A stretch of 64,000 nt of DNA from a virus, in IMG/VR virus record IMGVR_UViG_3300012351_000007, positions 21,699 to 85,698 of that record. One strand, 5' to 3'. Below, piece by piece: positions 1 through 64,000 of this stretch. The notes beneath the pieces are model-generated. The model was given only the letters and a program-made list of their open reading frames with translations, had not been told where the DNA came from and searched no databases. How positions within the stretch are numbered: position 1 is the stretch's first letter; every line of letters begins with the position of its first letter. Position numbers and translations under genes: made by a program.

Positions 1-85
1 GACTGAACGACGAGACGGCCAGCGGCAACTCGTCCGAGATGACGCCGGTCAGGGCATCTGCGAACCAGTAGCGGTAGACAGCCAT
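1..85 (-). CDS. Minor tail protein, N-terminus only (truncated by window edge)
   Basis: ATG at 85 abuts the stop of the upstream gene; reads MAVYRYWFADALTGVISDELPLAAVSFS, typical of actinophage tail-tip proteins. Confidence 0.6.
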   Translation of the reverse strand, partial: MAVYRYWFADALTGVISDELPLAVSSFS

Positions 86-415
86 CTATAGGTACGTGAC
101 ATGCGAGTCGGACCACTCGCCCGGCTGGTAGGTCACCAGCTGCGGCTGATTCGACGGCGACGCCGGCCTGCCGTACACGTAGGGCCGCTGAACCGCAACC
201 ACCCCACCGACGGGAACGGTCACCCTCTCACCGAACGGCGGGTTGAGCTGCTGCCACGAGACGGTCTGCCCGGTCGGATCCCACGTCGGCCGGGTGTTCC
301 AGCCCGTCGTGTCCATCGACGAGAACACGCCGTCGACATCGGCTTGGGTGGTGGTGGCGTCAACGGCCAACTTCGCCCACCGCGTCGGCTGGTACTGAAA
401 CTCCGCAACAGCCAC
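86..415 (-). CDS. Hypothetical tail-region protein (109 aa)
   Basis: Good RBS (GAGGGGGG), located in the tail operon. Confidence 0.65.
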   Translation of the reverse strand: MAVAEFQYQPTRWAKLAVDATTTQADVDGVFSSMDTTGWNTRPTWDPTGQTVSWQQLNPPFGERVTVPVGGVVAVQRPYVYGRPASPSNQPQLVTYQPGEWSDSHVTYL

Positions 416-436
416 TGCGAGCCCCCCTCTTCGGTG

Positions 437-1546
437 TCAGGCAACTTGGCGGATGGTCAGCGTGGAGCCGCGCAGCGCCCACGAGGTGCCGCCCGCAACC
501 CCCTGCGCCGCCTGCAGCTTGAACGTCCCGGCGGTGCCGGCGGTTGAGACGACACCGGCGAAACGGGCCTGGGAGAAGTTGGACGGCCCGCTGCCGTAGG
601 CGCCGAGGCCGACCGTCGCCGCCCCGCCCTGCTGCCAGTTGTTGTAGACCGCCCCGGAGGCGTAGGCGAGCCCGTACTCGCCTACGTCGTTGCGGGAGCC
701 GGTCGGGGCAACTACCTGGGTGGCGAGACCTGCTGCGCTTGTGGCCAACACGCCCAGGTTGATCTCAAAGAGGTACTGGGAGTTGGCGTCCACGCCCGCG
801 GATAGGCCGGTCACGTCCCCTGGAGTGGTGGTGGTGAATCCCACGTCGGCGGCGACGGTCAGGGTGTGCGGGTTGCGCATCCACTTGTTGAGGCTGCCGG
901 TGCGGAACGTGTACGCCAGGGCGGTGTCGAGTTCCCAGCCGGGTTGGCCGTCCATCATCGACGACGGCCGAGCGGTGCTGACGAAGGGGAGCACCCCGCC
1001 GAGGGAGGCGCAGAAGGTCCGCTTGTCGGTGATGGTTCCCCCACCACCACCGCCGATGTTCGTCACCGTAGCCGGTACCGAAATTTGGGCAATGGTGAAG
1101 TACGACGCGTCGGTTGGCAGGGCCGGGGTTCCGGAACCGGCGGTGCCGGTGATGACGACCACGTTCCCGTCGCGCTGCCCCGACGTGTCCACGTTGGCGT
1201 CGCGGATCCGCACCACGATCAGGTCGGTGCGGGACAGGGTGGCGTGGGCCGCGGAGATGGTCAGGTTGGTCAGGGTGTCCAGCGCCCACGTGTAGGCGCC
1301 CTGCGTGGAGGAGATCGAACCCTGAGCAACGAAGACGCCCGTGTTGACCTTCACGGTCATGTTGGGGCTACTTTGCGCCTGCACCAACAGGTCAGTGCCG
1401 CTTCCCGACAGCCGCACCCCGGAGTAGACGCCGAGGGACGCGCCGGCCCCCGCGAAGTGCGGCAGGACCGTCGCCAACCGCAACTCCTGCCCGGAGTACG
1501 ACGGCAAGCCGGCCGCGTTATCTATCGCCCAAGGGTCAACGGCCAC
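437..1546 (-). CDS. Minor tail / baseplate-fibre protein (369 aa)
   Basis: GAGGAGG RBS; VQAQSSPNMTVKV...RTDLIVVRIRD...IAQISVPA...ITDKR pattern typical of actinophage minor tail proteins; beta-rich C-terminus. Confidence 0.75.
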   Translation of the reverse strand: MAVDPWAIDNAAGLPSYSGQELRLATVLPHFAGAGASLGVYSGVRLSGSGTDLLVQAQSSPNMTVKVNTGVFVAQGSISSTQGAYTWALDTLTNLTISAAHATLSRTDLIVVRIRDANVDTSGQRDGNVVVITGTAGSGTPALPTDASYFTIAQISVPATVTNIGGGGGGTITDKRTFCASLGGVLPFVSTARPSSMMDGQPGWELDTALAYTFRTGSLNKWMRNPHTLTVAADVGFTTTTPGDVTGLSAGVDANSQYLFEINLGVLATSAAGLATQVVAPTGSRNDVGEYGLAYASGAVYNNWQQGGAATVGLGAYGSGPSNFSQARFAGVVSTAGTAGTFKLQAAQGVAGGTSWALRGSTLTIRQVA

Positions 1547-1603
1547 GGGCCCTCCTCGGTGCTCGAAACGTCAAGGAGGGCTCAGACGGTCAGGGCTAGG
1601 GAG

Positions 1604-2494
1604 CTACAGCCACGCTGACCGGTAGCGGATCACCGCCGCTCCGGCACCACCGCCGGCCGTGTAGGCGATGTCGTTGCCGCCTGGGGCCAACTCCCACCAC
1701 GCCGCCGTTGAGGTCAGGGTGTTGGCTCGCGAAGCGGTGCCGTTGAGTAGCACCGTCCGGCGGTCGAAGTCGATGGCCAGGTAGTCACCCGACGCGATGG
1801 TGATCGTGAACGAGAGCGTTTTCATGGCCGTCACGTTGGCGATCTGCGGATCGACCAGAGGGCCGTTCAGGTACGCGATCGGCCGGGTGGCGACGGTGCC
1901 GGCGTTAGTCAGCGTCGCCGAGCTCGTCGACAGCCCAGATGTGGACAGGGTGAACGGCGCCGTCAACGGCACCTGCACCCCACCCGTGGCCCCGGTCGGC
2001 GGAAACAGGGTGACCACCGTCTCGGTGTCGGCGTAGCGGCGCGGATCCGGGCACTTGAGCTGGATCTGCCAGTCGAACGCCACCTCGGAAAGTCCGGACA
2101 CCTTCGTCGCCGCGTTCAGGCGCACGCCCGCGCGGCGTGTTGGTCGGCCCGGCTCCGTTACCTGCAGGGTGTACAGATGGGCGGGGTCGTAGCAGATCGA
2201 CGACACGATGTCCCGGGCGAGTAGTGCTGTGGTCTGGTCGAGGGCAATCGCGGACCCGGCGATGGTTATCATGCGGGTGCCCAGCCAGGTCGGCCCGTCG
2301 AACTGGCCGTGGTCCTGCGGTCGGTCCTGCCCGGTGAGTCGCACATCCGGGGAGCCGTTCCAGCCGTCGAGGGTGGACGCCCACCATTCGGTTCCCTGGC
2401 CGTCAACTGCGGGTACCGTCCAGTTGTCCAGGGTGATGTAGTACGGGGTGAGAGTGGCGTAGGAGACGGGCCGGTAAACGATCGGCAGGGTCAT
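1604..2494 (-). CDS. Distal tail (Dit-like) protein
   Basis: Directly follows the tape measure gene; CPDPRRY, NAGTVATRP and WWELAPGGN...YRSAWL motifs. Confidence 0.8.
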   Translation of the reverse strand: MTLPIVYRPVSYATLTPYYITLDNWTVPAVDGQGTEWWASTLDGWNGSPDVRLTGQDRPQDHGQFDGPTWLGTRMITIAGSAIALDQTTALLARDIVSSICYDPAHLYTLQVTEPGRPTRRAGVRLNAATKVSGLSEVAFDWQIQLKCPDPRRYADTETVVTLFPPTGATGGVQVPLTAPFTLSTSGLSTSSATLTNAGTVATRPIAYLNGPLVDPQIANVTAMKTLSFTITIASGDYLAIDFDRRTVLLNGTASRANTLTSTAAWWELAPGGNDIAYTAGGGAGAAVIRYRSAWL

Positions 2495-2510
2495 CGCTCA
2501 CCCTCCGCCG

Positions 2511-5500
2511 CTAGTGGAACTGCCACGCCATCTCGTGACTGACCGCCGCCGCTATCTCCGCTGGGCTGTGATCGGGCTGCGGGTAGACGGGGATGGTGAT
2601 GTTCGGCCCGTCCGACCCGATCCGGCGGACCTGCTCGTCGGTGAGCACGAACTCGTTGCGGCCGGTGTCGTTGCGGGCGATCGTCAACCCGGGCGGCAGG
2701 ATGCCGCCCCCGTCGAAGTGGCCGACGTGGGCGAACGAGGAGACGGAGGTGACACCCCGACCGACAACGAACCCGTCACCGCCCCTGGACTCGAACGGCA
2801 GGCCCGCGAACACGCCCGCGGTGTGGCCCACCGAGCTGCCGCCCGGACCACGCTCGCCCGGGTTGGTCCAGCCAGCGGTGAAGATGCCGCCGAAGCCGCG
2901 CAGCGGGAAGTAGGGTGCCTCGTTCATGGTGGAGAACTGGTGTACGTACGGGGATTGACCATGCGCCAACCGCCATACAGCTGAGGTCGCACCGCTGCAG
3001 TCGTAGCCTCTTGGCCCCGCACTGGCCCAGATGTACGGCTTACCCGCCTGCGCCCGGATCCATGCCTGGATCCCGGCGATGTTGCCCGAGATGGGTCCGG
3101 TGAACGCTGGCCCGTAGAACACGGCCGCCCGCAGTTCGTCGGGGGTCGGCTTCCATAGGTTGGCAATGTTCACCGGGAACGGCCAAACGACAGGGCCGCC
3201 GCGCGCGAACGCGAGACCGCCGGACCCGTCGCCCGGGTAGCGGGTCTGCGGCGGCTTCAACATCCCGGCAAGCACCGCGTTGCGCAAGGCGGTGACCGCC
3301 GAATGCCCACCGGCCGCCTTCACCTCATCGGCGGTCCAGATGTGTTCGTCCAACGACAGCCGGTACCGCACGCCGGGGATCGGCCCGAGCGCCGGGATCG
3401 AATCGGAGGTGGTGGTGCCGGACCCGTAGACGGGTCCGCCTGTGGCGTGCCCGCCGACATCGGCCCGCCCGCCTGCGGTCGGGTTCTGCTCCCGCCAGAT
3501 CCTCGTGGCGGTGGGCACGTCGACACCTTGCCGTAGCGAGATCTGGGCGATCTCCAGGTTCTTCAACTGGTCCAGGGCACCCTGCACACCGGACACCTGA
3601 ACCTGGGTTGACACGTCGGTGGGTACCCGGCCGTAGGTGTCGATTAGGTGGTTGACCTGACCGGAGTCCAGGCCCAACTGCTTGGCCTGCTCCTTGATCG
3701 TCCTGATCTGGTTGTCGTGTTTGGCGGTGGCCTCTTCCACGGCGGTGCCGTTGCGGACCTGCGCGAAGTACTCGTCGTCGGCGGCCTTGAGTAGGTTCTT
3801 CACCGCGTCGTAGTTGTCCCGCGCCGACTGAGTGTTCAGGCCGATGTCGTGGGAGCCCTGCTGGACGGACTGGCTTAGCCGGTCCTGGGCGGCCTTGAAA
3901 TCCTCAGCGGCTTGGTCGGCGGAACGCATCGCACCGAACAGGGCGTCGTCGGCCTGCTTGAGCGCGTCGGCCTTTTGCGCGGCTGTCGATGTCCGGTCGG
4001 CGAGCACGTTGAGGGCGTTACCGAGGGCCGCCTGCGCGGCGGTCTGCTTGTACGCCGAGTCGGCCGCCTTGTCCTGCTGCCCGGCGAGGATGGCCTCCAC
4101 CTGGGCGTTGTCGTTGATCTGGCCGTAGGTGCTTTTCAACGCGTCGCGTAGTTGCCGTTCCCGGTTGAGCTGCTTGAGGCCAGCGTCGGACAGCGAGAAG
4201 TTGGAGAACTGCTCCTCGTCCTTCTTGATTTTCGCGTCGAGGGCGGCGGTCACCTCGTCCTGGGCGCCCTTCTCGCCCTTGAGTGCCCGCACCAGCGCGT
4301 CGCTGGTGATGCCGTAGTCGCCGGCCAGCCGGACTGCCCGGGAGAAGTCCTCATTCCCCTCGACGATTGACTTCACGGTGTCCTTGTTGGCGCCGCCGGC
4401 CGCATTGAGGGCGGTGTGCAGCGCGACCATGGCCCGGGTGAGTTCCTCGGTGCGTGCCCGCTGCGCGGCGAGGGCGGAACTGACGGCGGTGAACGCGATG
4501 AACGCGCCCGCCACGGCCAACCCGATGACGCCTCCGGTGCCGAGCCCCGACGCGAGTTGACTCAGCGCCCCACCGGCGCCCTGCGCCCCGCCCTTGATGC
4601 CTGCCAGGGCGGTGCCGAACGTGCCGAACGAACCGGAGGTGCCGGCCATCGCCGTACCGGCACCGGCGACCGACGCGTTGTAGATCCGCTGGGCGGCGGC
4701 CCAGATGGGCAGGAGGGTGACCTGGGCCGCTTGGATGGCCTGCCACGCCTTCATGGCCACCACAACACCGGAGATTGTCCCGACGAGGACGGTCAGCACC
4801 GGGATCGGCAGGACGTTGATGACATCGGCGAGCAGCCGGATCGTGGTGATGACGACCCCGCCGACCGGCTGCGCGGCCTCGGCGATTCGCCCGACGGCCA
4901 CCACCAGTTGGCCGAGGACGGCTATCACGATGGGGGTTTCGGTGCGGATGTAGCCGAGCAGGTTCTGGAAGCCGGTGTTGTGTTCCAGGCTGGTGCCCCA
5001 GTAGGCGAACCGTTCCGATAGGTACAGCAGGCCCTGGCCGAAGTTCTGCCCGATGGGTAGGACCGCCCGGACCAGCCCGGAAACCCCGACAGCGGCGTTG
5101 GCGGCGGCAGGCGCGAATATGATCAGCGCCGTGTTGGCCTCCCCCGCCATGAAGTGGAAGAACGACTGCCAGTAGGGGGCGGCGAGTGCCCTTCCCGCCT
5201 CGGCGGCAAGGTTGCCCATGGTGCGGGAAAGGGTGCCGACATCGCCGATGATCTGGGGCATGACCGGCAGCAGCGCCGAAATGCCGGTCTGCAACCCGGG
5301 CAGGAACCCGGCCTGCGCGGCGGCGGTCAGGTCCAGCCACACCGGCTTCAGCGAGTACAGGAAGGTGGCGAACGCCTGACCCTCCGGGGACAGAGCGGCC
5401 ATCTTCTGCCGCAGCGTGTCCATCGCCGACGACCCGGCGGTGCCGGCGGCGACGGTGGCCTGCTGCAGCGACCGTTGCGCCGACACCACACCCTGCGACG

Positions 5501-6863
5501 CCTGCGCGATGGCGAAAGCGTTCTGCCGAGCCGTGTTGCCTTCGGCGATGCGGGCATCCGACAGCGCCTGGGTGGCCTTACGCACCTGATCCTGCGACTG
5601 GGTGACCCGATCCTGGGCGGCCACCACCTGCTGGGAGCCGTTGACGCCCTGGCGCTGCGCGGTGGCCAGATCCTGCTGGGCCCGCTGCTGCCGGATACCC
5701 AGGTCGGTGATCTGCTGCTTGGCCTGGTCGTACTGGAGTTGCGCTTCCTGCCGGGCCAGCTGCGACGACGCCGGGTTCGCCCGGACCGCCTGCAGGTTCA
5801 GTTCGGCCTTCGTCAGGTCGATCTGCGCCTGCCGCTGCGACAGGGTCCCGTCGGCGACCTGGGTGGCGAGGTCTTCCATCGCCCGGCGGGCCGACTCCCG
5901 GGCCCGGGTCAGGTCCTGCTCGGCGAGCAACGCGGCATGTTCGGCCTGGGTCAGGGACTGCTGCGCGGTGGTGACCGCCTCCGCAGCGCGACGCTGCGAG
6001 TCGGCGGCGTTGGCGCGGGTGTTGGCCAGGGACCGTTCAGCGGATGCGACCGCATCCTGCGCGGAGGCGACCTGCACCTGCCGGGACGCCAGTTGCACGG
6101 CGTCCTTGGCGGCGGCCTGGTCGGCGGTACCCATCGCCTTGACCGCATCGCCGATGCCGTGGGTGGCGAGCAGCACCACACCGAGGCCGGCGACGGCGCC
6201 CAACGCCCCGGCACCGATCCCGGCCACGGCGGCGGCGCAGGCGGCGGCGACGGGGATGATGCCCGGCCCGAGGGCCAGCCCGGCGGCGAGGAGCGCACCC
6301 ATGCCGCCCGACGAGCGGTCCGCCGCGCCCTTCACCGACTCGACTTCGGCGGCAGCCGAAGCGGCGTTGGTGTCGATGTGGACGTTCGGGTTCAGTCGCC
6401 CGATCTCGTGGACCTTCTCGATGAACAGGTCCAGTTCGGCGGTGGCTCGGGCGGTGTCGGCGGTTATCTGCGCCGAGGATGTGCCGGTGGACAGGCGGTC
6501 CAGTTCGGTCCGCAGTCCGGCGAGTTTGCGGTCCGCCTCGGACGTGTCGGCGCCGATCTTCGCGTTGGGTAGCGACTTGAGGGCGGCCTCGACGCGGCGG
6601 CGGAACGTGTCGGCGAAGGATCCGCCGGCCTGCTCCCCCGCCCTAGCGGCTTTGCCGGTGGCGTCGCGGGCGCCCTTGGCCACCCCGTCGCCGACTCCGG
6701 ATGCGATCCGGTCGGCCATCGCCTTGGCGATGATGGCACCGAGGTCGCTGCCGACCTTCGCGGCCTGCCCGGAGGTCTGCGCCTGGAATTTCGCGAAGAA
6801 GCCCTCACTTGAGGGCAATACATCGACGTATACCGATCCGGTGGAGGCGCCTTCGCTGGGCAT
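2511..6863 (-). CDS. Tape measure protein with C-terminal NlpC/P60-like peptidoglycan hydrolase domain
   Basis: 1450 aa, Ala/Gln-rich helical with hydrophobic segments; GSVYVDVLP N-terminus; YIWASAGPRGYDCSG...GHTA motif. Confidence 0.92.
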   Translation of the reverse strand: MPSEGASTGSVYVDVLPSSEGFFAKFQAQTSGQAAKVGSDLGAIIAKAMADRIASGVGDGVAKGARDATGKAARAGEQAGGSFADTFRRRVEAALKSLPNAKIGADTSEADRKLAGLRTELDRLSTGTSSAQITADTARATAELDLFIEKVHEIGRLNPNVHIDTNAASAAAEVESVKGAADRSSGGMGALLAAGLALGPGIIPVAAACAAAVAGIGAGALGAVAGLGVVLLATHGIGDAVKAMGTADQAAAKDAVQLASRQVQVASAQDAVASAERSLANTRANAADSQRRAAEAVTTAQQSLTQAEHAALLAEQDLTRARESARRAMEDLATQVADGTLSQRQAQIDLTKAELNLQAVRANPASSQLARQEAQLQYDQAKQQITDLGIRQQRAQQDLATAQRQGVNGSQQVVAAQDRVTQSQDQVRKATQALSDARIAEGNTARQNAFAIAQASQGVVSAQRSLQQATVAAGTAGSSAMDTLRQKMAALSPEGQAFATFLYSLKPVWLDLTAAAQAGFLPGLQTGISALLPVMPQIIGDVGTLSRTMGNLAAEAGRALAAPYWQSFFHFMAGEANTALIIFAPAAANAAVGVSGLVRAVLPIGQNFGQGLLYLSERFAYWGTSLEHNTGFQNLLGYIRTETPIVIAVLGQLVVAVGRIAEAAQPVGGVVITTIRLLADVINVLPIPVLTVLVGTISGVVVAMKAWQAIQAAQVTLLPIWAAAQRIYNASVAGAGTAMAGTSGSFGTFGTALAGIKGGAQGAGGALSQLASGLGTGGVIGLAVAGAFIAFTAVSSALAAQRARTEELTRAMVALHTALNAAGGANKDTVKSIVEGNEDFSRAVRLAGDYGITSDALVRALKGEKGAQDEVTAALDAKIKKDEEQFSNFSLSDAGLKQLNRERQLRDALKSTYGQINDNAQVEAILAGQQDKAADSAYKQTAAQAALGNALNVLADRTSTAAQKADALKQADDALFGAMRSADQAAEDFKAAQDRLSQSVQQGSHDIGLNTQSARDNYDAVKNLLKAADDEYFAQVRNGTAVEEATAKHDNQIRTIKEQAKQLGLDSGQVNHLIDTYGRVPTDVSTQVQVSGVQGALDQLKNLEIAQISLRQGVDVPTATRIWREQNPTAGGRADVGGHATGGPVYGSGTTTSDSIPALGPIPGVRYRLSLDEHIWTADEVKAAGGHSAVTALRNAVLAGMLKPPQTRYPGDGSGGLAFARGGPVVWPFPVNIANLWKPTPDELRAAVFYGPAFTGPISGNIAGIQAWIRAQAGKPYIWASAGPRGYDCSGATSAVWRLAHGQSPYVHQFSTMNEAPYFPLRGFGGIFTAGWTNPGERGPGGSSVGHTAGVFAGLPFESRGGDGFVVGRGVTSVSSFAHVGHFDGGGILPPGLTIARNDTGRNEFVLTDEQVRRIGSDGPNITIPVYPQPDHSPAEIAAAVSHEMAWQFH

Positions 6864-6866
6864 GAC

Positions 6867-7352
6867 TCACCCCGCCTCGGTGCCGTCCCCCAACGAGTAG
6901 CCGTGCAGTTCGGCGTGCTCGCGGCGGATTCGCGCCAGATAGGCGTGACCCTCCGGGGACAGCGCCCGCCGTCGCCGAGCCGGCAGGCCCGGCCGCGGCC
7001 ACGGCGCCGGTGGGTCCTTCAGTCGCATCCCCGACGCGACCACACCCAGCAGGTCGATGACCCGGGCAAGCAGCAGATCCGAATGCGACCAGCGGCCGTG
7101 CCCCTCCTGTGGCAGCCGGGCAATCTTCGCCAACTGCTCGTCGGGGATCTCGTCACGCTGCGCCGTCTTCGTCGCCGACTCACCCGGCAGGGCGTAGTCG
7201 ATGAGCACCTTCAACCGCCGATACGTCAGCCGCGCCGCGCCGCCGCCGGGGCGCCACAGGTCCCGCAGGTCGATGCCGCAGTAGCGTTGCAAGTCCGCTT
7301 CGACTTCGGCCACGTGGCTGGCGAGGACCGCCGTGACCGCGGCTATTCCCCC
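6867..7352 (-). CDS. Tail assembly chaperone, frameshifted (gpGT-like) C-terminal part
   Basis: VEADLQRYCGIDLRDLW motif; lies in the -1 frame relative to the upstream chaperone at the slippery site. Confidence 0.8.
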   Translation of the reverse strand, partial: GGIAAVTAVLASHVAEVEADLQRYCGIDLRDLWRPGGGAARLTYRRLKVLIDYALPGESATKTAQRDEIPDEQLAKIARLPQEGHGRWSHSDLLLARVIDLLGVVASGMRLKDPPAPWPRPGLPARRRRALSPEGHAYLARIRREHAELHGYSLGDGTEAG

Positions 7353-7717
7353 AGCGACTGCCCGACGGTGTTGGCCCAGGCGGTGAAGAACGCCCGCTGC
7401 TCCTTCAGGGTCGGGTTCAACTGCATCCACCGCATCGCATCAGCCGGCGACAGAGTCTGCTGCGCCCACGTCAGGTCGTCCTCGCGGTTGATGGCATGCC
7501 GGGCAATCGAGGTCCACTCCTCAACGGGCGGTACCCGCATGTCGTGAAAGCCGAGCCGGGTCGTGAGAGTGACCAGGATGGCCCCGTTCTCGTCGACCAG
7601 CCGTTCGGCGCGGGTCTCTGCCTCGGCCGCGTCCAGCGGGGTGACCGCCGCCGCGTTGCGCTTGGATGCCAGGTCGGCTGGTGGCTGCTCGGCGCGCGCC
7701 CTGCGTGGTGCTGCCAT
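7343..7717 (-). CDS. Tail assembly chaperone (gpG-like)
   Basis: Between major tail and TMP genes; ends ...LGE* on GGGGGAA. Confidence 0.85.
   Translation of the reverse strand: MAAPRRARAEQPPADLASKRNAAAVTPLDAAEAETRAERLVDENGAILVTLTTRLGFHDMRVPPVEEWTSIARHAINREDDLTWAQQTLSPADAMRWMQLNPTLKEQRAFFTAWANTVGQSLGE
7346..7352 (-). other. -1 programmed ribosomal frameshift site GGGGGAA
   Basis: CTG GGG GAA TAG at the chaperone end; the -1 frame is open to 6867. Confidence 0.85.
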
Positions 7718-8295
7718 CAGCCCAGCGCCGGAACGATGTCGTATGCCTGCACCGCGACACCGCTGGAGTTCGGGTAGGCGGTGAACGTGACCCCGTACAT
7801 GGCGGCGTCGGTGGTGGCGTACTTGATGTCCTTGCGGTCGGTGACCTCAAGTTGCGGGCAGTAGATTCGGTGGTGTGTGGTGCCGTCGATGATGTCGAAC
7901 ACCCCGGCCACCAACTGGCGGGTGTAGATGCCGAAGGTGTAGGAGAACGCGCCGGTACCCACGCCAGCGGTGAGGGTGTTGAACGCGATGCCGTAATACA
8001 GCTCCATAACGCGGAGATTCTTTTCGAGGAAGGTAATGTCGAACGTCACCGACGCATCGGTGATGATCTTCCGCTGGATCTGCAGCGACCCGTACGCCTT
8101 CACGTCCTTGCTCGACGTGTTCAGCTTCTCGGTGAGTCCGTCCTCCGAGACAAGGCCAGCGTTCTTCCATGCGGCCGCGAGCGCTGTCGTCGCGTCGGTA
8201 GGCGCGGTGGAGCCGGTGATGCCGAACCACGACAGTCCAGTGCCGTCGGCACCAGCGCCACTAGTGCCGACAAGAATGTTCCTGTTGTCTCCCAC
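7717..8295 (-). CDS. Major tail (tube) protein
   Basis: AGLVSEDGLTE...VKAYGS...FDITFLE...YGVTFTAYP pattern; AAAGGA RBS. Confidence 0.88.
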   Translation of the reverse strand: MGDNRNILVGTSGAGADGTGLSWFGITGSTAPTDATTALAAAWKNAGLVSEDGLTEKLNTSSKDVKAYGSLQIQRKIITDASVTFDITFLEKNLRVMELYYGIAFNTLTAGVGTGAFSYTFGIYTRQLVAGVFDIIDGTTHHRIYCPQLEVTDRKDIKYATTDAAMYGVTFTAYPNSSGVAVQAYDIVPALG

Positions 8296-8317
8296 GGCCC
8301 TTTAGTCCTTTCTCGGG

Positions 8318-8362
8318 CATGAAAAAGGCCCCGGCCGTGGCGGCTCAGGGCAGATGGCTCGG
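8318..8362 (-). terminator. Possible intrinsic terminator/attenuator upstream of the major tail gene
   Basis: GC-rich imperfect stem followed by CTTTTTCATG on the minus strand. Confidence 0.45.
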
Positions 8363-8376
8363 GTGGGTGGTGTCGG

Positions 8377-8451
8377 TTAGCCGATGCCGAGGGCGGCGTT
8401 AACGGCGGCGCAGACGTGCACAGCGACGTTGAGTACCAGGTTCAGCAGCAT
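8377..8451 (-). CDS. 24-aa hydrophobic micropeptide MLLNLVLNVAVHVCAAVNAALGIG
   Basis: ATG...TAA with GGAAGGA RBS and high GC3; below the ORF-track cutoff. Confidence 0.6.
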   Translation of the reverse strand: MLLNLVLNVAVHVCAAVNAALGIG

Positions 8452-8477
8452 GGGGTTCCTTCCGGTTCGGTTGGTTG

Positions 8478-8735
8478 TTACTCGGCAGCGGGCACTTCCA
8501 CGGCGCCCGCGTCGTCGGGCAGCGGCACATCCACGTAGCGCACCGCGGCGGCCGGCTCGTCGAGTTCCCGGGTGGCCTCCCAGTCGGCGCGTTCCTCGTC
8601 CGTGGGCTGCCGGGCTTCCCCGGTGCCGAGCATCACCCGGCCCAGCTCGTCGGGCACCTCCTCCAGATTCCCGATGCGGGTCAGGTCGGGGCCGAGTTTC
8701 GCGGCGTCCGGGACGTAGACGATGTGGACGAGCAT
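8478..8735 (-). CDS. Hypothetical protein (85 aa)
   Basis: AAGGAG RBS, in operon. Confidence 0.7.
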   Translation of the reverse strand: MLVHIVYVPDAAKLGPDLTRIGNLEEVPDELGRVMLGTGEARQPTDEERADWEATRELDEPAAAVRYVDVPLPDDAGAVEVPAAE

Positions 8736-8763
8736 TCGCCCGGACTCCTTCGCTTCGGTGGGG

Positions 8764-9102
8764 TTAGATCTTCATGCTGTCGATGGCACGGCCAAGGATG
8801 CGGCGCCTGACGATGTACCGTGTGCCTCTTTCAAGGGCCAGGGGATATGGAAATCCGGTCTGCGGATTCCTGGCCGTGTTCGCCAGCCTCGCCCGCGCCT
8901 TCCCATCGACCACGCCGCCCGTGACAACCCAGGAGGCTTTCATCCGGCCGGTGTCCACCGGGGTGATCGCCTCGGCCCGTTCCTTGCCCTTCTCGGCGAC
9001 CTTCCGCAGCGCCTCGACCAACCACGGCGCGCGGAGCATCTCGGCTATCCCGGCGGGGGACTCTTGGTAGGAGACGGCCATACCGCTGATCCCTCCTCCC
9101 AC
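8764..9102 (-). CDS. HK97 gp10-like head-tail/tail completion protein
   Basis: TPVDTGRMKASW and YPLALERGT motifs. Confidence 0.85.
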   Translation of the reverse strand: MGGGISGMAVSYQESPAGIAEMLRAPWLVEALRKVAEKGKERAEAITPVDTGRMKASWVVTGGVVDGKARARLANTARNPQTGFPYPLALERGTRYIVRRRILGRAIDSMKI

Positions 9103-9239
9103 AGCAATCCGGCGCAGTCGGCGACGAAGCAGTCGTGCTTGTTGGTGCTGCGGTGTGGCCGTTCACCTTCGGTGAGTGCGTGCCATGCGACCCAGACATC
9201 GGCCGCGGCAAGACGCTGTTCGGCCTCCACCGCGCCCCC

Positions 9240-9647
9240 TCAAAGGTTGAGGTTGTGGGCGTGCAAGCTGATCCGGTAGGCGGCGGTGGCCCGGCGCAGC
9301 TGCGAGTTGTCCCACGGGGCGATGCTCGGCGCCGAGATGGTCTGCACCCTCGACACGGTGACCGACCCCAACGTCACATCGGCGAACGTGGTCGCCGGCA
9401 GGGTCACCCGCAGCGCCTTGCGTACCTGCTCCGCGAGGGTCTTCGCCGCGGCCCGGGACACGTGGAACACGTCCACATCGACGTTGGCCTGATCCAAGGT
9501 GATCGTGTCGTCGGCGCCGCCGAAACGTTCCACGGCGATCGTCGGCAGTACAAACTCCAGGTTGTACGGCAGTTCCGGGATCACGCTGTCGACGTGGAGG
9601 GTGGTTTTCAGCCAGCCGCACAGCAGGGTTTCGACATCCCGGTACAC
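9240..9647 (-). CDS. Tail terminator/completion protein
   Basis: DVETLLCGWL, VERFGGADD, VDVDVFH motifs. Confidence 0.8.
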   Translation of the reverse strand: MYRDVETLLCGWLKTTLHVDSVIPELPYNLEFVLPTIAVERFGGADDTITLDQANVDVDVFHVSRAAAKTLAEQVRKALRVTLPATTFADVTLGSVTVSRVQTISAPSIAPWDNSQLRRATAAYRISLHAHNLNL

Positions 9648-9656
9648 CCGACCCCC

Positions 9657-10100
9657 TCAGACGCCGGTCGGCGAAATGTCCTTACACACCAGGTCCCGCT
9701 GCCAGATGAGGGTTCCGGCGAGCACATCCACCACCCGCAGCACCCGGGTTGTCAGCGACGGGTCGGCCGCGCACACGGTGAGCACCAGTTCGTCGTTGAT
9801 CCGGACGCCGGTCTGTTCGGCCGGGATCGCGATGTAGTAGCGGTGCAGCGGCGTCTGGCTGGGGGAGACGGTCAGCTCCTCCTCATGCCGTCGGTCCCGT
9901 GGGGTTTGCTGCGCCCGGCACGGCCCGGTGTAGACGGTTACCGCAGGCGGGTAGACGGTGCGGCCCAACGTGTTGTCCCACACGCCCGGGCCGGCGGGCC
10001 GGGTGATGGTGCACTGGTCGAGCATCTGCTGCTCGGCCGTGAGGCGATGATGTGACGCCCACCCGCTGCCGATCACCTGCGTGTTGGGTAGCGGAGACAT
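9657..10100 (-). CDS. Head closure/stopper protein (DUF6093-like)
   Basis: Start MSPLPN; MLDQCTITR and VYTGPCRAQ motifs; position after the connector gene. Confidence 0.75.
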   Translation of the reverse strand: MSPLPNTQVIGSGWASHHRLTAEQQMLDQCTITRPAGPGVWDNTLGRTVYPPAVTVYTGPCRAQQTPRDRRHEEELTVSPSQTPLHRYYIAIPAEQTGVRINDELVLTVCAADPSLTTRVLRVVDVLAGTLIWQRDLVCKDISPTGV

Positions 10101-10747
10101 CAGGGCGCGACACCCAGTTCGCCGAACTCGGCCTCGATCCAGGAGTTCGGGTTGTAGTCCACGATGTCGAAGGCGAACAGGCTCCCGGCGGCGTCCCGGT
10201 CGGCGGCCTGGTCCCGCAGTGCCTGGGCCCGTGCCCGGAGTTCGGCGGCGACCTTCGCCCCGTCGGTTGCCAGATCCTGGGTCTTGATGACCTTGCTGAC
10301 GAGCACCTCGGACGAGGCGATGGTGTCCAGGGCCTGCGCGGCGGCCAGCCGCACATTGCCCTGCTCGATGGTGAGGAACGCGCCGATCTGCCCGTCGGTT
10401 AACAGCGGTGCCGTGTCGGACAGGTCGGTGGACAGCAGCCGCACCTGCCCGACGGGTGTGGTCGGGTCGGTGGTGATCGGCGGGCCGGGCAGCGGGTTCG
10501 CGGCGACGTACACCTGCTGCGGCTCGGCACCCGCCCCGGTGCCTGAGACGGTCCACAGGTACACCCACCAGCCGGCCTGGTTGAGGATGACACTGACCCC
10601 GGTCCAGGTGTGGCCGCCGTCGGCGGTGGTCGTGGCCGGGTGGGTGGTAGTGCCGTCGGGGGCCAGCACAGCGAGGGTTGCTGCGGTGGTGCCGTCGTAG
10701 GGGGTGACCGTCAACTGCGGGATGTCCACATCACCTATGCCGAGCAC
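10100..10747 (-). CDS. Head-tail connector with N-terminal beta-sandwich extension
   Basis: TPVGQVRLL, VRLAAAQALDTIASSEVLVSKVIKTQDLATDG motif. Confidence 0.82.
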   Translation of the reverse strand: MLGIGDVDIPQLTVTPYDGTTAATLAVLAPDGTTTHPATTTADGGHTWTGVSVILNQAGWWVYLWTVSGTGAGAEPQQVYVAANPLPGPPITTDPTTPVGQVRLLSTDLSDTAPLLTDGQIGAFLTIEQGNVRLAAAQALDTIASSEVLVSKVIKTQDLATDGAKVAAELRARAQALRDQAADRDAAGSLFAFDIVDYNPNSWIEAEFGELGVAP

Positions 10748-10759
10748 GGCCGCCCCCTG

Positions 10760-11938
10760 TCACGGTGAGAGGCGGCTGGCCGCGGCGAGTTCGGGCGGCG
10801 AACGCAGGGCGGTCAGGGTCGGCCGGGTGTCCGTGGCGGTGAGGGTGGAGTTCGGGCGGTCGGTGGCGGTCAGGACCAATGCGGGCGGCCCGACCGCCCC
10901 GGCGCGAACTGTCGCTTCGTAAGCGGCGCCGAGGGCTTGCGCGGCCTGAACAGCCGCCAGGACCGTGAGAGACGGCGCGCTGGCGGTACCCAGCCCGGTT
11001 GCCGTGGGTGCGGCGGTGGTGGCCGCCACGGCGGGCTGCCCGGCTGTTCCCGCGCCGGTCGCCGAGCCGGCCTGCGTGGTCACCGTGGCCGATGCTGTGC
11101 CGGCAGCGGCGGGCCCGGTGGCGGCGGCCGTGTAGGCGACAACGGACACCCCGGGGGCGTTGGCGCTACCGGTGCCCGAGGCGGGCTGCGCCGAGGCGAC
11201 TGTTTCGCTGCTCGACGAGCCGGTGACGTTGTAGGCGGCCCCGGTCCCGGTGCCCGCCTGCGGGTAGACGACGATCGTAGCCGCAGGGCCTGGTGCGGTG
11301 CCTGTCGAGTCGGCCGGGGCGGCGGACGGTGCCACTGCGGCGGATGTCCCGAGTGCACTGCCGGTGCCGGGCGCGACACCCGCAACTGGGGCGAGGGTGG
11401 CTGCGGGGGGGAACGCCGACCCGGTGCCGGTCGCCGACGCGGCGGGGGTCACCTGCGGGCTAGCGTTCGGGGCGGCGCCAACACCCGTAGCTGCGGTCGG
11501 GTTGGAGACGACCTGCGCTGACGCCGCGGCGCTCCCCGTACCGGACACCGCCGGGGCTGCCGGGGCCACCGTCGGGGCCACGTTGAACGCGGCACCCGTA
11601 CCACTGGACGCGCCCGCGTTGGGGGTGACAACTGCTGTTGCCGACGCGGACCCGACACCCGAGGCGTTCCCGACATTGGGGGAGACTGCGGCGGACGGGT
11701 TGTTCGCCGCACCCGTCCCGGTCGCCGCGACGGCGTAGGCGGTCACCAACGCGCCCGGGTTGGGCGCCGAGCCGGTCCCGGAGGCTACGGCAGCGTTCGG
11801 GGTGACCTGCGCGGCGACGGCGTTGGCTGTGCCCGTTCCGGTGGCGGTGGTCGCGTTCGCTGTTGTTGATGCGGCACCCGCCGAGGCGGGGAGGATGACG
11901 ATCGCCGAGACGGGCTGGGCGCGGCCGATGCGGGCCAC
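10760..11938 (-). CDS. Ala/Thr/Gly-rich repetitive virion (fibre-like) protein
   Basis: About 20-aa imperfect repeats (A-x-A-x-G-T-G-x-A...V-x-P). Confidence 0.7.
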   Translation of the reverse strand: MARIGRAQPVSAIVILPASAGAASTTANATTATGTGTANAVAAQVTPNAAVASGTGSAPNPGALVTAYAVAATGTGAANNPSAAVSPNVGNASGVGSASATAVVTPNAGASSGTGAAFNVAPTVAPAAPAVSGTGSAAASAQVVSNPTAATGVGAAPNASPQVTPAASATGTGSAFPPAATLAPVAGVAPGTGSALGTSAAVAPSAAPADSTGTAPGPAATIVVYPQAGTGTGAAYNVTGSSSSETVASAQPASGTGSANAPGVSVVAYTAAATGPAAAGTASATVTTQAGSATGAGTAGQPAVAATTAAPTATGLGTASAPSLTVLAAVQAAQALGAAYEATVRAGAVGPPALVLTATDRPNSTLTATDTRPTLTALRSPPELAAASRLSP

Positions 11939-11947
11939 CGGCGCCCC

Positions 11948-12715
11948 CTACCAGTTCGCGGCGCGGGTCACCGCCGCCGTCGGAACCACAACCGGCAGGA
12001 CTGGCCCCGCCGCTGCGGCAACCTTGACTTCCACCGCGACCGCCGCGACATTGAACAGCGCCCCACCGCCGGACCGCAGATCAGCCCAGTCGACGGTGGT
12101 CGATGTCGATCCGGTGCGGACTTCGCTTTCCAGGCCGCCCCAGTCGGTGTTCGTCAGGTCGTCGACCTCGGTCCACGTGCCAGCAGTACCGGGAGTGGCG
12201 CCGGCCGCGGACTTGTCCATACCGGCGACGGCGAACACTTCGTTCGTGGACGCCGGGGCGGCGGACAAGGTGATGCTGAACGGCGACGGTGGACCGGAGA
12301 AGCCGCCGTTCTGTGAGCCGGTGGCCGTCGCCCCGGTCGGCGCCCCAGTGTTGTATCCGGTGTAGGCGACGACGGACACGGCGTACTCGCCGATGGCGCG
12401 GCCACCGGTGCCGATCGTCAGCGTCATCGACGCCCCGGTGCCGACGGCGGCCGTGAAAATCTTCGTAGCGGTGGGGTACGAGGTCGGCGAGACCGACACG
12501 CCCGGGCCGCCGGTGTAGGTCCAGCCGCCGCCGCTGACCGTTATCGCGCTGAGTGGGTCGGTGGTGGTGCCGTTGTTCTCGATGATCGACACACCGACGA
12601 CGAGCAGCGAGTTGTCCGGCGGCGTGAACGCGTTGGTGACGAAGTTGCCGGTGCCGAAGTTGCCGGTGGGGGTTGGGCTGATCTGTCCGAGCAGGCTGGT
12701 GCGGGACAGCGCCAC
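11948..12715 (-). CDS. Putative virion beta-sandwich protein (255 aa)
   Basis: Gly/Thr-rich and beta-strand-like; in the structural operon. Confidence 0.7.
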   Translation of the reverse strand: MALSRTSLLGQISPTPTGNFGTGNFVTNAFTPPDNSLLVVGVSIIENNGTTTDPLSAITVSGGGWTYTGGPGVSVSPTSYPTATKIFTAAVGTGASMTLTIGTGGRAIGEYAVSVVAYTGYNTGAPTGATATGSQNGGFSGPPSPFSITLSAAPASTNEVFAVAGMDKSAAGATPGTAGTWTEVDDLTNTDWGGLESEVRTGSTSTTVDWADLRSGGGALFNVAAVAVEVKVAAAAGPVLPVVVPTAAVTRAANW

Positions 12716-12736
12716 GGCCTACCCCCCGGGGTCCGG

Positions 12737-12913
12737 TCAGGCGGGGGCGGGGACGATGGTGATGAGGATGTCGGTGACAGCGCCCTCCGTGGACACCTCC
12801 ACCTGCACGTCCTCCACCGTGTACGTGTTGCCCGCCCCGTCCCTGACGACCAGCGGGGTTTCCCGGCGGGCGGTGTTCGTGGCGTCAGTTAGATCGCCGA
12901 ACGTGTAGGACAT
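12737..12913 (-). CDS. Hypothetical protein (58 aa, MSYTFGDL...)
   Basis: Fills the operon gap, high GC3. Confidence 0.6.
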   Translation of the reverse strand: MSYTFGDLTDATNTARRETPLVVRDGAGNTYTVEDVQVEVSTEGAVTDILITIVPAPA

Positions 12914-12917
12914 CAGG

Positions 12918-13382
12918 TCAGCACCTTTCGCACTTCATCACGGCGCGGGCGTTCGCCGCCGCGCCCCCGGTCAGCCGCAACGCGAAGCCGGTCGACACCG
13001 CACAGTCGTAGCTGTCACCCAACGGCACGTCGTAGACGAGGGTGCCGCCGGAGGTGAACTCCCATTCCTCAAGCACGGTCAGCACCGTTGGCTCGGCGGT
13101 CCAGTTGCGGGCGGCGGTGAACCCGACGGTGACGCTCCGGCCGTACACCTGCTGCATGGTGACGCTGGTCGAGTTCGTGCCGGGCGCGTTGGTGGCGAAC
13201 GTGGCCGCGCACAGTTCCACCAGCAGAGTCGTTGCCGTGTCGATGCCGACCCGCACCGCAATCAGGTCGCCGCCGAACGTGGACGGGGCCAGTACCCCGA
13301 GAACGGACTTGGCGGTCGTGGTGATTCCAACCGCAGCACCCGTGGTCGCGGTGTACCCGGCCTTCGCCACGGCACCTCCCAA
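12918..13382 (-). CDS. Putative virion protein
   Basis: Beta-rich; GGAGGTG RBS precedes the likely GTG start at MAKAGY. Confidence 0.7.
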   Translation of the reverse strand: MGGAVAKAGYTATTGAAVGITTTAKSVLGVLAPSTFGGDLIAVRVGIDTATTLLVELCAATFATNAPGTNSTSVTMQQVYGRSVTVGFTAARNWTAEPTVLTVLEEWEFTSGGTLVYDVPLGDSYDCAVSTGFALRLTGGAAANARAVMKCERC

Positions 13383-13436
13383 CCTTGCGCGGTGGTTCGG
13401 GTGGGGGGGCGAACGGTCACAGCGAGAGGCCTTGCG

Positions 13437-13904
13437 TTACAGCGAAATCGACAGCACGCCCGACGCGGAATAGGCGACCGTAAATGTGCCTGCCGTTACG
13501 GAGTTGGTGCCTCCAAGTGATAGGAAGCAGATTCCTTGATCGGAAACAGGGGTTGTGAGAGTGGTGTCATGGATCAGGCACCCGTACACCGAGGCGAGCG
13601 TGGTCGTAGAGTTCGCGCTGACCGTGTTCGCCGCAGTCAGCTTCACCGTCGCCGAGGTGCCGGCGTCGATGACCACCGACCCGAGCGCCCGGCCAGCTGC
13701 GGGCCAGCCGGAGGCGTCGGCCACGCCACCCGATGCCCACACGCCAGCGCCGTAGGCCGAGTTCGCCGAGGTCGCGTCGCCGGTCGGCGTGATCGAGTTG
13801 TCAAAGAGCGAGTTCTTGAGCGTGTCCGAGTCGAGGTCGAACGCGGCGACGTTGCCGAACATGTCAGCGATCAGGGCGCGGAAGATCTTGGATGACCAGG
13901 CCAC
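13437..13904 (-). CDS. Putative virion protein (155 aa)
   Basis: DLDSDTLK...SVTAGTFTV...SGVLSISL pattern common in phage accessory structural genes. Confidence 0.72.
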   Translation of the reverse strand: MAWSSKIFRALIADMFGNVAAFDLDSDTLKNSLFDNSITPTGDATSANSAYGAGVWASGGVADASGWPAAGRALGSVVIDAGTSATVKLTAANTVSANSTTTLASVYGCLIHDTTLTTPVSDQGICFLSLGGTNSVTAGTFTVAYSASGVLSISL

Positions 13905-13907
13905 CGG

Positions 13908-14195
13908 TTACGCCCCCGTCCCACTCTGCTCGTCGTACCGGGCCTTGACCGCCTCGTGCGCCTGCGTCGCCGCTTCGGCCTCGGCCTCGTGCGCGGGCAG
14001 GGAGTCCTCGGCGCCGCGCAGGTGCTCCCGCAGGCGCTCGATCTTCCCCTTCAGGGCGTCCACCGCATCGGCAGCCCGGGACGCTTCGGTGGCATGCCGG
14101 CGTACCGTCTCCGCGTCCACCACGTCCGGCAGCGGCCCGGGTTCGGCTGTAGCCACGGCATCGTGCGCCGAACCGGCGCCGTCAGGTGTGGTCAA
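13908..14195 (-). CDS. Hypothetical coiled-coil protein
   Basis: Overlapping start/stop coupling. Confidence 0.6.
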   Translation of the reverse strand: MTTPDGAGSAHDAVATAEPGPLPDVVDAETVRRHATEASRAADAVDALKGKIERLREHLRGAEDSLPAHEAEAEAATQAHEAVKARYDEQSGTGA

Positions 14196-14512
14196 AGGAA
14201 GTCCCCCAAGCGTGCTTGTGCGGTCGGCGGGTAGACGGTGCAGTCCTCACCTTCGTCGCGCGTCGTATAGACGGCCATCACGGGCACCCCGCGGTTGTCG
14301 GTCTGCACCAGTTCCCCCGCCACGTAGTCCTCCCGTTCCACCGCGGTCACCTTGCAGCGGGTGCCGGCGGGGACCAGCGGGACCGACAGGCCGTGCATCC
14401 CGGGGCAGTTGTGCATCGGGATCCCCGACGACTGCCCGCGAGTGACGTGGGTGTGGTCGCATGCCCCGCACTCCCAGCGGCGTTCCGGGGCGAGCAGCAC
14501 TGGGCGGCTCAA
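14192..14512 (-). CDS. Cys/His-containing hypothetical protein
   Basis: TTGA coupling; RWECGAC...MHNC...VEREDYV. Confidence 0.65.
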   Translation of the reverse strand: MSRPVLLAPERRWECGACDHTHVTRGQSSGIPMHNCPGMHGLSVPLVPAGTRCKVTAVEREDYVAGELVQTDNRGVPVMAVYTTRDEGEDCTVYPPTAQARLGDFL

Positions 14513-15060
14513 CCGAGCGCCACCCAGATCGATGCGGCAGCGGCGGTCATCGCCCCGACGGTGCCGGGGGCGGTGGTGGTCAGGCCGGTGTCGGCGGTGG
14601 CGAAGCGCAGGTTCGGCGCGGACAGGCCAGCGTTGACCAGCCCCGCCGCCAGGGATGTGCCGCACGCCAGGGTGGGCAGGGCGACCCCGTTGGCCCACAG
14701 CCCGACGAAGCAGTACCCGGCCGGCAGCGCCTGCGGGGTGACCGCGGCGGCTTTCAGCCCGGCGGTCGCCCACGCCGCCGACTGGTCGGCGGAGGTGGCC
14801 AGCAACACCCGGGACGCGTCGAACAGCGCCAGCCGGGACTGGCCGGACGTGAGCGTCGTCCCGCCGGTGGTGACATACACCGACACGGTGGAGACGGTCG
14901 CGGCGGCAGCGAGTTTCAGCCGGGCCACGTACATCAGCCCGTTGGTGAGGATCGGCGTCGCCACCGACGCGGACAGCGGATCCGTGGTCCACGCCGCATA
15001 GCCGTGGTCGGCGGCCGACGCCGGCAGCGGTATAGCGACGGTGGACCCGGAGCGGCCCAT
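14509..15060 (-). CDS. Putative virion protein (MGRSGSTVAIP...)
   Basis: Beta-rich, coupled to neighbouring genes. Confidence 0.65.
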   Translation of the reverse strand: MGRSGSTVAIPLPASAADHGYAAWTTDPLSASVATPILTNGLMYVARLKLAAAATVSTVSVYVTTGGTTLTSGQSRLALFDASRVLLATSADQSAAWATAGLKAAAVTPQALPAGYCFVGLWANGVALPTLACGTSLAAGLVNAGLSAPNLRFATADTGLTTTAPGTVGAMTAAAASIWVALG

Positions 15061-15536
15061 CAGGGTCCGGTCCGCACGATGCCGGCGACGGTCCCGGACA
15101 CCACCTGGGCGTAGATGCCGTTGCTGGTCTTGATGCCGCCGTCGCCGTAGAACTCCCGCGCCGACTCGTTGGCCGCCAGGGTGATCTCCTCCACGACCGT
15201 GCCGGACGCTGCGGATGCGTTGTCCCACAGCCGCACCACCGCAGCCGCCCCGGCGGTTTCCCGCACCGCGAAGCCGCGGTAGTCCTTCGCCGTCGCGGCG
15301 ATCACCGCAGAGACGGTGAAATCGACGCTGACGGTGGAGGCGGCGGGTTCGGCCACTGACGCGGTGGAGGCGAGGGTGGCGGTACCGTCACCGTTGTCGG
15401 TGGCCTTCAGCAGGTTCCCGGACCCGTCGACCAGTACGACTGCGGCCACCTGCGGGGTTACGGTGCCGCCGGGTGGGGTGACCGCGGCGAGGCCGGCCAG
15501 GAGTTGGGTCGACACGATGCGGGTGTTGACGCCCAC
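15060..15536 (-). CDS. Putative virion protein (158 aa)
   Basis: AAAGG RBS; VRLWDNASAASG...GIYAQV. Confidence 0.68.
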   Translation of the reverse strand: MGVNTRIVSTQLLAGLAAVTPPGGTVTPQVAAVVLVDGSGNLLKATDNGDGTATLASTASVAEPAASTVSVDFTVSAVIAATAKDYRGFAVRETAGAAAVVRLWDNASAASGTVVEEITLAANESAREFYGDGGIKTSNGIYAQVVSGTVAGIVRTGP

Positions 15537-15539
15537 GTC

Positions 15540-15743
15540 TCAGCCGCCTTTCCTGGCCTGCCTGCGTCCCTGCTGTGGTCGTGCCGCCGGGGGCTGCTCG
15601 GGTTCGCGCAGGTGCACCTGGCCCGACCCCCGGTCCGCCTCCGGGGCGGGTTCCGGGAGCCGGGCCACGACCTGTGCCAGCAGGTCGTTGGTGCGTTGCG
15701 CCTGGGTGAGGATGGCGTCGAGGAACTCGTCCCCGGAGGTCAT
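15540..15743 (-). CDS. Hypothetical protein downstream of capsid
   Basis: MTSGDEFLDAIL...; start position uncertain. Confidence 0.55.
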   Translation of the reverse strand: MTSGDEFLDAILTQAQRTNDLLAQVVARLPEPAPEADRGSGQVHLREPEQPPAARPQQGRRQARKGG

Positions 15744-15774
15744 CCGCTGGGGCCTATCGGACGGATCGGGCAAA

Positions 15775-16962
15775 CTAACCACCTGTGGACGCGACGCCCG
15801 ACTTCGGGTCAAATAGGGCACCCCCGAGGACGTGCCTGACCCGGTACCGGATCCCGTCGTTGGAGAAGTCGCCCTCCTCCGGGCCGACGATCCCCCCACC
15901 GACCCGCATCGCATCCGGGGCCTTCATCCACAGGTCCGGGGTCTCATGCCCGGTCAGGAAGCCGACCTCCATCGCCGGGCGCCCCTCGTTCGGGTTCGCG
16001 AACAGGTACCACGCGGTATTGCCCTTCGTGGTGTCGATCAGCGGCAGCCACGGGTTGACGACCGGCTTCACCTTGTTCTGCATCCAGTTCGCCACCCGCA
16101 GGGCGTCGTTGCTGGACAGGTTCCCGCCACCCGTAGGCCCGATGATCTCCGTCGCGTTGATGATGTTGTTGGCGACGACCTCCAGCGCCGGCGGAACCAC
16201 CAGGGTCACAGCGTTGATGTAGATCGGGCCGCCGTCGGAGTCGACCTGGCTCGCGAGGACAGTGAAGGCCGTCTGCAGACCGGCCACCGACAGCGTCGGG
16301 TTGCCGGTGACGATGTTCTTGTTGCCACTGGAGAAGAACGTCGCGTTGGGTCCGGTACTCGATGCGAACAGGGCGGTGGCGAACTGCTCCTCGGTGCGCC
16401 GCGCCGCCAACGCGAGGGCCTGCGGCAGTTCGGTGAACGCGCCCAGGTCGTCGTTGACGATCGACTCCCACGAGATGTCGATCTCGGCGCCGTACTTGTC
16501 CACCGAGTACTCGTACTTGCCGTCGGCCACCGGGCGGGCGGTGTACGGGGCGAGTTCCTTCACCTTGGCCAGCAGCGCCTTGCCGCCGTCCAGGGTGAAC
16601 CGGCGCACCAGGCGGAAGTCCCGGACCCGCCCCCGCTTCGCCCAGGCGTCCCACTGGATCGGCATCGTCGCGTACGCGGCGAGCAGCTGCCGGTCAATGA
16701 CGTCGGCGAACAGGTAGGAGAAGTCGGAGCGGGTCAACGCCTCCTGGAAGTCCAGGGCGGCCCGGCGGGAGCCGGACATGACCGACTCGTACATCCGCAT
16801 GACCTCCGACAGGCCCCGCTGGTAGGCGGGGTCCTGCCGGCGCTGAACGCGCCGGCCTTCCCCGGCGAAGATGCGTTCGGTGGCAGCGTCGTCGGTGCCG
16901 CCCTCGAACGTGGCCAGCCGGTTCAGGCCGGTACCGATGCCGGGCAGGGTTGCAGTCGTCAT
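15775..16962 (-). CDS. Major capsid protein (Mu gpT-like family)
   Basis: TRSDF...DRQLLAAY, VRDFR, KYG...ISWESIVNDDLGAF, LVVPPALE, AWYLFA, MEVGFL, YRVRHVLGG motifs. Confidence 0.92.
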   Translation of the reverse strand: MTTATLPGIGTGLNRLATFEGGTDDAATERIFAGEGRRVQRRQDPAYQRGLSEVMRMYESVMSGSRRAALDFQEALTRSDFSYLFADVIDRQLLAAYATMPIQWDAWAKRGRVRDFRLVRRFTLDGGKALLAKVKELAPYTARPVADGKYEYSVDKYGAEIDISWESIVNDDLGAFTELPQALALAARRTEEQFATALFASSTGPNATFFSSGNKNIVTGNPTLSVAGLQTAFTVLASQVDSDGGPIYINAVTLVVPPALEVVANNIINATEIIGPTGGGNLSSNDALRVANWMQNKVKPVVNPWLPLIDTTKGNTAWYLFANPNEGRPAMEVGFLTGHETPDLWMKAPDAMRVGGGIVGPEEGDFSNDGIRYRVRHVLGGALFDPKSGVASTGG

Positions 16963-16963
16963 G

Positions 16964-17320
16964 TCAGAACCCCACCTGGACTCGGATCGTGGCCGTTGCG
17001 GCGGAAGTGACAGCGGCGCGGGCGTAGCCGAACCGGACCCCGCCGGTGGCCTTCTTCGACAGTTTCGGGGTGTCGCCGGTCTGGTAGTAGATGATGTCGC
17101 CGTCGGCGACAGCCGAGTTACCGGCCGAGTCGATACCCTTCACCGACAGGTTGAAGTCGCCGTCCAACGCGACGGTGGTGTTGCCGGCGGCGTCCTCGGT
17201 GGTCAACGCCACCCCGGGGCACTGCCCGTTGATGACCGGATCCCCCGAGTTGGGGGTGGCCGGGTCGGAGCAGGCGAAGGAACGCGTCTTGGTCCACTTG
17301 ACGACCATGTTGGCTGACAT
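16964..17320 (-). CDS. Capsid decoration/cement protein (DUF2190-like)
   Basis: SGDPV...GVALT...G-D-I-I-Y...FGYA pattern; immediately upstream of the capsid gene. Confidence 0.8.
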   Translation of the reverse strand: MSANMVVKWTKTRSFACSDPATPNSGDPVINGQCPGVALTTEDAAGNTTVALDGDFNLSVKGIDSAGNSAVADGDIIYYQTGDTPKLSKKATGGVRFGYARAAVTSAATATIRVQVGF

Positions 17321-19218
17321 CAGCGACGACCTCCCGCCGCGACGAGCGCCGCATCGCTGCTCATCCCAAGACGTTTGAACGACTCGGCGAGGCTGGTCTC
17401 GAACTGCTTCGTCGCGTCCGGGCCAGCGGTGCCGGCGCCCAGGCCGGCGCCCACTCCGGTTACCCGGCCGTCCCCGGCGGCCTCCCGCAGCGACGCCACG
17501 TAGGTTTCCTCCGCCTTCGCCGCCTCGGCGACCGCGGTGCGGAACGTCGCCTCGTCGAGGCGCAGCACCTTCACCGCCGCCCCGTCGCGCAACTCGTCGG
17601 CCTCCGCGAGCGGCACATCCCGCACCGCCGCGGCCAACACCCGGTCCCGGGCGGCCAACGGAAGGTTGGACTCGGAAAGGATGCTCGACGCGATCGGCCG
17701 GGCCGCCTCCACGGCGGTCAGCCGGGCCAGCGACTGGCGCATCTCCTGCGCCTCCCGCACAGCGGTGTCGCGTTCCTGCTCGGCCTTCACGCGAGCCTGC
17801 TCGGCTTCGGTGACAGCGGCCGGCACCACGGCGGTGGCCTCGGTTGCCCCCGCCGCACCCGGCGCCGGGCCGGTGTTGGTTCCAGACACGCTGGACTCCT
17901 TCTCGGGTGGGTTGGGTTCGGCCGGCGGGGCGCCGCCCGTGACATCAGTGAGGGGAGGGGGTTCGGTCATCGGCTCGTCGGCCTCGACAAGTCCGGCACC
18001 GGTACAGGCCGGCACAGCGGCCTCGCCCATGCCAGCCATCCGCAGCAGCGACGGCGGCGGGTCTTCTTTCAACTGGGACCGGTACAGGCCGACCAGTTTG
18101 CGGGCGGCGGCCTTCTTCGCATCCGCAGACGCGTTCACCCCGCCCCGGCCACCGGCCAGCGCCGACGCAGCTGCGTGCACCCCGTTGCGGTTGACGGTGC
18201 CGTCGGGCTGCTTGACGGGTAGCTTGTAGCGGTCTTTCGAATCCGGGGAGCCCTGCCCGGTGTCGAGCAGGCATGCCCGCCGGTACTGCTCCGGGGTGTA
18301 ATCCGAGGCCGAGAATTGCGACCACGGGGTGTCGCTGACCTCACTCAGCGACAGAGCGGCCTCGGACACGGCCGTGCCGTCCTCGGGCGGGCCATCGTAG
18401 AGATCCCTGGTGAAGAGCTGACCTGCATCTTTCTCGACCCGGGCCGTCCACGCCTGCAAGGCGTCGCCGACCGCGTTGGACAGGGTGATCCGCTCATCGC
18501 GGGTCAACTGGCCGTTGCCGTACATCTGGTCCGCGATGTCGGTCAGCGCGCTGTGCAGTTGGGCTTCGATCCAGGCGCCGATGTTGCGCGCCTCCCGGAT
18601 CTGCACCCCACCCTCGCGGGCCGCCTCCACCAGGGAGACGAGCTTCCCGCCGGCGCCGGCCTTCGTCACGAAATCCACGGAGTAACCGCGGTCGATGGAC
18701 TCGATGACGATCCCCGACCGGTCGCCGACCTTCCCGACCGTGCCGGACCCGTCGCCGCGCACCGACAGGCCGACCGCATCGGCCAGCGCCTCCACCAACG
18801 GCACGGCGTGGGGGAAGACTTCGATGTCGGCGTACAGGCCATCACCCTCGTAGACGGGGGTGGACACGACGCGGCCGGCGAGGTCGCGGACGGACCGCTC
18901 TGGCCGGTCCGCAGACTCGGCGATCGACGGGTGATCCAGAAAGACCTGCGTGGTCCCCGCGGGCCAGGCCGTAGGGCCATCCCGCTCGAGCACCTTCGCT
19001 GGCCAGTAACCCGACGTCCCCCACCGGTCCCCTTCGATCAGCCGCGCCCGGTACCGTCGCCCACCGGCCGGCGTGAGGCTGCCCATGGTGGCCTCGGCGA
19101 TGGCAACCCGCTCGACGGTGGCCGCCGACTCGCGCAGTTGCACCGGAACCGGGAACGCCTTGCCGGGGGGCACCACGGCACCCCAGCCGGGGCGGCGCAG
19201 CTTACGGCGGTTCGACAC
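17320..19218 (-). CDS. Prohead protease-scaffold fusion with inserted domains
   Basis: N-terminal FLDHP...ERSVRDLAG...GLSVR...SVDFVTKAGAGG; C-terminal helical scaffold. Confidence 0.8.
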   Translation of the reverse strand: MSNRRKLRRPGWGAVVPPGKAFPVPVQLRESAATVERVAIAEATMGSLTPAGGRRYRARLIEGDRWGTSGYWPAKVLERDGPTAWPAGTTQVFLDHPSIAESADRPERSVRDLAGRVVSTPVYEGDGLYADIEVFPHAVPLVEALADAVGLSVRGDGSGTVGKVGDRSGIVIESIDRGYSVDFVTKAGAGGKLVSLVEAAREGGVQIREARNIGAWIEAQLHSALTDIADQMYGNGQLTRDERITLSNAVGDALQAWTARVEKDAGQLFTRDLYDGPPEDGTAVSEAALSLSEVSDTPWSQFSASDYTPEQYRRACLLDTGQGSPDSKDRYKLPVKQPDGTVNRNGVHAAASALAGGRGGVNASADAKKAAARKLVGLYRSQLKEDPPPSLLRMAGMGEAAVPACTGAGLVEADEPMTEPPPLTDVTGGAPPAEPNPPEKESSVSGTNTGPAPGAAGATEATAVVPAAVTEAEQARVKAEQERDTAVREAQEMRQSLARLTAVEAARPIASSILSESNLPLAARDRVLAAAVRDVPLAEADELRDGAAVKVLRLDEATFRTAVAEAAKAEETYVASLREAAGDGRVTGVGAGLGAGTAGPDATKQFETSLAESFKRLGMSSDAALVAAGGRR

Positions 19219-19239
19219 GACAGCGGCTCCCTCGGACGT

Positions 19240-19273
19240 GAAAGAGCCCCGACACGGGCTTGTGTCGGGGCTC
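19240..19273 (-). terminator. Intrinsic terminator after the endonuclease gene
   Basis: Perfect 12-bp stem GAGCCCCGACAC/GTGTCGGGGCTC followed by TTTC on the minus strand. Confidence 0.7.
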
Positions 19274-19286
19274 AGGTGGGTGACCG

Positions 19287-20087
19287 CTAGGCGGCTAGAT
19301 CGGGGGTCAGAAGAGCAGGGCCTGATGAGTCAGCGCAGGGCGAGCGCCCTTGCTGCTGTTGCAGTGCCTGCACGCTGGGACGATCGGCCTTCCGGCGCAG
19401 ATAGTCGACAGCGGCGAGTAGCCGCTCAGGACTGTCCGCGAACATCCCGATCCCAACATTGCATTGAGGACATAGGAGTCCTCGGACCTGTCCACCAGCA
19501 TGGCAGTGGTCGACTACAAGGTAGGCTTCGGTGCTTCCGCAGGCTTCGCAGCCGTTTGCCTCGTCGAGCATCTTCCTGAACTCCGGCACAGAAAGGCCGT
19601 ACGTCCAGGCGCGGCGGGCGATGCCCTTGCACCTCATCGAGCAGTACATGGACCCCAGCGTGAACTCTTCACCTAAAGGGGCATCGCACATTACGCACGA
19701 GAGGATGCGGCCAGGGACGCCCATCCGAGATCTGCGACGACAGAGGCCGTCGCAGAAGATCTGCTTCCGACGCACGGCCACGCCGCAATGATGGCAGGAG
19801 CCGCTGGGTTTCCGAACCATCGTTACCGTTGGGCTTCCGTGCCTGTAGTTGCGCATGTAATGGCGTTCGCACCACGGACCCTTGGTCGAACGCTTGAACC
19901 TGTCACATCCGGCTATCTCGCACTGCCCAGCGGCTAGGAGCCGATCTCTGCGCCGCTCAGTTATTTCGGCCCGCTTGCACTGCACGGAACAGTGGACCGG
20001 CGGCCTGCCCTGCGTCTTCCGCGCGAACTCACTACCGCAGCGGCGGCAAGTCCCTCGCCTCGGTGCGGTAGGCGTAAGCTTCCGCAT
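19287..20087 (-). CDS. Free-standing endonuclease VII-like (His-Me finger) homing endonuclease with multiple Zn-finger repeats
   Basis: CEACG...LVVDHCH...VRGLLCPQCNVGIGMFAD; several CxxC motifs; codon usage differs from neighbours. Confidence 0.85.
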   Translation of the reverse strand: MRKLTPTAPRRGTCRRCGSEFARKTQGRPPVHCSVQCKRAEITERRRDRLLAAGQCEIAGCDRFKRSTKGPWCERHYMRNYRHGSPTVTMVRKPSGSCHHCGVAVRRKQIFCDGLCRRRSRMGVPGRILSCVMCDAPLGEEFTLGSMYCSMRCKGIARRAWTYGLSVPEFRKMLDEANGCEACGSTEAYLVVDHCHAGGQVRGLLCPQCNVGIGMFADSPERLLAAVDYLRRKADRPSVQALQQQQGRSPCADSSGPALLTPDLAA

Positions 20088-20218
20088 GTTCGACTCCAAC
20101 TAGTCGGACCACAGCCCGGGAGCGTCACCAGCGCTCGCCGGGCCCTTACGTGCCCATTATGCCGTACACATGTGCCATCCGACGGCCAACACCCTTGCGG
20201 CCCAACGACTTCTCTCGG

Positions 20219-21307
20219 TCAGGCGGCGAGACGGGAGCGCTGGTTGGCGAGGCGTTGCAGGTCCCGCAGCGGCGTCGGCACGTAGGACGGTCGCCATGCG
20301 CTGGACTCGCGGCGGGTGGCCAGGTCGTCCCACGTGATCCGGCCAGCGCGGAGAAGATCCAATCTGGCCGCGCCGAGGATGCCTACCTGGACCTCTTCGG
20401 ACTGGGCGTCGAACCAGGCACGTGCGTCGGGGAACTGGTCGGGTGGTTCGTCGTCGCCGAGGCCCAGTTCGCGCCACGACTTGAGGGTGGGCACCCGCTG
20501 ACAGCGGCCCTGCTGGTGGTCGATCGGACCGGCCTCGGACAGGGCGTGCTGCGATCCATCCATCGACAGGCATGAGGCACAGACCCGGCTGTCGATCTTT
20601 GCCGACCAGCGCCACCCGGCGAGCACGTCGGCGTTGGCCATGTCCACGTACTGCCCCGCGACACGGTGCGAGTCGAGGATCTCGGTACGCGAGATGATCA
20701 ACGCCCGGGTGAGACCGCCACCCTCGAAGGCGCCCTGTACCCGGTCCACCATCGCCTTCGCCACGGTCTCCGGGTCGTCGCCCAACGCCACCCCGCGGAC
20801 CAGTTCCCGGCGCATCGCCTCACCGGCCTGCGCCGACAGGGGGCGGGCGGCCGATTCGATCTGCTGCCCGCAGCGAGCGACCATCACATCCACGGCGCGC
20901 GGCGGGATCTTGCCGGCGACCCGGGCCGCTGCATCGGCGCGCTGCGCGGCGGGTAGTTGGGAGGCGATCAGCCGGGCCTCGCCCTGTACCGTCGCCTCAA
21001 CAGCCCTCGCTGCGGCGTCCTTCACCGATGTAGCGGTGCGCAACCCCAACCGGTCCAGCGCATCCGATGCGGCGGCGAGAACCGTCTGCACGCCGGGGAT
21101 GCGGGCCAGTTCCCACCGGCCCGGCCAGCGTCCCGCACGTACCGCCGTCACGGCGACCGAAGTTGCGGCAGCGAGCATCGGCGGGGTTAGCAGCGCCCAG
21201 GCGGCCACCCATGCGGCGGTCAGGTCCCGGGTGGTGCCGTCGGCTTCGGTGCCCACGTCGTTGCGTAGTTGCGCCGAGTCCTGAAGCGTGGCGGCGGTGA
21301 CCGGCAC
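20219..21307 (-). CDS. MuF-like minor head protein
   Basis: ISRTEIL, WRWSAKIDSRVCASC, DHQQGRC motifs; follows the portal gene. Confidence 0.88.
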   Translation of the reverse strand: MPVTAATLQDSAQLRNDVGTEADGTTRDLTAAWVAAWALLTPPMLAAATSVAVTAVRAGRWPGRWELARIPGVQTVLAAASDALDRLGLRTATSVKDAAARAVEATVQGEARLIASQLPAAQRADAAARVAGKIPPRAVDVMVARCGQQIESAARPLSAQAGEAMRRELVRGVALGDDPETVAKAMVDRVQGAFEGGGLTRALIISRTEILDSHRVAGQYVDMANADVLAGWRWSAKIDSRVCASCLSMDGSQHALSEAGPIDHQQGRCQRVPTLKSWRELGLGDDEPPDQFPDARAWFDAQSEEVQVGILGAARLDLLRAGRITWDDLATRRESSAWRPSYVPTPLRDLQRLANQRSRLAA

Positions 21308-22987
21308 CTACGTGCTCGCTGGCTGGGTCACGGCGCCGTCCGGGTTCCCGTCGGCGGTGGTTCCGTCCCCCGGTGGGGTGTCGGCCCCCGACATTGGCCC
21401 TGTTCCGGCCGTAGCGGGGTCCTGCCCGGTGCGGGCCAGCCCTGCGGCCGTCTGCCCGAGACTGGTAGGCGCGGACGGCCAGATGAAGTTCCCGTCCTCG
21501 TCGACCTGCGCGGCCACCAGCTCATCGGTTCTGGCCACCCCCATCGCCGTCAAAAGCAGCCGCAGGATCTCCTCGGGCCGGACGGTGCCGGTCGAGTCGG
21601 CCTGCACGATCGCCTGCACCAGCGACAGCGGATCCACCGTCGCCAACTCCGGCCAGGTGATGTCGATCGTGTCGGGGGTGTCCCCGTCCAGGATCACCGT
21701 TTCCCGGTCGTTCTCATCCCGCGTGATCCTGCCCTTGAGGGCGCCCTTCGGCGCGCGCACCGACTCGGCGATCACATGGTCGAGGATCGAGCGCAGGAAC
21801 TCCGACCACAGGGTTTGGCGTTGCGCCATCTCCAGTTCGGTCGGCTGGTCCAGGGTTTCCGCGGTTGCCCGCGCGCCGGTCTGGCCGGGGTCGGCCAGCA
21901 GCATCGTCACCGGCACACCCAACGCCGCAGCGACCATCATTGCCAGGGGCCGGCCGGATTCGGCGTCGATGGTGGCACCGGACTTGGGGATGGCCTCCAG
22001 TGACGCATCGGCCGGCATGATCGCCGTCGCCCCCGACGACAGCGGCAGCCCGGTCGCCGGGTCGATCGACGGCGCAGCGGCTATCTTCGCCCTGGCCTGA
22101 CCTGCGGCCTGACCCTTCGCGGTCAACCTCCACGCAAACCGCGACAGCGACTTGACCAGCCTCGCCCAGTCCTCCAGGAACTCCTTGTACGCCTTCGCCC
22201 AGTCGATCGCGGCATACACGTCCGGTACCCCACGGCGCCAGCCCAGCGGCACGTTGACGGCGAGGTGCACGATCGGGGAGTCCCACGCGATGGGGATCCC
22301 GCCGAACGCCGCCGGCCGCTGCGTGGGCCGGTAGCCGACCGCGGGGTAGAACCGTTCCCGCAGCGTCGGGTTCACGGTCCCCGTCTGGTTGTCGAGGGCC
22401 ATCTCGTTCCAGCGGCGGTGGTAGTACCACGGTTCGGTGGCGTCGTCCGGGTTGCAGATCACGTCGGCGATCTCGTCGGCAACCACCGTCCGTGCCTGCA
22501 CGGTGCCCGTCAGGGGCTTCGTGAACAGGACCACGAAGATTTCCCCGTCGTGGCCAAGTGCCCGCTCCAACTGCTCCCGCGCGGCCGGACCCGTCACGGC
22601 ACGCCGGTTGCCCCGGTCGTCGAGGAAGGCTTGGATGACCGCGTTGACGTCCTGCTCACCGCTGTTGCGCCCATCGGCGCGGGCGGCGAGCTCGACCCCC
22701 TGGCCATGGACATATGCGACCTTAAGGGACAACCCCCGGCGCACCAATGGGCTCTTCAGGGCGTATATCCGGCATATCGCCCGAAGTTGGCGCAGACCCT
22801 CGGGGCGGAACTCGACCTCGGCCAGCGCTGTGAGTCGCACCCAGCCTGGGTCAAAGAGCTGGCGCTCAAGGTCAACTAGACTTTCCTGGAGCAATTCCAC
22901 TGTGGACCGTTCGCGGTCCAGATCCTCCCGCAGTTCCGCCTCGCGCATCTTGCGCTTCGACGGGGCAGCGAGGGCAGGGGTGGACAC
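21308..22987 (-). CDS. Portal protein
   Basis: 559 aa between terminase and MuF; DGEIF, RGVPDVYAAIDWAKAY, GARATAETLDQPT motifs. Confidence 0.88.
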   Translation of the reverse strand: MSTPALAAPSKRKMREAELREDLDRERSTVELLQESLVDLERQLFDPGWVRLTALAEVEFRPEGLRQLRAICRIYALKSPLVRRGLSLKVAYVHGQGVELAARADGRNSGEQDVNAVIQAFLDDRGNRRAVTGPAAREQLERALGHDGEIFVVLFTKPLTGTVQARTVVADEIADVICNPDDATEPWYYHRRWNEMALDNQTGTVNPTLRERFYPAVGYRPTQRPAAFGGIPIAWDSPIVHLAVNVPLGWRRGVPDVYAAIDWAKAYKEFLEDWARLVKSLSRFAWRLTAKGQAAGQARAKIAAAPSIDPATGLPLSSGATAIMPADASLEAIPKSGATIDAESGRPLAMMVAAALGVPVTMLLADPGQTGARATAETLDQPTELEMAQRQTLWSEFLRSILDHVIAESVRAPKGALKGRITRDENDRETVILDGDTPDTIDITWPELATVDPLSLVQAIVQADSTGTVRPEEILRLLLTAMGVARTDELVAAQVDEDGNFIWPSAPTSLGQTAAGLARTGQDPATAGTGPMSGADTPPGDGTTADGNPDGAVTQPAST

Positions 22988-23002
22988 TCGGCACCCCCAG
23001 CG

Positions 23003-23182
23003 TCAGTCGAACAGGTCCGGATCGCAGCGGGTACAGCCACCGAAGGCGCCGAGGGGCTGCGGGCCGCTGTCCATCAGGGCGTACACGTCAACGACGAGGC
23101 GGGCCGACGTGAGGCAGCGGTCGCACCACTCCCGACGCGGCTCACCCGTAGCCGTGTGGATGTAGACCACCTGCTCGGCCAC
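23003..23182 (-). CDS. Small Zn-binding hypothetical protein
   Basis: WCDRCLTS...CTRC. Confidence 0.6.
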   Translation of the reverse strand: MAEQVVYIHTATGEPRREWCDRCLTSARLVVDVYALMDSGPQPLGAFGGCTRCDPDLFD

Positions 23183-23244
23183 GCCCACCCCTTGCCGCTC
23201 AGACCCGCTCCGGCCAGTGCCACGTGCCGCCGTGGAGTTTGGCC

Positions 23245-23430
23245 TCGCGCCATCCGCAGGAGCATTGACTTCCTCCACCGCCGTGAACGGCGGGGATTCC
23301 CTCCGTGCTGCGCGTGGAACGCACAACGCCCGGGTGGGTTCCTGGTTCATCGCAGTCCGCCCGGGCAAGCCCAGGTCTTACGTCTACTCCGCAGGCGTTT
23401 TCCGTCTCCGCAAGCCCTGCGGCGACGTTT
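23245..23430 (-). ncRNA. Putative TnpB omegaRNA (reRNA) scaffold plus flank-derived guide
   Basis: Region matches the tnpB 3'-end/right-end overlap that encodes omegaRNA in IS605-family elements; predicted guide TGCTCCTGCGGATGGCGCGA; boundaries approximate. Confidence 0.65.
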
Positions 23431-23571
23431 GGTGCGTCGGGCTCCAGCTTGGTTATCGCTGGAGCCCGGCCGGACGGTACCACAGTCAAGGGCACTGCTC
23501 GGGCCTTGGCGGCCCTCCCAGCGCGGGCCTTCACCCCCGCCCTCAAGGGCGGAGCACTGGCCCGCATCCCG
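23265..23571 (-). mobile_element. 307-bp non-autonomous IS200/IS605-family element (left end + omegaRNA-like scaffold + right end; no tnpA/tnpB)
   Basis: Left-end hairpin after CTAC; right-end hairpin CCGCCGTTCACGGCGG ending GGAGGAAGTCAA; no target duplication; TnpB-C-terminus-like residue NVAAGLAETENACGVDVRP. Confidence 0.88.
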
Positions 23572-23867
23572 GTAGCGCATGGGGTTGCCGTGGATCTCCG
23601 GGTTCAGGCAGTCGGGTGATTCGGGCTCCTCTGCACCCTCGTCGTACCGGCAGCCACCGGCCGCGAGCGAATGCAGGAAGATGCCCGTCGGGTTCAGTAC
23701 CGCCAGGACAACGCGCTCGCCGCCGAGACTGCGCGGCACGCCAAGCTCGACCTCGGTCACGATGGCTGCGCGGCACTCTGACCTGAACTCGCCACCCGGG
23801 GTTCCGAACGAGACATAGTGCACGACGCGGCCGACCGACGGCTGCTGGTCAACCACAGGCGCTCCGT

Positions 23868-25360
23868 TCAGTACAGGCTGATCAGCGCCTCGTCCTCGGT
23901 GTCTTCCTCTTCGAGGACCCGGTCGTCGAGCAGCAGCGGGTTGAGTAGCAGCCGGTTCAACGCCTGCGACATGGCGTCCACCCGGTCATCGTTCGCCGAG
24001 AAGGGGAAACCTGCGCATTCCTCCACAACCTCGCCGACCCACGGGGCCAGTTCGGGGGCCGGCAAGAACACGTTGCCGGCCTGGACGAACGGCGACACGG
24101 CTGCGGCACGGGCCTTCTTCGACCCGTCCGGCTCGACCGGGATCAGCCCGGCGACGGTGCGCCGCAGGGCGTTGACGACGGCTGGGCCGTTGGCCTTGTC
24201 CTCAACGAGTTTCGCGGCAGCCTGCGGCCAGCGGGCCGAAAGCGTACGGACCTTCAGGCAGGTGGTGACGAAGTCCATCCGGTCGTGCACCTGGTCAAGC
24301 AGGTACGCCTGCACGCCACGGCGGCCCCACACCTGCCCGCACACGAAGTCTGTCCCGGCAGAGTCCTTGAAGGTCATATCCCACGAGGCGATCAGCTCAT
24401 CGAAACCGACCGCGATCCGGGTACCCTCGTCGCGTTCCGTCCACTGCGGTGTGTCGTAGTAGCGCCACCACTCGCGTTGGAAGATGTTGCCGGCGACCGG
24501 GTTGGGCTTGCCCTGAAACAGGGCCGTCCACGACTCGGCGCCGACTTCCTTCTTCTTCTTCTCCCAGTCGACGACGGTACGGCCGCGGGTGGACTGCATG
24601 TACTCGCCGGGCTGCCGGCCCAGCGGGTCCGTCTCGCCCTTCTCGGGGCGGTGGTCGGCCTGGGCCGGGATGTTGATGACCCGCCAATGGTCGGGGCCGT
24701 CTTCCTTCAGCCGCCAGCCGGTCAGGTCGTCATGCGTCCAGCGCGTCTGGATGATCACCACGGCGACACCGGGGCCGAGTCGGGGGATCGCCACATCGGT
24801 GTAGAAGTCCTCGACGGTTTCCCGCCACGCCGGGGATTCGGCCGCCTCACGGTCCTTGTACGGGTCGTCGATGATCAGCAGGTCGACGGGGCGGGACGTG
24901 AGCGAGCCACGGATCCCGACGCAGTACACGCCACCCTGACGGCTGGCGATCTCCCACTCGTTCGCCGCCGCCGAGTCGGGGTTGACCGACAGGCCGAGAC
25001 GGTCGCCGTGCAGCATGATGTCGTCGCGGATGAACCGGCCCCACCGGCGGGCGACGGTGTGGGCGTAGGACACGATCGCGATGCGGGTGTCCGGGTTGCG
25101 GTGCAGCACCCACTCCGGGAAACGCCGGGAGGTGCGCTGGCTTTTCCCTCCTGAGGCGCCAGGGAGATCATTAACCGTTCGCAGCGGCCCTCGGCCACGT
25201 CAATCAGCGCCGCATCGATCAGGCCAAGGGCTGGCGTCTGGACGGTACGCGGGTCGAGCGCCCTGGCAAGGTCACCCGGTGTCGGCCACTGCGACACCCG
25301 GGGGCCAGTCGGCTCGAATAGGCGTGCCGCAGCCTCCCACGCGGACAACGTCCCGGTCAT
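23868..25360 (-). CDS. terL: Terminase large subunit, split by a -1 frameshift in Walker A
   Basis: RLMISLAPQEGK|SQRTSRRFPEW; Walker B LLIIDD; QTRW; SWD; VEDKANG; DDRVDAMSQAL nuclease motif. Confidence 0.9.
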
Positions 25361-25962
25361 GCCGCCACCGCCCTCAGGTGCCGAGGGACCACCGTCGCAA
25401 CCTTCGCCTGCTGCTCCGCAGACAGGCCGAGGTCGTCGAGGATGGCCCGGATCACCGAGGCGAGTAGTTGGCCCTGTTGCTCGGCCAGCCGCACCCGGCG
25501 TTCCTCCACGCCAGCCTGGATGGCCGCCTTGCACACGTCGAGCAGGTGCCGGCGTTCTTTGTAGTACAGGTCCAGCCACACGTTCGGCGCCGCAGCATGG
25601 GTCACGTCAACCCCGACGAACTCCCCGGCGCCCTTGTCGACCTCTTCCGTCTTCCCCCAGACCAGCGCATCACGTTCGATGGCCTGGACCTGCTGGCGTA
25701 GCCACGCCACATGCCCGGCGGTCCACTTCACCTCGTCGAGAAGAGCCTCCGTAGGGGACACATCGACGGGAAGGCCGTAGGTCTGTACCGCCTGCTCCGC
25801 CGCCTCGTCCTGAAGCCGCCGTTCGGCGGCAGCCAGGGCGCGAGGCGAGTTGCCGCCGTGAGACTCGCACACCTGCTGGCCGTGGCGGGGCCACTTGCCG
25901 CACGGCTGGCCGTTGCGCTTCCTGGCCTTGCACTTCGACCTAGGTCCGATGGGTTCGCTCAT
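25357..25962 (-). CDS. Terminase small subunit-like protein (HGG-motif Zn finger)
   Basis: CKARKRNGQPC...VCESHGG; directly upstream of terL with ATGA coupling. Confidence 0.75.
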   Translation of the reverse strand: MSEPIGPRSKCKARKRNGQPCGKWPRHGQQVCESHGGNSPRALAAAERRLQDEAAEQAVQTYGLPVDVSPTEALLDEVKWTAGHVAWLRQQVQAIERDALVWGKTEEVDKGAGEFVGVDVTHAAAPNVWLDLYYKERRHLLDVCKAAIQAGVEERRVRLAEQQGQLLASVIRAILDDLGLSAEQQAKVATVVPRHLRAVAA

Positions 25963-26192
25963 GCCGCTGGGTCCGATGGGTTGACGGAACGGGGAGCGCC
26001 GTCCCGGGCCTCGACGTGCGTCACGTAGGCGTCCCGCCACCTGCGGGCGGCGTCCTGCCACTCGGGGGTCTGCGACTCCCAGCCGCCGTCAACGGAGGTG
26101 ATCAGCCCACAGGCGGTGTCCAGCAGCCACTCGGCGGCAGCGTAGGAAACGGTCACATCCGGGCCGGGTGGCCGTCCCCTGCGACGCGACAT
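25959..26192 (-). CDS. Hypothetical protein
   Basis: MSRRRGRP...WQDAARRWRDAY. Confidence 0.55.
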   Translation of the reverse strand: MSRRRGRPPGPDVTVSYAAAEWLLDTACGLITSVDGGWESQTPEWQDAARRWRDAYVTHVEARDGAPRSVNPSDPAA

Positions 26193-26321
26193 GGCCCGTT
26201 CAGGCCCGGACGGTGATGGCGTAGCCGATGACGGTCGGGTCGTCGTCGGAGCGGGTGATCCGGCCGACATCGACGAACGCCTCGAAGTGCTCGTGGGGGC
26301 AGGCGCGGTCAAGGTCGGCGG

Positions 26322-26735
26322 TCACAGCGCGGTCCCTTCCGGTCGTGGCCACGGCGGTACCGGCTTCGGCCCGCTCCCGCTCCACGGTGCCAGCCACTGC
26401 TCGGCGATCAGCCGCGCCACCAGGTCGGTCCCGTCGGGCAGGGTGATCCGGGCGTCGCGGCGCGGGTCGTACTTGTCGGCGTGCAGCACCGTCACCGTCA
26501 CCGCAGTCCCGGCAGGGAGTAGGGCTGCGAGGTTGTCGCGGGCCTCCGGACCACCCGGCTGGGCGAGCTCGCGGGCGTTGCAGCCGGCCAGCCGGATCGG
26601 TACGTCATGCGCCCACAGCGCCACGCCGAGCAGCGGCTTCGTTGCCAGGTCGAGGGAGACGGCCAGGGAGTCGCCGTCGTGGACGTGGGAGACGACGGCG
26701 GAGGTTGGGGCAGACAGGAGGGCGTCGAGCACCAC
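26322..26735 (-). CDS. Thermonuclease (SNase) family protein
   Basis: VHDGDS, IRLAGCNARE, DKY motifs. Confidence 0.82.
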   Translation of the reverse strand: MVLDALLSAPTSAVVSHVHDGDSLAVSLDLATKPLLGVALWAHDVPIRLAGCNARELAQPGGPEARDNLAALLPAGTAVTVTVLHADKYDPRRDARITLPDGTDLVARLIAEQWLAPWSGSGPKPVPPWPRPEGTAL

Positions 26736-26772
26736 GCACCCCCGGCTTTCACCCGTCTCGGGTATGGCATTC

Positions 26773-26806
26773 AGCCGGTATCCGGCCGGATAATAGCCGG
26801 TATCCG
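26773..26806. promoter_or_regulatory. Operator-like repeats between divergent SNase and RHH genes
   Basis: Direct repeat AGCCGGTATCCG (22-bp period) plus palindrome TATCCGGCCGGATA. Confidence 0.6.
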
Positions 26807-26829
26807 CACCCTTGGAAGGGACGCCCCTC

Positions 26830-27036
26830 ATGCCCGTCAAGCTCACCGTCAGCCTGTCCGAGCAGGTCGTCGACGCCCTGAAGGAACTCGCCGACGAGCA
26901 GGGGACCTCGGTCACCGAACAGTTGCGGCGGGCCGTGGCGCTGCAGAAGTGGGTCAGCGACACCCGCAGCCAGGGTGGGCGGGTGCTGGTCGAGGATCCG
27001 ACCGGGGGCACCCGGGAGTTGGTGTTCCTCGGCTAG
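26830..27036 (+). CDS. Ribbon-helix-helix (CopG-like) regulator
   Basis: KLTVSLSEQVVDALKELADEQGTSVTEQLRRAV. Confidence 0.82.
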   Translation: MPVKLTVSLSEQVVDALKELADEQGTSVTEQLRRAVALQKWVSDTRSQGGRVLVEDPTGGTRELVFLG

Positions 27037-27761
27037 ACCTTCGGGACCGTCACGTCGGCCTGCTGGGCGCGTAGCGTCTCCCAGTCTGACAGGCGCAGCC
27101 GGAATGATCCACTCACGCCCCACCGGTCCGACCACGAGTTATCCGCAGTCAGGTAGCCCTCCTGGCCGCCGACCCCCGGCTCGTAGCCGCGCACCAGGTA
27201 CTCATGCCCACCTCGGATGTCCCCGTCGGGGTGGACGTAGCCGTCCCGGTCGGGATGGTCCATCGATGATGTCCACACGCTGCCGACCAGAACCGGCGAC
27301 GCTTGTAGGGCGTGCAGCAGCCCCCAGGTCGTGAACGCCCACCCGTAGGAGGAGATGAGCCCGGTCCGCTTCGCCGCCTTCGCGACCGCGACGCCCGTGC
27401 TGCCGGAATCGACGGACGCCGGATCGCCGGGAAGGTAGTAGCCGGGGATCCGGTCGTACCTCGTGGCCAACTCGTACAGCTTGACCGCCATCGCCTCGTC
27501 GTAGCGGGGCGCGTCGGTGGTGCTCTGGCAGTGCGGGGCGCAGCCAAGCCAGCCCGCCATGGCATTCCCGGTGCAGCTGCCGACCGACCCCTGGTCCAGA
27601 ATCGGCGAGTAGCGGGGCCAGAGGATCGGGCCGGGGACGTAGGCAGGTACGGCCGCCTCGACCGCGAACGCGCGGGAACGGGGGTCGTGTTCGACGTGCC
27701 GCCCCAAGCGACCGGCGCCGGGAAGTTCGTCGGCGTAGATCACCGTTGTGATCGCCACCAC
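27033..27761 (-). CDS. Papain-like (C1) cysteine peptidase
   Basis: DQGSVGSCTGNA, GGHEY, NSW...WG catalytic motifs. Confidence 0.88.
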   Translation of the reverse strand: MVAITTVIYADELPGAGRLGRHVEHDPRSRAFAVEAAVPAYVPGPILWPRYSPILDQGSVGSCTGNAMAGWLGCAPHCQSTTDAPRYDEAMAVKLYELATRYDRIPGYYLPGDPASVDSGSTGVAVAKAAKRTGLISSYGWAFTTWGLLHALQASPVLVGSVWTSSMDHPDRDGYVHPDGDIRGGHEYLVRGYEPGVGGQEGYLTADNSWSDRWGVSGSFRLRLSDWETLRAQQADVTVPKV

Positions 27762-27796
27762 GGAGCCCCCCGATCAGCGGTTCAAGCGAAGGCGGG

Positions 27797-28042
27797 TCAG
27801 TGCTTCCGGTAGCGGTAGAAGAGCTCGTTGGGCAGCGCCTCAAGGCTAAACGCCTCGGCGTCCGGGTCGAGCGTTGCCGGGTGCACCAACTCCCGGGTCT
27901 GGCCGACCGTGAACGTCACCGCGTTGACCGAGTGGTACTTGGCCAGTTCCTCCACGAAGCCCTTCAGCATCGCGTCGGCGTCGTCCGGCCGTCCGTTGTC
28001 GTGGATGCCGCCGCCCTCGATGTGCATCGACCACTGGCCCAT
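27797..28042 (-). CDS. Hypothetical protein
   Basis: GAGAGG RBS, high GC3. Confidence 0.65.
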   Translation of the reverse strand: MGQWSMHIEGGGIHDNGRPDDADAMLKGFVEELAKYHSVNAVTFTVGQTRELVHPATLDPDAEAFSLEALPNELFYRYRKH

Positions 28043-28153
28043 GCCCGGTCACGTCCTCTCGCGTGCGGTTGGGGATCACCCGCCGGCCGGTCGATGCCCC
28101 TCAACACGGCCGACCGGCGGGCGACCTCATCCCCCCTGCGGATGCCCTTCGGC

Positions 28154-28483
28154 TCAGACCACCAGCATCGCGGTGACGCTGGTCGTCGCCGAGTAGTTGA
28201 CGGTGACCTTGTTCGTCGAGTCGACGAAGTTGCCGAGTTTGCCGAACGCGCGGGACGTGTTCGCCCCGACGGTCACGCCGGTCTGGGCGGCGGCCAAGGT
28301 CCCAGCGGGTGTATGCCCCGGATCGACGATCGTCACCGTGGTCGGCGTCGCGGCCGCAGTCACGATCAGGACCGCGCCGTTGGCGACATCGTTGGCGTTG
28401 ATGGTGTCCCCCGAAGCGACGGCGACGCCCGTGCAGACGGGGCCGGTCGGGTCGCCGGTGACGGCCGTGTACAGGGTGGTCAT
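28154..28483 (-). CDS. Small beta-rich (virion-like) protein
   Basis: GAGGAGG RBS; GDTINA...TVTIVDPG...VTVNYS. Confidence 0.68.
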   Translation of the reverse strand: MTTLYTAVTGDPTGPVCTGVAVASGDTINANDVANGAVLIVTAAATPTTVTIVDPGHTPAGTLAAAQTGVTVGANTSRAFGKLGNFVDSTNKVTVNYSATTSVTAMLVV

Positions 28484-28570
28484 GGCGAAGGGCCTCCTCG
28501 GCGGTCGGGGGTCGGTGACCGCCAAGGAGGCGGCAGGGGGTCAGGTCAGCGATTGCGGCAGCCACCCGAC

Positions 28571-28795
28571 CTAGAGAGGGTCAGAGGAGTCGGCCTTGCG
28601 GCCACCCAGGGCCGCGACAGCCCCGACGGCATGCTCCAGCACGATCGCGTACAAGGAGACAAAAACCAAAAACGGCACCGAGGAACGCCACGCGGTCATT
28701 CCCGGTATGCACAGTCCGGCCCAGACGACGGCGCCGATGGCATGCACCCAGAACCAGACCCGGGGGCTGGTCAGCGGGTGGCGGACCCGGGGCAT
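28571..28795 (-). CDS. Two-TM membrane protein (holin-like)
   Basis: GGAGG RBS; two hydrophobic helices. Confidence 0.65.
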   Translation of the reverse strand: MPRVRHPLTSPRVWFWVHAIGAVVWAGLCIPGMTAWRSSVPFLVFVSLYAIVLEHAVGAVAALGGRKADSSDPL

Positions 28796-29023
28796 CCGCC
28801 CTCCCGGGGGGTTGTGGGTGCGCGGCCGGACGGCGAGGTTCCAGCCGCGCACGTTGGGAGGGTCCGGGCCAGCCAGGGGGGCTCGCGGCGAGCATGGGTA
28901 CAAGACGCGAGAACTACGCCAGCCAGCTAGCCCGGACCATCCGGGAGGTGTGAACCGGCGCATTCGATGCCAGCGGGCGCAGAACGGTCCACGCTAGGCA
29001 GCCTTGCTCATCTGGGGTCAGGG

Positions 29024-29272
29024 TCAAGCGACACGCCGGTCCCTCTTGCCCAGTTTTTTCCCGGTTCGGTAGGGCCTCGCCTGAATCCCGGCCAGGAGGT
29101 CCAGGGCGAGCAGGTTGTCGTACAGCGGCCGCCCCGTCGCCCGGTCGTACTCGGCGGCCGGGCAGTAGCGGCGGACCGTGGCTTCGGACACCGCCAGGTC
29201 GTGGTAGCGCAGCAGCGCTTCGGCGTCCATCAGCGCGTAGTTGCGGGCGGGGTCGATCGGCAGCACGATCAT
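29024..29272 (-). CDS. Small HTH-like DNA-binding protein at the early/late boundary
   Basis: VSEATVRRYC...GRPLYD pattern. Confidence 0.6.
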   Translation of the reverse strand: MIVLPIDPARNYALMDAEALLRYHDLAVSEATVRRYCPAAEYDRATGRPLYDNLLALDLLAGIQARPYRTGKKLGKRDRRVA

Positions 29273-29311
29273 CTTCCGATCGTGGCACCGACTGGAGCCG
29301 GGCGCAGGCGG

Positions 29312-29482
29312 TCAGGCTGACTTCCAGCCCTTCGGCATGTTCCGCTGCGCGTAGGCGAGCATCCGTCGGATCATCTCCGAGCGGTTCACGTCCTCAGTCG
29401 TGGCGCGCTGGTCGATCCAGTCGATGCCGTCCTGGGCGAGTTTGATGGCAACGAGGGGGCGCCGAGGCCCCGGGCGGGGCAT
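29312..29482 (-). CDS. Ribbon-helix-helix protein (56 aa)
   Basis: MPRPGPRRPLVAIKL...IDQRA...NRSEMIRRML; below the ORF-track cutoff. Confidence 0.75.
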   Translation of the reverse strand: MPRPGPRRPLVAIKLAQDGIDWIDQRATTEDVNRSEMIRRMLAYAQRNMPKGWKSA

Positions 29483-29739
29483 CAGGTGCCCCGCCCGACC
29501 TTGTCACGAATCCGGCCAGCCACCGACGCGGCGTACTCCCGCACCTGCTCGTCCGCATCAGCGGCGTCATCCACGATCCACTGAGCAAGTTCAGTCATTG
29601 GGCTTGCGCGCCCGACATCGACACCAGCACAGAACGCCTCGCGGATCGCGTACATGACGGCCTTGGAACTCCGGTCGCCCTCACGTACCCATCGGCTGTA
29701 GATCCGATGCGCCTCAGGACTGAACGGTGCCGCGCTCAT
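29482..29739 (-). CDS. Hypothetical protein
   Basis: Translationally coupled to both neighbours. Confidence 0.6.
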   Translation of the reverse strand: MSAAPFSPEAHRIYSRWVREGDRSSKAVMYAIREAFCAGVDVGRASPMTELAQWIVDDAADADEQVREYAASVAGRIRDKVGRGT

Positions 29740-29906
29740 CGTGCGGCCCCCTGGCAGTCAGCGCAGTTGGAGGGCCGGGCCGAAGGCCGGATCTTGCCGT
29801 GGATGAGCGCACCACAGAGCGCGGTGTTGGAGAACGTCGGCACGATGTGAATGGTGCCGGTGTGGACGATCTGAATGTTGTCGGTGGTGGCCCAGGTCTT
29901 CGTCAT
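29736..29906 (-). CDS. Small Cys-containing protein (leaderless, 56 aa)
   Basis: MTKTWATT...ALCG...CADC; ATG 7 nt after the -10 box. Confidence 0.62.
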   Translation of the reverse strand: MTKTWATTDNIQIVHTGTIHIVPTFSNTALCGALIHGKIRPSARPSNCADCQGAAR

Positions 29907-29950
29907 GTGTATAACACTACACCCGCTAGGCGGATAGTGTCAAACACTAT
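29905..29950 (-). promoter_or_regulatory. Housekeeping-sigma promoter with overlapping palindromic operators
   Basis: TTGACA-N18-TAGTGT; palindrome ATAGTGT-CAA-ACACTAT over -35 and a related copy over -10. Confidence 0.8.
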
Positions 29951-30255
29951 GAGACGGCGGGGTCCGGCATCGCCAGCCCCAGCGCGGGCACGCCCAGGAT
30001 CTCATCGGCCCGGTACGTCTGCCCGTACAGGACCGTCCCCGGGGCGACGTGCACGTCCAGCAGCCACAAGCCACCGGGAGCCGGCAGGAACGGACCACCC
30101 TCGGGGGCCCGACCCACCACCTCGGCAAGGCAGATCACCGACGGGGAGTCGTCCTCCACCGCCGCAGCGCGACCTACCGCCACCATGACGGCCAGGCCAG
30201 GCTTCAACATGCCCGGGGGAACCCCGAGCCCTTCCCAACGGTCGGTATCTGCCAC
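29947..30255 (-). CDS. Hypothetical protein
   Basis: ORF with plausible codon bias. Confidence 0.55.
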   Translation of the reverse strand: MADTDRWEGLGVPPGMLKPGLAVMVAVGRAAAVEDDSPSVICLAEVVGRAPEGGPFLPAPGGLWLLDVHVAPGTVLYGQTYRADEILGVPALGLAMPDPAVS

Positions 30256-30344
30256 GGGATCAGGCTAGCGGGCGGCGGCGGAGAACCAGGGAAGGCGCCG
30301 CGGCGGCCAGCGGACTACGCCGACCGCCGCAGGCTCTACAGTGA

Positions 30345-30473
30345 TCAGATGCGCGTCGCCACGATGTAGACGGACACAGCCACAACGACGATGACGCAGA
30401 GTCGGACGGTCCGGGAGTTGCCAGCCAGCGCGTACCGGATCGTCCGACCCACCTCCCCGAAGAGGGTCTTCAC
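30345..30473 (-). CDS. 42-aa single-TM peptide (type I toxin-like)
   Basis: GGAGGTGA RBS; MKTLFGEVGRTIRYALAGNSRTVRLCVIVVVAVSVYIVATRI; GC-rich hairpin downstream. Confidence 0.68.
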   Translation of the reverse strand: MKTLFGEVGRTIRYALAGNSRTVRLCVIVVVAVSVYIVATRI

Positions 30474-30736
30474 GTTTCACCTCCCCTCACGCTAGATGCG
30501 TGAGGGGCACCCTAACCCCGCCCCGTTCCGTCCCCATATGTCCCGATCTTCCGGAGCTCGTCGGAGGCCAGCCGACCAACGGGTCGCCGCTGAGCCGCCA
30601 GAACGGCTCGGGGGTATACCGGGGCACCGTCCGGCGAGGCGGCCGCGGCAGAGGCTCTGGCGTGGATCAAGGCGTCTGACGAGCGGGAATGCGGCCACTC
30701 CGGGAGCCAGGTTCTACCGTCTGACACAATGACCAG

Positions 30737-31006
30737 GTGACGCGCATGTTCTACTTCGGCCTCGGCTGCTTCGTTGCCGGATGGGTTTTGGCTGGCTGGC
30801 TGGAACACAACCACATCGCCATCGGATGGGACGCGCTCATCCTCGTCGCGTCGCTGCTCGTCATGGCTGCGGTTCACGACCGGTTGGTCCGACGTCCGAC
30901 TCGTCGCGATCGTGAGCAAACAGGCCAGCGAGAGCATTCGCCGCCAGAGACGCCGCCTGGAAACTGTCACCCATCCAACGCAAACAGATCTCGTCGGTTG
31001 ACCTGA
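30737..31006 (+). CDS. Two-TM membrane protein (moron-like)
   Basis: CACAAT -10 box 6 nt before GTG (leaderless); two hydrophobic helices. Confidence 0.6.
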   Translation: MTRMFYFGLGCFVAGWVLAGWLEHNHIAIGWDALILVASLLVMAAVHDRLVRRPTRRDREQTGQREHSPPETPPGNCHPSNANRSRRLT

Positions 31007-31231
31007 TTAGGATGTCCCGGACGAACCGAGCCTCGGGCGTCGTGACGCCTCCGCAATAGTCAAGCGCGGTATATCCGGGCCGCTCGTGCCCCAGGAGTGC
31101 GGACACCGCGACCATTTGAATCAGTGTGGCCGCCAGGCGGTTGCCGTCGAGGTCGCAGACAGGTGGACGACCCCCGTTGGGTATTGATCCACCATCGCTG
31201 GATGCTGTCCGCACCTCGCCAAAGGCTGTTG

Positions 31232-31639
31232 TCACAGTCCGATTCCTCTCATGGGGTTGTCGCGCCACATGTCGTACTCCACCGGGGGCGTCGGCTCAGC
31301 CCACCCGGTTAGCGGCGACCAGTACCGCGCCACGATCCCGAGAATCACCGCCGGTGAGCGCTCGCGGTACTCCTGGAAGACGCCAGTCCGCCACCGCCAC
31401 TCTCGGTTGTTACATGAGCGACACAGCCACCCTCGGATACTGCCCGTCTGGTGGTCGTGGTCAAGGACCTCCAAGGTGTCCGCGCACACTGCACATCGGC
31501 CGGCTTGCCATTCGGCGAGGACGGAGTCTCCCGTGAAGTCGGTGGCGGCTGCGGCTGCGGCACGGACGCCATCGCTGATTGGCCACTCCCAGCATGCCGG
31601 ATGCTCCGGGGCGGGCCGCCAGTAAAATACGTCAGTCAC
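31232..31639 (-). CDS. Endonuclease VII-like domain protein
   Basis: QAGRCAVC...LDHDHQTGSIRGWLCRSCN. Confidence 0.78.
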   Translation of the reverse strand: MTDVFYWRPAPEHPACWEWPISDGVRAAAAAATDFTGDSVLAEWQAGRCAVCADTLEVLDHDHQTGSIRGWLCRSCNNREWRWRTGVFQEYRERSPAVILGIVARYWSPLTGWAEPTPPVEYDMWRDNPMRGIGL

Positions 31640-32636
31640 GATCCACCCCGGCGGTGGCGGCAGCCACGAGGTAGGACGGGTCGCGGTCGAGGGATGCGCG
31701 GGCACGGTCGTAGCGCTGGGTGGTGCGCGGGTCGGCATGGCCTAGGGCGTACTGCCGCTCCTCCAGCGGCGCGCCGCGTTCCCGGGCGATGGTTGCCCAG
31801 GCATGCCGGAACGAGTGCGGGGTGATCCTCGCCCAGGAGTTGATGCCAGCCGCTTTCGCCGAGCGGCGCACGAAGGCGGCCACCTGGAAGCGGTTGATCC
31901 GTCGCCCGTCCTCGTCAAGGAACAGCGGACCGGTCGTCCGGTCGCCGACGTATGCGGCCAGCGCGGCGGCCAAATCCGGGGGAACCGCCCGGGTACGGAC
32001 CTTCCCGCCTTTCATCTGAAGAGCGGCCGTGCGGTGCCCCGAGTCGTGGCCAAGGTGCTCAACATCGAGGGCGCAGATCTCCGACACCCGGGCGCCGATC
32101 TCGACGAGGAACCCGGCAAGAGCCGCCCCGCAGGCCGGGCCGAGGAAACGGTCCTTCCTCGCCGCTTCCCGCAGCGCGGTTGCTTCGTCGGCGTTCAGCC
32201 CGATGGTGGTCGTGTGGTCCTTATCCACTCGCGGGCGCCGGACTCGCCCGCACGGGTTCGCGGTGACCTTCCCCGCGTCGAGCAGGTAGCCGTACCACGA
32301 CGAGACGACCGACAGGCGCCGCGCAAGACTCGCCGGGGAGAGCGGGCGGCCGGTTCGGGGGTTGGGGAGGTTGGCGAGCATCGCGGCGAACGCATCGACG
32401 TGGGGGCGCCGGGCGGTGAGCGGGTCCAGTGGCGGTTGGCGTTCGGCGCACCAGGCGAGCCACGCGGTGATGTCGCGGCGGTAGGCGCCACGGGTGTCGG
32501 CTGATTCCCGGAATGACAGGAGCCACGCGGCGGTGAGCGACTGGAGGTCATCGCCCTCGACCGCGGCGACCGGGTCAACGATCTCCCCGTGGATGACTGG
32601 AGCTAGCGCGGTTCTCCCGAGATCGAGATCGGTCAT
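31632..32636 (-). CDS. Tyrosine recombinase, XerC/D-like resolvase
   Basis: SAM-like N-domain; GARVSE, KGGK, HSFRH, LGHA...TQRY catalytic set. Confidence 0.92.
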   Translation of the reverse strand: MTDLDLGRTALAPVIHGEIVDPVAAVEGDDLQSLTAAWLLSFRESADTRGAYRRDITAWLAWCAERQPPLDPLTARRPHVDAFAAMLANLPNPRTGRPLSPASLARRLSVVSSWYGYLLDAGKVTANPCGRVRRPRVDKDHTTTIGLNADEATALREAARKDRFLGPACGAALAGFLVEIGARVSEICALDVEHLGHDSGHRTAALQMKGGKVRTRAVPPDLAAALAAYVGDRTTGPLFLDEDGRRINRFQVAAFVRRSAKAAGINSWARITPHSFRHAWATIARERGAPLEERQYALGHADPRTTQRYDRARASLDRDPSYLVAAATAGVDRD

Positions 32637-32682
32637 AGGCCCGAGGGTAGGCGTCGAGTGGCGTCCGTCGATTGTGCCGCGC

Positions 32683-32710
32683 CGCACACATAAGGGGAAT
32701 TATGTGAGGC
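32683..32710. other. dif/res-like recombination site
   Basis: CGCACACATAA-GGGGAA-TTATGTGAGGC: 11-6-11 geometry with ACATAA/TTATGT inner palindrome, about 50 bp upstream of the recombinase. Confidence 0.75.
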
Positions 32711-32837
32711 TCGGGGTGGCGGATCGATCACCGTAACCAGCTAGATCGACAGCCGTTCACCGGATCACCCTTGCGTAGGACATCGCCTACCTGTCACCAT
32801 CGATTTCAACGGCCAGCGAAATCCGGGGAGGAGGACC

Positions 32838-33065
32838 ATGGCGATCCGCCTCGTGCGTGGCGTCCTCACCGACGGCGCCGTGGACATCAAGATCTGGAAC
32901 GCACTCGTCGCCGCCGGGGTGTCCGTCGCCGAATGCTCGTGCGGGGAGAGCGCCGACGGGGACCCGATCACCGAAGGGCGGGGGCTGACGTTCGCCGCCG
33001 TGAAGTGCCGGGGCTGTGGGGTAGAGGCGTGCCGGCCCGTCAGCCCGAGGACGGTTGCGGCCTGA
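32838..33065 (+). CDS. Small Zn-ribbon protein
   Basis: GAGGAGG RBS; CSC and CRGC motifs. Confidence 0.65.
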   Translation: MAIRLVRGVLTDGAVDIKIWNALVAAGVSVAECSCGESADGDPITEGRGLTFAAVKCRGCGVEACRPVSPRTVAA

Positions 33066-33167
33066 CGACTCCGACCGCGCGGAGGTTGTACAGCCTCAAC
33101 CTCTTGTCGTGGGCTCATCGGTCAGCTCCCAGGAGACCCCCGGCTTTAGCCGTGGGGAGGAAGTCAA
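33063..33167 (+). mobile_element. Orphan IS200/IS605-type right end with upstream hairpin
   Basis: CCCCCGGCTTTAGCCGTGGGGAGGAAGTCAA; shares terminal GGAGGAAGTCAA with the 23265 element. Confidence 0.7.
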
Positions 33168-33303
33168 AAGTGCACCCACACCCCCTTCCCCCCGCGACTG
33201 TGATCGGCGTCACAGAGAAAGATTGTCGGTGCGGGCTGATCAGGCGCCTAAGGAGTGGGGTATCCGCACGGCCGTCGTGCCGGGTGCCGCTTCGCCGGGA
33301 AGC

Positions 33304-35030
33304 TCAACGTCCCATCTGTTCGCGAATCTCGTCCCGGATCACCGCGAGCACCCTGAGCGCAGCGTCATCGGCACCCTTGCCGCACCGGCAACCCTCGACG
33401 CAGCAGGTGGGGATCGGGTCGTCCCAGTCGGCGATGTCGTGGACCACGCCAACGTGCGGGCAGGGCGGGTCGTTCGGGCACAGCCACCAGCCGGACTCGC
33501 TCACGCCGGGCGCCACTCTGCCCATTCGCGAAGCTGGCGCTGCGCCTCGGGGCTGGCCATCACGCCATCCACATAGTGCCGGCGCAGGTGGTCGATGCCC
33601 TCGTCTGGCATCCCGTCGCTTCGTAGGCCCGGCTCGTCGTTCTCGGCGAAGTAGCGCGCCGCGAGTGCCCGCATCTCGTCGTCGCTCACCGGCTCACCGT
33701 ACCTTCCGGGGTTCCCACGTTCCATTGCCTTCGTCGCCCCCCAGCCGGACCTGCTTCGCCGAGTCGGCCAGATCGCCCCAGGGGATGCGGACCGGCAGTT
33801 TGTCCGCCTCGGTGTGCGCCTTGTCGTAGTCGGCTTCGCTGAGGTACCACAGCCGGCAGCCCTTGCCGTCGTCGCGGAACCGGATGCCCTCGCCGCGCTC
33901 GAAGGTGAACGACCAGCCGATCGCCCTCGGGGCGCCGCCGTAGTCGAGGCGATCGGCGAGACGACGCAGCCGTTCCCCCAGCCAGCGCCTCACGGTTCTG
34001 CCCAGTAGAGCATGCCGACCAAGCAGTGGGTCCCCACCCTCGGCGAGGTGCGCCAGGGCCTTGTCAACGCCCGTGCGGCACGTCGTACAGTCGGGGCGGC
34101 CGTGCATCCCCCGCTCCTCCACGATCGCCGGATCGTCGGTGATCACCCATTCGGCGTGGTGCAGGATCTCCCCCAGGTTGGTCGACAGCTTCTCGCTGAC
34201 CTTCCGGAGCAGCCGGCCGAGGACGGCCACGTTCACCGCCGGCGGACCGTCACCCAACTGGACGTAGATCCCGTCCGGGACCGACGCGATGCACGAGTCC
34301 CCACCGGCGACGGACCGGTGCTCGTTGGTGGTACGGATGGAGTACACCGGCAGGGCTGCGCCGACCTCCAAGACTGCGCCGTCGTCGGGATCCATGCCGC
34401 ACTCCTTGCGTGGGGGGACAGGAGGTTAACGACCGAAAGCGGCGCAGGAATCGGACGGCCGTGGCCCGCGTCGACGGGACGCGGGCCACTTGGCCGAGTG
34501 CCAGAAGCCGACTCTTCCTGGCCGGGGTTCCGGCGCTCAAGGGTCAAGTTACCGACGACGGGCACGGCGGTCAGTCACCCGTCCGGGGGACGCGGGTCGG
34601 TGGCCACGTCGGGCTCCGGGTCGTCCACGTACGTTCCCTCAGCCATCCGGCGGGTGTCGCACGGCCACGGTTCGCGGCACTCGTTGCAGTAGTCGTCGAA
34701 CATGCCGCCCGGCGCGGACATCCGGGAGTGCCAGTCGGCGATCCGCTCCAAGCGCTCCTGAAGGTCACTGATCAGGGTGATGGCCCGCCAGGTGCGGGCG
34801 TCGAGATCCCGCTCATACCCTTTGCCGTGCGGGATGCCGGCCATGTCGAGGAGGTGGTGGGAGTTGCGGGCCTCCTGGAACACCTCGCCGGTCCACGCGA
34901 TCGGGATGCCGCAGATCTGGGCCTCGAAGTCCTCGGCGATGTGCAGCAGCGGATGCGGTTTGGTGCTCAACTCGGCCAGAAGTTGGAAGTTGACCTCGCT
35001 CACGCCGCCGCCTCCCATGTCTGCCATCAC
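33304..35030 (-). CDS. Run of small coupled hypothetical genes (33304-33504, 33501-33690, 33694-34395, 34575-35030)
   Basis: Overlapping start/stop couplings and phage-like codon bias; functions not recognised. Confidence 0.5.
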
Positions 35031-36250
35031 ACCACCCACGCCGGAACGTCGACATAGGGCCGCTCAACCTGCGCCGCTGGCCGTGGCGGGCGAGGCAGCG
35101 ACGAACGGCGCAGACGCGGCCGGACCAACTCCTCCTCCGACCAGATCTCCAACTGGGCGGCCCGCAGCGGCAGGAACTGGTTGCGGTGCACATCGGTACG
35201 GTGGCAGCGCCGGCAGTAGATCCTCGACACGGACTCGTCGGCGTCCTTCCACAGGTCCGCCCCGCACGGCGACTCGACTTCCCGGCCCTCGTCGTCGAGC
35301 GTCTTCAGCGTTGCCGGGCAGCGTCCGCAGTACCAGTCGCCCCGGTCCGCCTCGCCGAGCACGGCGCGGGCAGCACCACCCAGGCACCGCAGGCCGTCGA
35401 TGAAGCCCCCGATGTCCGGGTGGCGTTCGTCGTCGTCGCAGGCCCGATCAAACCAGACGGCGAGGTAGCCGCAGCCGGTACCCAGCGCGAACCCCTCCAG
35501 GGCCTGCCCGTAGCGGTGGGTGAGGCGCTGCTCCTGCGGGTCGTCGGGACGGTCGGCGGGTTTCGGGGCGGCACCGAGGCCGAGGACCACCCGGCCGCCT
35601 TCCGCCGCCGCCCGCTCGCGGGCCGCCTGCCACTCCCGCAGGGCCGCCTCGTGCCGCTCCCGGGCCGCTCGGATCTCCGGCCACGGGAGAGGCTTGCCCT
35701 GCCCGTCGCGGACGCTCGGGCGCTGCGGCGCCGGCGGCAACTCCGGCACCACACCCGGATGCGCGTCGACCAGCGACGGCCGATGGTGGGCATGCCGCCG
35801 ACGCCACGCCCCCGCCCAGCCGCCCACCCACTCGGGGATGCTCAGGTCCGCCTCCTCCGGGGTCCAGTCAGGGCGGCGGCGCCAGCCCGGCTGGGCCAAC
35901 CGTTGGGAGGTTCCCCGCAGCGACAGGGCCGCCAGAGTCGCTGCGGTCCGGGAACCCGGGGAGGATGTGCTGACCTTCTCCCCCGCACCCTGCCCGGGCA
36001 CCAGTTCCACATCCAGCCGCCGGTACAGGGACGGCACGTCGGCGATCCACTCCTGGACCCGCTGCCGGCACGTCGCGCACACCCGGTCCGGGACCGGGCG
36101 TTTCCGGCCGCATAGGAGGCAGGTCAGTGGTGGGCCGTCGCCGGCCAGGTTGCCGTACCCGTCGCACCCGTGGCTCCCGCAGCCGCCGTTCATCGTGCAG
36201 GCTGGCCGAAACGCACCCCCCACGTGACACCCACAGTTGCAACCCGGCAT
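35027..36250 (-). CDS. Multi-Zn-finger protein (possible late-gene regulator)
   Basis: CLLC...CATC N-terminal and CGRCP...PCG...CRRC C-terminal; function inferred from position only. Confidence 0.6.
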   Translation of the reverse strand: MPGCNCGCHVGGAFRPACTMNGGCGSHGCDGYGNLAGDGPPLTCLLCGRKRPVPDRVCATCRQRVQEWIADVPSLYRRLDVELVPGQGAGEKVSTSSPGSRTAATLAALSLRGTSQRLAQPGWRRRPDWTPEEADLSIPEWVGGWAGAWRRRHAHHRPSLVDAHPGVVPELPPAPQRPSVRDGQGKPLPWPEIRAARERHEAALREWQAARERAAAEGGRVVLGLGAAPKPADRPDDPQEQRLTHRYGQALEGFALGTGCGYLAVWFDRACDDDERHPDIGGFIDGLRCLGGAARAVLGEADRGDWYCGRCPATLKTLDDEGREVESPCGADLWKDADESVSRIYCRRCHRTDVHRNQFLPLRAAQLEIWSEEELVRPRLRRSSLPRPPRPAAQVERPYVDVPAWVV

Positions 36251-36369
36251 GTCGTGATCCCCCCGCGTCCCATATGTCCTATGCTGGTCGGCGCTGGAAG
36301 CGGTGAGACGGCCCGGGGGTCGAGGGGTGGCCCCGGGCCGTTGCCGTACCCCGGACGATGGCCTAACGA

Positions 36370-39300
36370 TCAAGCGTCGGATCGGTCGCCGTCCCCGGGC
36401 GGGTCGGCTGCCTCGCCGCTCATGCAGGCGGCGGTGGCGTACGGGTGCTCCTCGATGAGCGCCCCGGCCCGGCGGGCGATCTCCACGTGCTCGTCGCAGG
36501 ACGCAAGCCCAACCAGCCCGTAGTGCGCGCTGTCGGTGACGACGTGCCGGGTGGCCGGTTCACCGCAGGCAGGCTGCCCGTGGCGTTGACTGTAGGCGCA
36601 GACCGGCCGGGTTTCGTCGGCCTCGGGGCCGACCGTCGCCGGTAGCCGGCGCTTGGTGCTCACGTCCCCCTCCTCGATCGGCTGAGCGGGCAGCCGGATC
36701 ACCACCTGCGAGTGAGTGGCGTACTCGCTGTCTGGTGCGACATCGAACGTGAAGCCCGACGTGGCGACGGCTTGGCGCTGCTCGCTGACCTCGACGCCAG
36801 GCGCGGACAGGATCGCGTCGGCGACACAGCGCGAGCAGGCCAACATCGGTACGTGGCCACAGGGGTCGATTGCGCGAACCAGCTCGGCGAGCCGGGTGCG
36901 GGCGGCGGCGTGGGCGTCGCTGGTCACCATGACTCCCGGTCGCCGTCATCAGGGGCGGCGGCAAATCGCGTGGGCACGCCGTCTACGTCCTGCCCGCCGG
37001 CCGGCGTGGCGTCGGTGAGCGGGCGGCCACCCCATACCGAGCCAGCACCGATGCCGTACGCCTGCACCCATTCCATCGGCTCTCCGGTGCGGCCACGCAT
37101 GACGATGCGCCACCCGGTGTTGTCCGGTTCCCGGTCGAGCCAGATCGAGTTGTCTCCCGGGTACCGCTCGACGGGACGCAGGCGGCGAACCTCCGGTCCG
37201 GGTTCGTCGGGTAGCGCCCAGGTGCGCGGCACGTCCGGCACGGCCTCGGCCTCCTCGTGGCAACGGCAGATGCAGGCCCGGTCGTCGCAGCCATCCATAC
37301 CATTGAGGCAACAAGGCGACATGTAGCCGCTCATGAATTCGGCGACGTGACGGACTTCCCGTGCAACCGCGTCGGCGGCGATCAGTAGTTCCTGTGGCGT
37401 CCAAGAACACAGGCAGTCGGGCCGGTGGCAGCCGGGCTGGCCTCGCTCGTCGTCTGGCCAGTGCGCCTTCGTCGGGTGAGTGCAGCGCGGGCAGGGCACG
37501 TCGTAGCGGGTCGCGGTGTTGACGGCGACCTTGAACCAGAAGTCGGCCCAGTCCGGTGCGGCGGCCTGCCCGGCGCGGTACGCCGACTCGACAGCGGCGC
37601 GGAAGCCGAGGCGCTTCGACTGCTTCAGGGTGGCGTCGGACAAGAGCGGTCGGTGCGAGAACAGCACCTCGACGTGGGCCTTCGCCGCATCGAGGAACAC
37701 CTGCTCGGGGATCTGGTCACTGCTCATCGCTGGCCTCCGTGACGAGCTGGAGTTCCACGAGTTTGCCTGCGACGGGCTGGTTGCTCGTCGGTTGGCTCGC
37801 GGCCCGGTACCCGGCGGCGTAGCCGTTCCGGCAGCCGCGCCCGTAGTCGCTGTCCTGGTCATCTGGGTCGTCACAGATCTCGGCGAGGTGGTCGATGTCA
37901 CCCATGCCCGTTCCTCTCGTCGGCACCCTGCGGCACGGTGGGGAACCACTCGGCGAGGTAGTCGGCCAGGTGGTGCCGGACCGTGGACGACGGGTACTCG
38001 GGGCGCGGCCCGGTCAGCGCCCGGCGCCAACTGGGGAATGCCTCCTCGTCGCGTAGGGCGTCCAGCACCTCGGCCAGCGGCACCCAGCCGGCGGCGCGCA
38101 TGAACCGCACCACCTCGACCGCCATGCCGGCACAGTCCTCGGTGTCCACCGGATCGACCACGCTCGGGCACCCGAGGTAGCGGAAGTGTTCGTACAGCGC
38201 CAACTCGACGCCGGTCAGCGACTCGTCAGCCATTGTCGCCTGCCTTTGGGCCGGTGTTTGGGGGAAGTGACACAGCGTCGGCAGCCTCAACGTCGGGGGT
38301 ACGTTCGGCCGACTTGGCGTCACTCGGTGTCGCCGACGGCTGCAACCCGGCGTCCAACTGGACGGTGGCCGCATCCAGGATCTCGTCGAGCGCGTCGGCG
38401 TTCTCGGTGTGGCCGGGTCGGTGATACCACAGGTCGCGCAGCCACCTCAACCGGGTCATCACCTCGGCCAACTCCTCCACACGGGCGAGGGCGCGGTTCA
38501 GCGCAGCGCCCGTGCGGGCCAATTCATCGAGGGCGGTCCGGGTTCCGGCACGCGCGGCCTCCACCTCGGCGGCCGGCACGTACCCCAGCCGGGCCGCCAG
38601 CGCGTCGGTGTCGTCGGCCTGCCCGTCGGGGCCACGCTCGGCCAGCCGCTGCTCAGCACCGGCGAGCATCGCCCGGACCTCGGTGCAGTACCGGTGCTCG
38701 GCGACCACCTGGGCGGCCAACTCCGGGGAGAGCATTGATCCGATCGGGATCTCATGTTCGCCGTGCCGCCGGAACAGGTGAACCGGGGGCTCGGTCGGAC
38801 GGAGATGACCGGCAACCCACGGCGCCTCGTCGGGCCGGGGCGCGAACGCATCTGACGTGAACTGTTCTCCGGCGCCCTCGGGTGTGTGCCGGCAGCCTTC
38901 GTCGCCGTACCGGTAGCCGGGGCCACAGTGGCGGCACTGAGCCCGTCCCTCCCGCTTCGGTGCCTCCCGTCCTACCGCCGGGGCGGGTTCGGCTGGCACG
39001 CGAGCGCTCAGGGCGGTCGGTGGGGTGGTGGTTGCGGCGTGATGACCGGCAATCTCGGCCGCGCGCTCGATCAGCAGATATCCGCCGGGCAGCGGTACCG
39101 ACGAGTCCGGTCCAACCGCCAGTTGTGGCCGCGCTCCTGCGATGTCCCAAGCGATCTCTTCGGCGACCTGCCGGCGGTGGGCGGGCAGCACGGCGGCGAG
39201 GACGGCGTCGGCGATGGCAAACTGGTCCTCGCGTCGAGCAAGCTCACCCGGCGGACGAACCCTGCCGTGGCGGATCGCCTCGGCGGCCAGGGTGCGCAGG

Positions 39301-42300
39301 TCCGGGGTGTCGGTCACGTCGCCTCCTGGGGCGGGGACGTGCTTGTGGTCAGGCAGCTTCACCCGTTCGGGGTGGCGCGCCTGCCATTCGGCCATCTCAC
39401 GGAAGGCGAGTTCGACCTGAGCCGCCTGCTCGTCGAGTCCATGCCGGACGCATTCGCGGCGGTAGGCGTCGACGATGCCCGGGGCGAGCACGTCCTGGCC
39501 CTTGAGGACGAACACCGGCTTCGGGTCGCCCGGCTCGCGGACCTCGACGTGCCACAAGTCCTGACAACGGATCGGCTCATTGCCGCCGAGGGTCCTGTCG
39601 ACGATCCGGGGTTCCCCGATCGAGCGGCACGACGGGCAGGAACGGGGCTTCATGCGGCACCACCGGAGCGCTCCTGCAGATTGCGGAGGTACTCGCCCGT
39701 CGCGCGACCGGCGTCGAACGCCCACTGCGCGTGCTCGGTGCGTTCCCGCTCCAAGGTGGCACGCAGCCGCTCGACCTCGGCAACCAGCGCCGGAACGTCG
39801 GCGATGACCTCCCATGGGTCGCTGGACACCCAGTCCACGGCGGCGCTGGACTCGATGTACCGAGCCTTGATCGGCGCCAGGTCCAGCGGTTCGGCCATCA
39901 CTGCGCCTCCTCGGGAACGGCTGGGATCGCACCCAACGCCCGCAGCACCGGCAACACCCGGGCCACGGCAACAGTCCACTTGCCGCCCGGTCCGGTCAGG
40001 GTGTACCCGGACGCGAGGAAACCGTCGAGATGGACCGACCAGACACCCGCCGGGGTGCTCCACGTCCACGTCGCCTGCCCCATGCCGAGCAGCGGCATGG
40101 AGACGTGGGTATGCTCGGGTAGGGCCTCGGCGAGGATGCGCGCGAAGGACCTCGGCTCCGTCTCAGCGGTCTTCTCTTCGGTGCTCATCAGGCCCTCCAT
40201 ACGGTGACCGGGAACGAGTAGTAGTCGTGCTGTGGGGCATCCCAGCGGATCAGCCAGTCCTCCGGGTCGGCGTGGGGAACCTCCCAGTACACCCACGCCC
40301 AACGGCGTTCCAACTCGTCGGCGACAACCACGCCCGGTTTCCGCTGCCCGTCGTAGATGTCCTCGAAGCCGCAGTGGCGGGCGGCCTTGTTGAAGGCGGC
40401 GATCACCCGGCGCGGCTCGTGATGGCCAAGCGCGAGTAGGAACTCCGCGTCGTCACCGACGTAGCACACCTTGACGCTGTAGAAGGTTCCGAAGCCGGGC
40501 AGGTTCTTCGGGTCGCGGTAGTGGCTGCGGGGTAGGTCGAGAGACAGGGTTCCGGTGGTCATGCGGTGCTCCTAGCGAGGGGTCGGGAAGGTAACGGTTC
40601 GGGTAGGGATGTGGAATCGGGAGGTCACGCCGGCACCTCTGCGACATCGAACTCCGTAGCCATGGCCAGCAGCACCGAGCATGGCGCCGAGAGGATGCGT
40701 TCGTACTGGCCCTGCCACTCGCCCGCCCACGACCCGGCCTGAAGCGAGCAGGCGGAACAGGCCACCGTAAACGAGGCGGTGAGGCACTCCACCTCGTCGC
40801 CGTGGTCGCAGCCACCCTCCGCGCAGTCCTCCGAGACCAGCATTTCCGGCTGGTGCGCGCAGATGTAGCCGAGCAGCTGTGCCCAGCGGGGGCTGTCCGC
40901 GTCGTAGTCCTTCTCCTGTCGCCGCTGGTCGAGGATCACGCGGCAGATGCGCAGGAGCAGCGTCGGATCTGCCCCGAGTCGCCGGTAGGCCGTTTCCTCG
41001 GTGGGGGTTGGCGCGAGCGCCGCCAGTTCCTCGTCGGTGCGGTCCTGGTCGAGTGCCACTACCCAGGCGCAGCGGGGACACACCCGATGTGTGGCCAGGT
41101 GCTCGTTGCCGCGCCGGAACTCGCCCCACTTCCGGGCGACGATCACAGCGAGGCCGCACTCTGCGCCGACGTACGGCCAAGGGGAGTCGTCGCCCGCCTG
41201 TCCGGCCGCTCGGACGGCATGGTCGCGGGGAACCGCATGCAGCCCGCCAAGGTCGCGGGCGATGCCGATGACGTAGGGCACGTCGGGGACTGCGGTGACC
41301 GGGAAAGCGCCCGTCAGGTCCCGGGCCTCGGTGGACGGGTCAGACATCGATGCCGCTCCCGTCCACGGGCGCCTCGGCTGCCTCGTCCGTCTCGCCTGCG
41401 CCGGGCTGGACCTCCACCGCAACCTCGGGCAGGCCGTACTCGCGCGCCCAGTCGTACGTCAGTTCGTGCACCGTGTCGCCAGCCTCCCAGGCCAGCCAGA
41501 TCTGCCGGGCGGCGTGATCGGCGGCCTGCGGGTCGGCCTTGGCGAAGGCGCGCAGCACCGACGCCAGTCCCCATTCGGCGACCAGCGCCGCCGAGTTCTG
41601 GAAGTAGATGGCGCGGCCGTCGTCGTCCTCCCGTTTGATGAGTTTCCAGACTTCGGCGCACCGGTGCTGGACTGAGCGGACGAGGCCCCGGGCGATGGCG
41701 TCGGCAGTGGCCTGCGCTTCCGTGTTGGGGTAGGGTGCCGGGCCTTCGCCGGGGACGGCGTCGTCGCGGTCGGGTACCGCAGGCGGGTACTCGGCGGTGC
41801 GGCGGGCTGCGGTGACGGCCTCCTGGTGCTCCGCGACCTGCATCCGGATCGAGTCGACATCGCCGGTCCAGTCGACTGGCGTCGCACCGAGCGCATCGGC
41901 GGTGCGGCGGGCCAGGTCGATGTCGTCGGCGTCCCAGCCCAGCGGGATCGCAAGCCCGCTCGCGGCGTGGGTCAGCGCCCACGAACCGGACAGGCCGCCG
42001 TTGCGCAGCATCGGGGTGACAACCAGCCCCGGGGTTCGGGTCGGCTCGGCAACCACCGCCACCTTGCGCCAGCCGGTGTCCGATGCCTCGTCACGGACGG
42101 CGACCTCACACGTTGCTGGGTAGTCCTGGTCTTCGGTCATCTCGGGTTCCTTTCGGTGAGGGGTTTGTAGGGCAACGACGGAAAGGGGGGTGGAGGTTCA
42201 GGGATCGTCGGGGAGTCCGAGGCGTCTTCGCTCCCGCCGGTCGGCGCGGGCTTGCCACCAGTCCAGGAGGCGGAAGCCGAAGAACGTGTAGGCGATGCCA

Positions 42301-43166
42301 AGGGCGGCGGAAGCGAGGGCGACCGTCATCCAGATCGTGTTAGCCACGCCCGCCACCATTCGCCGCCTCGGCCCAAATACCCCGGCAAAGCACCTCAGCG
42401 AGCGTTGGGCCCTTGATCCCGGCTCCGTCGTCGCTCGGGCCGTCCGGCAGACGCAGGGACTCCAGAAGCGACCACAGGGCGATGTCGTGATCCTCCGGTT
42501 CCAGCCCGGCGGCGACACACGCCAGACGGTGGACGTTGACCCCCTGCGCCAGTTGACGGACCAGGTCGGCGTACCGGTCGGCACGAGACGGGGGAAGGGG
42601 GACGTGAGCGAAAGGATCGGCGAAGGAAATCATGCAGCACTCCGGTCGTAGTCGAAGAGGGTGTTGTGGTCGTCGGCCTGCGGACGGGCGGAACCTTCGG
42701 GGCGGAGGAACGGTGGCGGCCGGATCGTCAACGGTCGCGCCGACCCGGGTCATGCGGCCACGTCCTCGGTGCGAAGGCACTCGCACTCGCGGCACGCCGG
42801 GAGCAGGCCGTACAGGTGGGCCACGGCAACCTCGAACGCCCGCGACGACCGCAGGGTCTCCTCCGCCACCGTCGACACTGGGCGGGTCCACCGGTGCTCC
42901 CCCTCCAACACTCCCAGGGCGCCGCGCACGTCCAGGAACGTCCAGGGATCGGCGTGAAGCTCCGGTGGGTCGGCCGCATTCTCCGGGGCCTTCCCCCGCT
43001 CCCAGCCGACCAGCGGCAGCAACAGGGGCTTCACTGTGGACGCCCAGAACGCGGCGGCGCACCAGTTGCGGTCGTCGGGGCGGATGTTCTCGGCTGCGAT
43101 GGTGACCAGCCGGGCGAGGGCGGTAAGACGCGGCTCCCGGTCGGCGAGGAAGGTGAACGTGGTCAT
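36370..43166 (-). CDS. Array of about 15 mosaic hypothetical early/middle genes
   Basis: Contiguous coupled minus-strand ORFs (e.g. 36924-37727, 40188-40562, 40625-41347, 41340-42140, 42750-43166). Confidence 0.55.
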
Positions 43167-43175
43167 GCGGCGCTC

Positions 43176-44609
43176 CTAAACGATGGCCATGTCAACGAAG
43201 CGGGACAGGTGCAGTTGGGCGGCCACGGTGATCGTGTCGGTCGCCCCGTTGCGGTGCTTCTCCACCAGGAAATCCGCCTCCCCCGCCCGGGGGGATTCCT
43301 TGTCGTAGTAGTCGTCTCGGTGCAGCAGGATCACAATGTCGGCGTCCTGCTCCAACGCTCCCGAACCGCGAAGGTCCGCCAGCGATGGCCGCTTGTCGGC
43401 GCGCTGCTCCGGGCCGCGGTTCAACTGGCAGACGGCCACCATCACCACGTCGAGTTCTTTCGCCAGCAACTTGAGCGACCGGCTGATCTGCCCGGTCTGC
43501 TCCTGGGTCGTCTCCCGGCCGGTGCCCTTCGCTGCGGTCACCAGTTGGAGGTAGTCGACCACCACCAACTTCAGGCCGTGCTGGCGTTTGATCCGCCGGC
43601 AGCGTGCCCGGATGTCAGCCACCGTCAACCCGGGGGCGGTGTCGATCCACAGCGGGGCGTCCTCGGTGTCGCCGGCCATCCGCGCGATGCGGGACCAGTC
43701 CTGATCGTCGAGGTTTCCGGTGCGGACCGAGTCGAGCGGCACCCGGGCGCCGGCCGAGATCAGCCGCCGGGCGATTTCGTCCTGGGCCATCTCCAGGGAG
43801 AACGCCACGGTCGGTTGCCTGCCGCTCCCGCGGAAGCTGAACGCGGTTGCGGCCACGAGGTCGCCGGAGGCTGCCACACTTTTTCCCATGCCAGGTCGTC
43901 CGGCCACCAGCACCAATTGGCTGGTCCGCAGACCGCCACCGAGGAGCCGGTCCAGGTCGGCGAAGCCGGTCGGCAGCACATCCGTCGAGGTCTCCCCATC
44001 GCCGTCGCGCTCGATGGCGTTCAACGTCACCGGCAGGATGTCCCGCCACGCCACCGGCCCGTCCTCGGTTGCGGGGGCGTCGATGTCGGCCAGCAGCGCC
44101 CGCGCCGCGTCCAACGCCGAAGCGGCCTCGTCGTGCGGGCAGCCGGCAGCGATCTGCCGAATCCGGTTCGACGCGGCCAGCAGGTGCCGCAGGATCGCCT
44201 TCCCCGCCACGATCCGGGCGTAGTGGGTGGCCTGCAACGCCACCGGCACCGACTCCGTGAGGGTGTGCAGGTAGGGGCCGCCACCCACCCGCGACAACTC
44301 CCCCCGGTCCGCGAGGAACGATGCCACAGCCACCGGGTCGGTGGGTTGCCGGCGGGACTCCAGGTCCAACACCGCCGTGTAGATCGTCGCGTGGGCCGGG
44401 CGGAAGAAGTCCCCGGGGCGCAGCAGCCGGGCCACATCCACCGACACCGACGGATCCAGCATCAGTGACCCCAGCACCACCTGCTCGGCGCCCTGGTCGT
44501 ACAGCGCCTCCCGCTCAGGGGCCGCGGGCTCGGCGTGCTCGTCGGCGGGTTCGGCGCCGAGGTCCACCCACGCCGGGTGCAGATCCGTGGTCACGTCTGT
44601 GATCGTCAT
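43176..44609 (-). CDS. dnaB: Replicative DNA helicase DnaB
   Basis: AEQVVLGS; GRPGMGKS; FSLEM; VVVDYLQL; QLNRGPEQRADKRPSLADLRGSGALEQDAD; KHRNG. Confidence 0.95.
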   Translation of the reverse strand: MTITDVTTDLHPAWVDLGAEPADEHAEPAAPEREALYDQGAEQVVLGSLMLDPSVSVDVARLLRPGDFFRPAHATIYTAVLDLESRRQPTDPVAVASFLADRGELSRVGGGPYLHTLTESVPVALQATHYARIVAGKAILRHLLAASNRIRQIAAGCPHDEAASALDAARALLADIDAPATEDGPVAWRDILPVTLNAIERDGDGETSTDVLPTGFADLDRLLGGGLRTSQLVLVAGRPGMGKSVAASGDLVAATAFSFRGSGRQPTVAFSLEMAQDEIARRLISAGARVPLDSVRTGNLDDQDWSRIARMAGDTEDAPLWIDTAPGLTVADIRARCRRIKRQHGLKLVVVDYLQLVTAAKGTGRETTQEQTGQISRSLKLLAKELDVVMVAVCQLNRGPEQRADKRPSLADLRGSGALEQDADIVILLHRDDYYDKESPRAGEADFLVEKHRNGATDTITVAAQLHLSRFVDMAIV

Positions 44610-45322
44610 CGGGGTCCCCCCGTCCGGGTCGGCGCATCCGCCTTGCGCCGGTCCGGCCCGACGAGCACCACCACCGCGGCGTCCAGCAGCCGCGACTCCA
44701 CCCGGGCACCCACCGCCACCTCCAACGGAGACGGCCGACCCGGTGCCGGGCGCACCGTCGGCAGGTTCGTCACCACCACCGTTGCCCGCCGCGCCCGCCA
44801 CCGCCGCTGCACCAGCCGGTACAGGGTTTCCTCGGTCCAGTCGGTCGCCCGGGTCGCCGCGAGGTCGTCCAGCACCAGCAGGTCCGCCGAGTCGTACCGC
44901 TCGAACACCGTCAGGTGCGCCTCATCCGGACGGGGCCGGGTTTCCTCGTTCAGGTCCGCGTGGTCGACCATCCAGCACAGGCATCCCCGGCCCTGCTCGG
45001 CCCGGCCCAGTTTGATCGCCCGCAGCACCGCCCACGCCAGGTACGACTTGCCCGACCCGGTGTTCCCCGACACCAGCAGCGTCGGCTTCACCTCCGGGTC
45101 GTCCGCGAGCACCCGCCGCACCCAGTCGGCCGCCACCGGATGCCCCACCTCCGCGTCGCCGTGCTGCGTCCGGCACCAGTGGCCCCGCAGGTACCCCCGT
45201 GCCTGCTCCCGGCGCATCGCCACCAGGTCGAACGTGTCGGGTTCCGGCGGCGGCAAGTCGGCGCCGACGGCGGTCAGCCGTTCGGCGAGGTGGCCCAGAC
45301 CGGCCCGTTGGAGGATGTTCAT
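44606..45322 (-). CDS. DnaC/IstB-like AAA+ helicase loader
   Basis: GNTGSGKS, LLVLDDL, TVVVTN, RVESRL motifs. Confidence 0.88.
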   Translation of the reverse strand: MNILQRAGLGHLAERLTAVGADLPPPEPDTFDLVAMRREQARGYLRGHWCRTQHGDAEVGHPVAADWVRRVLADDPEVKPTLLVSGNTGSGKSYLAWAVLRAIKLGRAEQGRGCLCWMVDHADLNEETRPRPDEAHLTVFERYDSADLLVLDDLAATRATDWTEETLYRLVQRRWRARRATVVVTNLPTVRPAPGRPSPLEVAVGARVESRLLDAAVVVLVGPDRRKADAPTRTGGPR

Positions 45323-46269
45323 TGCAGAGGGGTCCCTTCGCCGTACGCCTCGGGTGGGAAGTTCTGCTGCTGGTAGTTGCTGCCAGCGCCCGGGGTTCCG
45401 CGCCGTTGCGCAAACTGGCTCGGTGGGACGCCGTAGATCGCGTATCGGAGCGAATCGACGGTGACCGCCCGCCCGTCGTCGGCGAGTTTGTTCAGGCCGT
45501 GCGTGATCCGTTCGTCGGTGACGCCGGCGTGGACTGCCTTCTTGACAACCCCAGCGACGGCGTTGAAGTTGGAGAGCTTGACCCGATCGCAGTAGACCCG
45601 GGCGAGACGGTTGATCCGCTGGTTCTCGGTCTCCCCTTCGCTGCCGTCCTCCGCTGCTGGTGCAGCGCGCTTGCGCGCTGGTCTCTTGCTGGAGTTCTTT
45701 GCTGGTAGTTCTTTGCTAGAAGCGTGTCCTTGGGAAGGACTACTGCCACCTGCGCAGTGGTCCTTGGGAAGGACTACTGGTGGTCCTTGGGAAGGACTAC
45801 TGGCGTCGCCCGAGTGGTCCTTGGGAGGTACTAGTCCTTGGGAAGGACTACTCAGCGGTTCTTGGGGAGGACTACTGGACGCCTCTCCTGAACCGGCTTC
45901 TGCGGCTTGGTCCGGCGCCTCGTTGGCGGGGTCGGCCTTGCGATTGCGGTTCGGCCGCGGGGGCTTCCACTCCGGGTCAGCGCCGGGTGCCAGCGCATAG
46001 TTGGTGCGGTCGTACTTCGTCTTCCTCGCCGGCTGAGAGCGCTTGACCCATCCCAGCGACTCAAGCTCACTCAGGTACTTCGCGACCATCGACCGAGAGA
46101 GCCCCGTGGCGGCCTCCAGTGTCGTGAGCGACGGCGAGAACTCGGGGGGTATCACGGCCGTCTCGTTGTCTGCCTTCACGAGCAGCATCAGCACGATCAG
46201 CCGTGATTGCGGCGGCAGCTTCGAGCGCAGCACCGCCTGTTCCACCTCCCACCTCGTCGTCACCGACAT
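45319..46269 (-). CDS. Phage replication initiator (N-terminal wHTH)
   Basis: PSLTTLEAATGLSRSMVAKYLSELESLGWV; internal iterons; upstream of loader and helicase. Confidence 0.85.
   Translation of the reverse strand: MSVTTRWEVEQAVLRSKLPPQSRLIVLMLLVKADNETAVIPPEFSPSLTTLEAATGLSRSMVAKYLSELESLGWVKRSQPARKTKYDRTNYALAPGADPEWKPPRPNRNRKADPANEAPDQAAEAGSGEASSSPPQEPLSSPSQGLVPPKDHSGDASSPSQGPPVVLPKDHCAGGSSPSQGHASSKELPAKNSSKRPARKRAAPAAEDGSEGETENQRINRLARVYCDRVKLSNFNAVAGVVKKAVHAGVTDERITHGLNKLADDGRAVTVDSLRYAIYGVPPSQFAQRRGTPGAGSNYQQQNFPPEAYGEGTPLQ
45726..45876. repeat. Iterons / replication origin
   Basis: GTCCTTGGGAAGGACTACT at 45726, 45760, 45783, 45834 plus degenerate copies at 45817 and 45858. Confidence 0.88.
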
Positions 46270-46284
46270 GGCCCCCCTCGCGTG

Positions 46285-46413
46285 CTAGCGACCTCGCTTC
46301 ATGTGCTTCGCCTGGTAGTGCCGTTCAAACCCGGCCCAGGCGTCGTCCTCGTTGGCCCCGTCCCCGGTTTCTGGGCAGAGCCAGCAGCGCCGGCGGCGGC
46401 GGAGGGAGGTCAT
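46285..46413 (-). CDS. Small C2H2-like protein (42 aa)
   Basis: CWLC...HYQAKH; ATGA coupling. Confidence 0.5.
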   Translation of the reverse strand: MTSLRRRRRCWLCPETGDGANEDDAWAGFERHYQAKHMKRGR

Positions 46414-47207
46414 GCGGCGGCCTCGGCGACAGCGGGCCGGTCAAGCCACAGCACCCAGGTCTGGACGCCGCCGAAGGCGTTGCTCGGAAGCTCTCGCGCC
46501 TCGCCGTATTCGGCGACGAGGGACCGCGTGGCGCTGTGCCGCCGGTCGCTCCGGTGGATGTATCCGGCCGGCACGATGGCGACGAGACGACCACCGGGCG
46601 CGAGTAGCTCCCAAGCGAGGCGAACGTGGTCGATCCAGATGGTGGGCTGGCCGGGTACCGCGAACGGCGGGTTCATGACCACCGCGTCGAACCGCTGGGC
46701 CGTGGCTCCGGCGAAGTTCTCAAGCGTGTCGACGACTAGCGTGATCTCGCCACTTCCGTCGCTGATGCGGGCTGCCCGCTCGGCGTGGGGCTCGACCGCC
46801 CACACCGTCACGTCGGGGTTGGCGTTCCGGATGGCGAACACGAACGCGCCGTCGCCGGCAGAAGGTTCGAGGACCGACGAGCCTTCAGGCAGGTGTGGCA
46901 CTCGGCTGAAGTCGCGGACGATGGCTGCGGCCAGGCCGGCGGGGGTCGGTACGTACCCCTCGGCTGCTCGGGCGGCGAGCGGCGCTACGCCGTCCCCGAG
47001 CGCCGCCGCGAGGGCCGTGCCGGGGTCGCTGGAGAAGACGTGGGTTCCTGTCCTGCGGTCCCACTTCCCGCCGAGGGCTTCCAGCACCTTGTTGACCCGG
47101 ACGTATTCGTCGCGGGCGAGTTGGCCAGGTGGCAGGGTCAGTCGGGCGCCGTCGAGGGTGGATGCGGCGAGAATCTCGCGGGTGCGGTCGTCGATCTGGC
47201 GGCTCAT
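46410..47207 (-). CDS. Amino-(N6-adenine) methyltransferase
   Basis: VLEPSAGDG (motif I) and MNPPF (motif IV). Confidence 0.85.
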   Translation of the reverse strand: MSRQIDDRTREILAASTLDGARLTLPPGQLARDEYVRVNKVLEALGGKWDRRTGTHVFSSDPGTALAAALGDGVAPLAARAAEGYVPTPAGLAAAIVRDFSRVPHLPEGSSVLEPSAGDGAFVFAIRNANPDVTVWAVEPHAERAARISDGSGEITLVVDTLENFAGATAQRFDAVVMNPPFAVPGQPTIWIDHVRLAWELLAPGGRLVAIVPAGYIHRSDRRHSATRSLVAEYGEARELPSNAFGGVQTWVLWLDRPAVAEAAA

Positions 47208-47289
47208 GCGGTGGCCCCGCCGATCTGGTGTTGAGCGCTACGATCGGCACATGCATGTCCTGATATCACGATCCCGAGCGTACGGCACA

Positions 47290-47319
47290 TAGACATCCGG
47301 ACGCAAGTGCCCCTAGAAT
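47290..47319 (+). promoter_or_regulatory. Promoter TAGACA-N18-TAGAAT, leaderless
   Basis: ATG at 47327 lies 7 nt after the -10 box; CGGCACAT repeated nearby. Confidence 0.65.
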
Positions 47320-47326
47320 ACGGGGT

Positions 47327-47650
47327 ATGACAGTAGGGACCTTCGCGTGTGAGACCATCGACCCCGTGGCGAGGCGAGTTGACCCGGAGGCGGAGCGCCT
47401 GGAGGCGCGTCTGGTTGGTGCTCTGCGAGCCCTTCAGGCTGCCGAGCGGGCAGTAGAACGCAAGCGCGGGGACCTGGCTGACGAGATCGCGGACGTATTC
47501 CGGACGGGCAAGTTCAGGGCGGCGACGATTGCGCGGATCGTCGACTACACACCGGAGCACGTGCGTCGGATCCTGCGTGCGCATGGCATCGAAGGCGACG
47601 CCTCGCGGCTGTCGCCAACACAGCGCCAACGTGCCGCTGAGGAATCCTGA
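47327..47650 (+). CDS. HTH DNA-binding protein
   Basis: AATIARIVDYTPEHVRRILRAHGI. Confidence 0.75.
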   Translation: MTVGTFACETIDPVARRVDPEAERLEARLVGALRALQAAERAVERKRGDLADEIADVFRTGKFRAATIARIVDYTPEHVRRILRAHGIEGDASRLSPTQRQRAAEES

Positions 47651-47655
47651 CCGCC

Positions 47656-49861
47656 TCATCTGACGATCACCACCAGGAACAGCTCCATCTGCCCGTCGTC
47701 GACCTCCGGTGACACCCGGGAAGGCAGCGAAGGCCGGCGGGGGGTGGGGATGTAGCCGCCGCACACCGGCCCCCGCTGGCGCGAGCGGTAGGGCTCCCGC
47801 CAGATCGGGTGATGGCAGTCCCGGCAAGGTACGGGCGTTGGGCGGGTCATAGCTGCCTGCCGATCTTCCGCAGGCAGCGCATGCACGGCCGCAGGCTCTC
47901 GGCGGTTTCGTACTCCCGCTGGTTCCCGGTGCCGCGCCAGTCGGAGGCGGGCAGGGTGTAGATCCCGCAGGCCGCCTCGGCGTCGTCGGCGCGGGCCAGG
48001 GCGTGCTTGACGGAGCCGCGGGGGAGGTAACGCCACTCGGTCATCCCGCGTCTCCCGCCCGCTCAAGCCACCGGCCGAGGTAGGCGTGGACCTGTTCCAC
48101 CTGGTCCCGGTCGAGCAGCACCGGGCAGCCGGTGAACAGCCCTTCGCCGCCGCTTTGCCGCCCGTCCCACACCCACAGCCGCAGGTAGGGCCACACCCGG
48201 TCGCAGCACTGGTCAAGCGGCTTGTCGCACTCCGCCTCGGGTGGGCATAGCCGCCGGTCGCCGTCGCTGACGAAGGCGGAGATCTCGTCGAGGGACACGA
48301 ACCCGGCCCTCGGCCCGGACGGGTCGGGCAGGATGTGGCTGGCCTCGTACACGAGCGGCCCGGTGGGGCAGTTGCGGGGCTTGCCCTTGTGGCCCTGCCG
48401 GCAGCCGTCGAGGTGGTCGTCAGAGTCCAGCGACAGGGCGGTGGCAAAGATGGACATCAGCCCACCGCCTCGCCGACCTCGGCCACAGTCAGACGCCGCC
48501 ATACCCGGCCCTCACCCGGCGCCGACACCAGAACCACCTTCAGTGGCTCGCCGGACAGGAACGCCCCGTTGATGAGCAGCCGCCGGTGCAGGTCAGTGCA
48601 GCCGCCGTCGGAGCACCGGACCCGCACCTCGTTGCCGGTCAGTTGCCATGCGCCGGGCTCGACGTACACCGCATACCAGGGGTGGGCGGGTTCACCGGGG
48701 GCGCCGGTAGCGTCCGGGTCGGACGGGACGAACCCGCCGCAGGGGCAGTCGGCGTCGGGGCACACGTGACCCCTGCGACCCCCCGAGAGGCGTTCGCGGG
48801 CGGCGTAGTGCGGCATACGCCCGGCGACCATCGGGCACGCCTGCGAGGCGTACACGGCGCAGGGTGCGCACAGCGGCGGCTCGTCGAAGTGCCGGTTGCG
48901 GAGCTGGTTGGGTCCGCCGAACAGGACCGCGGGTCGGGTCAGCGGGGCGCCGCAGGTTTGGCACACCTGCTCGGTCCAGCACTGCTGGTACGTGGCCTGG
49001 TGTGGGGTGCGGAAGTCAACCCCGCCGTCGGCGAGGCGGATGTTGACGTACGGGGCGACCAAGCCGCCGACGGTGGGCCGGTCAGCGCACGAGGCGGGAA
49101 TCGGCGGGATCATACCGTTGTCGCCTTCACGGCCTCGTGGACGCAGGGAAACCGCCCACCCACATACAGCCCCAGGGCCTGGCCGGATCGGAACGCTGAC
49201 GAGAACGCAACGGGCAGGATGCGCAACGCCGCGAGGACGTCAACGGCCTGGGTGACCGATTCGGCGACGAGACGATGCGGCTCGGTCCAGCCGCAGCCGT
49301 CCGACGAGGGGGCGCGGACGAACAGGGTTCCGCTGCGGTCGACGTAGACCTGCCGGGCTTCACGGGCGAGCGGCAGCGGCCGGGGCCGGTGAACGTTCGT
49401 CCAGTGCCAATCGGCCGGCCTCTGGCTCCCGCGGTAGACGGGCCGCCAGCCTTGTGTCCGTGCCCAGCGCAGCACCTCGGCGAGCAAACGCCTGTCCTTC
49501 GGCGTCATCGGCCGACCTCGGACTCAACCGAAACCACGTTCGGGAACGCCGACAGCAGCGGCAGGCGCCAGCCGACGATCCGCAGCCGGTACGTGTGCCC
49601 GACCTGCAATTGCCCCTGGATGTCGGCGGAGGCGGTCTTCCCAACCAGCCACTGGTCGTAGTTGCCGAGGACCCCGCATTCCTTGGTGTAGATGCGGTAG
49701 TTGGAACTGCCGTGTCCGCTGTAGCCGCGGTCCTTGTCCTCGACGGTGCAGGTGGCCACGTGGTTGTGGTAGTTGGCGCGCAGCAGCACGGCACCGCCGC
49801 AGCAGCCGGCGACCAGCACGAGGCCGGCGAGGCTGGCACCGAGGGACGTGTTGTTCGGCAT
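47656..49861 (-). CDS. Coupled hypothetical genes (47847-48044, 48041-48457, 48457-49113 Cys-rich, 49110-49508, 49505-49861 membrane-anchored)
   Basis: Contiguous coupled ORFs; the last has an N-terminal TM helix and a TCTVEDKDR pattern. Confidence 0.55.
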
Positions 49862-49876
49862 CGGGTTCCTTCAGGT

Positions 49877-50257
49877 CTAGGCGGCCAGTTGGCCGGCGGG
49901 TGGGGGACGTAGCGCCGTTACGTCGGCGACGATGTTGCGCCTGTACCGGCTGGGCCTTCCCGGGCGCCGCAGCCGGATGTGGACGGCGGGCGGTTCGCAG
50001 GTTCGGCAGTACCCTTCCTTCGCGGACTGGCCGATGACGGGACGCCCACAGGGGCACACGGTCAACACGCGGCCGGTGTCGGCGTACGCGGTCCCGGCAC
50101 GGACCACACCCGCCTCGTCGCAGGCGTGGGCGGCGCAGTCGGTGAGGACGGGGCAGGCGATCCGGCACAGCGTCATAGCGAGCCGGTTCCCGTCGTCGCC
50201 CGTCTCCCACCAGTCGCTCGGGCGGGTGCGGCAGATGGCCTTGTCGCGCCACATCAT
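49877..50257 (-). CDS. WhiB-like transcription regulator
   Basis: WRDKAIC...LCRIACPVLTDC...GVVRAG. Confidence 0.72.
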   Translation of the reverse strand: MMWRDKAICRTRPSDWWETGDDGNRLAMTLCRIACPVLTDCAAHACDEAGVVRAGTAYADTGRVLTVCPCGRPVIGQSAKEGYCRTCEPPAVHIRLRRPGRPSRYRRNIVADVTALRPPPAGQLAA

Positions 50258-50607
50258 GCCGCCGCCTGCCGGTGGTTGCCGCGTGCCATCGGCGGCTGCC
50301 ACTCCTGGTACGGGACCGGCCTGCCGTACTCTTCCCTGGCCCTGCGGTGGGTGTTGGTGCCGGGCCAGATCAGGCCGCCCTGCACGCAGTGGTGCAGGGG
50401 CGGATCGTTGACGGCCTTCCGGGCGCACCACGTCAGCGCCGGGCAGCCGGCGCAGTCGCGGAGGGCGTTGAGGACCCGGTGCCGGACCCTTCCCGCCTCG
50501 TAGTGGCCATCGGAGATGGGGATGTCCCACCGGTCGGGGTCCGCCGCGCAGGGCGTCGGCGCGTTCGGGTCGTCCCGCAGGCCGCGGTCGGGGAGGGTGG
50601 TGGTCAC
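50254..50607 (-). CDS. WhiB-like transcription regulator
   Basis: PCAADPDRW...CAGCPALTWC...VQGG. Confidence 0.72.
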   Translation of the reverse strand: MTTTLPDRGLRDDPNAPTPCAADPDRWDIPISDGHYEAGRVRHRVLNALRDCAGCPALTWCARKAVNDPPLHHCVQGGLIWPGTNTHRRAREEYGRPVPYQEWQPPMARGNHRQAAA

Positions 50608-50905
50608 GGGTTGACTCCGAGGTGTTCGGCGATGGCTTGGCAGACTGCGGCGGCGGAGGCGGCCGGGGTGCGGTGAACGGGGTCGAGGGTCAGCGCGTTC
50701 TCGGCAACGGCGAGGGCTTCGGGGCTGCCCAGCCATGCGGCGATAGCGTCCACGACCCGCTCGGCGTTGTCCCTGCCCATTTCGCACGTCCAGCTGGCCT
50801 CGGCGTGATGGTCAGCGCAGGCGGCCTGGTGGGCCAGGCGACGAACCGGTACCGGCCTCTCGGCAGGTCTGGCTGTGATAGCGGCGAAGTACAGGGGCTC
50901 AGACA

Positions 50906-51268
50906 TCACTGTCCACCTCCGGGCTGGTCGGGCAGGTAGCACCACTCGACACGGGTGATCTCCGAGGACGGGTGGCAGCGCATGTGCTGGCAGAAGAAGG
51001 CGACGAACTCGGCCGGGGTCAGGTCGCGGAACCCCTCCGCTGCCACGTCATCGGAATAGATCGCGTCGAGTGGTTCGCGCCGCACGCTGACGATCTCGAC
51101 ATCGCAAATCCGCACCAGCGGCTCGCCCTTGCGGCGTCCCATGACCTTCCTGCAGAGGGTGAGCCGGTCGCCGGCCGTGAGGAACTTCCAGCCGAGCCGC
51201 CTGGTGACCGTCTTTCGCCGCTCGCGCACCGCCATCTCGGTGAGGGACACGGACATCAACCGGCTCAT
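50906..51268 (-). CDS. ASCH-domain protein
   Basis: KTVTRRLGW...VRREPLDAI...EGF. Confidence 0.8.
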   Translation of the reverse strand: MSRLMSVSLTEMAVRERRKTVTRRLGWKFLTAGDRLTLCRKVMGRRKGEPLVRICDVEIVSVRREPLDAIYSDDVAAEGFRDLTPAEFVAFFCQHMRCHPSSEITRVEWCYLPDQPGGGQ

Positions 51269-52073
51269 GAGCGCACCGCCTCGATCCGCTGCAGCAACTG
51301 CCGCAGGTCCCGGGTGGCGGCGATCAGCGACGCCAACACCTGCCCCCGTAGCCGGTCGGCCTCACCCTCAGGCAGGGTTTGCCAGCCGCGCAGGTCGTAC
51401 ATCAGCCGTGTGAACGTTCCCGACAGTCGGTTGGTGTCCCACACCGCCAGCCCGCTGACGGCGACGATGTACCGGTGTGGCCACGCATCCCGGGCAACTT
51501 CCCGCCACGTGCATTCCACGATCGGGGCGCCGGTGTAGTAGTCGGCAGGCTTCCACCCGCCCGAGTTGTCGGTGCCGAAGTACGCCACCCCGCCCCGGTG
51601 GGTGTGCCACACCGACGGGTGGTTGAGCCGGCCGTGGGAGGTATGCCCGTGCGTCCAGAGGGTGATGTCGGCGGCGTCACCGAGGGCGTCGTCAACGGCC
51701 GGGATGATGCGGGGCAGGTCCATGTCGAAGTCGTCGGACCAGAACCGCTCGCCCATCACGCCACCACCTCGACAACGGTGATGCCGAGCAGGTGCCGCAG
51801 CCCGTCGTCGCGGGTCGCCACCCGCACCGGGCCTGTCCCGTCCCGGTAGGCGAACCAGTGACCTTCCACGGCCGGACCCCAAACGGCACCGACCTTCACG
51901 CCGTCCCGGTAGGCGATGACCTCGTCGTCGCTGTCGTCGACCACCAGCCCGGCCGCCTCGAACAGCGGCAGGAAGTCGTCGGGGATCGGGTCGGACCAGC
52001 GCCGCACGGCGACGGCGACAACCGTGGCCGAGTGGGCGTGGCCGCGCTGGACCTTCGTCGGATCGGCCATCAC
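51265..52073 (-). CDS. Two hypothetical genes (51265-51756, 51756-52073)
   Basis: Coupled ORFs. Confidence 0.55.
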
Positions 52074-52945
52074 GCCGCCACCGCCTGTCCGGTCTTCGGG
52101 TACTCCCGGATCCGGAGATCAGCGGGCCAGGCGTCCCACTTGCCGCCCTTCCCGCTGCCAGCCCACACCTTCCCGAGCTGCTTGACGAAGACGGCCGTGT
52201 CGGCTTCGCGGGCGAGGCGGATCAGGTCGTACACCCAGTCCAGCGCCATCGGACGCGAGCCGTGTCCACTCTCGCCACCGATGATCAGCCAGTCGATGCC
52301 GGTCAGGTCCAGCGACGGCAGCGGCCCGAGTAGCGGCTCAGCGGAGACGAACCGGACGGCCGCGGGGGTGGCGTGCAGGTGGTCGGCGCGGGCAACGTGC
52401 TCGTCGGACTCAATGCTGGTGCCGAGCCACGTGTTAGGAAGCGGCCAGACAGCCGGTACCGCGAACCGGTCGGCGTCATAGCGCCAGCCGTGCCAGCCAG
52501 CGCGCACCATGGCAATCCCGACGGACCGACGGAACTCCTCCTCGGCCAGCATCCGGGCCATCCGCTCGGGTCGCTTGGTCAAGATCTGGTAGGTGTGCTG
52601 CGGCGTTGCCGCCATCACCGCCCAGACCTCCGCCAGGAACTCGCGCGGCACCCTGGCGTGCCCGAGGTCGCTCATGCTGTTTACGAAGACGGTCCGAGGG
52701 TCGCGCCACTTCAGCGGGGTGCTTAGCGTGCCTGGGTGGACGGTCAGCCCGAAGCCGGGGCCGGACGTGCGCGGGTCGCCGTCGTTCTGGTACTTCGCCG
52801 AGCCCATACCCTTGAGCCGCTTCGCCATCGTTAGCGCATAGCAGTTCGTGCATCCGTCGCTGATCTTGTCGCAACCCGTGGTCGGATTCCAGGTGACGCC
52901 TTGGGTGCCGTCCCGCTGGGTCCACTCGATGCTCGTTTCGGCCAT
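52070..52945 (-). CDS. DUF5131 (phage Gp37/Gp68) family protein
   Basis: TSIEWT, WNPTTGCDKISDGCTNCYA, FVNSMSDL, LTKRPER, SAEPLLG, GGESG, FVKQLG. Confidence 0.92.
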   Translation of the reverse strand: MAETSIEWTQRDGTQGVTWNPTTGCDKISDGCTNCYALTMAKRLKGMGSAKYQNDGDPRTSGPGFGLTVHPGTLSTPLKWRDPRTVFVNSMSDLGHARVPREFLAEVWAVMAATPQHTYQILTKRPERMARMLAEEEFRRSVGIAMVRAGWHGWRYDADRFAVPAVWPLPNTWLGTSIESDEHVARADHLHATPAAVRFVSAEPLLGPLPSLDLTGIDWLIIGGESGHGSRPMALDWVYDLIRLAREADTAVFVKQLGKVWAGSGKGGKWDAWPADLRIREYPKTGQAVAA

Positions 52946-53673
52946 CAGGCGGCCCTCCTGCCCTGGTAGACCTCGGCGGCGGTCAGCAGCCCGTGCTGGG
53001 TGGCCTGCGGCAGCCGGCCGAGGTGCCAGGTGTCGCCGGTAGGGCAGCGGTAGGCGCGCAGCCAGCGCCACTCGGGCGTGCGACGGCGGGCTTTCCGGGC
53101 GTGGGATCGGCTGAGATAGGACCGTTTGCCGCAGTGCTCGCACTCTGCGACGGGCAGTGAGGGGCGGGTCAGGTGCACGAGGGGGCCTCCGTTCGGTGAG
53201 GGGTTGTGTCGTCGCAGCGGGACAGGATTCGCTGCCGCATCGCCTCGGCCGCAGCCGAACGCAGCCGGTGCTCCGCCTCCCGGTCCTTCCACGAAAAGTC
53301 CCGGTCTGTCCGGTACAGGTCGGCGCACTGCTCCGCGTAGCTGACCTCCTGCTCCCGTAGCCGGGTCAACTCCCGGTCGGCAACCTCAGCCGTCAGCCAG
53401 TCGTCGAGGACGGGTTCGGTGCCGGCGAGCAGGCAGTTACGTAGGTGCGCGTAAGGCGAGGCCAGATCCCGGGACGGCGCCGGGGGAAGCGGCGGCTCCG
53501 GTTCGGCAGGCGTCTCGTCGGCGACCCCTACCCGCAGCCCCCACCTTGCGGCCACGATCTCGGCGAGACACCACACGTCATCCAGATGCGGGCCTTCGAT
53601 GGTGGCCGAGTTGTCGCAGCCCGGCGGCATGGTGGCCCGCCAGCCCTGGTCGGAGCGTTCGATGCGGATCGGG

Positions 53674-53931
53674 TCATTCACCGCCGGCCTCCCACGCCTC
53701 GCCGGGTCCGAGGACGTAACGGCCGGCACCGATGAGAACCGCACCTAGGCCGGTGAGGAACAGCACCGTCGCCGGGCGGGTCTCGGCGGGGGATGACGCG
53801 ACGACAACGAGGACCAGCACCCCGCTGACGGTCAACGCCCCCGCTGCGATGCGCCGCAGGAACACCCACAGCGGGTTGGGTACCGGGACGGCCCGGTGCC
53901 GGCCCCATCGGCTGCGGCGGTACGTGGTCAT
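53674..53931 (-). CDS. Two-TM membrane protein
   Basis: Two hydrophobic helices. Confidence 0.6.
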   Translation of the reverse strand: MTTYRRSRWGRHRAVPVPNPLWVFLRRIAAGALTVSGVLVLVVVASSPAETRPATVLFLTGLGAVLIGAGRYVLGPGEAWEAGGE

Positions 53932-54128
53932 GCCTGCCTCCCCACGTACGACGTGTCCGCCGCGAGTAGCGCCCGAACTTCGGCCTCCCGGTACCGGCGG
54001 TGCCCGCCGAGGGTCCGGACGGCAGACAGCCGGCCTTCCTCCGCCCACCGGGCCACCGTCTGCGAGGTGACCCGGAACAGTTCCGCGACCTCGCTGGGCT
54101 GCATCAGGGCGTCGTCGTCAAGCGGCAT
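53928..54128 (-). CDS. BldC-like MerR/Xis-type wHTH protein
   Basis: LMQPSEVAELFRVTSQTVARWAEEGRLSAVRTLGGHRRYREAEVRALL. Confidence 0.85.
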   Translation of the reverse strand: MPLDDDALMQPSEVAELFRVTSQTVARWAEEGRLSAVRTLGGHRRYREAEVRALLAADTSYVGRQA

Positions 54129-54466
54129 CGGATCCCCCCGCCTCATAGCTCTTGCACGGGCACTTGTCGGGGTTGGACGCCGAGCACGCCTTGCGCTTTT
54201 TCGTCGCCTCCGAGATGGCATGGACCTCGGGCAGATGCCTGCAGACGCAGCGGGGCAGCAGCACGTACCCGTCGGTGGTTCCACATGCCCGACCCGGGTC
54301 GCTGGCATTCGGCGTCGGGACCGTCCATGGGTTGCGGCGGCTCACCGGACGTACCTCATCAGCGACAGGGCCGGTTGGCGCTTACGTAGCCGGCGTCGGT
54401 GGCGTTCGGCGTAGGTCTGCAGGATCAGATCCCGGTCGTGGCGCTCGGCCTCGGTGAGGATGCGGG

Positions 54467-54709
54467 TCATGCCGCCACCATCCGTTCGGTTGCCTGGGAG
54501 AGCGCAACCAAAGCCGCAGCGCACTGCCTCGGGATGCCGGCCGCGCTGAGCACGTCACGAAGCCTGAACAGGTGCTCGTAGACCCGCTTCGGCTCCCAGC
54601 CTGTGTCGGCGAAAACCGCGCCATCGACCTTGGGTAGCGTCCCATCAGCCGACATCAGGGCGAGGACGGTTGACTGCACGCCGGCACCAAGCGAGAGAAG
54701 CCGCATCAT
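54467..54709 (-). pseudogene. Truncated PAPS-reductase-like (PP-loop) gene
   Basis: LSLGAGVQST...FADTGWEP...VYEHL, then ends after about 80 aa. Confidence 0.75.
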
Positions 54710-54950
54710 CCCGCCACCCCAGCTACGGGTACACCGACACCTGCGCGGTCCTCGGGGAACGTTCCGACCGGCTTCGGCTCGTACCGGGTGACGATGGTGT
54801 GGCAGTCGACCGTCGCCCACTGATCCGCCTGTCCTGCGACGGGTTCCAACTCCTCGCCGACGACGGACGCGACCTCAGGGGGCAGTTCGGATCCGCCACT
54901 GAGGATGCCGAAGGAGTCGGTGTCGGTCCGCTCGACGATGAACGCGTAGA

Positions 54951-55721
54951 TCACGGCGCCACCTCCGCCCCTACCCGCCGCGCCTCATACGGGCGGTACG
55001 GCCACGCGTCGTCCAGGTCGGCGATGCGGCCCATTAGTTCGTCGGCCTCCTGCTCCAACACGCAACGGCCTTCGCTGCCCTCGTCGAACTGCTCGGCGTC
55101 GTAGGACTTCTGTTCCAGTTCGCGCATCAGGTAGCGGCGGAACGAAGCCGTCTGGTCGGCCCGCCACTGGGCTTGCGCCTCGTGCAGGTCGAACAGGTCC
55201 GCGGACCGGATGTGGTGGTGCCGTTCGGCCTGCCGCCACGCCACCCGGGCCGCCGCCAACGCGTCGTGGGCCGAGTCGTGGGCACCGTCGATCCGCACCC
55301 CGTAGGTGGCGCACAGGTCCGGCAGCCGCCGCTTCCCCCGCCGGTACGGGTCCACCGCCTTCAACGTGGGTAGGCCGTTGCGGCGTAGCTCCCGGTCCAG
55401 GATGGTCAGGTCGAACGCGATGTTCATGCCGACGACGGGGACCTTGGCCAGCAGCGCGAACGCCAGGTCGGCGGCGACCACGTCCAGCACGTCGACCGCG
55501 GGGCGCCCGTTCGCTTGGGCGTGTTCGGTGGTGATGCCGTGGATCGCTGTCGCCTCGGCCGGGATGTCCACGTCCACCTTGACCAGATGGGAGCGGACAT
55601 CGGTCGGCTCACCTGGGCGGATCAGCGCGACCGTGGCGGTAACGATGCGGTCCTGCTCAACGTCAACGCCTGTTGTCTCGGTGTCGTACCCCGCCATCGG
55701 ACCCTTGTGCCAGGCCATCAC
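54951..55721 (-). CDS. DEDDh 3'-5' exonuclease (possible internal deletion)
   Basis: YDTETTG, NIAFDLTIL, AHDSAHDA motifs. Confidence 0.88.
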   Translation of the reverse strand: MMAWHKGPMAGYDTETTGVDVEQDRIVTATVALIRPGEPTDVRSHLVKVDVDIPAEATAIHGITTEHAQANGRPAVDVLDVVAADLAFALLAKVPVVGMNIAFDLTILDRELRRNGLPTLKAVDPYRRGKRRLPDLCATYGVRIDGAHDSAHDALAAARVAWRQAERHHHIRSADLFDLHEAQAQWRADQTASFRRYLMRELEQKSYDAEQFDEGSEGRCVLEQEADELMGRIADLDDAWPYRPYEARRVGAEVAP

Positions 55722-56788
55722 GCCGCGTCCTTCCGTGCCGTGTTCAGTGCGTCCAGGAACCTGCGCATGTCCGCCTCGCTCGCCTCGTCCGACGAGTGGC
55801 CGACCAGTTCACAGAAGTGCTTCTCCAGCACGTCGATGTCGTCCCACGGCGCGGCGGCGAGAATGTCCGACCACAGCGACTCCAGATCGGACGGTTCGGT
55901 CACCTCCGCGTCGATGACGGTCCGCTGCGCGGGGACTGCGGTGGCGCGCAGGGCAGCAGCTCGGGCCTCGAACAGCCGCAGCAATTCAGGGGTGTCCTTG
56001 CCTTCGGCCTTCGCCTGCTTGTGTAGGTCGAACAGCGCCTCCACCGTCTTGGCTGCGTCGACCAGCGACGGGTAGTCCACGTTTGCCTCGATCGCGGCCC
56101 GCACCTGCCCGTCAATCGCCGAGGCGCGGCGGGCGGCGATGAGTTCCTGCACCCGCCCCGACAGCAGTTGGCCAGAGGTCCAGTCGTCGGTGTCGAGCAC
56201 CGGCACGACGAAGTTCATGGTTTTGCCGGCACGGGTGACGGTGCGCTGGTCCAGGATCAGTTTCGCCGGGATGATGCCCTGCGCCTGGGCGAGCAGGGCG
56301 GCGATGCCGGGCAGCTCGACGGCGGCGTAGAACGAGCCGGTGTCCACCCGCCAGCAGCCCAGCCCGGGAACGTCCTCCAGCATCACCCGCAGCCGGGTGT
56401 GCATGGAACACTCGCGGGCCTGCGGGTCGCACAGGCACGCCTGCCGGGTGATCTTCTCCATCTGCCCGTCGCAGCGGCGCTGACATCCGCCAGCCGACCA
56501 CATCTCGTACCACTGCGACTCGGCCGGGTCCTGCGGCGGCACCAGCACCGGAACCTGGGTGGCGTTGGTGACGACCTGCCACTGCTGGTTGCCCCGTGGC
56601 GGCTGCCACGCCTCCACGGTGCCGCCGTACAGTTCGGCGATCCGGTCGATGAGGGTGCGGCGGGGGGAGGTGAACCGCAGCCGGTCCAGTTTCGCCGGCC
56701 GCTCTTTGCCGTTGGCGGCCTTCACTTTCACGCCGAGCCGGATCCGGCCCACTTCTGTTTGCGCCTGTTGCAAGCCCAAGATGGCCAC
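55718..56788 (-). CDS. Recombination directionality factor-like (phage gp3-like) protein
   Basis: EVGRIRLG...KLDRLRFTS...YEMWSAGGCQRRCDG...TRLRVML...VVPVL; paired with the exonuclease. Confidence 0.75.
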   Translation of the reverse strand: MAILGLQQAQTEVGRIRLGVKVKAANGKERPAKLDRLRFTSPRRTLIDRIAELYGGTVEAWQPPRGNQQWQVVTNATQVPVLVPPQDPAESQWYEMWSAGGCQRRCDGQMEKITRQACLCDPQARECSMHTRLRVMLEDVPGLGCWRVDTGSFYAAVELPGIAALLAQAQGIIPAKLILDQRTVTRAGKTMNFVVPVLDTDDWTSGQLLSGRVQELIAARRASAIDGQVRAAIEANVDYPSLVDAAKTVEALFDLHKQAKAEGKDTPELLRLFEARAAALRATAVPAQRTVIDAEVTEPSDLESLWSDILAAAPWDDIDVLEKHFCELVGHSSDEASEADMRRFLDALNTARKDAA

Positions 56789-57657
56789 TACTTGTCCTTG
56801 AGGGTGAGGGGTCGGGAGAGCACCGTGTTGAGGCCCGCGTCGAGTCCTTCGGCGAGGCGCAGCGCGTGGATGAAGTAGGCGAGGTTCGCGTCGGTCAGGT
56901 AGACCTCGCGTGTCTGGACCTTGTCCGGGCGGATGTGCACGACCAAGCCGCCCTTGATTTCGGGCATCGGTTCCTCGGACCCGTCGGGCAGCAGTACCGC
57001 GTCGGCGTTGGCGTAGGCGACGACCTGCCAGCCCTTGGGGATGTCGAGGTTCTTCGAGGTCTTGTAGTCGCCGACCAGGGGGAGGTCGGCGAGGTGCGCG
57101 AACTCCTTCGGCAGGGTGGGTCCGGCGGGGAGCCGGATGATTTTGTCGAGGGTGCCGGCGTACCCCCACTTGCGGGAGATGACGGTCATCTCGGTGGCGA
57201 GGTATTCGGGTTGGAACGCCTCGCGCCACCGCAGGTACTGGTCAACGAACGGCTGGACCTCTTCATCGATCTGGGCGCCTTCGCCGAACAGGGAGATCTG
57301 TTCGGCGGCCTCGTGGAGGCGGGTGCCGATGGATCCGGCTTCGTCGCGGACGTCGTTGCCTCGGTTCGACAGCCACAAGATGGCGCACGGCCGGCACTGT
57401 CCACAGGCGTTGTCGGTCTTGGTGGCGTTGCAATCAGGGTTGCGAGAGCAGCGGATCACCCAGGGCAGCCGGTCGAATGCGGCCTCGGAGGCGAGGCGGG
57501 CTGCCCAGTCGGCGAGGCCGAACTTGGCGATGCGGGACAGCGCTGTGGTGACGGACCTGAACCGTTCGCCGGTTATCGGGTGCGGGTACCAGCGGGACCC
57601 GTCGGCCGATGTTTCGGCGTGGATCGGCTCGCGCTTGGTTGTGGTCGGCGCGCTCAT
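56788..57657 (-). CDS. PD-(D/E)XK (RecB/Cas4-like) exonuclease
   Basis: SVTTAL, GTRLH, YAGTLD, DYKTS, QVVAY motifs. Confidence 0.85.
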   Translation of the reverse strand: MSAPTTTKREPIHAETSADGSRWYPHPITGERFRSVTTALSRIAKFGLADWAARLASEAAFDRLPWVIRCSRNPDCNATKTDNACGQCRPCAILWLSNRGNDVRDEAGSIGTRLHEAAEQISLFGEGAQIDEEVQPFVDQYLRWREAFQPEYLATEMTVISRKWGYAGTLDKIIRLPAGPTLPKEFAHLADLPLVGDYKTSKNLDIPKGWQVVAYANADAVLLPDGSEEPMPEIKGGLVVHIRPDKVQTREVYLTDANLAYFIHALRLAEGLDAGLNTVLSRPLTLKDK

Positions 57658-59012
57658 GCCGCGTTGTCCAGTCGGCGTTCACGGTCGTGTTCGTCGGTCC
57701 TGCACCGCCGGCACAGCACGTCATCCCCCGAGGGGAAGCCACAGGCGTGGCAGCGGTGTCCCGGCCAGCAGCGGTCACACCACGACGGCCGGTGCGCGAG
57801 GGCCTTCAAGGTGTCCACCGCGCGTCGCCCACCGTCGGGGCAGTCCGGCACGCGGTGCAGGGTGGCGTCGGCGTTGACCAGCGTCGGGCCGTACACCACC
57901 TCGGGGAAGGGGGGCACGTGGAGGCGTCGGGTGCGGTGGGGAAGGTGCAGCGGAAGGAGGGTCATGCCGGCGCCCCTGCCCTCGCGGGCCGCCGGACGTG
58001 CCGGTTGCGGACCAGCCCGTTGCCGTCTTCGGGCGCGTCGGCGTAGTCATCCGCGGGGCCACCGGGCACCCACGGGCCGGGCTCCACGAACCGCAGCCCC
58101 TCAACGGAGGCGACGTAGCGGGCGTACCTGTCCAGCGTCATCGCCTTCGTCGCTGCGGTGCTCGGCACGTGGTAGCGGTAGTGCCGCCCGCCTTCCATCT
58201 CCACGACGGCCCACGCGACGCCTTCCAGCGGCCCGGTCCGGTCAGCGGGGTACACCACGGCCACCGTCACCGTGTGCTCGGCGCTCACCACGCACCAGCC
58301 TTCGTCTCGTTCCACAGTTCGGCCGCCTCGAGCGCGGCAGCCCCGCGGCTGTGCCACATCTCGGCGAGGACCACCGCACCCCGGGCGGTGATCAGCCAGT
58401 CGCGGCGCTGCCTACCGGTCGGCCCGTACAGGTCACCGGCGACGACGCAGCCCTCGGCCTGCAGGCGGTCGATCTCGGCGCTAACCTCGGTGACGACACC
58501 GCGGAGGTCCACGGTGTACGACCGGTACGTTTCGGCGTCCTCGTAGACGACACCGGAGGCTTCGTCGACCGCGTCGAGCACGTCCAGCACCCGGTACGGC
58601 AGCAGCCCGGCGGCGGGGCGGGTGAACACGCCCCGGATGACATCTACGGCGGCCGTTGCCCACGAACGGGGGATAAGCGTTAGGGTGTGCATAGTTTCCC
58701 CTCGGAAACGTTCGGGAGGCGGTTCGCCGGTCAGGGCGGGCCGCTTCCGGCTTTTCAGGGTCGGGAAGTCGGAGTTGCCCGACGCTTCAGCGCCGACAGG
58801 CGGGCGAGGCGCAGGAAGTAGGCCGTCTTCGCCGACTCTGCTCGCCGAGCCCGCTCCTCGGGTGGCAGAACCCCGTCCGGGTCCACCTCCCGCTCCCAGC
58901 GCGACGCGAACGCCGCCCGGGCGGGTGCCGTTGCGGCTTGGCGGTCCGGCTCCTTGGACCAGCGCAGGTGCGCGCCGATCCGGCCGTTCAGGGAGTGGTC
59001 GGAGGCGGTCAC
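57654..59012 (-). CDS. Early hypothetical genes (57654-57965, 57962-58290, 58285-58692, 58755-59012)
   Basis: Coupled ORFs downstream of cro. Confidence 0.55.
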
Positions 59013-59281
59013 GCCGCACGTCCCGCGAGTACGGCTTCGGGGGTGCGTGGGGCCGGGATCAGACCCGACAGCGTCGCCGCCTCGATCCGGTCGATGCCGA
59101 GGGCGTCGGCTAGCGCGTGGATGGTCCGCGGACGCGGGAGGCTCCCGGTTCGCAGGCTGTGGATCGTCTTGCGGGTCAGGCCCGTGCGCTGGGCCAGGTC
59201 GGTCCAGGTCAGTTCCTGGCGGGCGCGTTCCTGTGCGACCCGCTCCCAGAACGGGTACGTCACGCTGGTCGTGTGCTCCAC
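59009..59281 (-). CDS. Cro-like XRE HTH regulator
   Basis: LTWTDLAQRTGLTRKTIHSLRTG. Confidence 0.82.
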   Translation of the reverse strand: MEHTTSVTYPFWERVAQERARQELTWTDLAQRTGLTRKTIHSLRTGSLPRPRTIHALADALGIDRIEAATLSGLIPAPRTPEAVLAGRAA

Positions 59282-59343
59282 GAATGACCTCGCTTGGTGG
59301 GCAGGCAGCGCATCGGCGTGTGTGGCGCTGTGTCTACAACTAC

Positions 59344-59372
59344 ACGCTACGGAACGCTGCGGCGCACGGCAA
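59344..59372 (-). promoter_or_regulatory. Early lytic promoter TTGCCG-N17-TAGCGT
   Basis: Near-consensus hexamers upstream of cro. Confidence 0.6.
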
Positions 59373-59469
59373 GCCCCTCCGGGGCGTTTCGGAGGGTTGG
59401 CACACTTGACCGGTCCGTTCGGACTACGGGCCGCTACATAATGTGGCCCATGGGCGCGTTTAGCGAGCT

Positions 59470-59958
59470 ATGCCGATGCGTGTGACCTGGCTCCGTGCTA
59501 CAAAACCGCCTGTGGCTGGCGAGGGAGTGCCGTACCGGTTCTGGTTACGGGTCAACAGGGAACGCAGCGAGCGGCGGTGGTCGTGGGATCGGGTGTCGGA
59601 GGAGACTGCCCGGTACACGCCGGACGGGAAGGCGATCCCACGCAGCACCATCGCCAACTGGCGGACCTCCACCCGCCGGCCGAGCCTGCGTCTCGTCTAC
59701 GCCGTCGCGGACGCTCTCGGGATCGACCGGGTCGAGGCGCGGGAGATTGCCGGCCATCCGCCCGACGCGCAGGCGTCGGATGCCGCGGTGGCCCCCCGGC
59801 TCGCCTCCGCGATCCAGGAGCTGATGGACGCTGACGACATCAGCCTTGAAGCGAAGATCCTGCTCCTGGGGACGATGGGGCGGACCGAGAAGTTCCTTGC
59901 CAGCCTGCGCGTGCAACGCGAACCCGATCAGACGCCCGGCGAACGCCAAGCGGGATGA
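59470..59958 (+). CDS. Immunity repressor (XRE HTH)
   Basis: Divergent from cro; IPRSTIANWRTS...PSLRLVYAVADALGI; true start may be the GTG at 59512. Confidence 0.8.
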   Translation: MPMRVTWLRATKPPVAGEGVPYRFWLRVNRERSERRWSWDRVSEETARYTPDGKAIPRSTIANWRTSTRRPSLRLVYAVADALGIDRVEAREIAGHPPDAQASDAAVAPRLASAIQELMDADDISLEAKILLLGTMGRTEKFLASLRVQREPDQTPGERQAG

Positions 59959-60065
59959 TCCGACACCCCTCGAACGGACAGAATCGCACAATTCATCTGT
60001 CACGATGACGACAGAGGCATAACCTGGCACGCACCGGCCTCGGGGGAGGCCGACGATGCACGAGC

Positions 60066-60482
60066 TTGCGGGGGGATGCGTTGAACGCGAAACGTCGGGG
60101 GCGGCGAATCCACGCCGACATGGTTGCCCGTTGGGGCGGCTTCACTACAGGTGCCCTACTCGTCGCCTACGACCTGGTGACCGTCGTCGCCCAGTTGCCG
60201 AGCCTCCCTGTTGGCCCGCACATCGACCTGTTCGCGGTCGCCCTGGTCCTCGCCGTGTGGGGGTCCATCCGCCGCTTCGAGCGCATCACCATCACCCCGC
60301 AACGGGAGATCTGGCTGCATGGCGTCCAGTACGGCCGGGAAGCCGCCTACGAGGAATGCGGTGCCCAGGGCAGCGTGGTGCCGTTGCCGCTGAACCTGTT
60401 CGCCAGCGACCTCGTACCGGACCGCTCGACGGGGCGGCCAGCCAGCCACCGGCCCAGCCCGCGGCGCCGACGGGCGAACTAG
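60066..60482 (+). CDS. Membrane protein in the lysogeny module
   Basis: Two hydrophobic segments; between repressor and integrase. Confidence 0.55.
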   Translation: MRGDALNAKRRGRRIHADMVARWGGFTTGALLVAYDLVTVVAQLPSLPVGPHIDLFAVALVLAVWGSIRRFERITITPQREIWLHGVQYGREAAYEECGAQGSVVPLPLNLFASDLVPDRSTGRPASHRPSPRRRRAN

Positions 60483-61384
60483 AGCCGGTCGCCGAGGGAC
60501 AGCCGCCGGGATGCCCGCTGCGCCCGCTCCACCTGCGCCGAGCGGCCGTACCGACGTGGCATCTCCGCCGACGACCAGCCGAACAGCGCCATCGCGTCGC
60601 CCTCCGAACCGCCCTGATCGGCCCAGACATGGGCCGAAGTGTGCCGCAACTGGTGGGGGTGGACGTGCCCGATCCCAGCAACCCTCGACCGACGGCGCAA
60701 CATCTGCGTGATCCCGGAGACGGTCAGCGGACCACCCCGGCCACCCAGCCACAGTTCGGGCAGCGACGCCAGCTTGTGCCGGGCGCGCACCCGCAGATAC
60801 CGGTCCAATGATTGCCCTGTGCGGGCGCCGAACGGAATCACCCGGATCTTGTCGCCCTTCCCGTGGATCCGCACGGTGTCGTGGCGCATGTCCAGGTCGG
60901 GTGCCTCCTTCGGTCCGCGGTCCAGCAGCAGACCAGCCATCTCGGCGACCCGGGGTGAACCCGGCTCGCAGAACAGCCGGATGATCGCGGTGTCCCGCCG
61001 GTCCTCGAAGCCCTTCCCCTCGCACACCTTCAGCAGCCGCCGCAACTGGTCGTCGGTCAGGACCGCCACCGGCTCGTCGGTAACGGTCGGCTGGCGCATC
61101 CGAGCCATCGGCGACACGTCGATGATCTCTTCCCGGACGGCCCAGTTGTAGAACGCCCGCAGCGCGCGGAACCGCACTGCCGCAGTCGTTGATGCGTGCT
61201 GGTCGAGGATGTGCGTGATGTACTCCTGCACCTCGGCCTTGGTCAAGCCGAGCACGTCGGCGTCGTTGTGGAGGGCCGCCAGTTGAAGGATCGTCTCGAC
61301 GTAGTTCTGGATGGTGCGGGGCGAGCTGTTGCGGGAGCGCAGGTCGCGGCCGTAGGCGTCGAGGTGGGCGGCGTTGATGTCCAT
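60479..61384 (-). CDS. int: Tyrosine integrase
   Basis: PRVAE, GKGDK, HQLRH, FGWS...RRY catalytic set; adjacent to the att core; TACGCT -10 box (leaderless). Confidence 0.92.
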   Translation of the reverse strand: MDINAAHLDAYGRDLRSRNSSPRTIQNYVETILQLAALHNDADVLGLTKAEVQEYITHILDQHASTTAAVRFRALRAFYNWAVREEIIDVSPMARMRQPTVTDEPVAVLTDDQLRRLLKVCEGKGFEDRRDTAIIRLFCEPGSPRVAEMAGLLLDRGPKEAPDLDMRHDTVRIHGKGDKIRVIPFGARTGQSLDRYLRVRARHKLASLPELWLGGRGGPLTVSGITQMLRRRSRVAGIGHVHPHQLRHTSAHVWADQGGSEGDAMALFGWSSAEMPRRYGRSAQVERAQRASRRLSLGDRL

Positions 61385-61454
61385 GGGGCTACAGCGTACG
61401 GCACGATCAAGGCCCAGTAAGATGCTTCGTGAGCGGTGTGGCCGATTCTTGCCA

Positions 61455-61491
61455 ACAAGAAGGCCACCTGAACTTCCTGCTCAGGTGGCCT
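61455..61491 (-). terminator. Terminator downstream of the tRNA fragment
   Basis: AGGCCACCTGA/TCAGGTGGCCT stem followed by TCTTGTT on the minus strand. Confidence 0.75.
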
Positions 61492-61493
61492 GC

Positions 61494-61537
61494 TGCGCGC
61501 CCGAAGGGACTCGAACCCCCAACCTTCTGATCCGTAG
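61494..61537 (-). other. att core = 3' half of tRNA-Arg(ACG)
   Basis: CTACGGATCAGAAGGTTGGGGGTTCGAGTCCCTTCGGGCGCGCA: anticodon loop, T-arm and acceptor 3' strand; 5' half absent. Confidence 0.88.
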
Positions 61538-61606
61538 TATGCGGCCTGTAAGCGCTGTGGCGCACCGTGTCTGACCTCGTACTGGTCGGGAGCGTGGAAA
61601 CGCAGA

Positions 61607-61825
61607 TCAGATGCTATTGGCTACAGCGCTTCGTGCACCGCTCGCGGCCGTGGCGACCCACTCCCCGTCGACCTGCGCCACGTAGCTGCGGAGCAGACCA
61701 CGGTCGGCCTCCCGGATCGGCTCGTTGCATCCGAAGCAGACCTCGCCGACCGGTGTCGGTACCTGCTCGGCGTTCTCATCCAGCAGAGGGGCGTCCCAGC
61801 GGGGACCGAAGTAGAAGGTAGTCAC
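61607..61825 (-). CDS. Phage-like hypothetical protein (possibly truncated)
   Basis: TTFYFGPRWDAP...CFGC. Confidence 0.5.
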   Translation of the reverse strand: MTTFYFGPRWDAPLLDENAEQVPTPVGEVCFGCNEPIREADRGLLRSYVAQVDGEWVATAASGARSAVANSI

Positions 61826-62172
61826 GGGGGTATCAACGAGCGCGAGCCGGACATGCCTCAGCCCCGGCTGATCCGGACTCCCCCGGGCCGGGGCTGAGCG
61901 CAGAGCCGTCCTCCACTTGACGCGGACCCGGACGGTCGTTCCGCGCTGCGGACCGGAGCTGCCTACCGATCGCGAGCTTTCACTACTCCGCCGCCCGGTG
62001 TCAGTCCGGAGGGGCGTCCCCGGATACGGCACCGCACAGCCGTTTCGCTACGCCGGGGGTCTAGGTCGGTAGGTACCCGCCCCGGTTCGGCCTTATCACT
62101 ACCCGATCCGGGTCAGCGTAGCGCCGGGGTACGACACGAATCCACGAACGCCGCACGGGTACCGTCCGGATC

Positions 62173-62415
62173 GTGCAATACCGCTTCCTCGGCGCCTACC
62201 AGACCCCGGACGGACGGTGGCGGATCGAGGTCTGGGCAGGACGTGGGGCGCAGTGGTACACCGTGCTCCACGACGGGCAGGTTTACGACCGGGACGGCTT
62301 CCTGTGCGAGCGGGTGCCCCTCGGCACCGTCGAGGCGGTGCTGCGCGCCAACGGGGTCAGCATGGCCGACCTGCGGCCGGAGACTGCGGACGGGCCGGAC
62401 GACGGACCAGCGTGA
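62173..62415 (+). CDS. Hypothetical protein (80 aa)
   Basis: TPDGRWRIEV...GVSMADL; high GC3. Confidence 0.6.
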   Translation: MQYRFLGAYQTPDGRWRIEVWAGRGAQWYTVLHDGQVYDRDGFLCERVPLGTVEAVLRANGVSMADLRPETADGPDDGPA

Positions 62416-62665
62416 GCCCGTCCAGGTCAACTGGCATCCACCGGTCCACGCCTGCGGTTTGCGCCGCCCACCGCTGCTCGTTCGCCATGCGGCGGATCAG
62501 CACCGCCTGCCCCTTCCCTACCCGGCCGCACACCACCGACCACACCTTGTCCCGCACCCGGGCACTGGGAGTGCCGACGAACACGCCCGGGGCGATCTCC
62601 ACCATCCACCGGGTCAGATGCCCGCGCAGCCCGGACGGTGCGGCGATAAGCACGATGACCGTCAT
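62357..62665 (-). CDS. cas2: CRISPR-associated Cas2, type I-E
   Basis: APSGLRGHLTRWMVEIAPGVFVG..SARVRDKVW, NEQ, PVDLDGLTLV. Confidence 0.95.
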   Translation of the reverse strand: MTVIVLIAAPSGLRGHLTRWMVEIAPGVFVGTPSARVRDKVWSVVCGRVGKGQAVLIRRMANEQRWAAQTAGVDRWMPVDLDGLTLVRRPARPQSPAAGRPC

Positions 62666-63663
62666 TGCTCGTCCAGCTCCGACCAGTCCACCTTGCCTAG
62701 GTCGACCGCCTCCTGCTCATCGGCCCAGTTCCGTCCCGCCGGCACGGCACCGTTGGTGTCCCACAACTGGGCGCGATGTACGTCCGCCTCGTCGTCGAGC
62801 CCGTCTGGCTCCTCTTCCCCGGCGGTGGCCTTGTCCTCGCCGAGCAGCAGGGCTTGGATGTCCCGTACCACCCGGGCCATCAGCCCCTGCTCCACCACCA
62901 GATCCCGGAATCGGGTCCGCGCCGCCGACTCCTCCGTGGCGCCTTCGGACATCAGATCGAATGCGGCCGGGATCGTCGTCATGGCTTTGTACAGGTCGGC
63001 GATGTCGAGCACGAACGAGATGGCCGACCCGGTGTGGACGAAGCCGAGTGCTGGGCTGGCACCCAGGCCGACGGTGGCGGCGTGGCACACCCCGTAGAGG
63101 CAGGCGTTGAGCGCCGACAGTACCCGGTTGATGTCGTCACCGGCTGCGAACGGCTTCCCGGCCACATACTTGCGCCCGGACCACGCAACCCCGGTGCGGG
63201 AGGCGTGCAGCCGGTAGGAGCGGCGCACCCGGGCACCCTCCCGGCCCCGCAGTTGCTGCATCGACAGTTTGGAAACGTTCTCGCCAGGGAACCGCATCTG
63301 GTACATCTGCCGGGCAACACCGAGGCGCCGCTTGTTGTCCGACACCAGCCAGGCTTGGCGCTGCAGGTAGCGGGATGTGTGGGCGGTGGACACGCCGTGG
63401 GCATACATCCGGACGCCGTTCTCCCCGACCCAACAGACGGTGGTCCCGGAATCGGCCAACAGCCGCACCGCGCTGTGGGTCACCTTCGTGCCCGGTCCGA
63501 GTAGCAACGCGGACACCATTGCGGCCGGCAGGTGGGTTTCGCCCTCGGCGTCCAGGAGGGTGACCGCGTTGTCTTCGCGGCCGATCACGGCCCGATCAAC
63601 GTAGACCGTTGAGATTCGCTCCCCGATCCGGGTGAGCATTCCTGTCTCTGCTTTCCACCACAT
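62662..63663 (-). CDS. cas1: CRISPR-associated Cas1, type I-E
   Basis: LLLGPGTKVTH, WVGENGVRMYA, QLRGREGARVR, LGFVHTG, FVLDIADLYK; catalytic E/H/D intact. Confidence 0.96.
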   Translation of the reverse strand: MWWKAETGMLTRIGERISTVYVDRAVIGREDNAVTLLDAEGETHLPAAMVSALLLGPGTKVTHSAVRLLADSGTTVCWVGENGVRMYAHGVSTAHTSRYLQRQAWLVSDNKRRLGVARQMYQMRFPGENVSKLSMQQLRGREGARVRRSYRLHASRTGVAWSGRKYVAGKPFAAGDDINRVLSALNACLYGVCHAATVGLGASPALGFVHTGSAISFVLDIADLYKAMTTIPAAFDLMSEGATEESAARTRFRDLVVEQGLMARVVRDIQALLLGEDKATAGEEEPDGLDDEADVHRAQLWDTNGAVPAGRNWADEQEAVDLGKVDWSELDEQ

Positions 63664-63785
63664 GCCGGAAGATGCTGCCGCCCGGGCGTCGGGCCGGGCA
63701 ACGTTCCGAACGGGTGAACCGATGCGGCCGGGCCGCTACCCAGCGGCTGGTAGCCCAATCGGAGCTATTTTTGGAGTCCTTCTTG

Positions 63786-64000
63786 ACACGCTCATGCGCG
63801 CCCGGGCCGGCCTGCCGTACCGGCGGGTCCGACACAACGCGACTCCGCCATCCCCGCGCGCCCGGACCGGACGGCGGCGGCCCGGTCACCGAGACGCAGG
63901 GCCAGCCGCCACCCCCGCGCGCCCGGACCGGACGCACCGCACGCACCGCCCTCGACTGGGCCTGCACCGCCACCCCCGCGCGCCCGGACCGGCCCACCAC
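63786..64000 (-). CRISPR. Atypical type I-E-derived CRISPR array (runs off the window edge)
   Basis: 29-bp repeats at 63845, 63906 and 63967 (61-bp period, unique 32-bp spacers) plus a degenerate terminal repeat at about 63786-63812. Confidence 0.85.

Follow-up and report, generated by a model that had tools for sequence, protein, structure and literature searches.

We analysed a window of 64,000 nucleotides (bases 21699-85698) from an IMG/VR virus record that is 85,698 bp long and has a G+C content of 69%. The minus strand of the window carries, in this order, the terminase large-subunit gene (terL), a small phrog_2293 gene, a 60-aa ORF and the portal gene, with gene assignments at the locus based on Pfam Terminase_6C, phrog_38 and phrog_10963; the coordinates of all features are collected in Table 1. 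The phrog_2293 gene, whose function is unknown, is conserved and encodes 116 aa, and it is interrupted between Tyr95 and Cys96 by an insert that sits, on the minus strand, between ...ATG CGC TAC and TGC TCC TGC.... As it stands, the frame comprises 95 genuine codons followed by 74 element codons and reaches a stop at 23347. The 66 nt that follow the insert (23264..23199) translate to CSCGWREAKLHGGTWHWPERV and a stop, and removal of the insert restores the C-terminus of the family (...HGNPMRY/CSCGW...GGTWHWPERV, the slash marking the break), which in uninterrupted homologues of 114-117 aa ends ...HGNP[MF]RYC[PGAS]CGW.EA...GGTWHWPERV. From these 66 nt and the C-terminus of the uninterrupted homologues it follows that the insertion is exact to the nucleotide and involved no target duplication. 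The earlier note on this DNA had claimed that an ORF is completed when a 307-bp insert is removed, without target duplication, and the agreement of the restored C-terminus with the homologues confirms it. Every sequence feature listed in that note was also found at the position given for it, and the element does lie beside terL and the portal gene, in the small gene between them.

Homologues of the phrog_2293 gene come from Streptomyces, Kitasatospora, Catenulispora and Microtetraspora, which indicates that the phage host is an actinobacterium. The element is oriented in the sense direction relative to the terL-portal operon, a late operon. An intact short-form paralogue of the interrupted gene is present in the same record (G000:C1:18062-18361), thanks to which the truncation of the host gene may be tolerated. 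The short paralogue P0006 was considered as a repair scar and rejected, natural short forms being common.

Table 1. Window coordinates of the 307-bp element, its parts and the neighbouring phage genes.
Feature	Coordinates	Strand	Remark
Terminase large-subunit ORF (terL)	25109..23868	minus	
Host gene, N-terminal 95 codons	23572..23856	minus	
CTAC insertion motif (TAM) abutting the left end	23575..23572	minus	within the Arg94-Tyr95 codons CGC TAC
Whole non-autonomous IS200/IS605 element (PATE), 307 bp	23571..23265	minus	frame restored on removal; borders match copy L199
Left end	23514..23571	minus	includes subterminal hairpin
Left-end hairpin CTCCGCCCTTGAGGGCGGGG	23554..23535	minus	fold z = -2.7
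30-nt segment missing in copy L199	23484..23513	minus	
TGGTACCGT, extended -10-like motif (TGnTAnnnT)	23482..23474	minus	
5' hairpin GGGCTCCAGC/GCTGGAGCCC	23467..23439	minus	perfect 10-bp stem, loop GATAACCAA
tnpB 3' coding remnant reading NVAAGLAETENACGVDVRP	23429..23373	minus	now within the RNA scaffold
omegaRNA-type scaffold	23427..23265	minus	match to model R1
Right-end hairpin	23296..23274	minus	
Right end GGAGGAAGTCAA	23276..23265	minus	terminus GTCAA at 23269..23265
Predicted guide TGCTCCTGCGGATGGCGCGA (3' flank)	23264..23245	minus	host gene codons 96-102
Host gene, C-terminal 21 codons and stop	23199..23264	minus	
Portal gene	22987..21308	minus	

The traits by which a palindrome-associated transposable element (PATE) is recognised are present in the insert: subterminal imperfect palindromes at both ends, with CCGCC/GGCGG-like stems and without terminal inverted repeats; ends common to autonomous elements that encode a Y1 transposase (TnpA); and no conserved protein gene. 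A 122-aa ORF that runs across the element has no family match, and indels break it in sibling assemblies and in a second copy of the element found on a metagenome contig (L199). Behind the left end, the segment 23513..23484 is apparently unconstrained, since L199 lacks it and sibling assemblies differ in it by a 1-nt indel (P0123/P0124, ...GRQGPEQCP and a stop against ...GRQGPSSALDC). The extended -10-like motif recurs as TGGTACnGT in all three copies known to us, with C at the middle position here, A in L199 and G in the third copy (X7), and similar TGnTAAGAT motifs lie just 5' of the tnpB starts in related viral elements; as a motif at consensus level, TGGTACCGT is a candidate promoter of the RNA. 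A scan with an E. coli-type sigma-70 consensus gave no promoter, an outcome that is expected in high-GC Actinobacteria and hence uninformative. The 5' hairpin has a DNA fold z of -5.0, with an equally good fold in 0/200 shuffles, and in the X7 copy four of its stem pairs are altered on both sides, all of them still paired, while the loop is identical. Neither this hairpin nor the mid-part of the element as a whole (nt 40-150) has a counterpart in any full-length element that we fetched; a pattern scan of IMG/VR for the hairpin yielded L220, an unrelated chance match. The tnpB remnant aligns to residues 379-401 of the 425-aa TnpB encoded elsewhere in the record, and its DNA is 75-89% identical to mycobacteriophage tnpB 3' ends.

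Comparison with full-length elements placed the insert in a defined group. Over nt 10-46 it has 92% identity with two annotated elements on Streptomyces plasmids (L134 and L135) at their left ends, both elements being laid out as left end, divergent tnpA, tnpB and right end, and the identity rises to as much as 97% for left ends in Streptomyces genomes (L174 and L169). CTAC precedes the conserved left end in 15/15 full-length relatives, the flanks being otherwise unrelated; it also precedes the left ends of L134 and L135 and is found again at the phage element (GCTAC) and at the L199 copy. The right ends of the relatives all finish in GTCAA, after which the sequence is unrelated, and the phage element ends likewise. 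No parent of the scaffold above 90% identity was found, the best values being 70-83% in 63 genome loci and 75% in 401 Streptomycetaceae genomes, and gene-less mini copies were absent from these 401 genomes. The comparison strongly supports the identification of the insert as a non-autonomous IS200/IS605 element from a Streptomyces-type group whose insertion sites lie 3' of CTAC.

The right-hand half of the element is described by a covariance model, R1, that we built from 41 full-length elements with the phage mini-element excluded. R1 matches 23427..23265 over 163/163 positions with 113.2 bits (E about 1e-25), compared with 171 bits for the independent autonomous element L134 and 62.6 bits for the 3' end of the record's own TnpB. 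Over its last ~170 nt, the mini-element can be aligned with the tnpB 3' end and the adjoining right end of the relatives with no large gap, and the phage scaffold has every invariant column of this alignment (A3). The RNAalifold consensus comprises a nested core (CCUG...CAGG around two helices) and the right-end hairpin, and double compensatory changes occur in 9/20 pairs across the family. Among the curated Rfam models, which include none for this clade, no family reaches its gathering score on the element; the best sub-threshold matches are RAGATH-18 (23.2 bits, gathering 44.9) and HgcC (16.3 bits, threshold 50). An omegaRNA-type scaffold in the mini-element is strongly supported by these comparisons. 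That the insert might instead splice itself out of the transcript, as an IStron-like group I intron or a ribozyme would, and so spare the function of the host gene at the RNA level, seems to us barely conceivable: IS605-family IStrons exist (bioRxiv 10.1101/2023.11.20.567912) and the element lies sense-oriented inside a gene, but no Rfam intron or ribozyme matches it even at E<=10, and the ends together with the scaffold account for almost all 307 bp.

These results sustain the reading in the earlier note of a protein-free IS605 derivative that keeps its omegaRNA, through the end-to-end R1 match, the A3 alignment and the consensus structure, and equally its view of CTAC as the insertion motif, through the left flanks of the full-length relatives and of the two mini copies. 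The note held that its reading would fall if no autonomous element had matching ends; matching Streptomyces elements with both tnpA and tnpB exist. For two of the checks that it proposed, the outcome was divided. The search for a full-length parent succeeded for the left end but gave no close match to the scaffold, and the covariance-model search was positive with the family-built model but not with the curated ones.

An exact-word scan of metagenome contigs recovered the second copy, at L199:294-568. Its likeness to the phage element begins right after GGGCTAC and ends at GTCAA, the next flank being TTACCTG; the two copies are about 93% identical outside one 30-nt indel, and their flanks are unrelated. 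R1 matches the L199 copy over its full length with 110.1 bits, and the junction of this copy was also seen as a loose end in a soil run (X3). In X7, which belongs to a different study, a 295-nt contig spans 23264 to 23550 at about 90% identity and has a third flank. All three copies comprise the left end, TGGTACnGT, the 10-bp hairpin with loop GATAACCAA, the tnpB remnant, the scaffold and the right end. The same gene-less architecture between unrelated flanks implies that the deletion of tnpB predates the insertions and that the mini-element itself transposes. It already contradicts the alternative that a full-length tnpB element inserted in the phage gene and then lost its interior in place: the tnpB 3' remnant would be expected under such a deletion, but identical internal junctions occur at unrelated loci with different flanks, and we consider this alternative highly improbable. 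As an observation on the L199 contig itself, a TnpB-like ORF near the copy is distant, at 26% identity, and has a different right end.

Differences between the copies are distributed in a manner that keeps the RNA helices intact. In X7, whose sequence was rebuilt from a difference table in which four differences are unlisted, 15 substitutions fall at paired positions and touch 10 pairs, of which 10/10 are still paired, five by double changes, with the helices of this count partly derived from the phage sequence itself. Several of the touched pairs go through G.U states, and random placement of the substitutions retained pairing as well in 0/10,000 trials. In L199, compensation on both sides is seen in 2/3 touched pairs. 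Since the substitutions preserve RNA helices, the RNA module appears to be under selection, and the G.U intermediates in internal helices suggest that selection acts on the RNA. Together, these patterns of sequence change point to an orphan omegaRNA module maintained by selection on RNA structure after the loss of tnpB.

A competing view is that the element is an inert hitch-hiker with a disused RNA module, the conservation of structure reflecting DNA-level needs of transposition or the small number of copies. Three copies are indeed all that we have, one of them rebuilt from a table, and TnpA needs the end hairpins as DNA; the 5' hairpin, too, might be kept for TnpA at the DNA level. The compensated pairs, however, are located well away from the ends, in the internal helices P2 and P3 and the variable hairpin, and include G.U states, which pair in RNA and not in DNA. 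All 163 scaffold positions are, moreover, kept in both sequenced copies (113 and 110 bits). A further indication comes from a 49-bp fusion of the left and right ends of the record's TnpB element, at 33119-33167 of the window, which is flanked by (C)TCAT and retains only one left-end-type hairpin and both termini. If this derivative is still mobile, the ends alone suffice for transposition, and the scaffold of the mini-element would have been retained for its RNA. We therefore rate an inert element as rather unlikely, and we favour a retained, structure-constrained RNA.

In a sample of viral contigs, R1-type scaffolds were found with and without a nuclease gene. At 50 bits or more, this small sample gave 30 scaffold matches, counting those with enough upstream sequence to judge, of which 19 had a full TnpB, four a partial one and seven none; judged from these sequences, guide-only cassettes may be common in phages. 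As a separate observation, the contig L040 carries one full-length element and one mini-element, with scaffolds that are not matched to each other.

The record encodes exactly one TnpB, a 425-aa protein (G000:C1:16429-17706) located about 4 kb upstream of the window's first base, and no Y1 transposase. This TnpB has the Pfam domains OrfB_IS605, Cas12f1-like_TNB and HTH_OrfB_IS605 and an NCBIfam guided_TnpB match, aligns to ISDra2 TnpB with an E-value of 2e-60, and retains intact RuvC-type motifs (GVDLG, VEDL and HDRDLNAAKN). The right end of its element finishes in the same 12 nt as that of the mini-element, GGAGGAAGTCAA. A full-length nuclease with intact motifs and RNAs with identical 12-nt ends would suit a phage weapon, in which the orphan guide and the record's TnpB together cut element-free siblings and bring about homing or superinfection exclusion. 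The predicted target, too, would be well placed: it lies in an RYC codon motif that is conserved in a widespread phage gene, with the packaging genes as neighbours, and the record offers the guide no second target. A 2026 review cites TnpB-driven spread in a plasmid population and names "transposon non-restorative homing", with co-infecting phages or plasmids as recipients, as a theoretical possibility (PMC13565253). Against such a pairing, the record's TnpB shares only 38% identity with the type of TnpB that goes with an RNA like the mini-element's, and its RNA region is without one hairpin of the mini scaffold, has other indels and scores 62.6 bits against 113.2. Its element is flanked by (C)TCAT, and close relatives by TCAC or TTAC, not by CTAC. 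In characterised systems the TAM read by TnpB is the target of the transposase (PMC8612924; PMC10055086), so that a nuclease of the TCAT/TCAC type is not expected to license cleavage at CTAC. The weapon reading is further weakened by the failure to find a close sibling free of the element and by the truncation of a conserved gene, and we hold it to be quite improbable. By these sequence comparisons, the record's TnpB is probably not the partner nuclease of the mini-element, and the most likely partners are CTAC-group IS605 elements of the actinobacterial host, with both tnpA and tnpB.

The flank TGCTCCTGCGGATGGCGCGA would serve as the guide by analogy with known systems. It matches the 85.7-kb record only at the occupied site, where it is preceded by GTCAA and not by CTAC. 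The earlier note had taken the target to be exactly the element-free allele of sibling phages; this is not borne out, for every near-identical assembly has the insert, no element-free close sibling was found among them, and 77% protein identity is the closest that an empty allele comes. A search of IMG/VR with the N-terminus of the host gene retrieved distant relatives only, at most 71% identical. The contigs of the sequencing runs contain no joint that skips exactly 307 bp, and as contigs drop rare variants they are uninformative on excision. A joint skipping 406 nt was considered as an excision product and rejected, as it corresponds to the short paralogue G000:C1:18062-18361. A chimeric sequence, P0001, which joins the N-terminus of the paralogue to the C-terminus of the interrupted gene, was considered as a co-conversion tract; an assembly error that joined the two paralogues across a stretch common to both could explain it equally well, and it was left out as evidence. 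Homing or superinfection exclusion by the element is plausible by analogy with what is known of related systems.

The account that we hold to be probable is that of a PATE that lost tnpA and most of tnpB, retains its omegaRNA and depends on TnpA and TnpB from outside. According to this account, the element would have shed tnpA and nearly all of tnpB while keeping both hairpin-bearing ends (the right end among them), a short family-specific 5' module with the -10-like motif and the conserved hairpin, and a complete omegaRNA scaffold of ~160 nt that normally overlaps the tnpB 3' end. The mini-element would then have transposed in the sense orientation into the RY/C codon junction, truncating the host gene. 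To leave one site and enter another, the element would require a Y1 TnpA supplied from elsewhere, and its RNA could be put to use only with a cognate TnpB; the RNA itself could arise from the element's own TGnTAnnnT motif or from read-through of the operon. A compatible TnpB would load the scaffold together with about 16-20 nt of flank (TGCTCCTGCGGATGG...) and would cut CTAC followed by the guide, which is the empty site, the occupied site presumably being protected by GTCAA in place of the motif. After excision by TnpA, such a cut would lead to restoration of the element, and co-infecting genomes that are free of it could be converted. The identity of the element, its borders and insertion motif, the family to which its scaffold belongs, its dispersal as a mini-element and its structure-preserving evolution are shown by the sequences; that it is transcribed, that its RNA is loaded into TnpB and directs cutting, and that any homing follows are steps that we infer from analogous systems.

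A bolder extension of this account, which we regard as unlikely but worth stating, is that the three copies belong to a lineage of guide-only hyperparasites, protein-free omegaRNA cassettes that borrow both TnpB and TnpA and amount to an RNA-only gene drive in phage. If so, a borrowed nuclease would cut element-free siblings at the RY/C site near terL and the portal gene during co-infection, and repair would copy the cassette, perhaps along with flanking alleles of the packaging genes, into the cut sibling genomes.

PATEs were described long ago, and TnpB-omegaRNA systems are the ancestors of Cas12. It has also been stated that PATEs often encode omegaRNAs that are used in trans (Meers et al. 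2023, PMC10055086). The general idea of omegaRNA-only PATEs is thus already in the literature, and is here documented in a phage. To it our analysis adds the location on a phage, inside a conserved gene near the packaging genes, the presence in the same record of a TnpB element that does not match it and of a derivative of that element reduced to its ends, and the evidence that the orphan RNA is maintained. The element would be a natural case of an omegaRNA persisting beyond the loss of its nuclease gene while remaining mobile and constrained in RNA structure, which suggests guide-only elements as a selectable unit and bears on the evolutionary question of how guide and nuclease became separable modules. 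The locus is suited to tests of cross-compatibility between TnpB lineages and foreign guides, and of the theoretical TnpB-driven homing between co-infecting phages.

Among known systems, the phage homing endonuclease genes, both free-standing and carried by introns (T4 seg/mob, td intron), and the proposed non-restorative homing (PMC13565253) resemble the proposed behaviour in that the predicted target is the element-free allele of a conserved phage gene, which makes it conceivable that the element spreads through break repair in co-infected cells. In contrast to those genes, the nuclease is not on the phage element and an empty sibling allele was not found, so that the likeness is inferential. 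RAGATH-18 (RF03064), the guide RNA of IS607-type TnpBs (PMC11061315), shares with the mini-element a core, CCUG.GGAG ... GAUGAA.CAGGAA, that aligns to mini nt 177-233; at 23.2 bits, below the gathering score of 44.9, the element is not a member, and its relatives here are of IS605 type with a Y1 tnpA.

A parallel in the derivation of the RNA is offered by ISDra2 of Deinococcus radiodurans (Karvelis et al. 2021, PMC8612924; structures 8bf8, 8exa and 8h1j), whose reRNA of about 150 nt combines the tnpB 3' end with the right end and carries a ~16-nt guide derived from the flank. The phage RNA would be derived in the same way, with a guide likewise taken from the flank. The TAM is CTAC here and TTGAT in ISDra2, and the nuclease gene is absent from the phage element.

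The comparison extends furthest with the IS200/IS605 PATEs, among them the gene-less ISGst-like elements of Geobacillus stearothermophilus (PMC10055086). These and the phage element are without a protein gene and have hairpin-bearing ends, insert 3' of a short motif without duplication, and retain an omegaRNA for use in trans, which in the phage element is the predicted role. Unlike those PATEs, the phage element lies in a structural-module gene of an actinobacterial phage record, belongs to a CTAC-targeting group of Streptomyces type and has a family-specific 5' hairpin and -10-like motif; and for it, the comparison of three copies provides evidence that RNA helices have been kept after tnpB was lost.

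The TnpB element carried by this record, which belongs to a lineage other than that of the 307-bp gene-less element (hereafter the mini), encodes an apparently intact, full-length TnpB, and its right end reads ...GGGGAGGAAGTCAA|GTCCGTCTCC. No tnpA was found anywhere in the record. The short-form paralogue of the gene interrupted by the mini, P0006, lies ~340 bp past this right end and is intact.

A 49-bp derivative of the same element, consisting only of ends, was located within the window, where the left-end start and a left-end-type hairpin are directly joined to the right-end terminus AGGAAGTCAA. Judging from the sequence, this fusion looks like the product of a deletion between the GTGGGGAGGAA repeats common to both ends. 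The omegaRNA scaffold is absent from it, as the scaffold covariance model (R1) reached only 17.6 bits.

Both the full TnpB element and the 49-bp derivative border directly on the ATG with which an ORF on the minus strand opens, since their TCAT flank gives ATGA in reverse complement. The tip of the left end, when reverse-complemented, is GGGAG(A/C)TGACCG, with a Shine-Dalgarno-like GGGAG falling ~8 nt upstream of this ATG. The element may provide the gene next to it (in the window, the 117-aa ORF 33118..32765) with its ribosome-binding site.

Coordinates of the features described (C1, whole-record coordinates; L002, L040 and L112, individual DNA loci)
Feature	Position	Strand	Details
ORF through the mini	window 23199-23567	-	122 aa
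terL region	window 23868-26061	-	
49-bp fusion	window 33119-33167	+	left-end/right-end fusion of the record's TnpB element
Flanks of the fusion	window 33114-33118; from 33168 onward		CTCAT; AAGTGC
ORF beside the fusion	window 33118..32765	-	117 aa
Sites abutting ATG	window 33107-33130; L002:215-250 (= G000:C1:16322-16357)		
TnpB	G000:C1:16429-17706 (L002:322-1599)		425 aa, outside the window
P0006	C1:18361..18062		100 aa
L112 scaffold matches	394-555, 3002-3166, 6263-6419	-	
L040 elements	2817-2974, 8406-8554		

An ORF also runs through the mini itself, starting at an ATG 5 nt inside it, continuing in the frame of the tnpB remnant and fusing in frame to the last 21 codons of the interrupted gene. 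Since the other copies of the mini do not conserve this ORF and it is without a family match, high G+C probably accounts for it as a mere by-product. In the adjacent terL ORF (413 aa), the terminase-profile match is confined to the C-terminal part (phrog_38 positions 331-705, Terminase_6C); the overlapping ORFs upstream (24875..25579 and 25357..26061) suggest that the ATPase part lies in a different frame, whether because the gene is split, because it is frameshifted or because translation makes a programmed slip.

Scaffolds also occur in other viral contigs. The IMGVR_UViG contig L112 contains three omegaRNA-scaffold matches (113.5, 108.5 and 52.9 bits), each preceded upstream by only partial TnpB homology, and may hold mini or degraded elements clustered in the manner of an array. 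The viral contig L040 (IMGVR_UViG_3300003329_000051) carries a full-length TnpB element together with a gene-less mini of ~180 bp, comprising a left-end hairpin, a tnpB remnant and a right end; it resembles IMGVR_UViG_3300012351_000007 in that the scaffolds of the full-length element and the mini are unmatched in both.

Follow-up and report, generated by a model that had tools for sequence, protein, structure and literature searches.

A type I-E cas1-cas2 pair behind a hairpin-less CRISPR array at the end of a siphovirus contig, probably the adaptation half of a hybrid Cas12n-like locus

Type V-N effectors (Cas12n, formerly V-U4 or C2c9) are regarded as an early intermediate on the way from TnpB to Cas12 that has no spacer-acquisition genes of its own. 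Their loci were described without a canonical adaptation module and with a PAM common to co-occurring type I systems (10.1101/2024.04.09.587696; PMC12721324), and published Cas12n depends on a tracrRNA overlapping the effector ORF and has a 5'-AAN PAM (PMC12216341). In the Thermus Lalka phages, Cas12r, a small type V effector, is accompanied by I-E-like 29-bp repeats, 32-33-bp spacers, and spacer addition beside the effector, and its PAM overlaps the I-E AAG; these phages lack adaptation genes and were proposed to borrow the I-E Cas1-Cas2 of their hosts (10.64898/2026.04.20.719267). More broadly, the survey by Altae-Tran et al. (2023, PMC10691335) reports that TnpB-derived Cas12 lineages captured adaptation modules at least 12 independent times; loci whose arrays were linked to non-type-V systems were left out of it.

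Here, we analyse a 64,000-nt stretch of viral DNA (hereafter the window; positions 21,699 to 85,698 of IMG/VR record IMGVR_UViG_3300012351_000007) in which a type I-E cas1-cas2 pair follows a CRISPR array, and compare it with two metagenomic loci (L078 and L096) in which an array lies beside a Cas12n-like gene. Like type V-N (RdCas12n, PDB 9J09; AcCas12n), the L078 effector is TnpB-derived, combines RuvC with a TNB zinc finger, and has its array 65 nt away; unlike type V-N, the window's array is followed by I-E cas1-cas2, while the effector is larger and located off the window's contig. With type I-E of E. coli and actinobacteria, the window shares Cas1e and Cas2e, a 61-nt period, 28-29-nt repeats, 32-33-nt spacers, and the 3' arm of the repeat, GCGCGGGG, whereas its array lies upstream of cas1 rather than past cas2, no interference genes are found on 85.7 kb, and the repeat hairpin has been lost. 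The locus that we propose below would resemble that of Cas12r and the Lalka phages in its phage-borne small type V effector, I-E-like repeats and spacers, and acquisition beside the effector, but here cas1-cas2 is linked to the array, and the host phylum and effector family differ. It would likewise resemble the captures of Altae-Tran et al., in which TnpB came to lie beside a pre-existing array and cas1/cas2 were captured afterwards, although an I-E Cas1e-Cas2e serving a Cas12n-like effector is not described in the accessible text of that survey (PMC10691335). We regard a Cas12n-like locus that has I-E cas1-cas2 of its own as a new version of a known type of system rather than as a new category; of such a locus, the window shows the adaptation half only.

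Adaptation genes, array, and phage setting

The features on which the analysis rests are the following (window coordinates, with the basis of each assignment in brackets).

60479-61384: integrase gene facing the tRNA fragment (Pfam match)
61461-61545, minus strand: 3' fragment of tRNA-Arg(ACG), the att core, then a terminator hairpin (pattern matches to intact tRNA genes)
62173-62415, plus strand: convergent ORF of 80 aa with no known family (GC3 0.89, gene-like codon bias)
62357-62665, minus strand: cas2, type I-E Cas2e, 102 aa (PF09707, TIGR01873)
62662-63663, minus strand: cas1, type I-E Cas1e, 333 aa (TIGR03638, PF01867, solved relatives)
63664-63783, minus strand: non-coding stretch of 120 nt from the array trailer to the cas1 start, locally A+T-richer (read from the sequence)
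63784-63812, minus strand: last repeat of the array, degenerate in its 3' half but conserved in its 5' half when read in the minus-strand sense (sequence comparison)
63845-64000, minus strand: CRISPR array with three full repeats (repeat search, whole-contig scan, and spacer extraction)

The preliminary description of this DNA had recognised a type I-E cas1-cas2 pair with intact Cas1 catalytic residues, and both points are confirmed. The window's Cas1 scores 340.3 bits against TIGR03638 (Cas1e; curated cut-off 215.6) and also matches PF01867, while Cas2 scores 61.7 bits against TIGR01873 (Cas2e; curated cut-off 33.15) and matches PF09707 (2.4e-31, 108 bits). Among solved structures, the best match of Cas1 is 8HI1 (1e-88), with E. 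coli Cas1 (3NKD) at 1e-58. The two ORFs are full length with gene-like GC3, co-directional on the minus strand, and overlap by 4 nt. Residues E142, H210, D220, and D223 of Cas1 occupy invariant columns of a 14-sequence alignment and presumably correspond to the E. coli catalytic positions E141, H208, D218, and D221; from this alignment, the enzyme looks catalytically intact. The convergent 80-aa ORF, which overlaps the 3' end of cas2 by 59 nt, had been called phage-like, a label that is unsupported because the ORF has no match in Pfam, NCBIfam, or PHROG. No homolog of it lies beside cas2 in related loci, and the genes 3' of cas2 are not conserved across loci in which the array lies upstream.

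The full repeats of the array (63845-63873, 63906-63934, and 63967-63995) recur with a period of 61 nt, and in the crRNA sense (minus strand) each unit consists of a 28-nt repeat core and a 33-nt spacer. The degenerate repeat at 63784-63812 is the trailer end, and the trailer faces cas1, ending 120 nt before the cas1 start, so the array does lie upstream of cas1 as first reported. We found no sigma-70-like promoter between array and cas1. The repeats of the closest canonical I-E relatives form a 7-8-bp CCCCGC/GCGGGG stem of -13 to -15.5 kcal/mol; those of the array-upstream group keep the I-E length and period and lack this Cas6e hairpin (CCCCGC...GCGGGG). In the window, the repeat has kept its 3' arm GCGCGGGG, its 5' arm reads TCCGGGC, and in no repeat copy, in the window or in L078 and L096, does the 5' arm still pair with the 3' arm. 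The suggestion that the element might record DNA for a host Cascade is therefore unsupported, since the Cas6e hairpin has been lost from the repeats. When the spacers were searched for in the contig itself, in every retrieved locus, and in 50,697 phage records, which covers the comparisons with phage databases and with this phage that had been suggested earlier, only chance-level matches emerged, so that no PAM, target, or self-targeting is assignable.

The contig carries the genes of a genuine siphovirus: a tape-measure protein, portal, TerL, capsid protease, DnaB-like helicase, exonuclease, and two tyrosine integrases. The cas1-cas2 pair lies across the tRNA-Arg 3' fragment from an integrase gene, with only the fragment and its terminator hairpin between, and the fragment sits at about the distance from cas2 (~0.8 kb) that had been given for the att core. 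ARAGORN (including relaxed thresholds) and Rfam detected no intact tRNA at the att site, and no second copy of the att core of at least 14 nt was found on the contig. A 26-nt pattern made from the fragment has exact or 2-mismatch matches in Frankia and Phycicoccus, the 2-mismatch ones being the 3' end of intact tRNA-Arg(ACG) genes; in each of these genomes, a partial duplicate lies at a distance of 16 kb or 5.5 kb, the pattern that integration of islands at this tRNA should leave. Because the 3' end of the fragment faces the integrase, and a simple prophage-host border should carry an intact tRNA, the geometry is that of an attP-like site or of a border between two tandemly integrated elements, and under either reading cas1-cas2 plausibly lies on mobile DNA. 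The 85.7-kb record is 97% complete according to CheckV, which argues mildly against a further 17 kb or more in the same phage.

At the other edge, the 85,698-bp virus record ends at window base 64000, 5 nt past the third repeat, so the assembly broke inside the array. When the ORFs of five relatives' I-E loci (L001-L003, L005, and L006) were used as tblastn queries against the 85.7-kb contig, which covers one side of the array only, cas1 and cas2 alone were matched. By Pfam, the ORFs of L001 are Cas3, Cse1, Cse2, Cas7, Cas5, and Cas6e; of canonical I-E locus content, cas3, cse1, cse2, cas7, cas5, and cas6e are absent from the 85.7 kb. The module had been described as stand-alone, with no adjacent Cascade, but the array runs off the contig end and the absence holds for this one 85.7-kb side only; as the contig stops within the array, the stand-alone appearance is an artefact of an assembly limit. 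For annotation more generally, orphan cas1-cas2 pairs at contig ends should not be counted as effector-less.

One effector candidate on the contig itself, the 425-aa TnpB of an insertion sequence at contig positions 16429-17706, was rejected: it lies 68 kb from the array, and only the C-terminal half of the L078 effector aligns with it, at 29% identity.

Relatives of the locus and same-repeat arrays beside a Cas12n-like gene

The neighbourhood survey upheld the claim of a non-canonical order. In 53 of the 55 genomic loci with Cas1 relatives (contigs from a one-genome-per-species collection), cas6e directly precedes cas1 and the array follows cas2, which is not the order of the window. Among 16 viral contigs from a Cas1-alignment search, four (L143, L146, L157, and L158) have the order array-cas1-cas2 on the same strand, without cas6e. 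L157, on a 202,490-bp viral contig (CheckV completeness 98%), carries contiguously on one strand a Cas12n-like gene, 36 nt, eight repeats with a 61-nt period, cas1, and cas2. Its Cas1 and Cas2 are 39% and 51% identical to those of the window, and its 595-aa effector has the same three Pfam domains as the L078 effector described below, with RdCas12n (9J09, 1e-60) as the best solved relative and a RuvC site that is altered relative to the L078 protein (D to E and E to R).

A maximum-likelihood tree of Cas1 places the window's protein on a long branch (0.68 against a median of 0.16) as sister to the canonical I-E clade from Frankia, Streptomyces, Actinokineospora, and Phycicoccus (support 100/99); L143, L146, and L158 group apart as a clade of their own, and the branch leading to L157 is very long. 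Since these proteins fall apart in the tree, the array-upstream architecture does not correspond to one Cas1 clade. In this phylogeny, which had been proposed as a check, the window's Cas1 stands apart from the other array-upstream loci and is sister to canonical I-E Cas1 of soil actinobacteria, a placement that counts against the explanation proposed below. Either I-E adaptation modules may have been captured more than once, or the rapid evolution of these sequences may make their placement unreliable. A large protein search gave the window's Cas1 its own metagenomic relatives at 63-78% identity.

Scanning metagenome contigs with a 19-nt core of the repeat returned 81 loci, two of which are arrays (L078 and L096), both with a 28-nt repeat identical to that of the window. 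In both, a 684-aa gene on the same strand ends with its stop codon 65 nt before the first repeat. The L078 protein matches PF01385 (OrfB_IS605), PF12323 (HTH_OrfB_IS605), and PF07282 (Cas12f1-like TNB), and NCBIfam assigns it to guided_TnpB, its score for IS607_TnpB staying below the cut-off of that model. Among solved structures, it is closest to PDB 9J09 (4e-39), with ISDra2 TnpB at about 1e-19 to 2e-19; 9J09 is the Rothia dentocariosa Cas12n, of type V-N, formerly V-U4 (PMC12216341). The RuvC D/E/D triad is intact, aligning with Rd D287/E386/D484, and by this alignment the effector is apparently nuclease-active. It exceeds published Cas12n in size, with about 250 additional residues located between its WED/REC and RuvC regions, and the gene sits in actinobacterial-type high-GC DNA. 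In 401 sampled Actinomycetota genomes, only ordinary TnpB proteins were matched, and these to the C-terminal half of the effector; the collection of viral contigs, queried with the window's Cas1, the repeat core, and the L078 effector, yielded no close relatives. Duplex and local-alignment scans of L078 for an anti-repeat or tracrRNA gave nothing above the GC-rich background.

Although the flanks of L078 and L096 are 99.6% identical, their effector-proximal spacers differ, and soil runs X2 and X3 hold a third spacer variant at the same end. Because spacers differ there between near-identical strains, the effector-proximal end is the leader, where spacers are being added. The window's end and the L078/L096 end are complementary, the former consisting of a degenerate trailer with cas1-cas2 and the latter of a leader with an effector, with the same repeat polarity and strand. 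The metagenome scan with the repeat core found only leader-plus-effector ends, and no second leader or trailer.

Four public soil runs from three studies contain 91-94% of the sampled words of window positions 61600-64000. In all four, L078 is covered end to end, with zero differences in effector and leader; for example, one 4,045-nt contig spans L078 positions 9093-13137 without differences. The cas end of the window and the L078 end occur in the same communities, and co-occurrence is not linkage: neither a read nor a contig connects the Cas12n-like gene with the array of the window. The runs themselves appear to be nearly duplicated in pairs, X1 with X4 and X2 with X3.

The preliminary description had also allowed that the module might feed a non-canonical effector beyond the window, and this fits the identical-repeat arrays that abut a Cas12n-like gene, the co-occurrence in four of four runs, and the contiguous homologous locus L157. 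Of the explanations considered, that of a non-canonical effector beyond the window has the best support, though the evidence is indirect.

A proposed hybrid locus and its alternatives

We consider it reasonably likely that what the window shows is one part of a compact hybrid Cas12n-like CRISPR locus, namely its trailer end and adaptation half, and that the effector lies beyond the contig end. On one strand, such a locus would comprise a Cas12n-like effector (TnpB-derived, type V-N-like), a short leader, an array of 28-nt I-E-derived repeats and 33-nt spacers, cas1e, and cas2e, and it would sit within or beside a temperate siphovirus at a tRNA-Arg integration site. Cas1e-Cas2e would capture fragments of ~33 bp and insert them at the effector-proximal leader repeat. 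The array would be transcribed from the effector side, and, given that we detected no promoter of their own for cas1-cas2, these genes may also be expressed by read-through. With no cas6e gene and the repeat hairpin lost, the transcript is presumably not cut by Cas6e; its maturation would proceed without this enzyme, and the Cas12n-like nuclease would take it up, probably together with a tracrRNA, as the Cas12n proteins described so far do. The nuclease, with its RuvC D/E/D, would then cut matching DNA and probably acts against competing mobile elements. An I-E integrase that chooses AAG-flanked protospacers would account for the 5'-AAN PAM of Cas12n. We hold this overall mechanism, from acquisition by Cas1e-Cas2e through Cas6e-free maturation to Cas12n-like cleavage, with moderate confidence. 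That the whole would amount to a self-sufficient hybrid on a temperate actinophage or an adjacent island, made of captured I-E Cas1-Cas2, a hairpin-less array, and a nuclease-active Cas12n-like effector, seems to us slightly better than an even bet.

The alternative that survives best, which we nonetheless regard as unlikely, is a split system in which cas1-cas2 and their own array reside on the phage or a neighbouring element, while the Cas12n-like effector, with a second array of the same repeat, lies elsewhere in the cell, on the chromosome or another element, so that adaptation and interference would be supplied in trans across replicons. In its favour, the identical repeats and the co-occurrence come without a physical link, the record is 97% complete without an effector, and published loci of Cas12n and Cas12r, which have no adaptation genes, are thought to borrow such genes (10.1101/2024.04.09.587696; 10.64898/2026.04.20.719267). 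Similarly, L143 has the array-cas1-cas2 order and no TnpB-like gene on its 68.8-kb viral record, so effector-less versions may exist. Against it, the metagenome scan met leader-plus-effector ends only, with no second leader or trailer; the polarity and strand of one contig end complement those of the other, and in L157 all parts are contiguous.

A rearranged ordinary type I-E system, with Cascade and cas3 past the array or elsewhere in the host and using these crRNAs, appears distinctly improbable. It would accommodate the bona fide I-E membership of Cas1 and Cas2 and the I-E-like repeat length, spacer length, and 3' arm, and the DNA past position 64000 is unseen; yet there is no Cascade or cas3 on the 85.7 kb and no cas6e upstream of cas1, the Cas6e hairpin is lost in every copy in the window and in L078/L096, and the arrays that carry the same repeat flank a TnpB-derived gene rather than Cascade. 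The least probable reading is a non-functional, decaying remnant, that is, an orphan cas1-cas2 with a few old repeats left after loss of the interference genes, which would suit the three full and one degenerate repeats in view, the broken hairpin, the long Cas1 branch (0.68 against the median of 0.16), and the lack of a detectable target for any spacer, but which sits poorly with two full-length ORFs with invariant catalytic residues and gene-like GC3, with leader spacer turnover in same-repeat arrays of near-identical strains, and with a broken-hairpin repeat whose uniformity across copies and contigs indicates a selected consensus rather than random decay.

Consequences for Cas12n

If the hybrid Cas12n-like locus is real, it would be a natural case in which a class 2 effector is permanently tied to adaptation machinery of class 1, and would show how such an adoption can happen. 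Whereas the RuvC site is altered in the version on the 202-kb phage, the L078-type effector is apparently nuclease-active. The locus would also offer a compact four-part system (effector, array, cas1, and cas2) for testing how adaptation and interference are coupled, and would provide a direct explanation of the A-rich AAN PAM of Cas12n.

Adaptation genes, effectors and TnpB-like genes on viral contigs

Two of the loci listed here lie on viral contigs with the array-cas1-cas2 order and no cas6e, and a third locus lies on a viral contig within a family of split type I-E loci:

L143:7059-9175, at least 11 repeats followed by cas1 and cas2, on a 68.8-kb viral record
L157:5556-7343, Cas12n-like effector of a 202-kb phage
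L151:9285-10502, TnpB gene immediately 3' of cas2

The 68.8-kb record of L143 has no TnpB-like or Cascade gene, and the genes upstream (peptidase A4, NUDIX and GT2) are host-like in appearance; this may be a case of adaptation genes that genuinely lack an effector. The L157 effector carries E and R at the positions of the first two RuvC acidic residues of the Cas12n-like protein of L078 (a metagenome contig with the window's identical 28-nt repeat), and its phage encodes four further TnpB-like genes. Relatives of L151 carry an array at the position of its TnpB gene, and this locus may be a case of TnpB landing in an I-E array.

A second TnpB-like gene on L078

L078:2004-5889, 3.9-kb segment with a second TnpB-like gene

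This gene encodes 635 aa and matches PF07282, with a guided_TnpB score below the cut-off. The segment is absent from a contig in all four public soil metagenome runs, where 28 other letters stand instead, and looks like an insertion polymorphism, although its joint side measures only 24 nt.

Leader-proximal spacers and integration sites

The spacer at L096:81-113 (L096 being another contig with this repeat) and the X2/X3 spacer (from two of these soil runs) at the loose end L078:13137 are ~75% alike; they are distinct leader-proximal spacers from separate samples and may have been drawn from one region of diverged targets.

window 31632-32687, second tyrosine integrase (phrog_1, 2e-37)

This integrase sits mid-phage, with early genes on one side and packaging genes on the other. 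In the genomes of Frankia nepalensis (L166/L168) and Phycicoccus sp. (L167/L165), an intact tRNA-Arg(ACG) is accompanied by a second, partial copy of its 3' part, at a distance of 16 kb and 5.5 kb, respectively. This suggests insertion of islands at the tRNA that also supplied the fragment making up the att site of the window.

Follow-up and report, generated by a model that had tools for sequence, protein, structure and literature searches.

A CRISPR array of type I-E geometry with hairpin-less repeats, carried with cas1e-cas2e by a soil actinobacterial phage or mobile element and probably linked to Cas12n-like nucleases

In type V-N systems, whose effector is Cas12n (formerly V-U4 or C2c9), the CRISPR array lies directly downstream of the nuclease gene, and the nuclease uses a 5'-AAN PAM (PMC12216341). 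The Cas12r-CRISPR loci of Thermus Lalka phages comprise a TnpB-derived nuclease gene followed by a short array with 29-bp repeats and 32-33-bp spacers. These phages integrate at tRNA genes and encode no adaptation genes; their repeats share elements with the host I-E repeat, and the I-E adaptation machinery was proposed to fill the array (bioRxiv 10.64898/2026.04.20.719267). Cas12r was placed on a TnpB branch found only in thermophiles (bioRxiv 10.64898/2026.04.20.719267). TnpB-size nucleases with CRISPR arrays, some of them in phages, are also known as TranC, represented by LaTranC (PDB 9jfo and 9jfq; bioRxiv 10.64898/2026.03.27.714800). According to a 2023 survey of TnpB and Cas12 proteins, Cas12 lineages captured adaptation modules repeatedly and independently, and the capture of an array, as opposed to its growth from a guide RNA, 'cannot be ruled out' (PMC10691335).

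In the open-access papers searched, we found no account of an actinophage family with hairpin-less repeats derived from type I-E, a Cas1e lineage of its own and Cas12n-like effectors. Phage RNA anti-CRISPRs are solitary repeat units related to host repeats, and the published RNA decoys of this kind mimic the protein-binding hairpin. The locus described here resembles them in consisting of phage-borne copies of repeats related to those of the host, but it differs from them by its regular spacers, its integrase and the loss of the protein-binding hairpin.

The DNA analysed here, hereafter called the window, represents the last 64 kb of an 85,698-bp IMG/VR virus record with a CheckV completeness of 97%. 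At its end, three full 29-nt repeats (plus-strand coordinates 63845-63873, 63906-63934 and 63967-63995; identity 90-100%) are spaced by exactly 61 bp, and the contig contains each of the three intervening 32-nt spacers just once. On the minus strand the order is array, cas1e and cas2e, with the array upstream of cas1, as follows:

63967-63995, minus strand: CRISPR repeat, the most leader-ward copy on the contig, with its outer 3 nt unlike those of the other copies
63935-63966, minus strand: spacer 3, 32 nt, unique
63906-63934, minus strand: CRISPR repeat, with a 28-nt core identical to the repeat of loci L124 and L125 (see below)
63874-63905, minus strand: spacer 2, 32 nt, unique
63845-63873, minus strand: CRISPR repeat, a variant in which ATGG replaces GTGG
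63813-63844, minus strand: spacer 1, 32 nt, unique
63784-63812, minus strand: degenerate terminal (trailer) repeat, read directly, adjoining the cas1 side
63664-63783, minus strand: trailer and cas1 upstream region, about 120 bp between the array and cas1e
62662-63663, minus strand: cas1e, 333 aa (TIGR03638, 340 bits; alignment with PDB 8hi1), with intact E/H/D catalytic motifs
62357-62665, minus strand: cas2e, 102 aa, overlapping the cas1 stop (PF09707, 108 bits; TIGR01873)
62122-62415, plus strand: small convergent ORF with high GC3 and no family match

This is a real CRISPR array of which only the trailer, promoter-distal end is in view. The final base of the window is also the final base of the record, and the array is thus cut by the assembly. 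The degenerate copy, which retains only the central CATGCGCGCCCGGGCCGG portion, adjoins cas1, indicating that the visible copies form the trailer end and that the leader lies beyond the end of the contig. The same polarity, with degenerate copies at the end away from the leader, is found in three related arrays described below (L143, L126 and G405). Neither an I-E leader junction motif nor a sigma-70-like promoter was detected in the region between the array and cas1e (63664-63783). Among the Logan contigs of four soil runs, none extends past the array.

At the DNA level the array is of type I-E, with 29-bp repeats, 32-bp spacers, an adjacent cas1e-cas2e pair and, in its relatives, an I-E leader junction. 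As a canonical comparator we used an actinobacterial I-E locus from Actinomadura (L141), which comprises cas1e, cas2e, a leader and at least 16 repeats CTGCTCCCCACGCACGCGGGGATGGCCCC of 29 nt with a 61-bp period. Read on the minus strand, the repeat of the window is CGTCCGGTCCGGGCGCGCGGGGRTGGCGG, and the cores of its three full copies differ by one base. Both systems have in common the repeat length, the period, the loop and 3' arm of the repeat with the first part of its handle (GCRC-GCGGGG-RTGGC), the Cas1e and Cas2e families and, judging by relatives of the window array, the leader end CCCAGGTCAG..AGT. In contrast, the 5' arm of the hairpin, CCCCRC in Actinomadura, is replaced by GTCCGG in all copies of the window and in L124 and L125, and the Cas6e stem-loop (CCCCGC-N4-GCGGGG type) is absent. 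The two loci also differ in that the array of the window is found upstream of cas1 rather than downstream of cas2, with no adjacent Cascade, cas3 or cas6e genes, and in that its Cas1 is on a long, separate branch.

The altered arm, the 61-bp period and the unique 32-nt spacers had all been described in the initial annotation of this DNA, and comparison with the Actinomadura repeat, the coordinates and the comparison of spacers within the contig bear these points out. RNAfold, proposed there as a check, yielded only an interrupted hairpin spanning the whole repeat and no better than shuffled sequences (z from +0.07 to +0.74), a statistic that discriminates poorly for 29-mers of such high G+C content, the canonical Actinomadura repeat itself reaching only z = -0.23. 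The initial remark that no spacer match within the window had been noticed by eye was likewise extended: our search for protospacers of 12 spacers (from the window, L124 and L126) revealed none in the sequences searched or in the phage collection, and the weak hits were chance or repeat matches. A scan of genome contigs with the 19-nt repeat core returned, among the matches listed, single chance hits in G+C-rich genomes and is uninformative on host arrays.

That Cas1-Cas2 had built the array had been deduced from its regularity, and a Cas1-Cas2 integrase of type I-E indeed adjoins it. The cas1e product harbours intact REGA, GFVHTG and DIADLYK motifs. It belongs to a clade of 20 proteins known only from metagenomes (63-78% identity, SH-aLRT 100), the stem of which measures 1.13 substitutions per site, and chromosomal actinobacterial Cas1e proteins are at most 62% identical to it. 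Cascade genes, cas6e and cas3 were not found in the interval separating the array from the integrase, and the ORFs scanned on the rest of the contig did not include them either.

Approximately 0.8 kb past cas2, the contig carries what we read as an attachment-site core:

61497-61541, minus strand: 3' part of a tRNA-Arg(ACG) gene, 5' half absent, read as the core of the attachment site
61461-61491, minus strand: terminator-like hairpin just past the tRNA fragment
60479-61384, minus strand: tyrosine integrase adjoining the att core (PF00589, phrog_1)

The tRNA fragment is 95% identical to the tRNA-Arg site used by corynephages, and ARAGORN detected no whole tRNA at this position. Past the integrase come genes for HTH regulators, replication proteins, terminase, portal, head and tail proteins. 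A second tyrosine integrase (355 aa, phrog_1; 31632-32699, minus strand) is encoded between the packaging and replication modules, and a 503-aa ORF (55718-57229, minus strand) harbours a Gp3-like recombination directionality factor domain (PF18897, 149 bits) within a much longer protein. At the other end of the contig (positions 1-17706, locus L127) are genes for a 964-aa AAA_10/VirB4-like ATPase, a 710-aa FtsK/SpoIIIE-like protein, a DUF2637 protein and an M23-type peptidase, as well as a GntR-like N-terminus running off the contig start. The record may correspond to a phage with a neighbouring element or to a phage with a large accessory arm.

The carrier is a soil actinobacterial phage or mobile element. 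The best explanation for the position of the array and cas1e-cas2e is that they sit on an arm of a temperate actinophage or integrative element, beside the att core. The 5' half of the tRNA gene is missing from the cas side, and the junction therefore looks less like the meeting point of a host tRNA gene and the integrase, with host DNA upstream, than like attP or the distal arm of an integrated element. The main competing view is that the prophage ends at the att core, with cas2, cas1 and the array being part either of the host chromosome or of another element integrated alongside. The order of the integrase, repressor, replication, packaging, head and tail genes is that of a prophage, and the conjugative-type genes at the other contig end (AAA_10, FtsK/SpoIIIE, DUF2637) lead us to keep a substantial, albeit minority, share of our confidence on a module belonging to a neighbouring element or to the host. 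The att core is flanked by regions of equal read depth, which is compatible with either model, and the four soil runs yielded no Logan contig bridging the core. However, no housekeeping gene was found among the ORFs scanned on the contig, the CheckV completeness of 97% applies to the entire contig, and the relatives of the module are found on viral contigs near lysis, tail or replication genes.

We then scanned metagenomes for two adjacent copies of the repeat, and two contigs matched, L124 and L125. The identical 28-nt repeat is present in at least five perfect leader-proximal units in L124 and in two units in L125, and the 28-mer is thus exactly conserved between the contig of the window and unrelated contigs. 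The altered repeat is therefore a consensus and not a product of trailer decay, and the possibility raised at the outset that canonical palindromic repeats would be found further along the array does not hold, the L124/L125 consensus being non-palindromic. Of the full array that the initial annotation had called for, the repeat could accordingly be recovered as a consensus from other contigs, while the array of the window itself stops at the contig end. L124 and L125 are ~99.6% identical over 5.2 kb of flanking sequence, with leader and first repeat alike (L124 13109-13381 compared with L125 52-141), but their first spacers are entirely different, which indicates array turnover; L125 apparently has only two repeats.

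Both arrays begin 62 nt past the stop codon of a gene for a 681-aa protein with HTH_OrfB, OrfB_IS605 and TNB domains. By its sequence, the L124 protein appears to be a TnpB-derived, Cas12n-like nuclease. Its best solved relative is RdCas12n (PDB 9J09; 137.6 bits, versus 73 bits for ISDra2 TnpB), and its RuvC residues D446 and E530 and the aspartate of its DRR motif align with the catalytic residues of RdCas12n, indicating an intact triad in L124. A C-terminal tail motif, PRGGDVRP, is conserved among the linked nucleases, and this basic tail looks disordered. In type V-N systems, a tracrRNA with an anti-repeat overlaps the 3' end of the effector ORF; the search for an anti-repeat or tracrRNA in L124 and L126, with duplex-energy and ungapped-pairing scans, revealed nothing above background.

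Searches of viral contigs with single proteins gave no matches, and a profile of effector homologues identified a viral contig, L126, that encodes a 508-aa relative (169 bits to 9J09). An array of six 29/32 units starts 60 nt past this gene, with a homologous hairpin-less repeat, GTGGGATCCCTACGCGCGAGGACGACGG, and a degenerate last copy. Both flanks of L126 match the isolated Thermobifida phage P1312 (L142, KT021004.1) at ~96% identity. In this phage, a solo copy of the L126 repeat is found between helicase and regulator genes (4001-4030), at the very spot occupied in L126 by the Cas12n-like gene and the six-unit array (9921-11944). This solo repeat either was left behind by a deletion or marks the point at which the cassette was inserted. 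The cassette is therefore a variable accessory of these phages.

With a Cas1 profile, the layout of the window (array, cas1e and cas2e) was identified in three further contigs of viruses, L143, L145 and L146. Their related, hairpin-poor repeats keep a residual stem of 3-4 bp, and their Cas1 proteins form a second clade, separate from that of the window. In L145 and L146, the repeat GTCCGACCCACGAGCGCGGGGACGACGG precedes a stand-alone cas1e-cas2e pair, and the same repeat follows a Cas12n-like gene in G404, a 132-kb phage that is rated 100% complete and has no cas1. Two repeat sub-families, represented by the window with L124 and by L145, L146 and G404, are thus found both after a Cas12n-like nuclease gene and before stand-alone cas1e-cas2e genes. 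The whole array is visible in L143, where the 9 kb upstream encode glycosyltransferases, a NUDIX protein and a peptidase but no effector, showing that array-cas1-cas2 modules can stand without an adjacent nuclease gene. L143 also harbours a two-unit mini-array (14128-14217) of a more canonical, palindromic I-E-like repeat, CATCCCCGCCGGGCGCGCGCGGGATATGG, with a 61-bp period, 3 kb downstream of cas2 and in the orientation opposite to that of the main array.

All these elements are combined in G405, a 154,048-bp phage with 98% completeness, in which the effector P0026 is followed by an 82-nt leader, eight repeats and a cas1/cas2 remnant. The first ten bases of its repeat, GTCCGGTCCGCGAGCGCGGGGGCGACGG, are those of the window repeat, its last two copies are degenerate, and the polarity of its array agrees with that of the window. 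In the remnant (L160 2989-3420, corresponding to ~68605-69040 of G405), an apparent internal deletion, which took out the greater part of both genes, has joined ~80 aa of the Cas1 N-terminus to the Cas2 C-terminus, with the effector and the array kept. G405 apart, a scan of viral contigs for GTCCGGTCCG pairs gave chance hits only. The leaders end in CCCAGGTCAGGCAGT in L124, TACAGGTCAAGAAGT in G405, CCCAGGTGATGGACT in L126 and CCCAGGTCAGCGAGT in the canonical Actinomadura array. The leader-repeat junction motif of the three phage-type loci agrees with that of the I-E leader, which argues that their leader was inherited from an I-E array.

Two members of the window Cas1 clade are probably co-located with effectors, as judged from matching contig sizes and sources: P0129 shares its longest contig size (96,877 bp) and its sources with the effector homologue P0002, and P0126 (15,682 bp) with P0007. 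The same reasoning was borne out for P0026, for which G405 encodes a protein of 100% identity. Among 401 sampled Actinomycetes genomes, six have an effector homologue, and none of the six loci examined has an array. No close relative of the effector was found in isolate phages or plasmids.

Compared with type V-N, the linked nucleases have low identity to RdCas12n, their scores of 137-169 bits coming mainly from RuvC; both repeats and leader derive recognisably from type I-E, with 29/32 spacing, Cas1e-Cas2e is attached or travels separately, the carriers are actinophages, the L124 and L126 scans found no tracrRNA, and the window itself has no visible effector. The family differs from Cas12r-CRISPR by the diverged cas1e-cas2e genes beside the array of the window and by its actinobacterial rather than Thermus hosts, and the nucleases, which are nearest to Cas12n, would be set apart from Cas12r by the published description of the latter. 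The sequence match to LaTranC is weak (E values of 0.002 for L124 and 4e-7 for L126), and the repeat and leader of the actinophage family derive from an I-E array.

Taken together, these data make it reasonably probable that the array is part of a Cas12n-like system of type V, which took over its array and adaptation module from type I-E, the effector of the window's own array being deduced from its relatives. Most likely, the repeats lost the Cas6e hairpin because the guides serve a small Cas12n-like nuclease. Of the options put forward in the initial annotation, the comparative data thus favour a different processing or effector protein, as the same or sister repeats occur directly downstream of Cas12n-like nuclease genes; a function purely at the DNA level found no support. 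The 85.7-kb contig carries no Cas12n-like gene, and the effector gene may follow a short way past the end of the contig, in an arrangement like that of G405, or a co-resident element may supply the effector in trans. An ordinary IS-type TnpB gene is present in L127 (contig positions 16420-17706), 16 kb from the other contig end. We rejected it as the effector of the array, because it encodes an ordinary 428-aa ISDra2-type protein and no part of the region downstream of it resembles the repeat.

In the proposed scenario, a TnpB-derived, Cas12n-like nuclease would have acquired an I-E leader, array and integrase. Without Cas6e as the reader, the 5' hairpin arm could have changed freely, while the leader junction and repeat length would be kept for Cas1-Cas2 and the 3' half of the repeat as the 5' handle of a Cas12-type crRNA. 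The diverged Cas1e-Cas2e would insert new spacers at the leader, the pre-crRNA would be matured without Cas6e, with the conserved 3' repeat half remaining 5' of the guide as a handle, and the nuclease would cut rival mobile DNA. The 5'-AAN PAM of Cas12n has the side and orientation of the AAG-type PAM that type I-E adaptation selects. The same argument has been made for the Thermus phages (bioRxiv 10.64898/2026.04.20.719267).

A more far-reaching version of this reading, which we regard as rather unlikely in its entirety, is that soil actinophages share a modular CRISPR system, in which some phages hold the writing half (leader, array and Cas1e-Cas2e), others the reading half (Cas12n-like nuclease and array) and a few both, the identical repeats letting the halves work in trans whenever two elements share a host. 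The family as a whole would then be a direct natural example of how a type V system originated, a nuclease descended from TnpB having taken over an existing I-E leader, array and integrase and subsequently dropped the Cas6e hairpin.

Use of the array by the type I-E Cascade of the host appears improbable. According to this hypothesis, the phage would bring its own guides and adaptation genes, rely on a tolerant Cas6e or another RNase for processing and borrow the Cascade-Cas3 of the host against competitors. Type I-E is evident in the leader motif, in the lengths of repeat and spacer, in the 3' arm and in the RTGG that opens the handle, the array, cas1 and cas2 of L143 stand alone with no nuclease nearby, and the residual stem in the L143, L145 and L146 repeats would be in line with it. 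However, the Cas6e stem is lost in all copies and in independent contigs, identical repeats are found beside Cas12n-like genes in two repeat sub-families, and none of these arrays is adjacent to cas6e, Cascade or cas3 genes.

It is more doubtful still that the locus is a decaying remnant, that is, an I-E array and adaptation module picked up with no use in interference, whose unselected hairpin drifted. Module erosion is evident in the cas1-cas2 fusion of G405, P1312 has only a solo repeat, and no target was found for any spacer. Yet, cas1 and cas2 of the window are full length with intact catalytic motifs, its three visible repeats differ by a single core base, the 28-mer is exact between unrelated contigs, and L124 and L125, despite flanks that are nearly identical, begin with different spacers. 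Finally, RNA decoys sequestering host I-E Cas proteins, another early suggestion that a phage or mobile element carrying repeats partly resembling host I-E repeats could bring to mind, are very improbable here, since the Cas6e-binding hairpin that such RNAs would have to mimic is destroyed, and the regular, unique and diverse 32-nt spacers with their turnover, the dedicated integrase and the effector-linked copies do not fit.

For the type V, Cas12n-like family favoured here, the visible I-E origin of the repeat and leader junction, together with the Cas12n-like character of the linked nuclease, makes an origin by array capture directly testable. The repeat family reveals what portion of a repeat can be dispensed with when Cas6e is not the reader, and a Cas1e lineage that maintains a non-palindromic repeat would be useful for work on repeat measurement and recognition by the I-E integrase. 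Compact phage nucleases with a matched adaptation module bear on the conflict between phages and mobile elements, and possibly on tool development.
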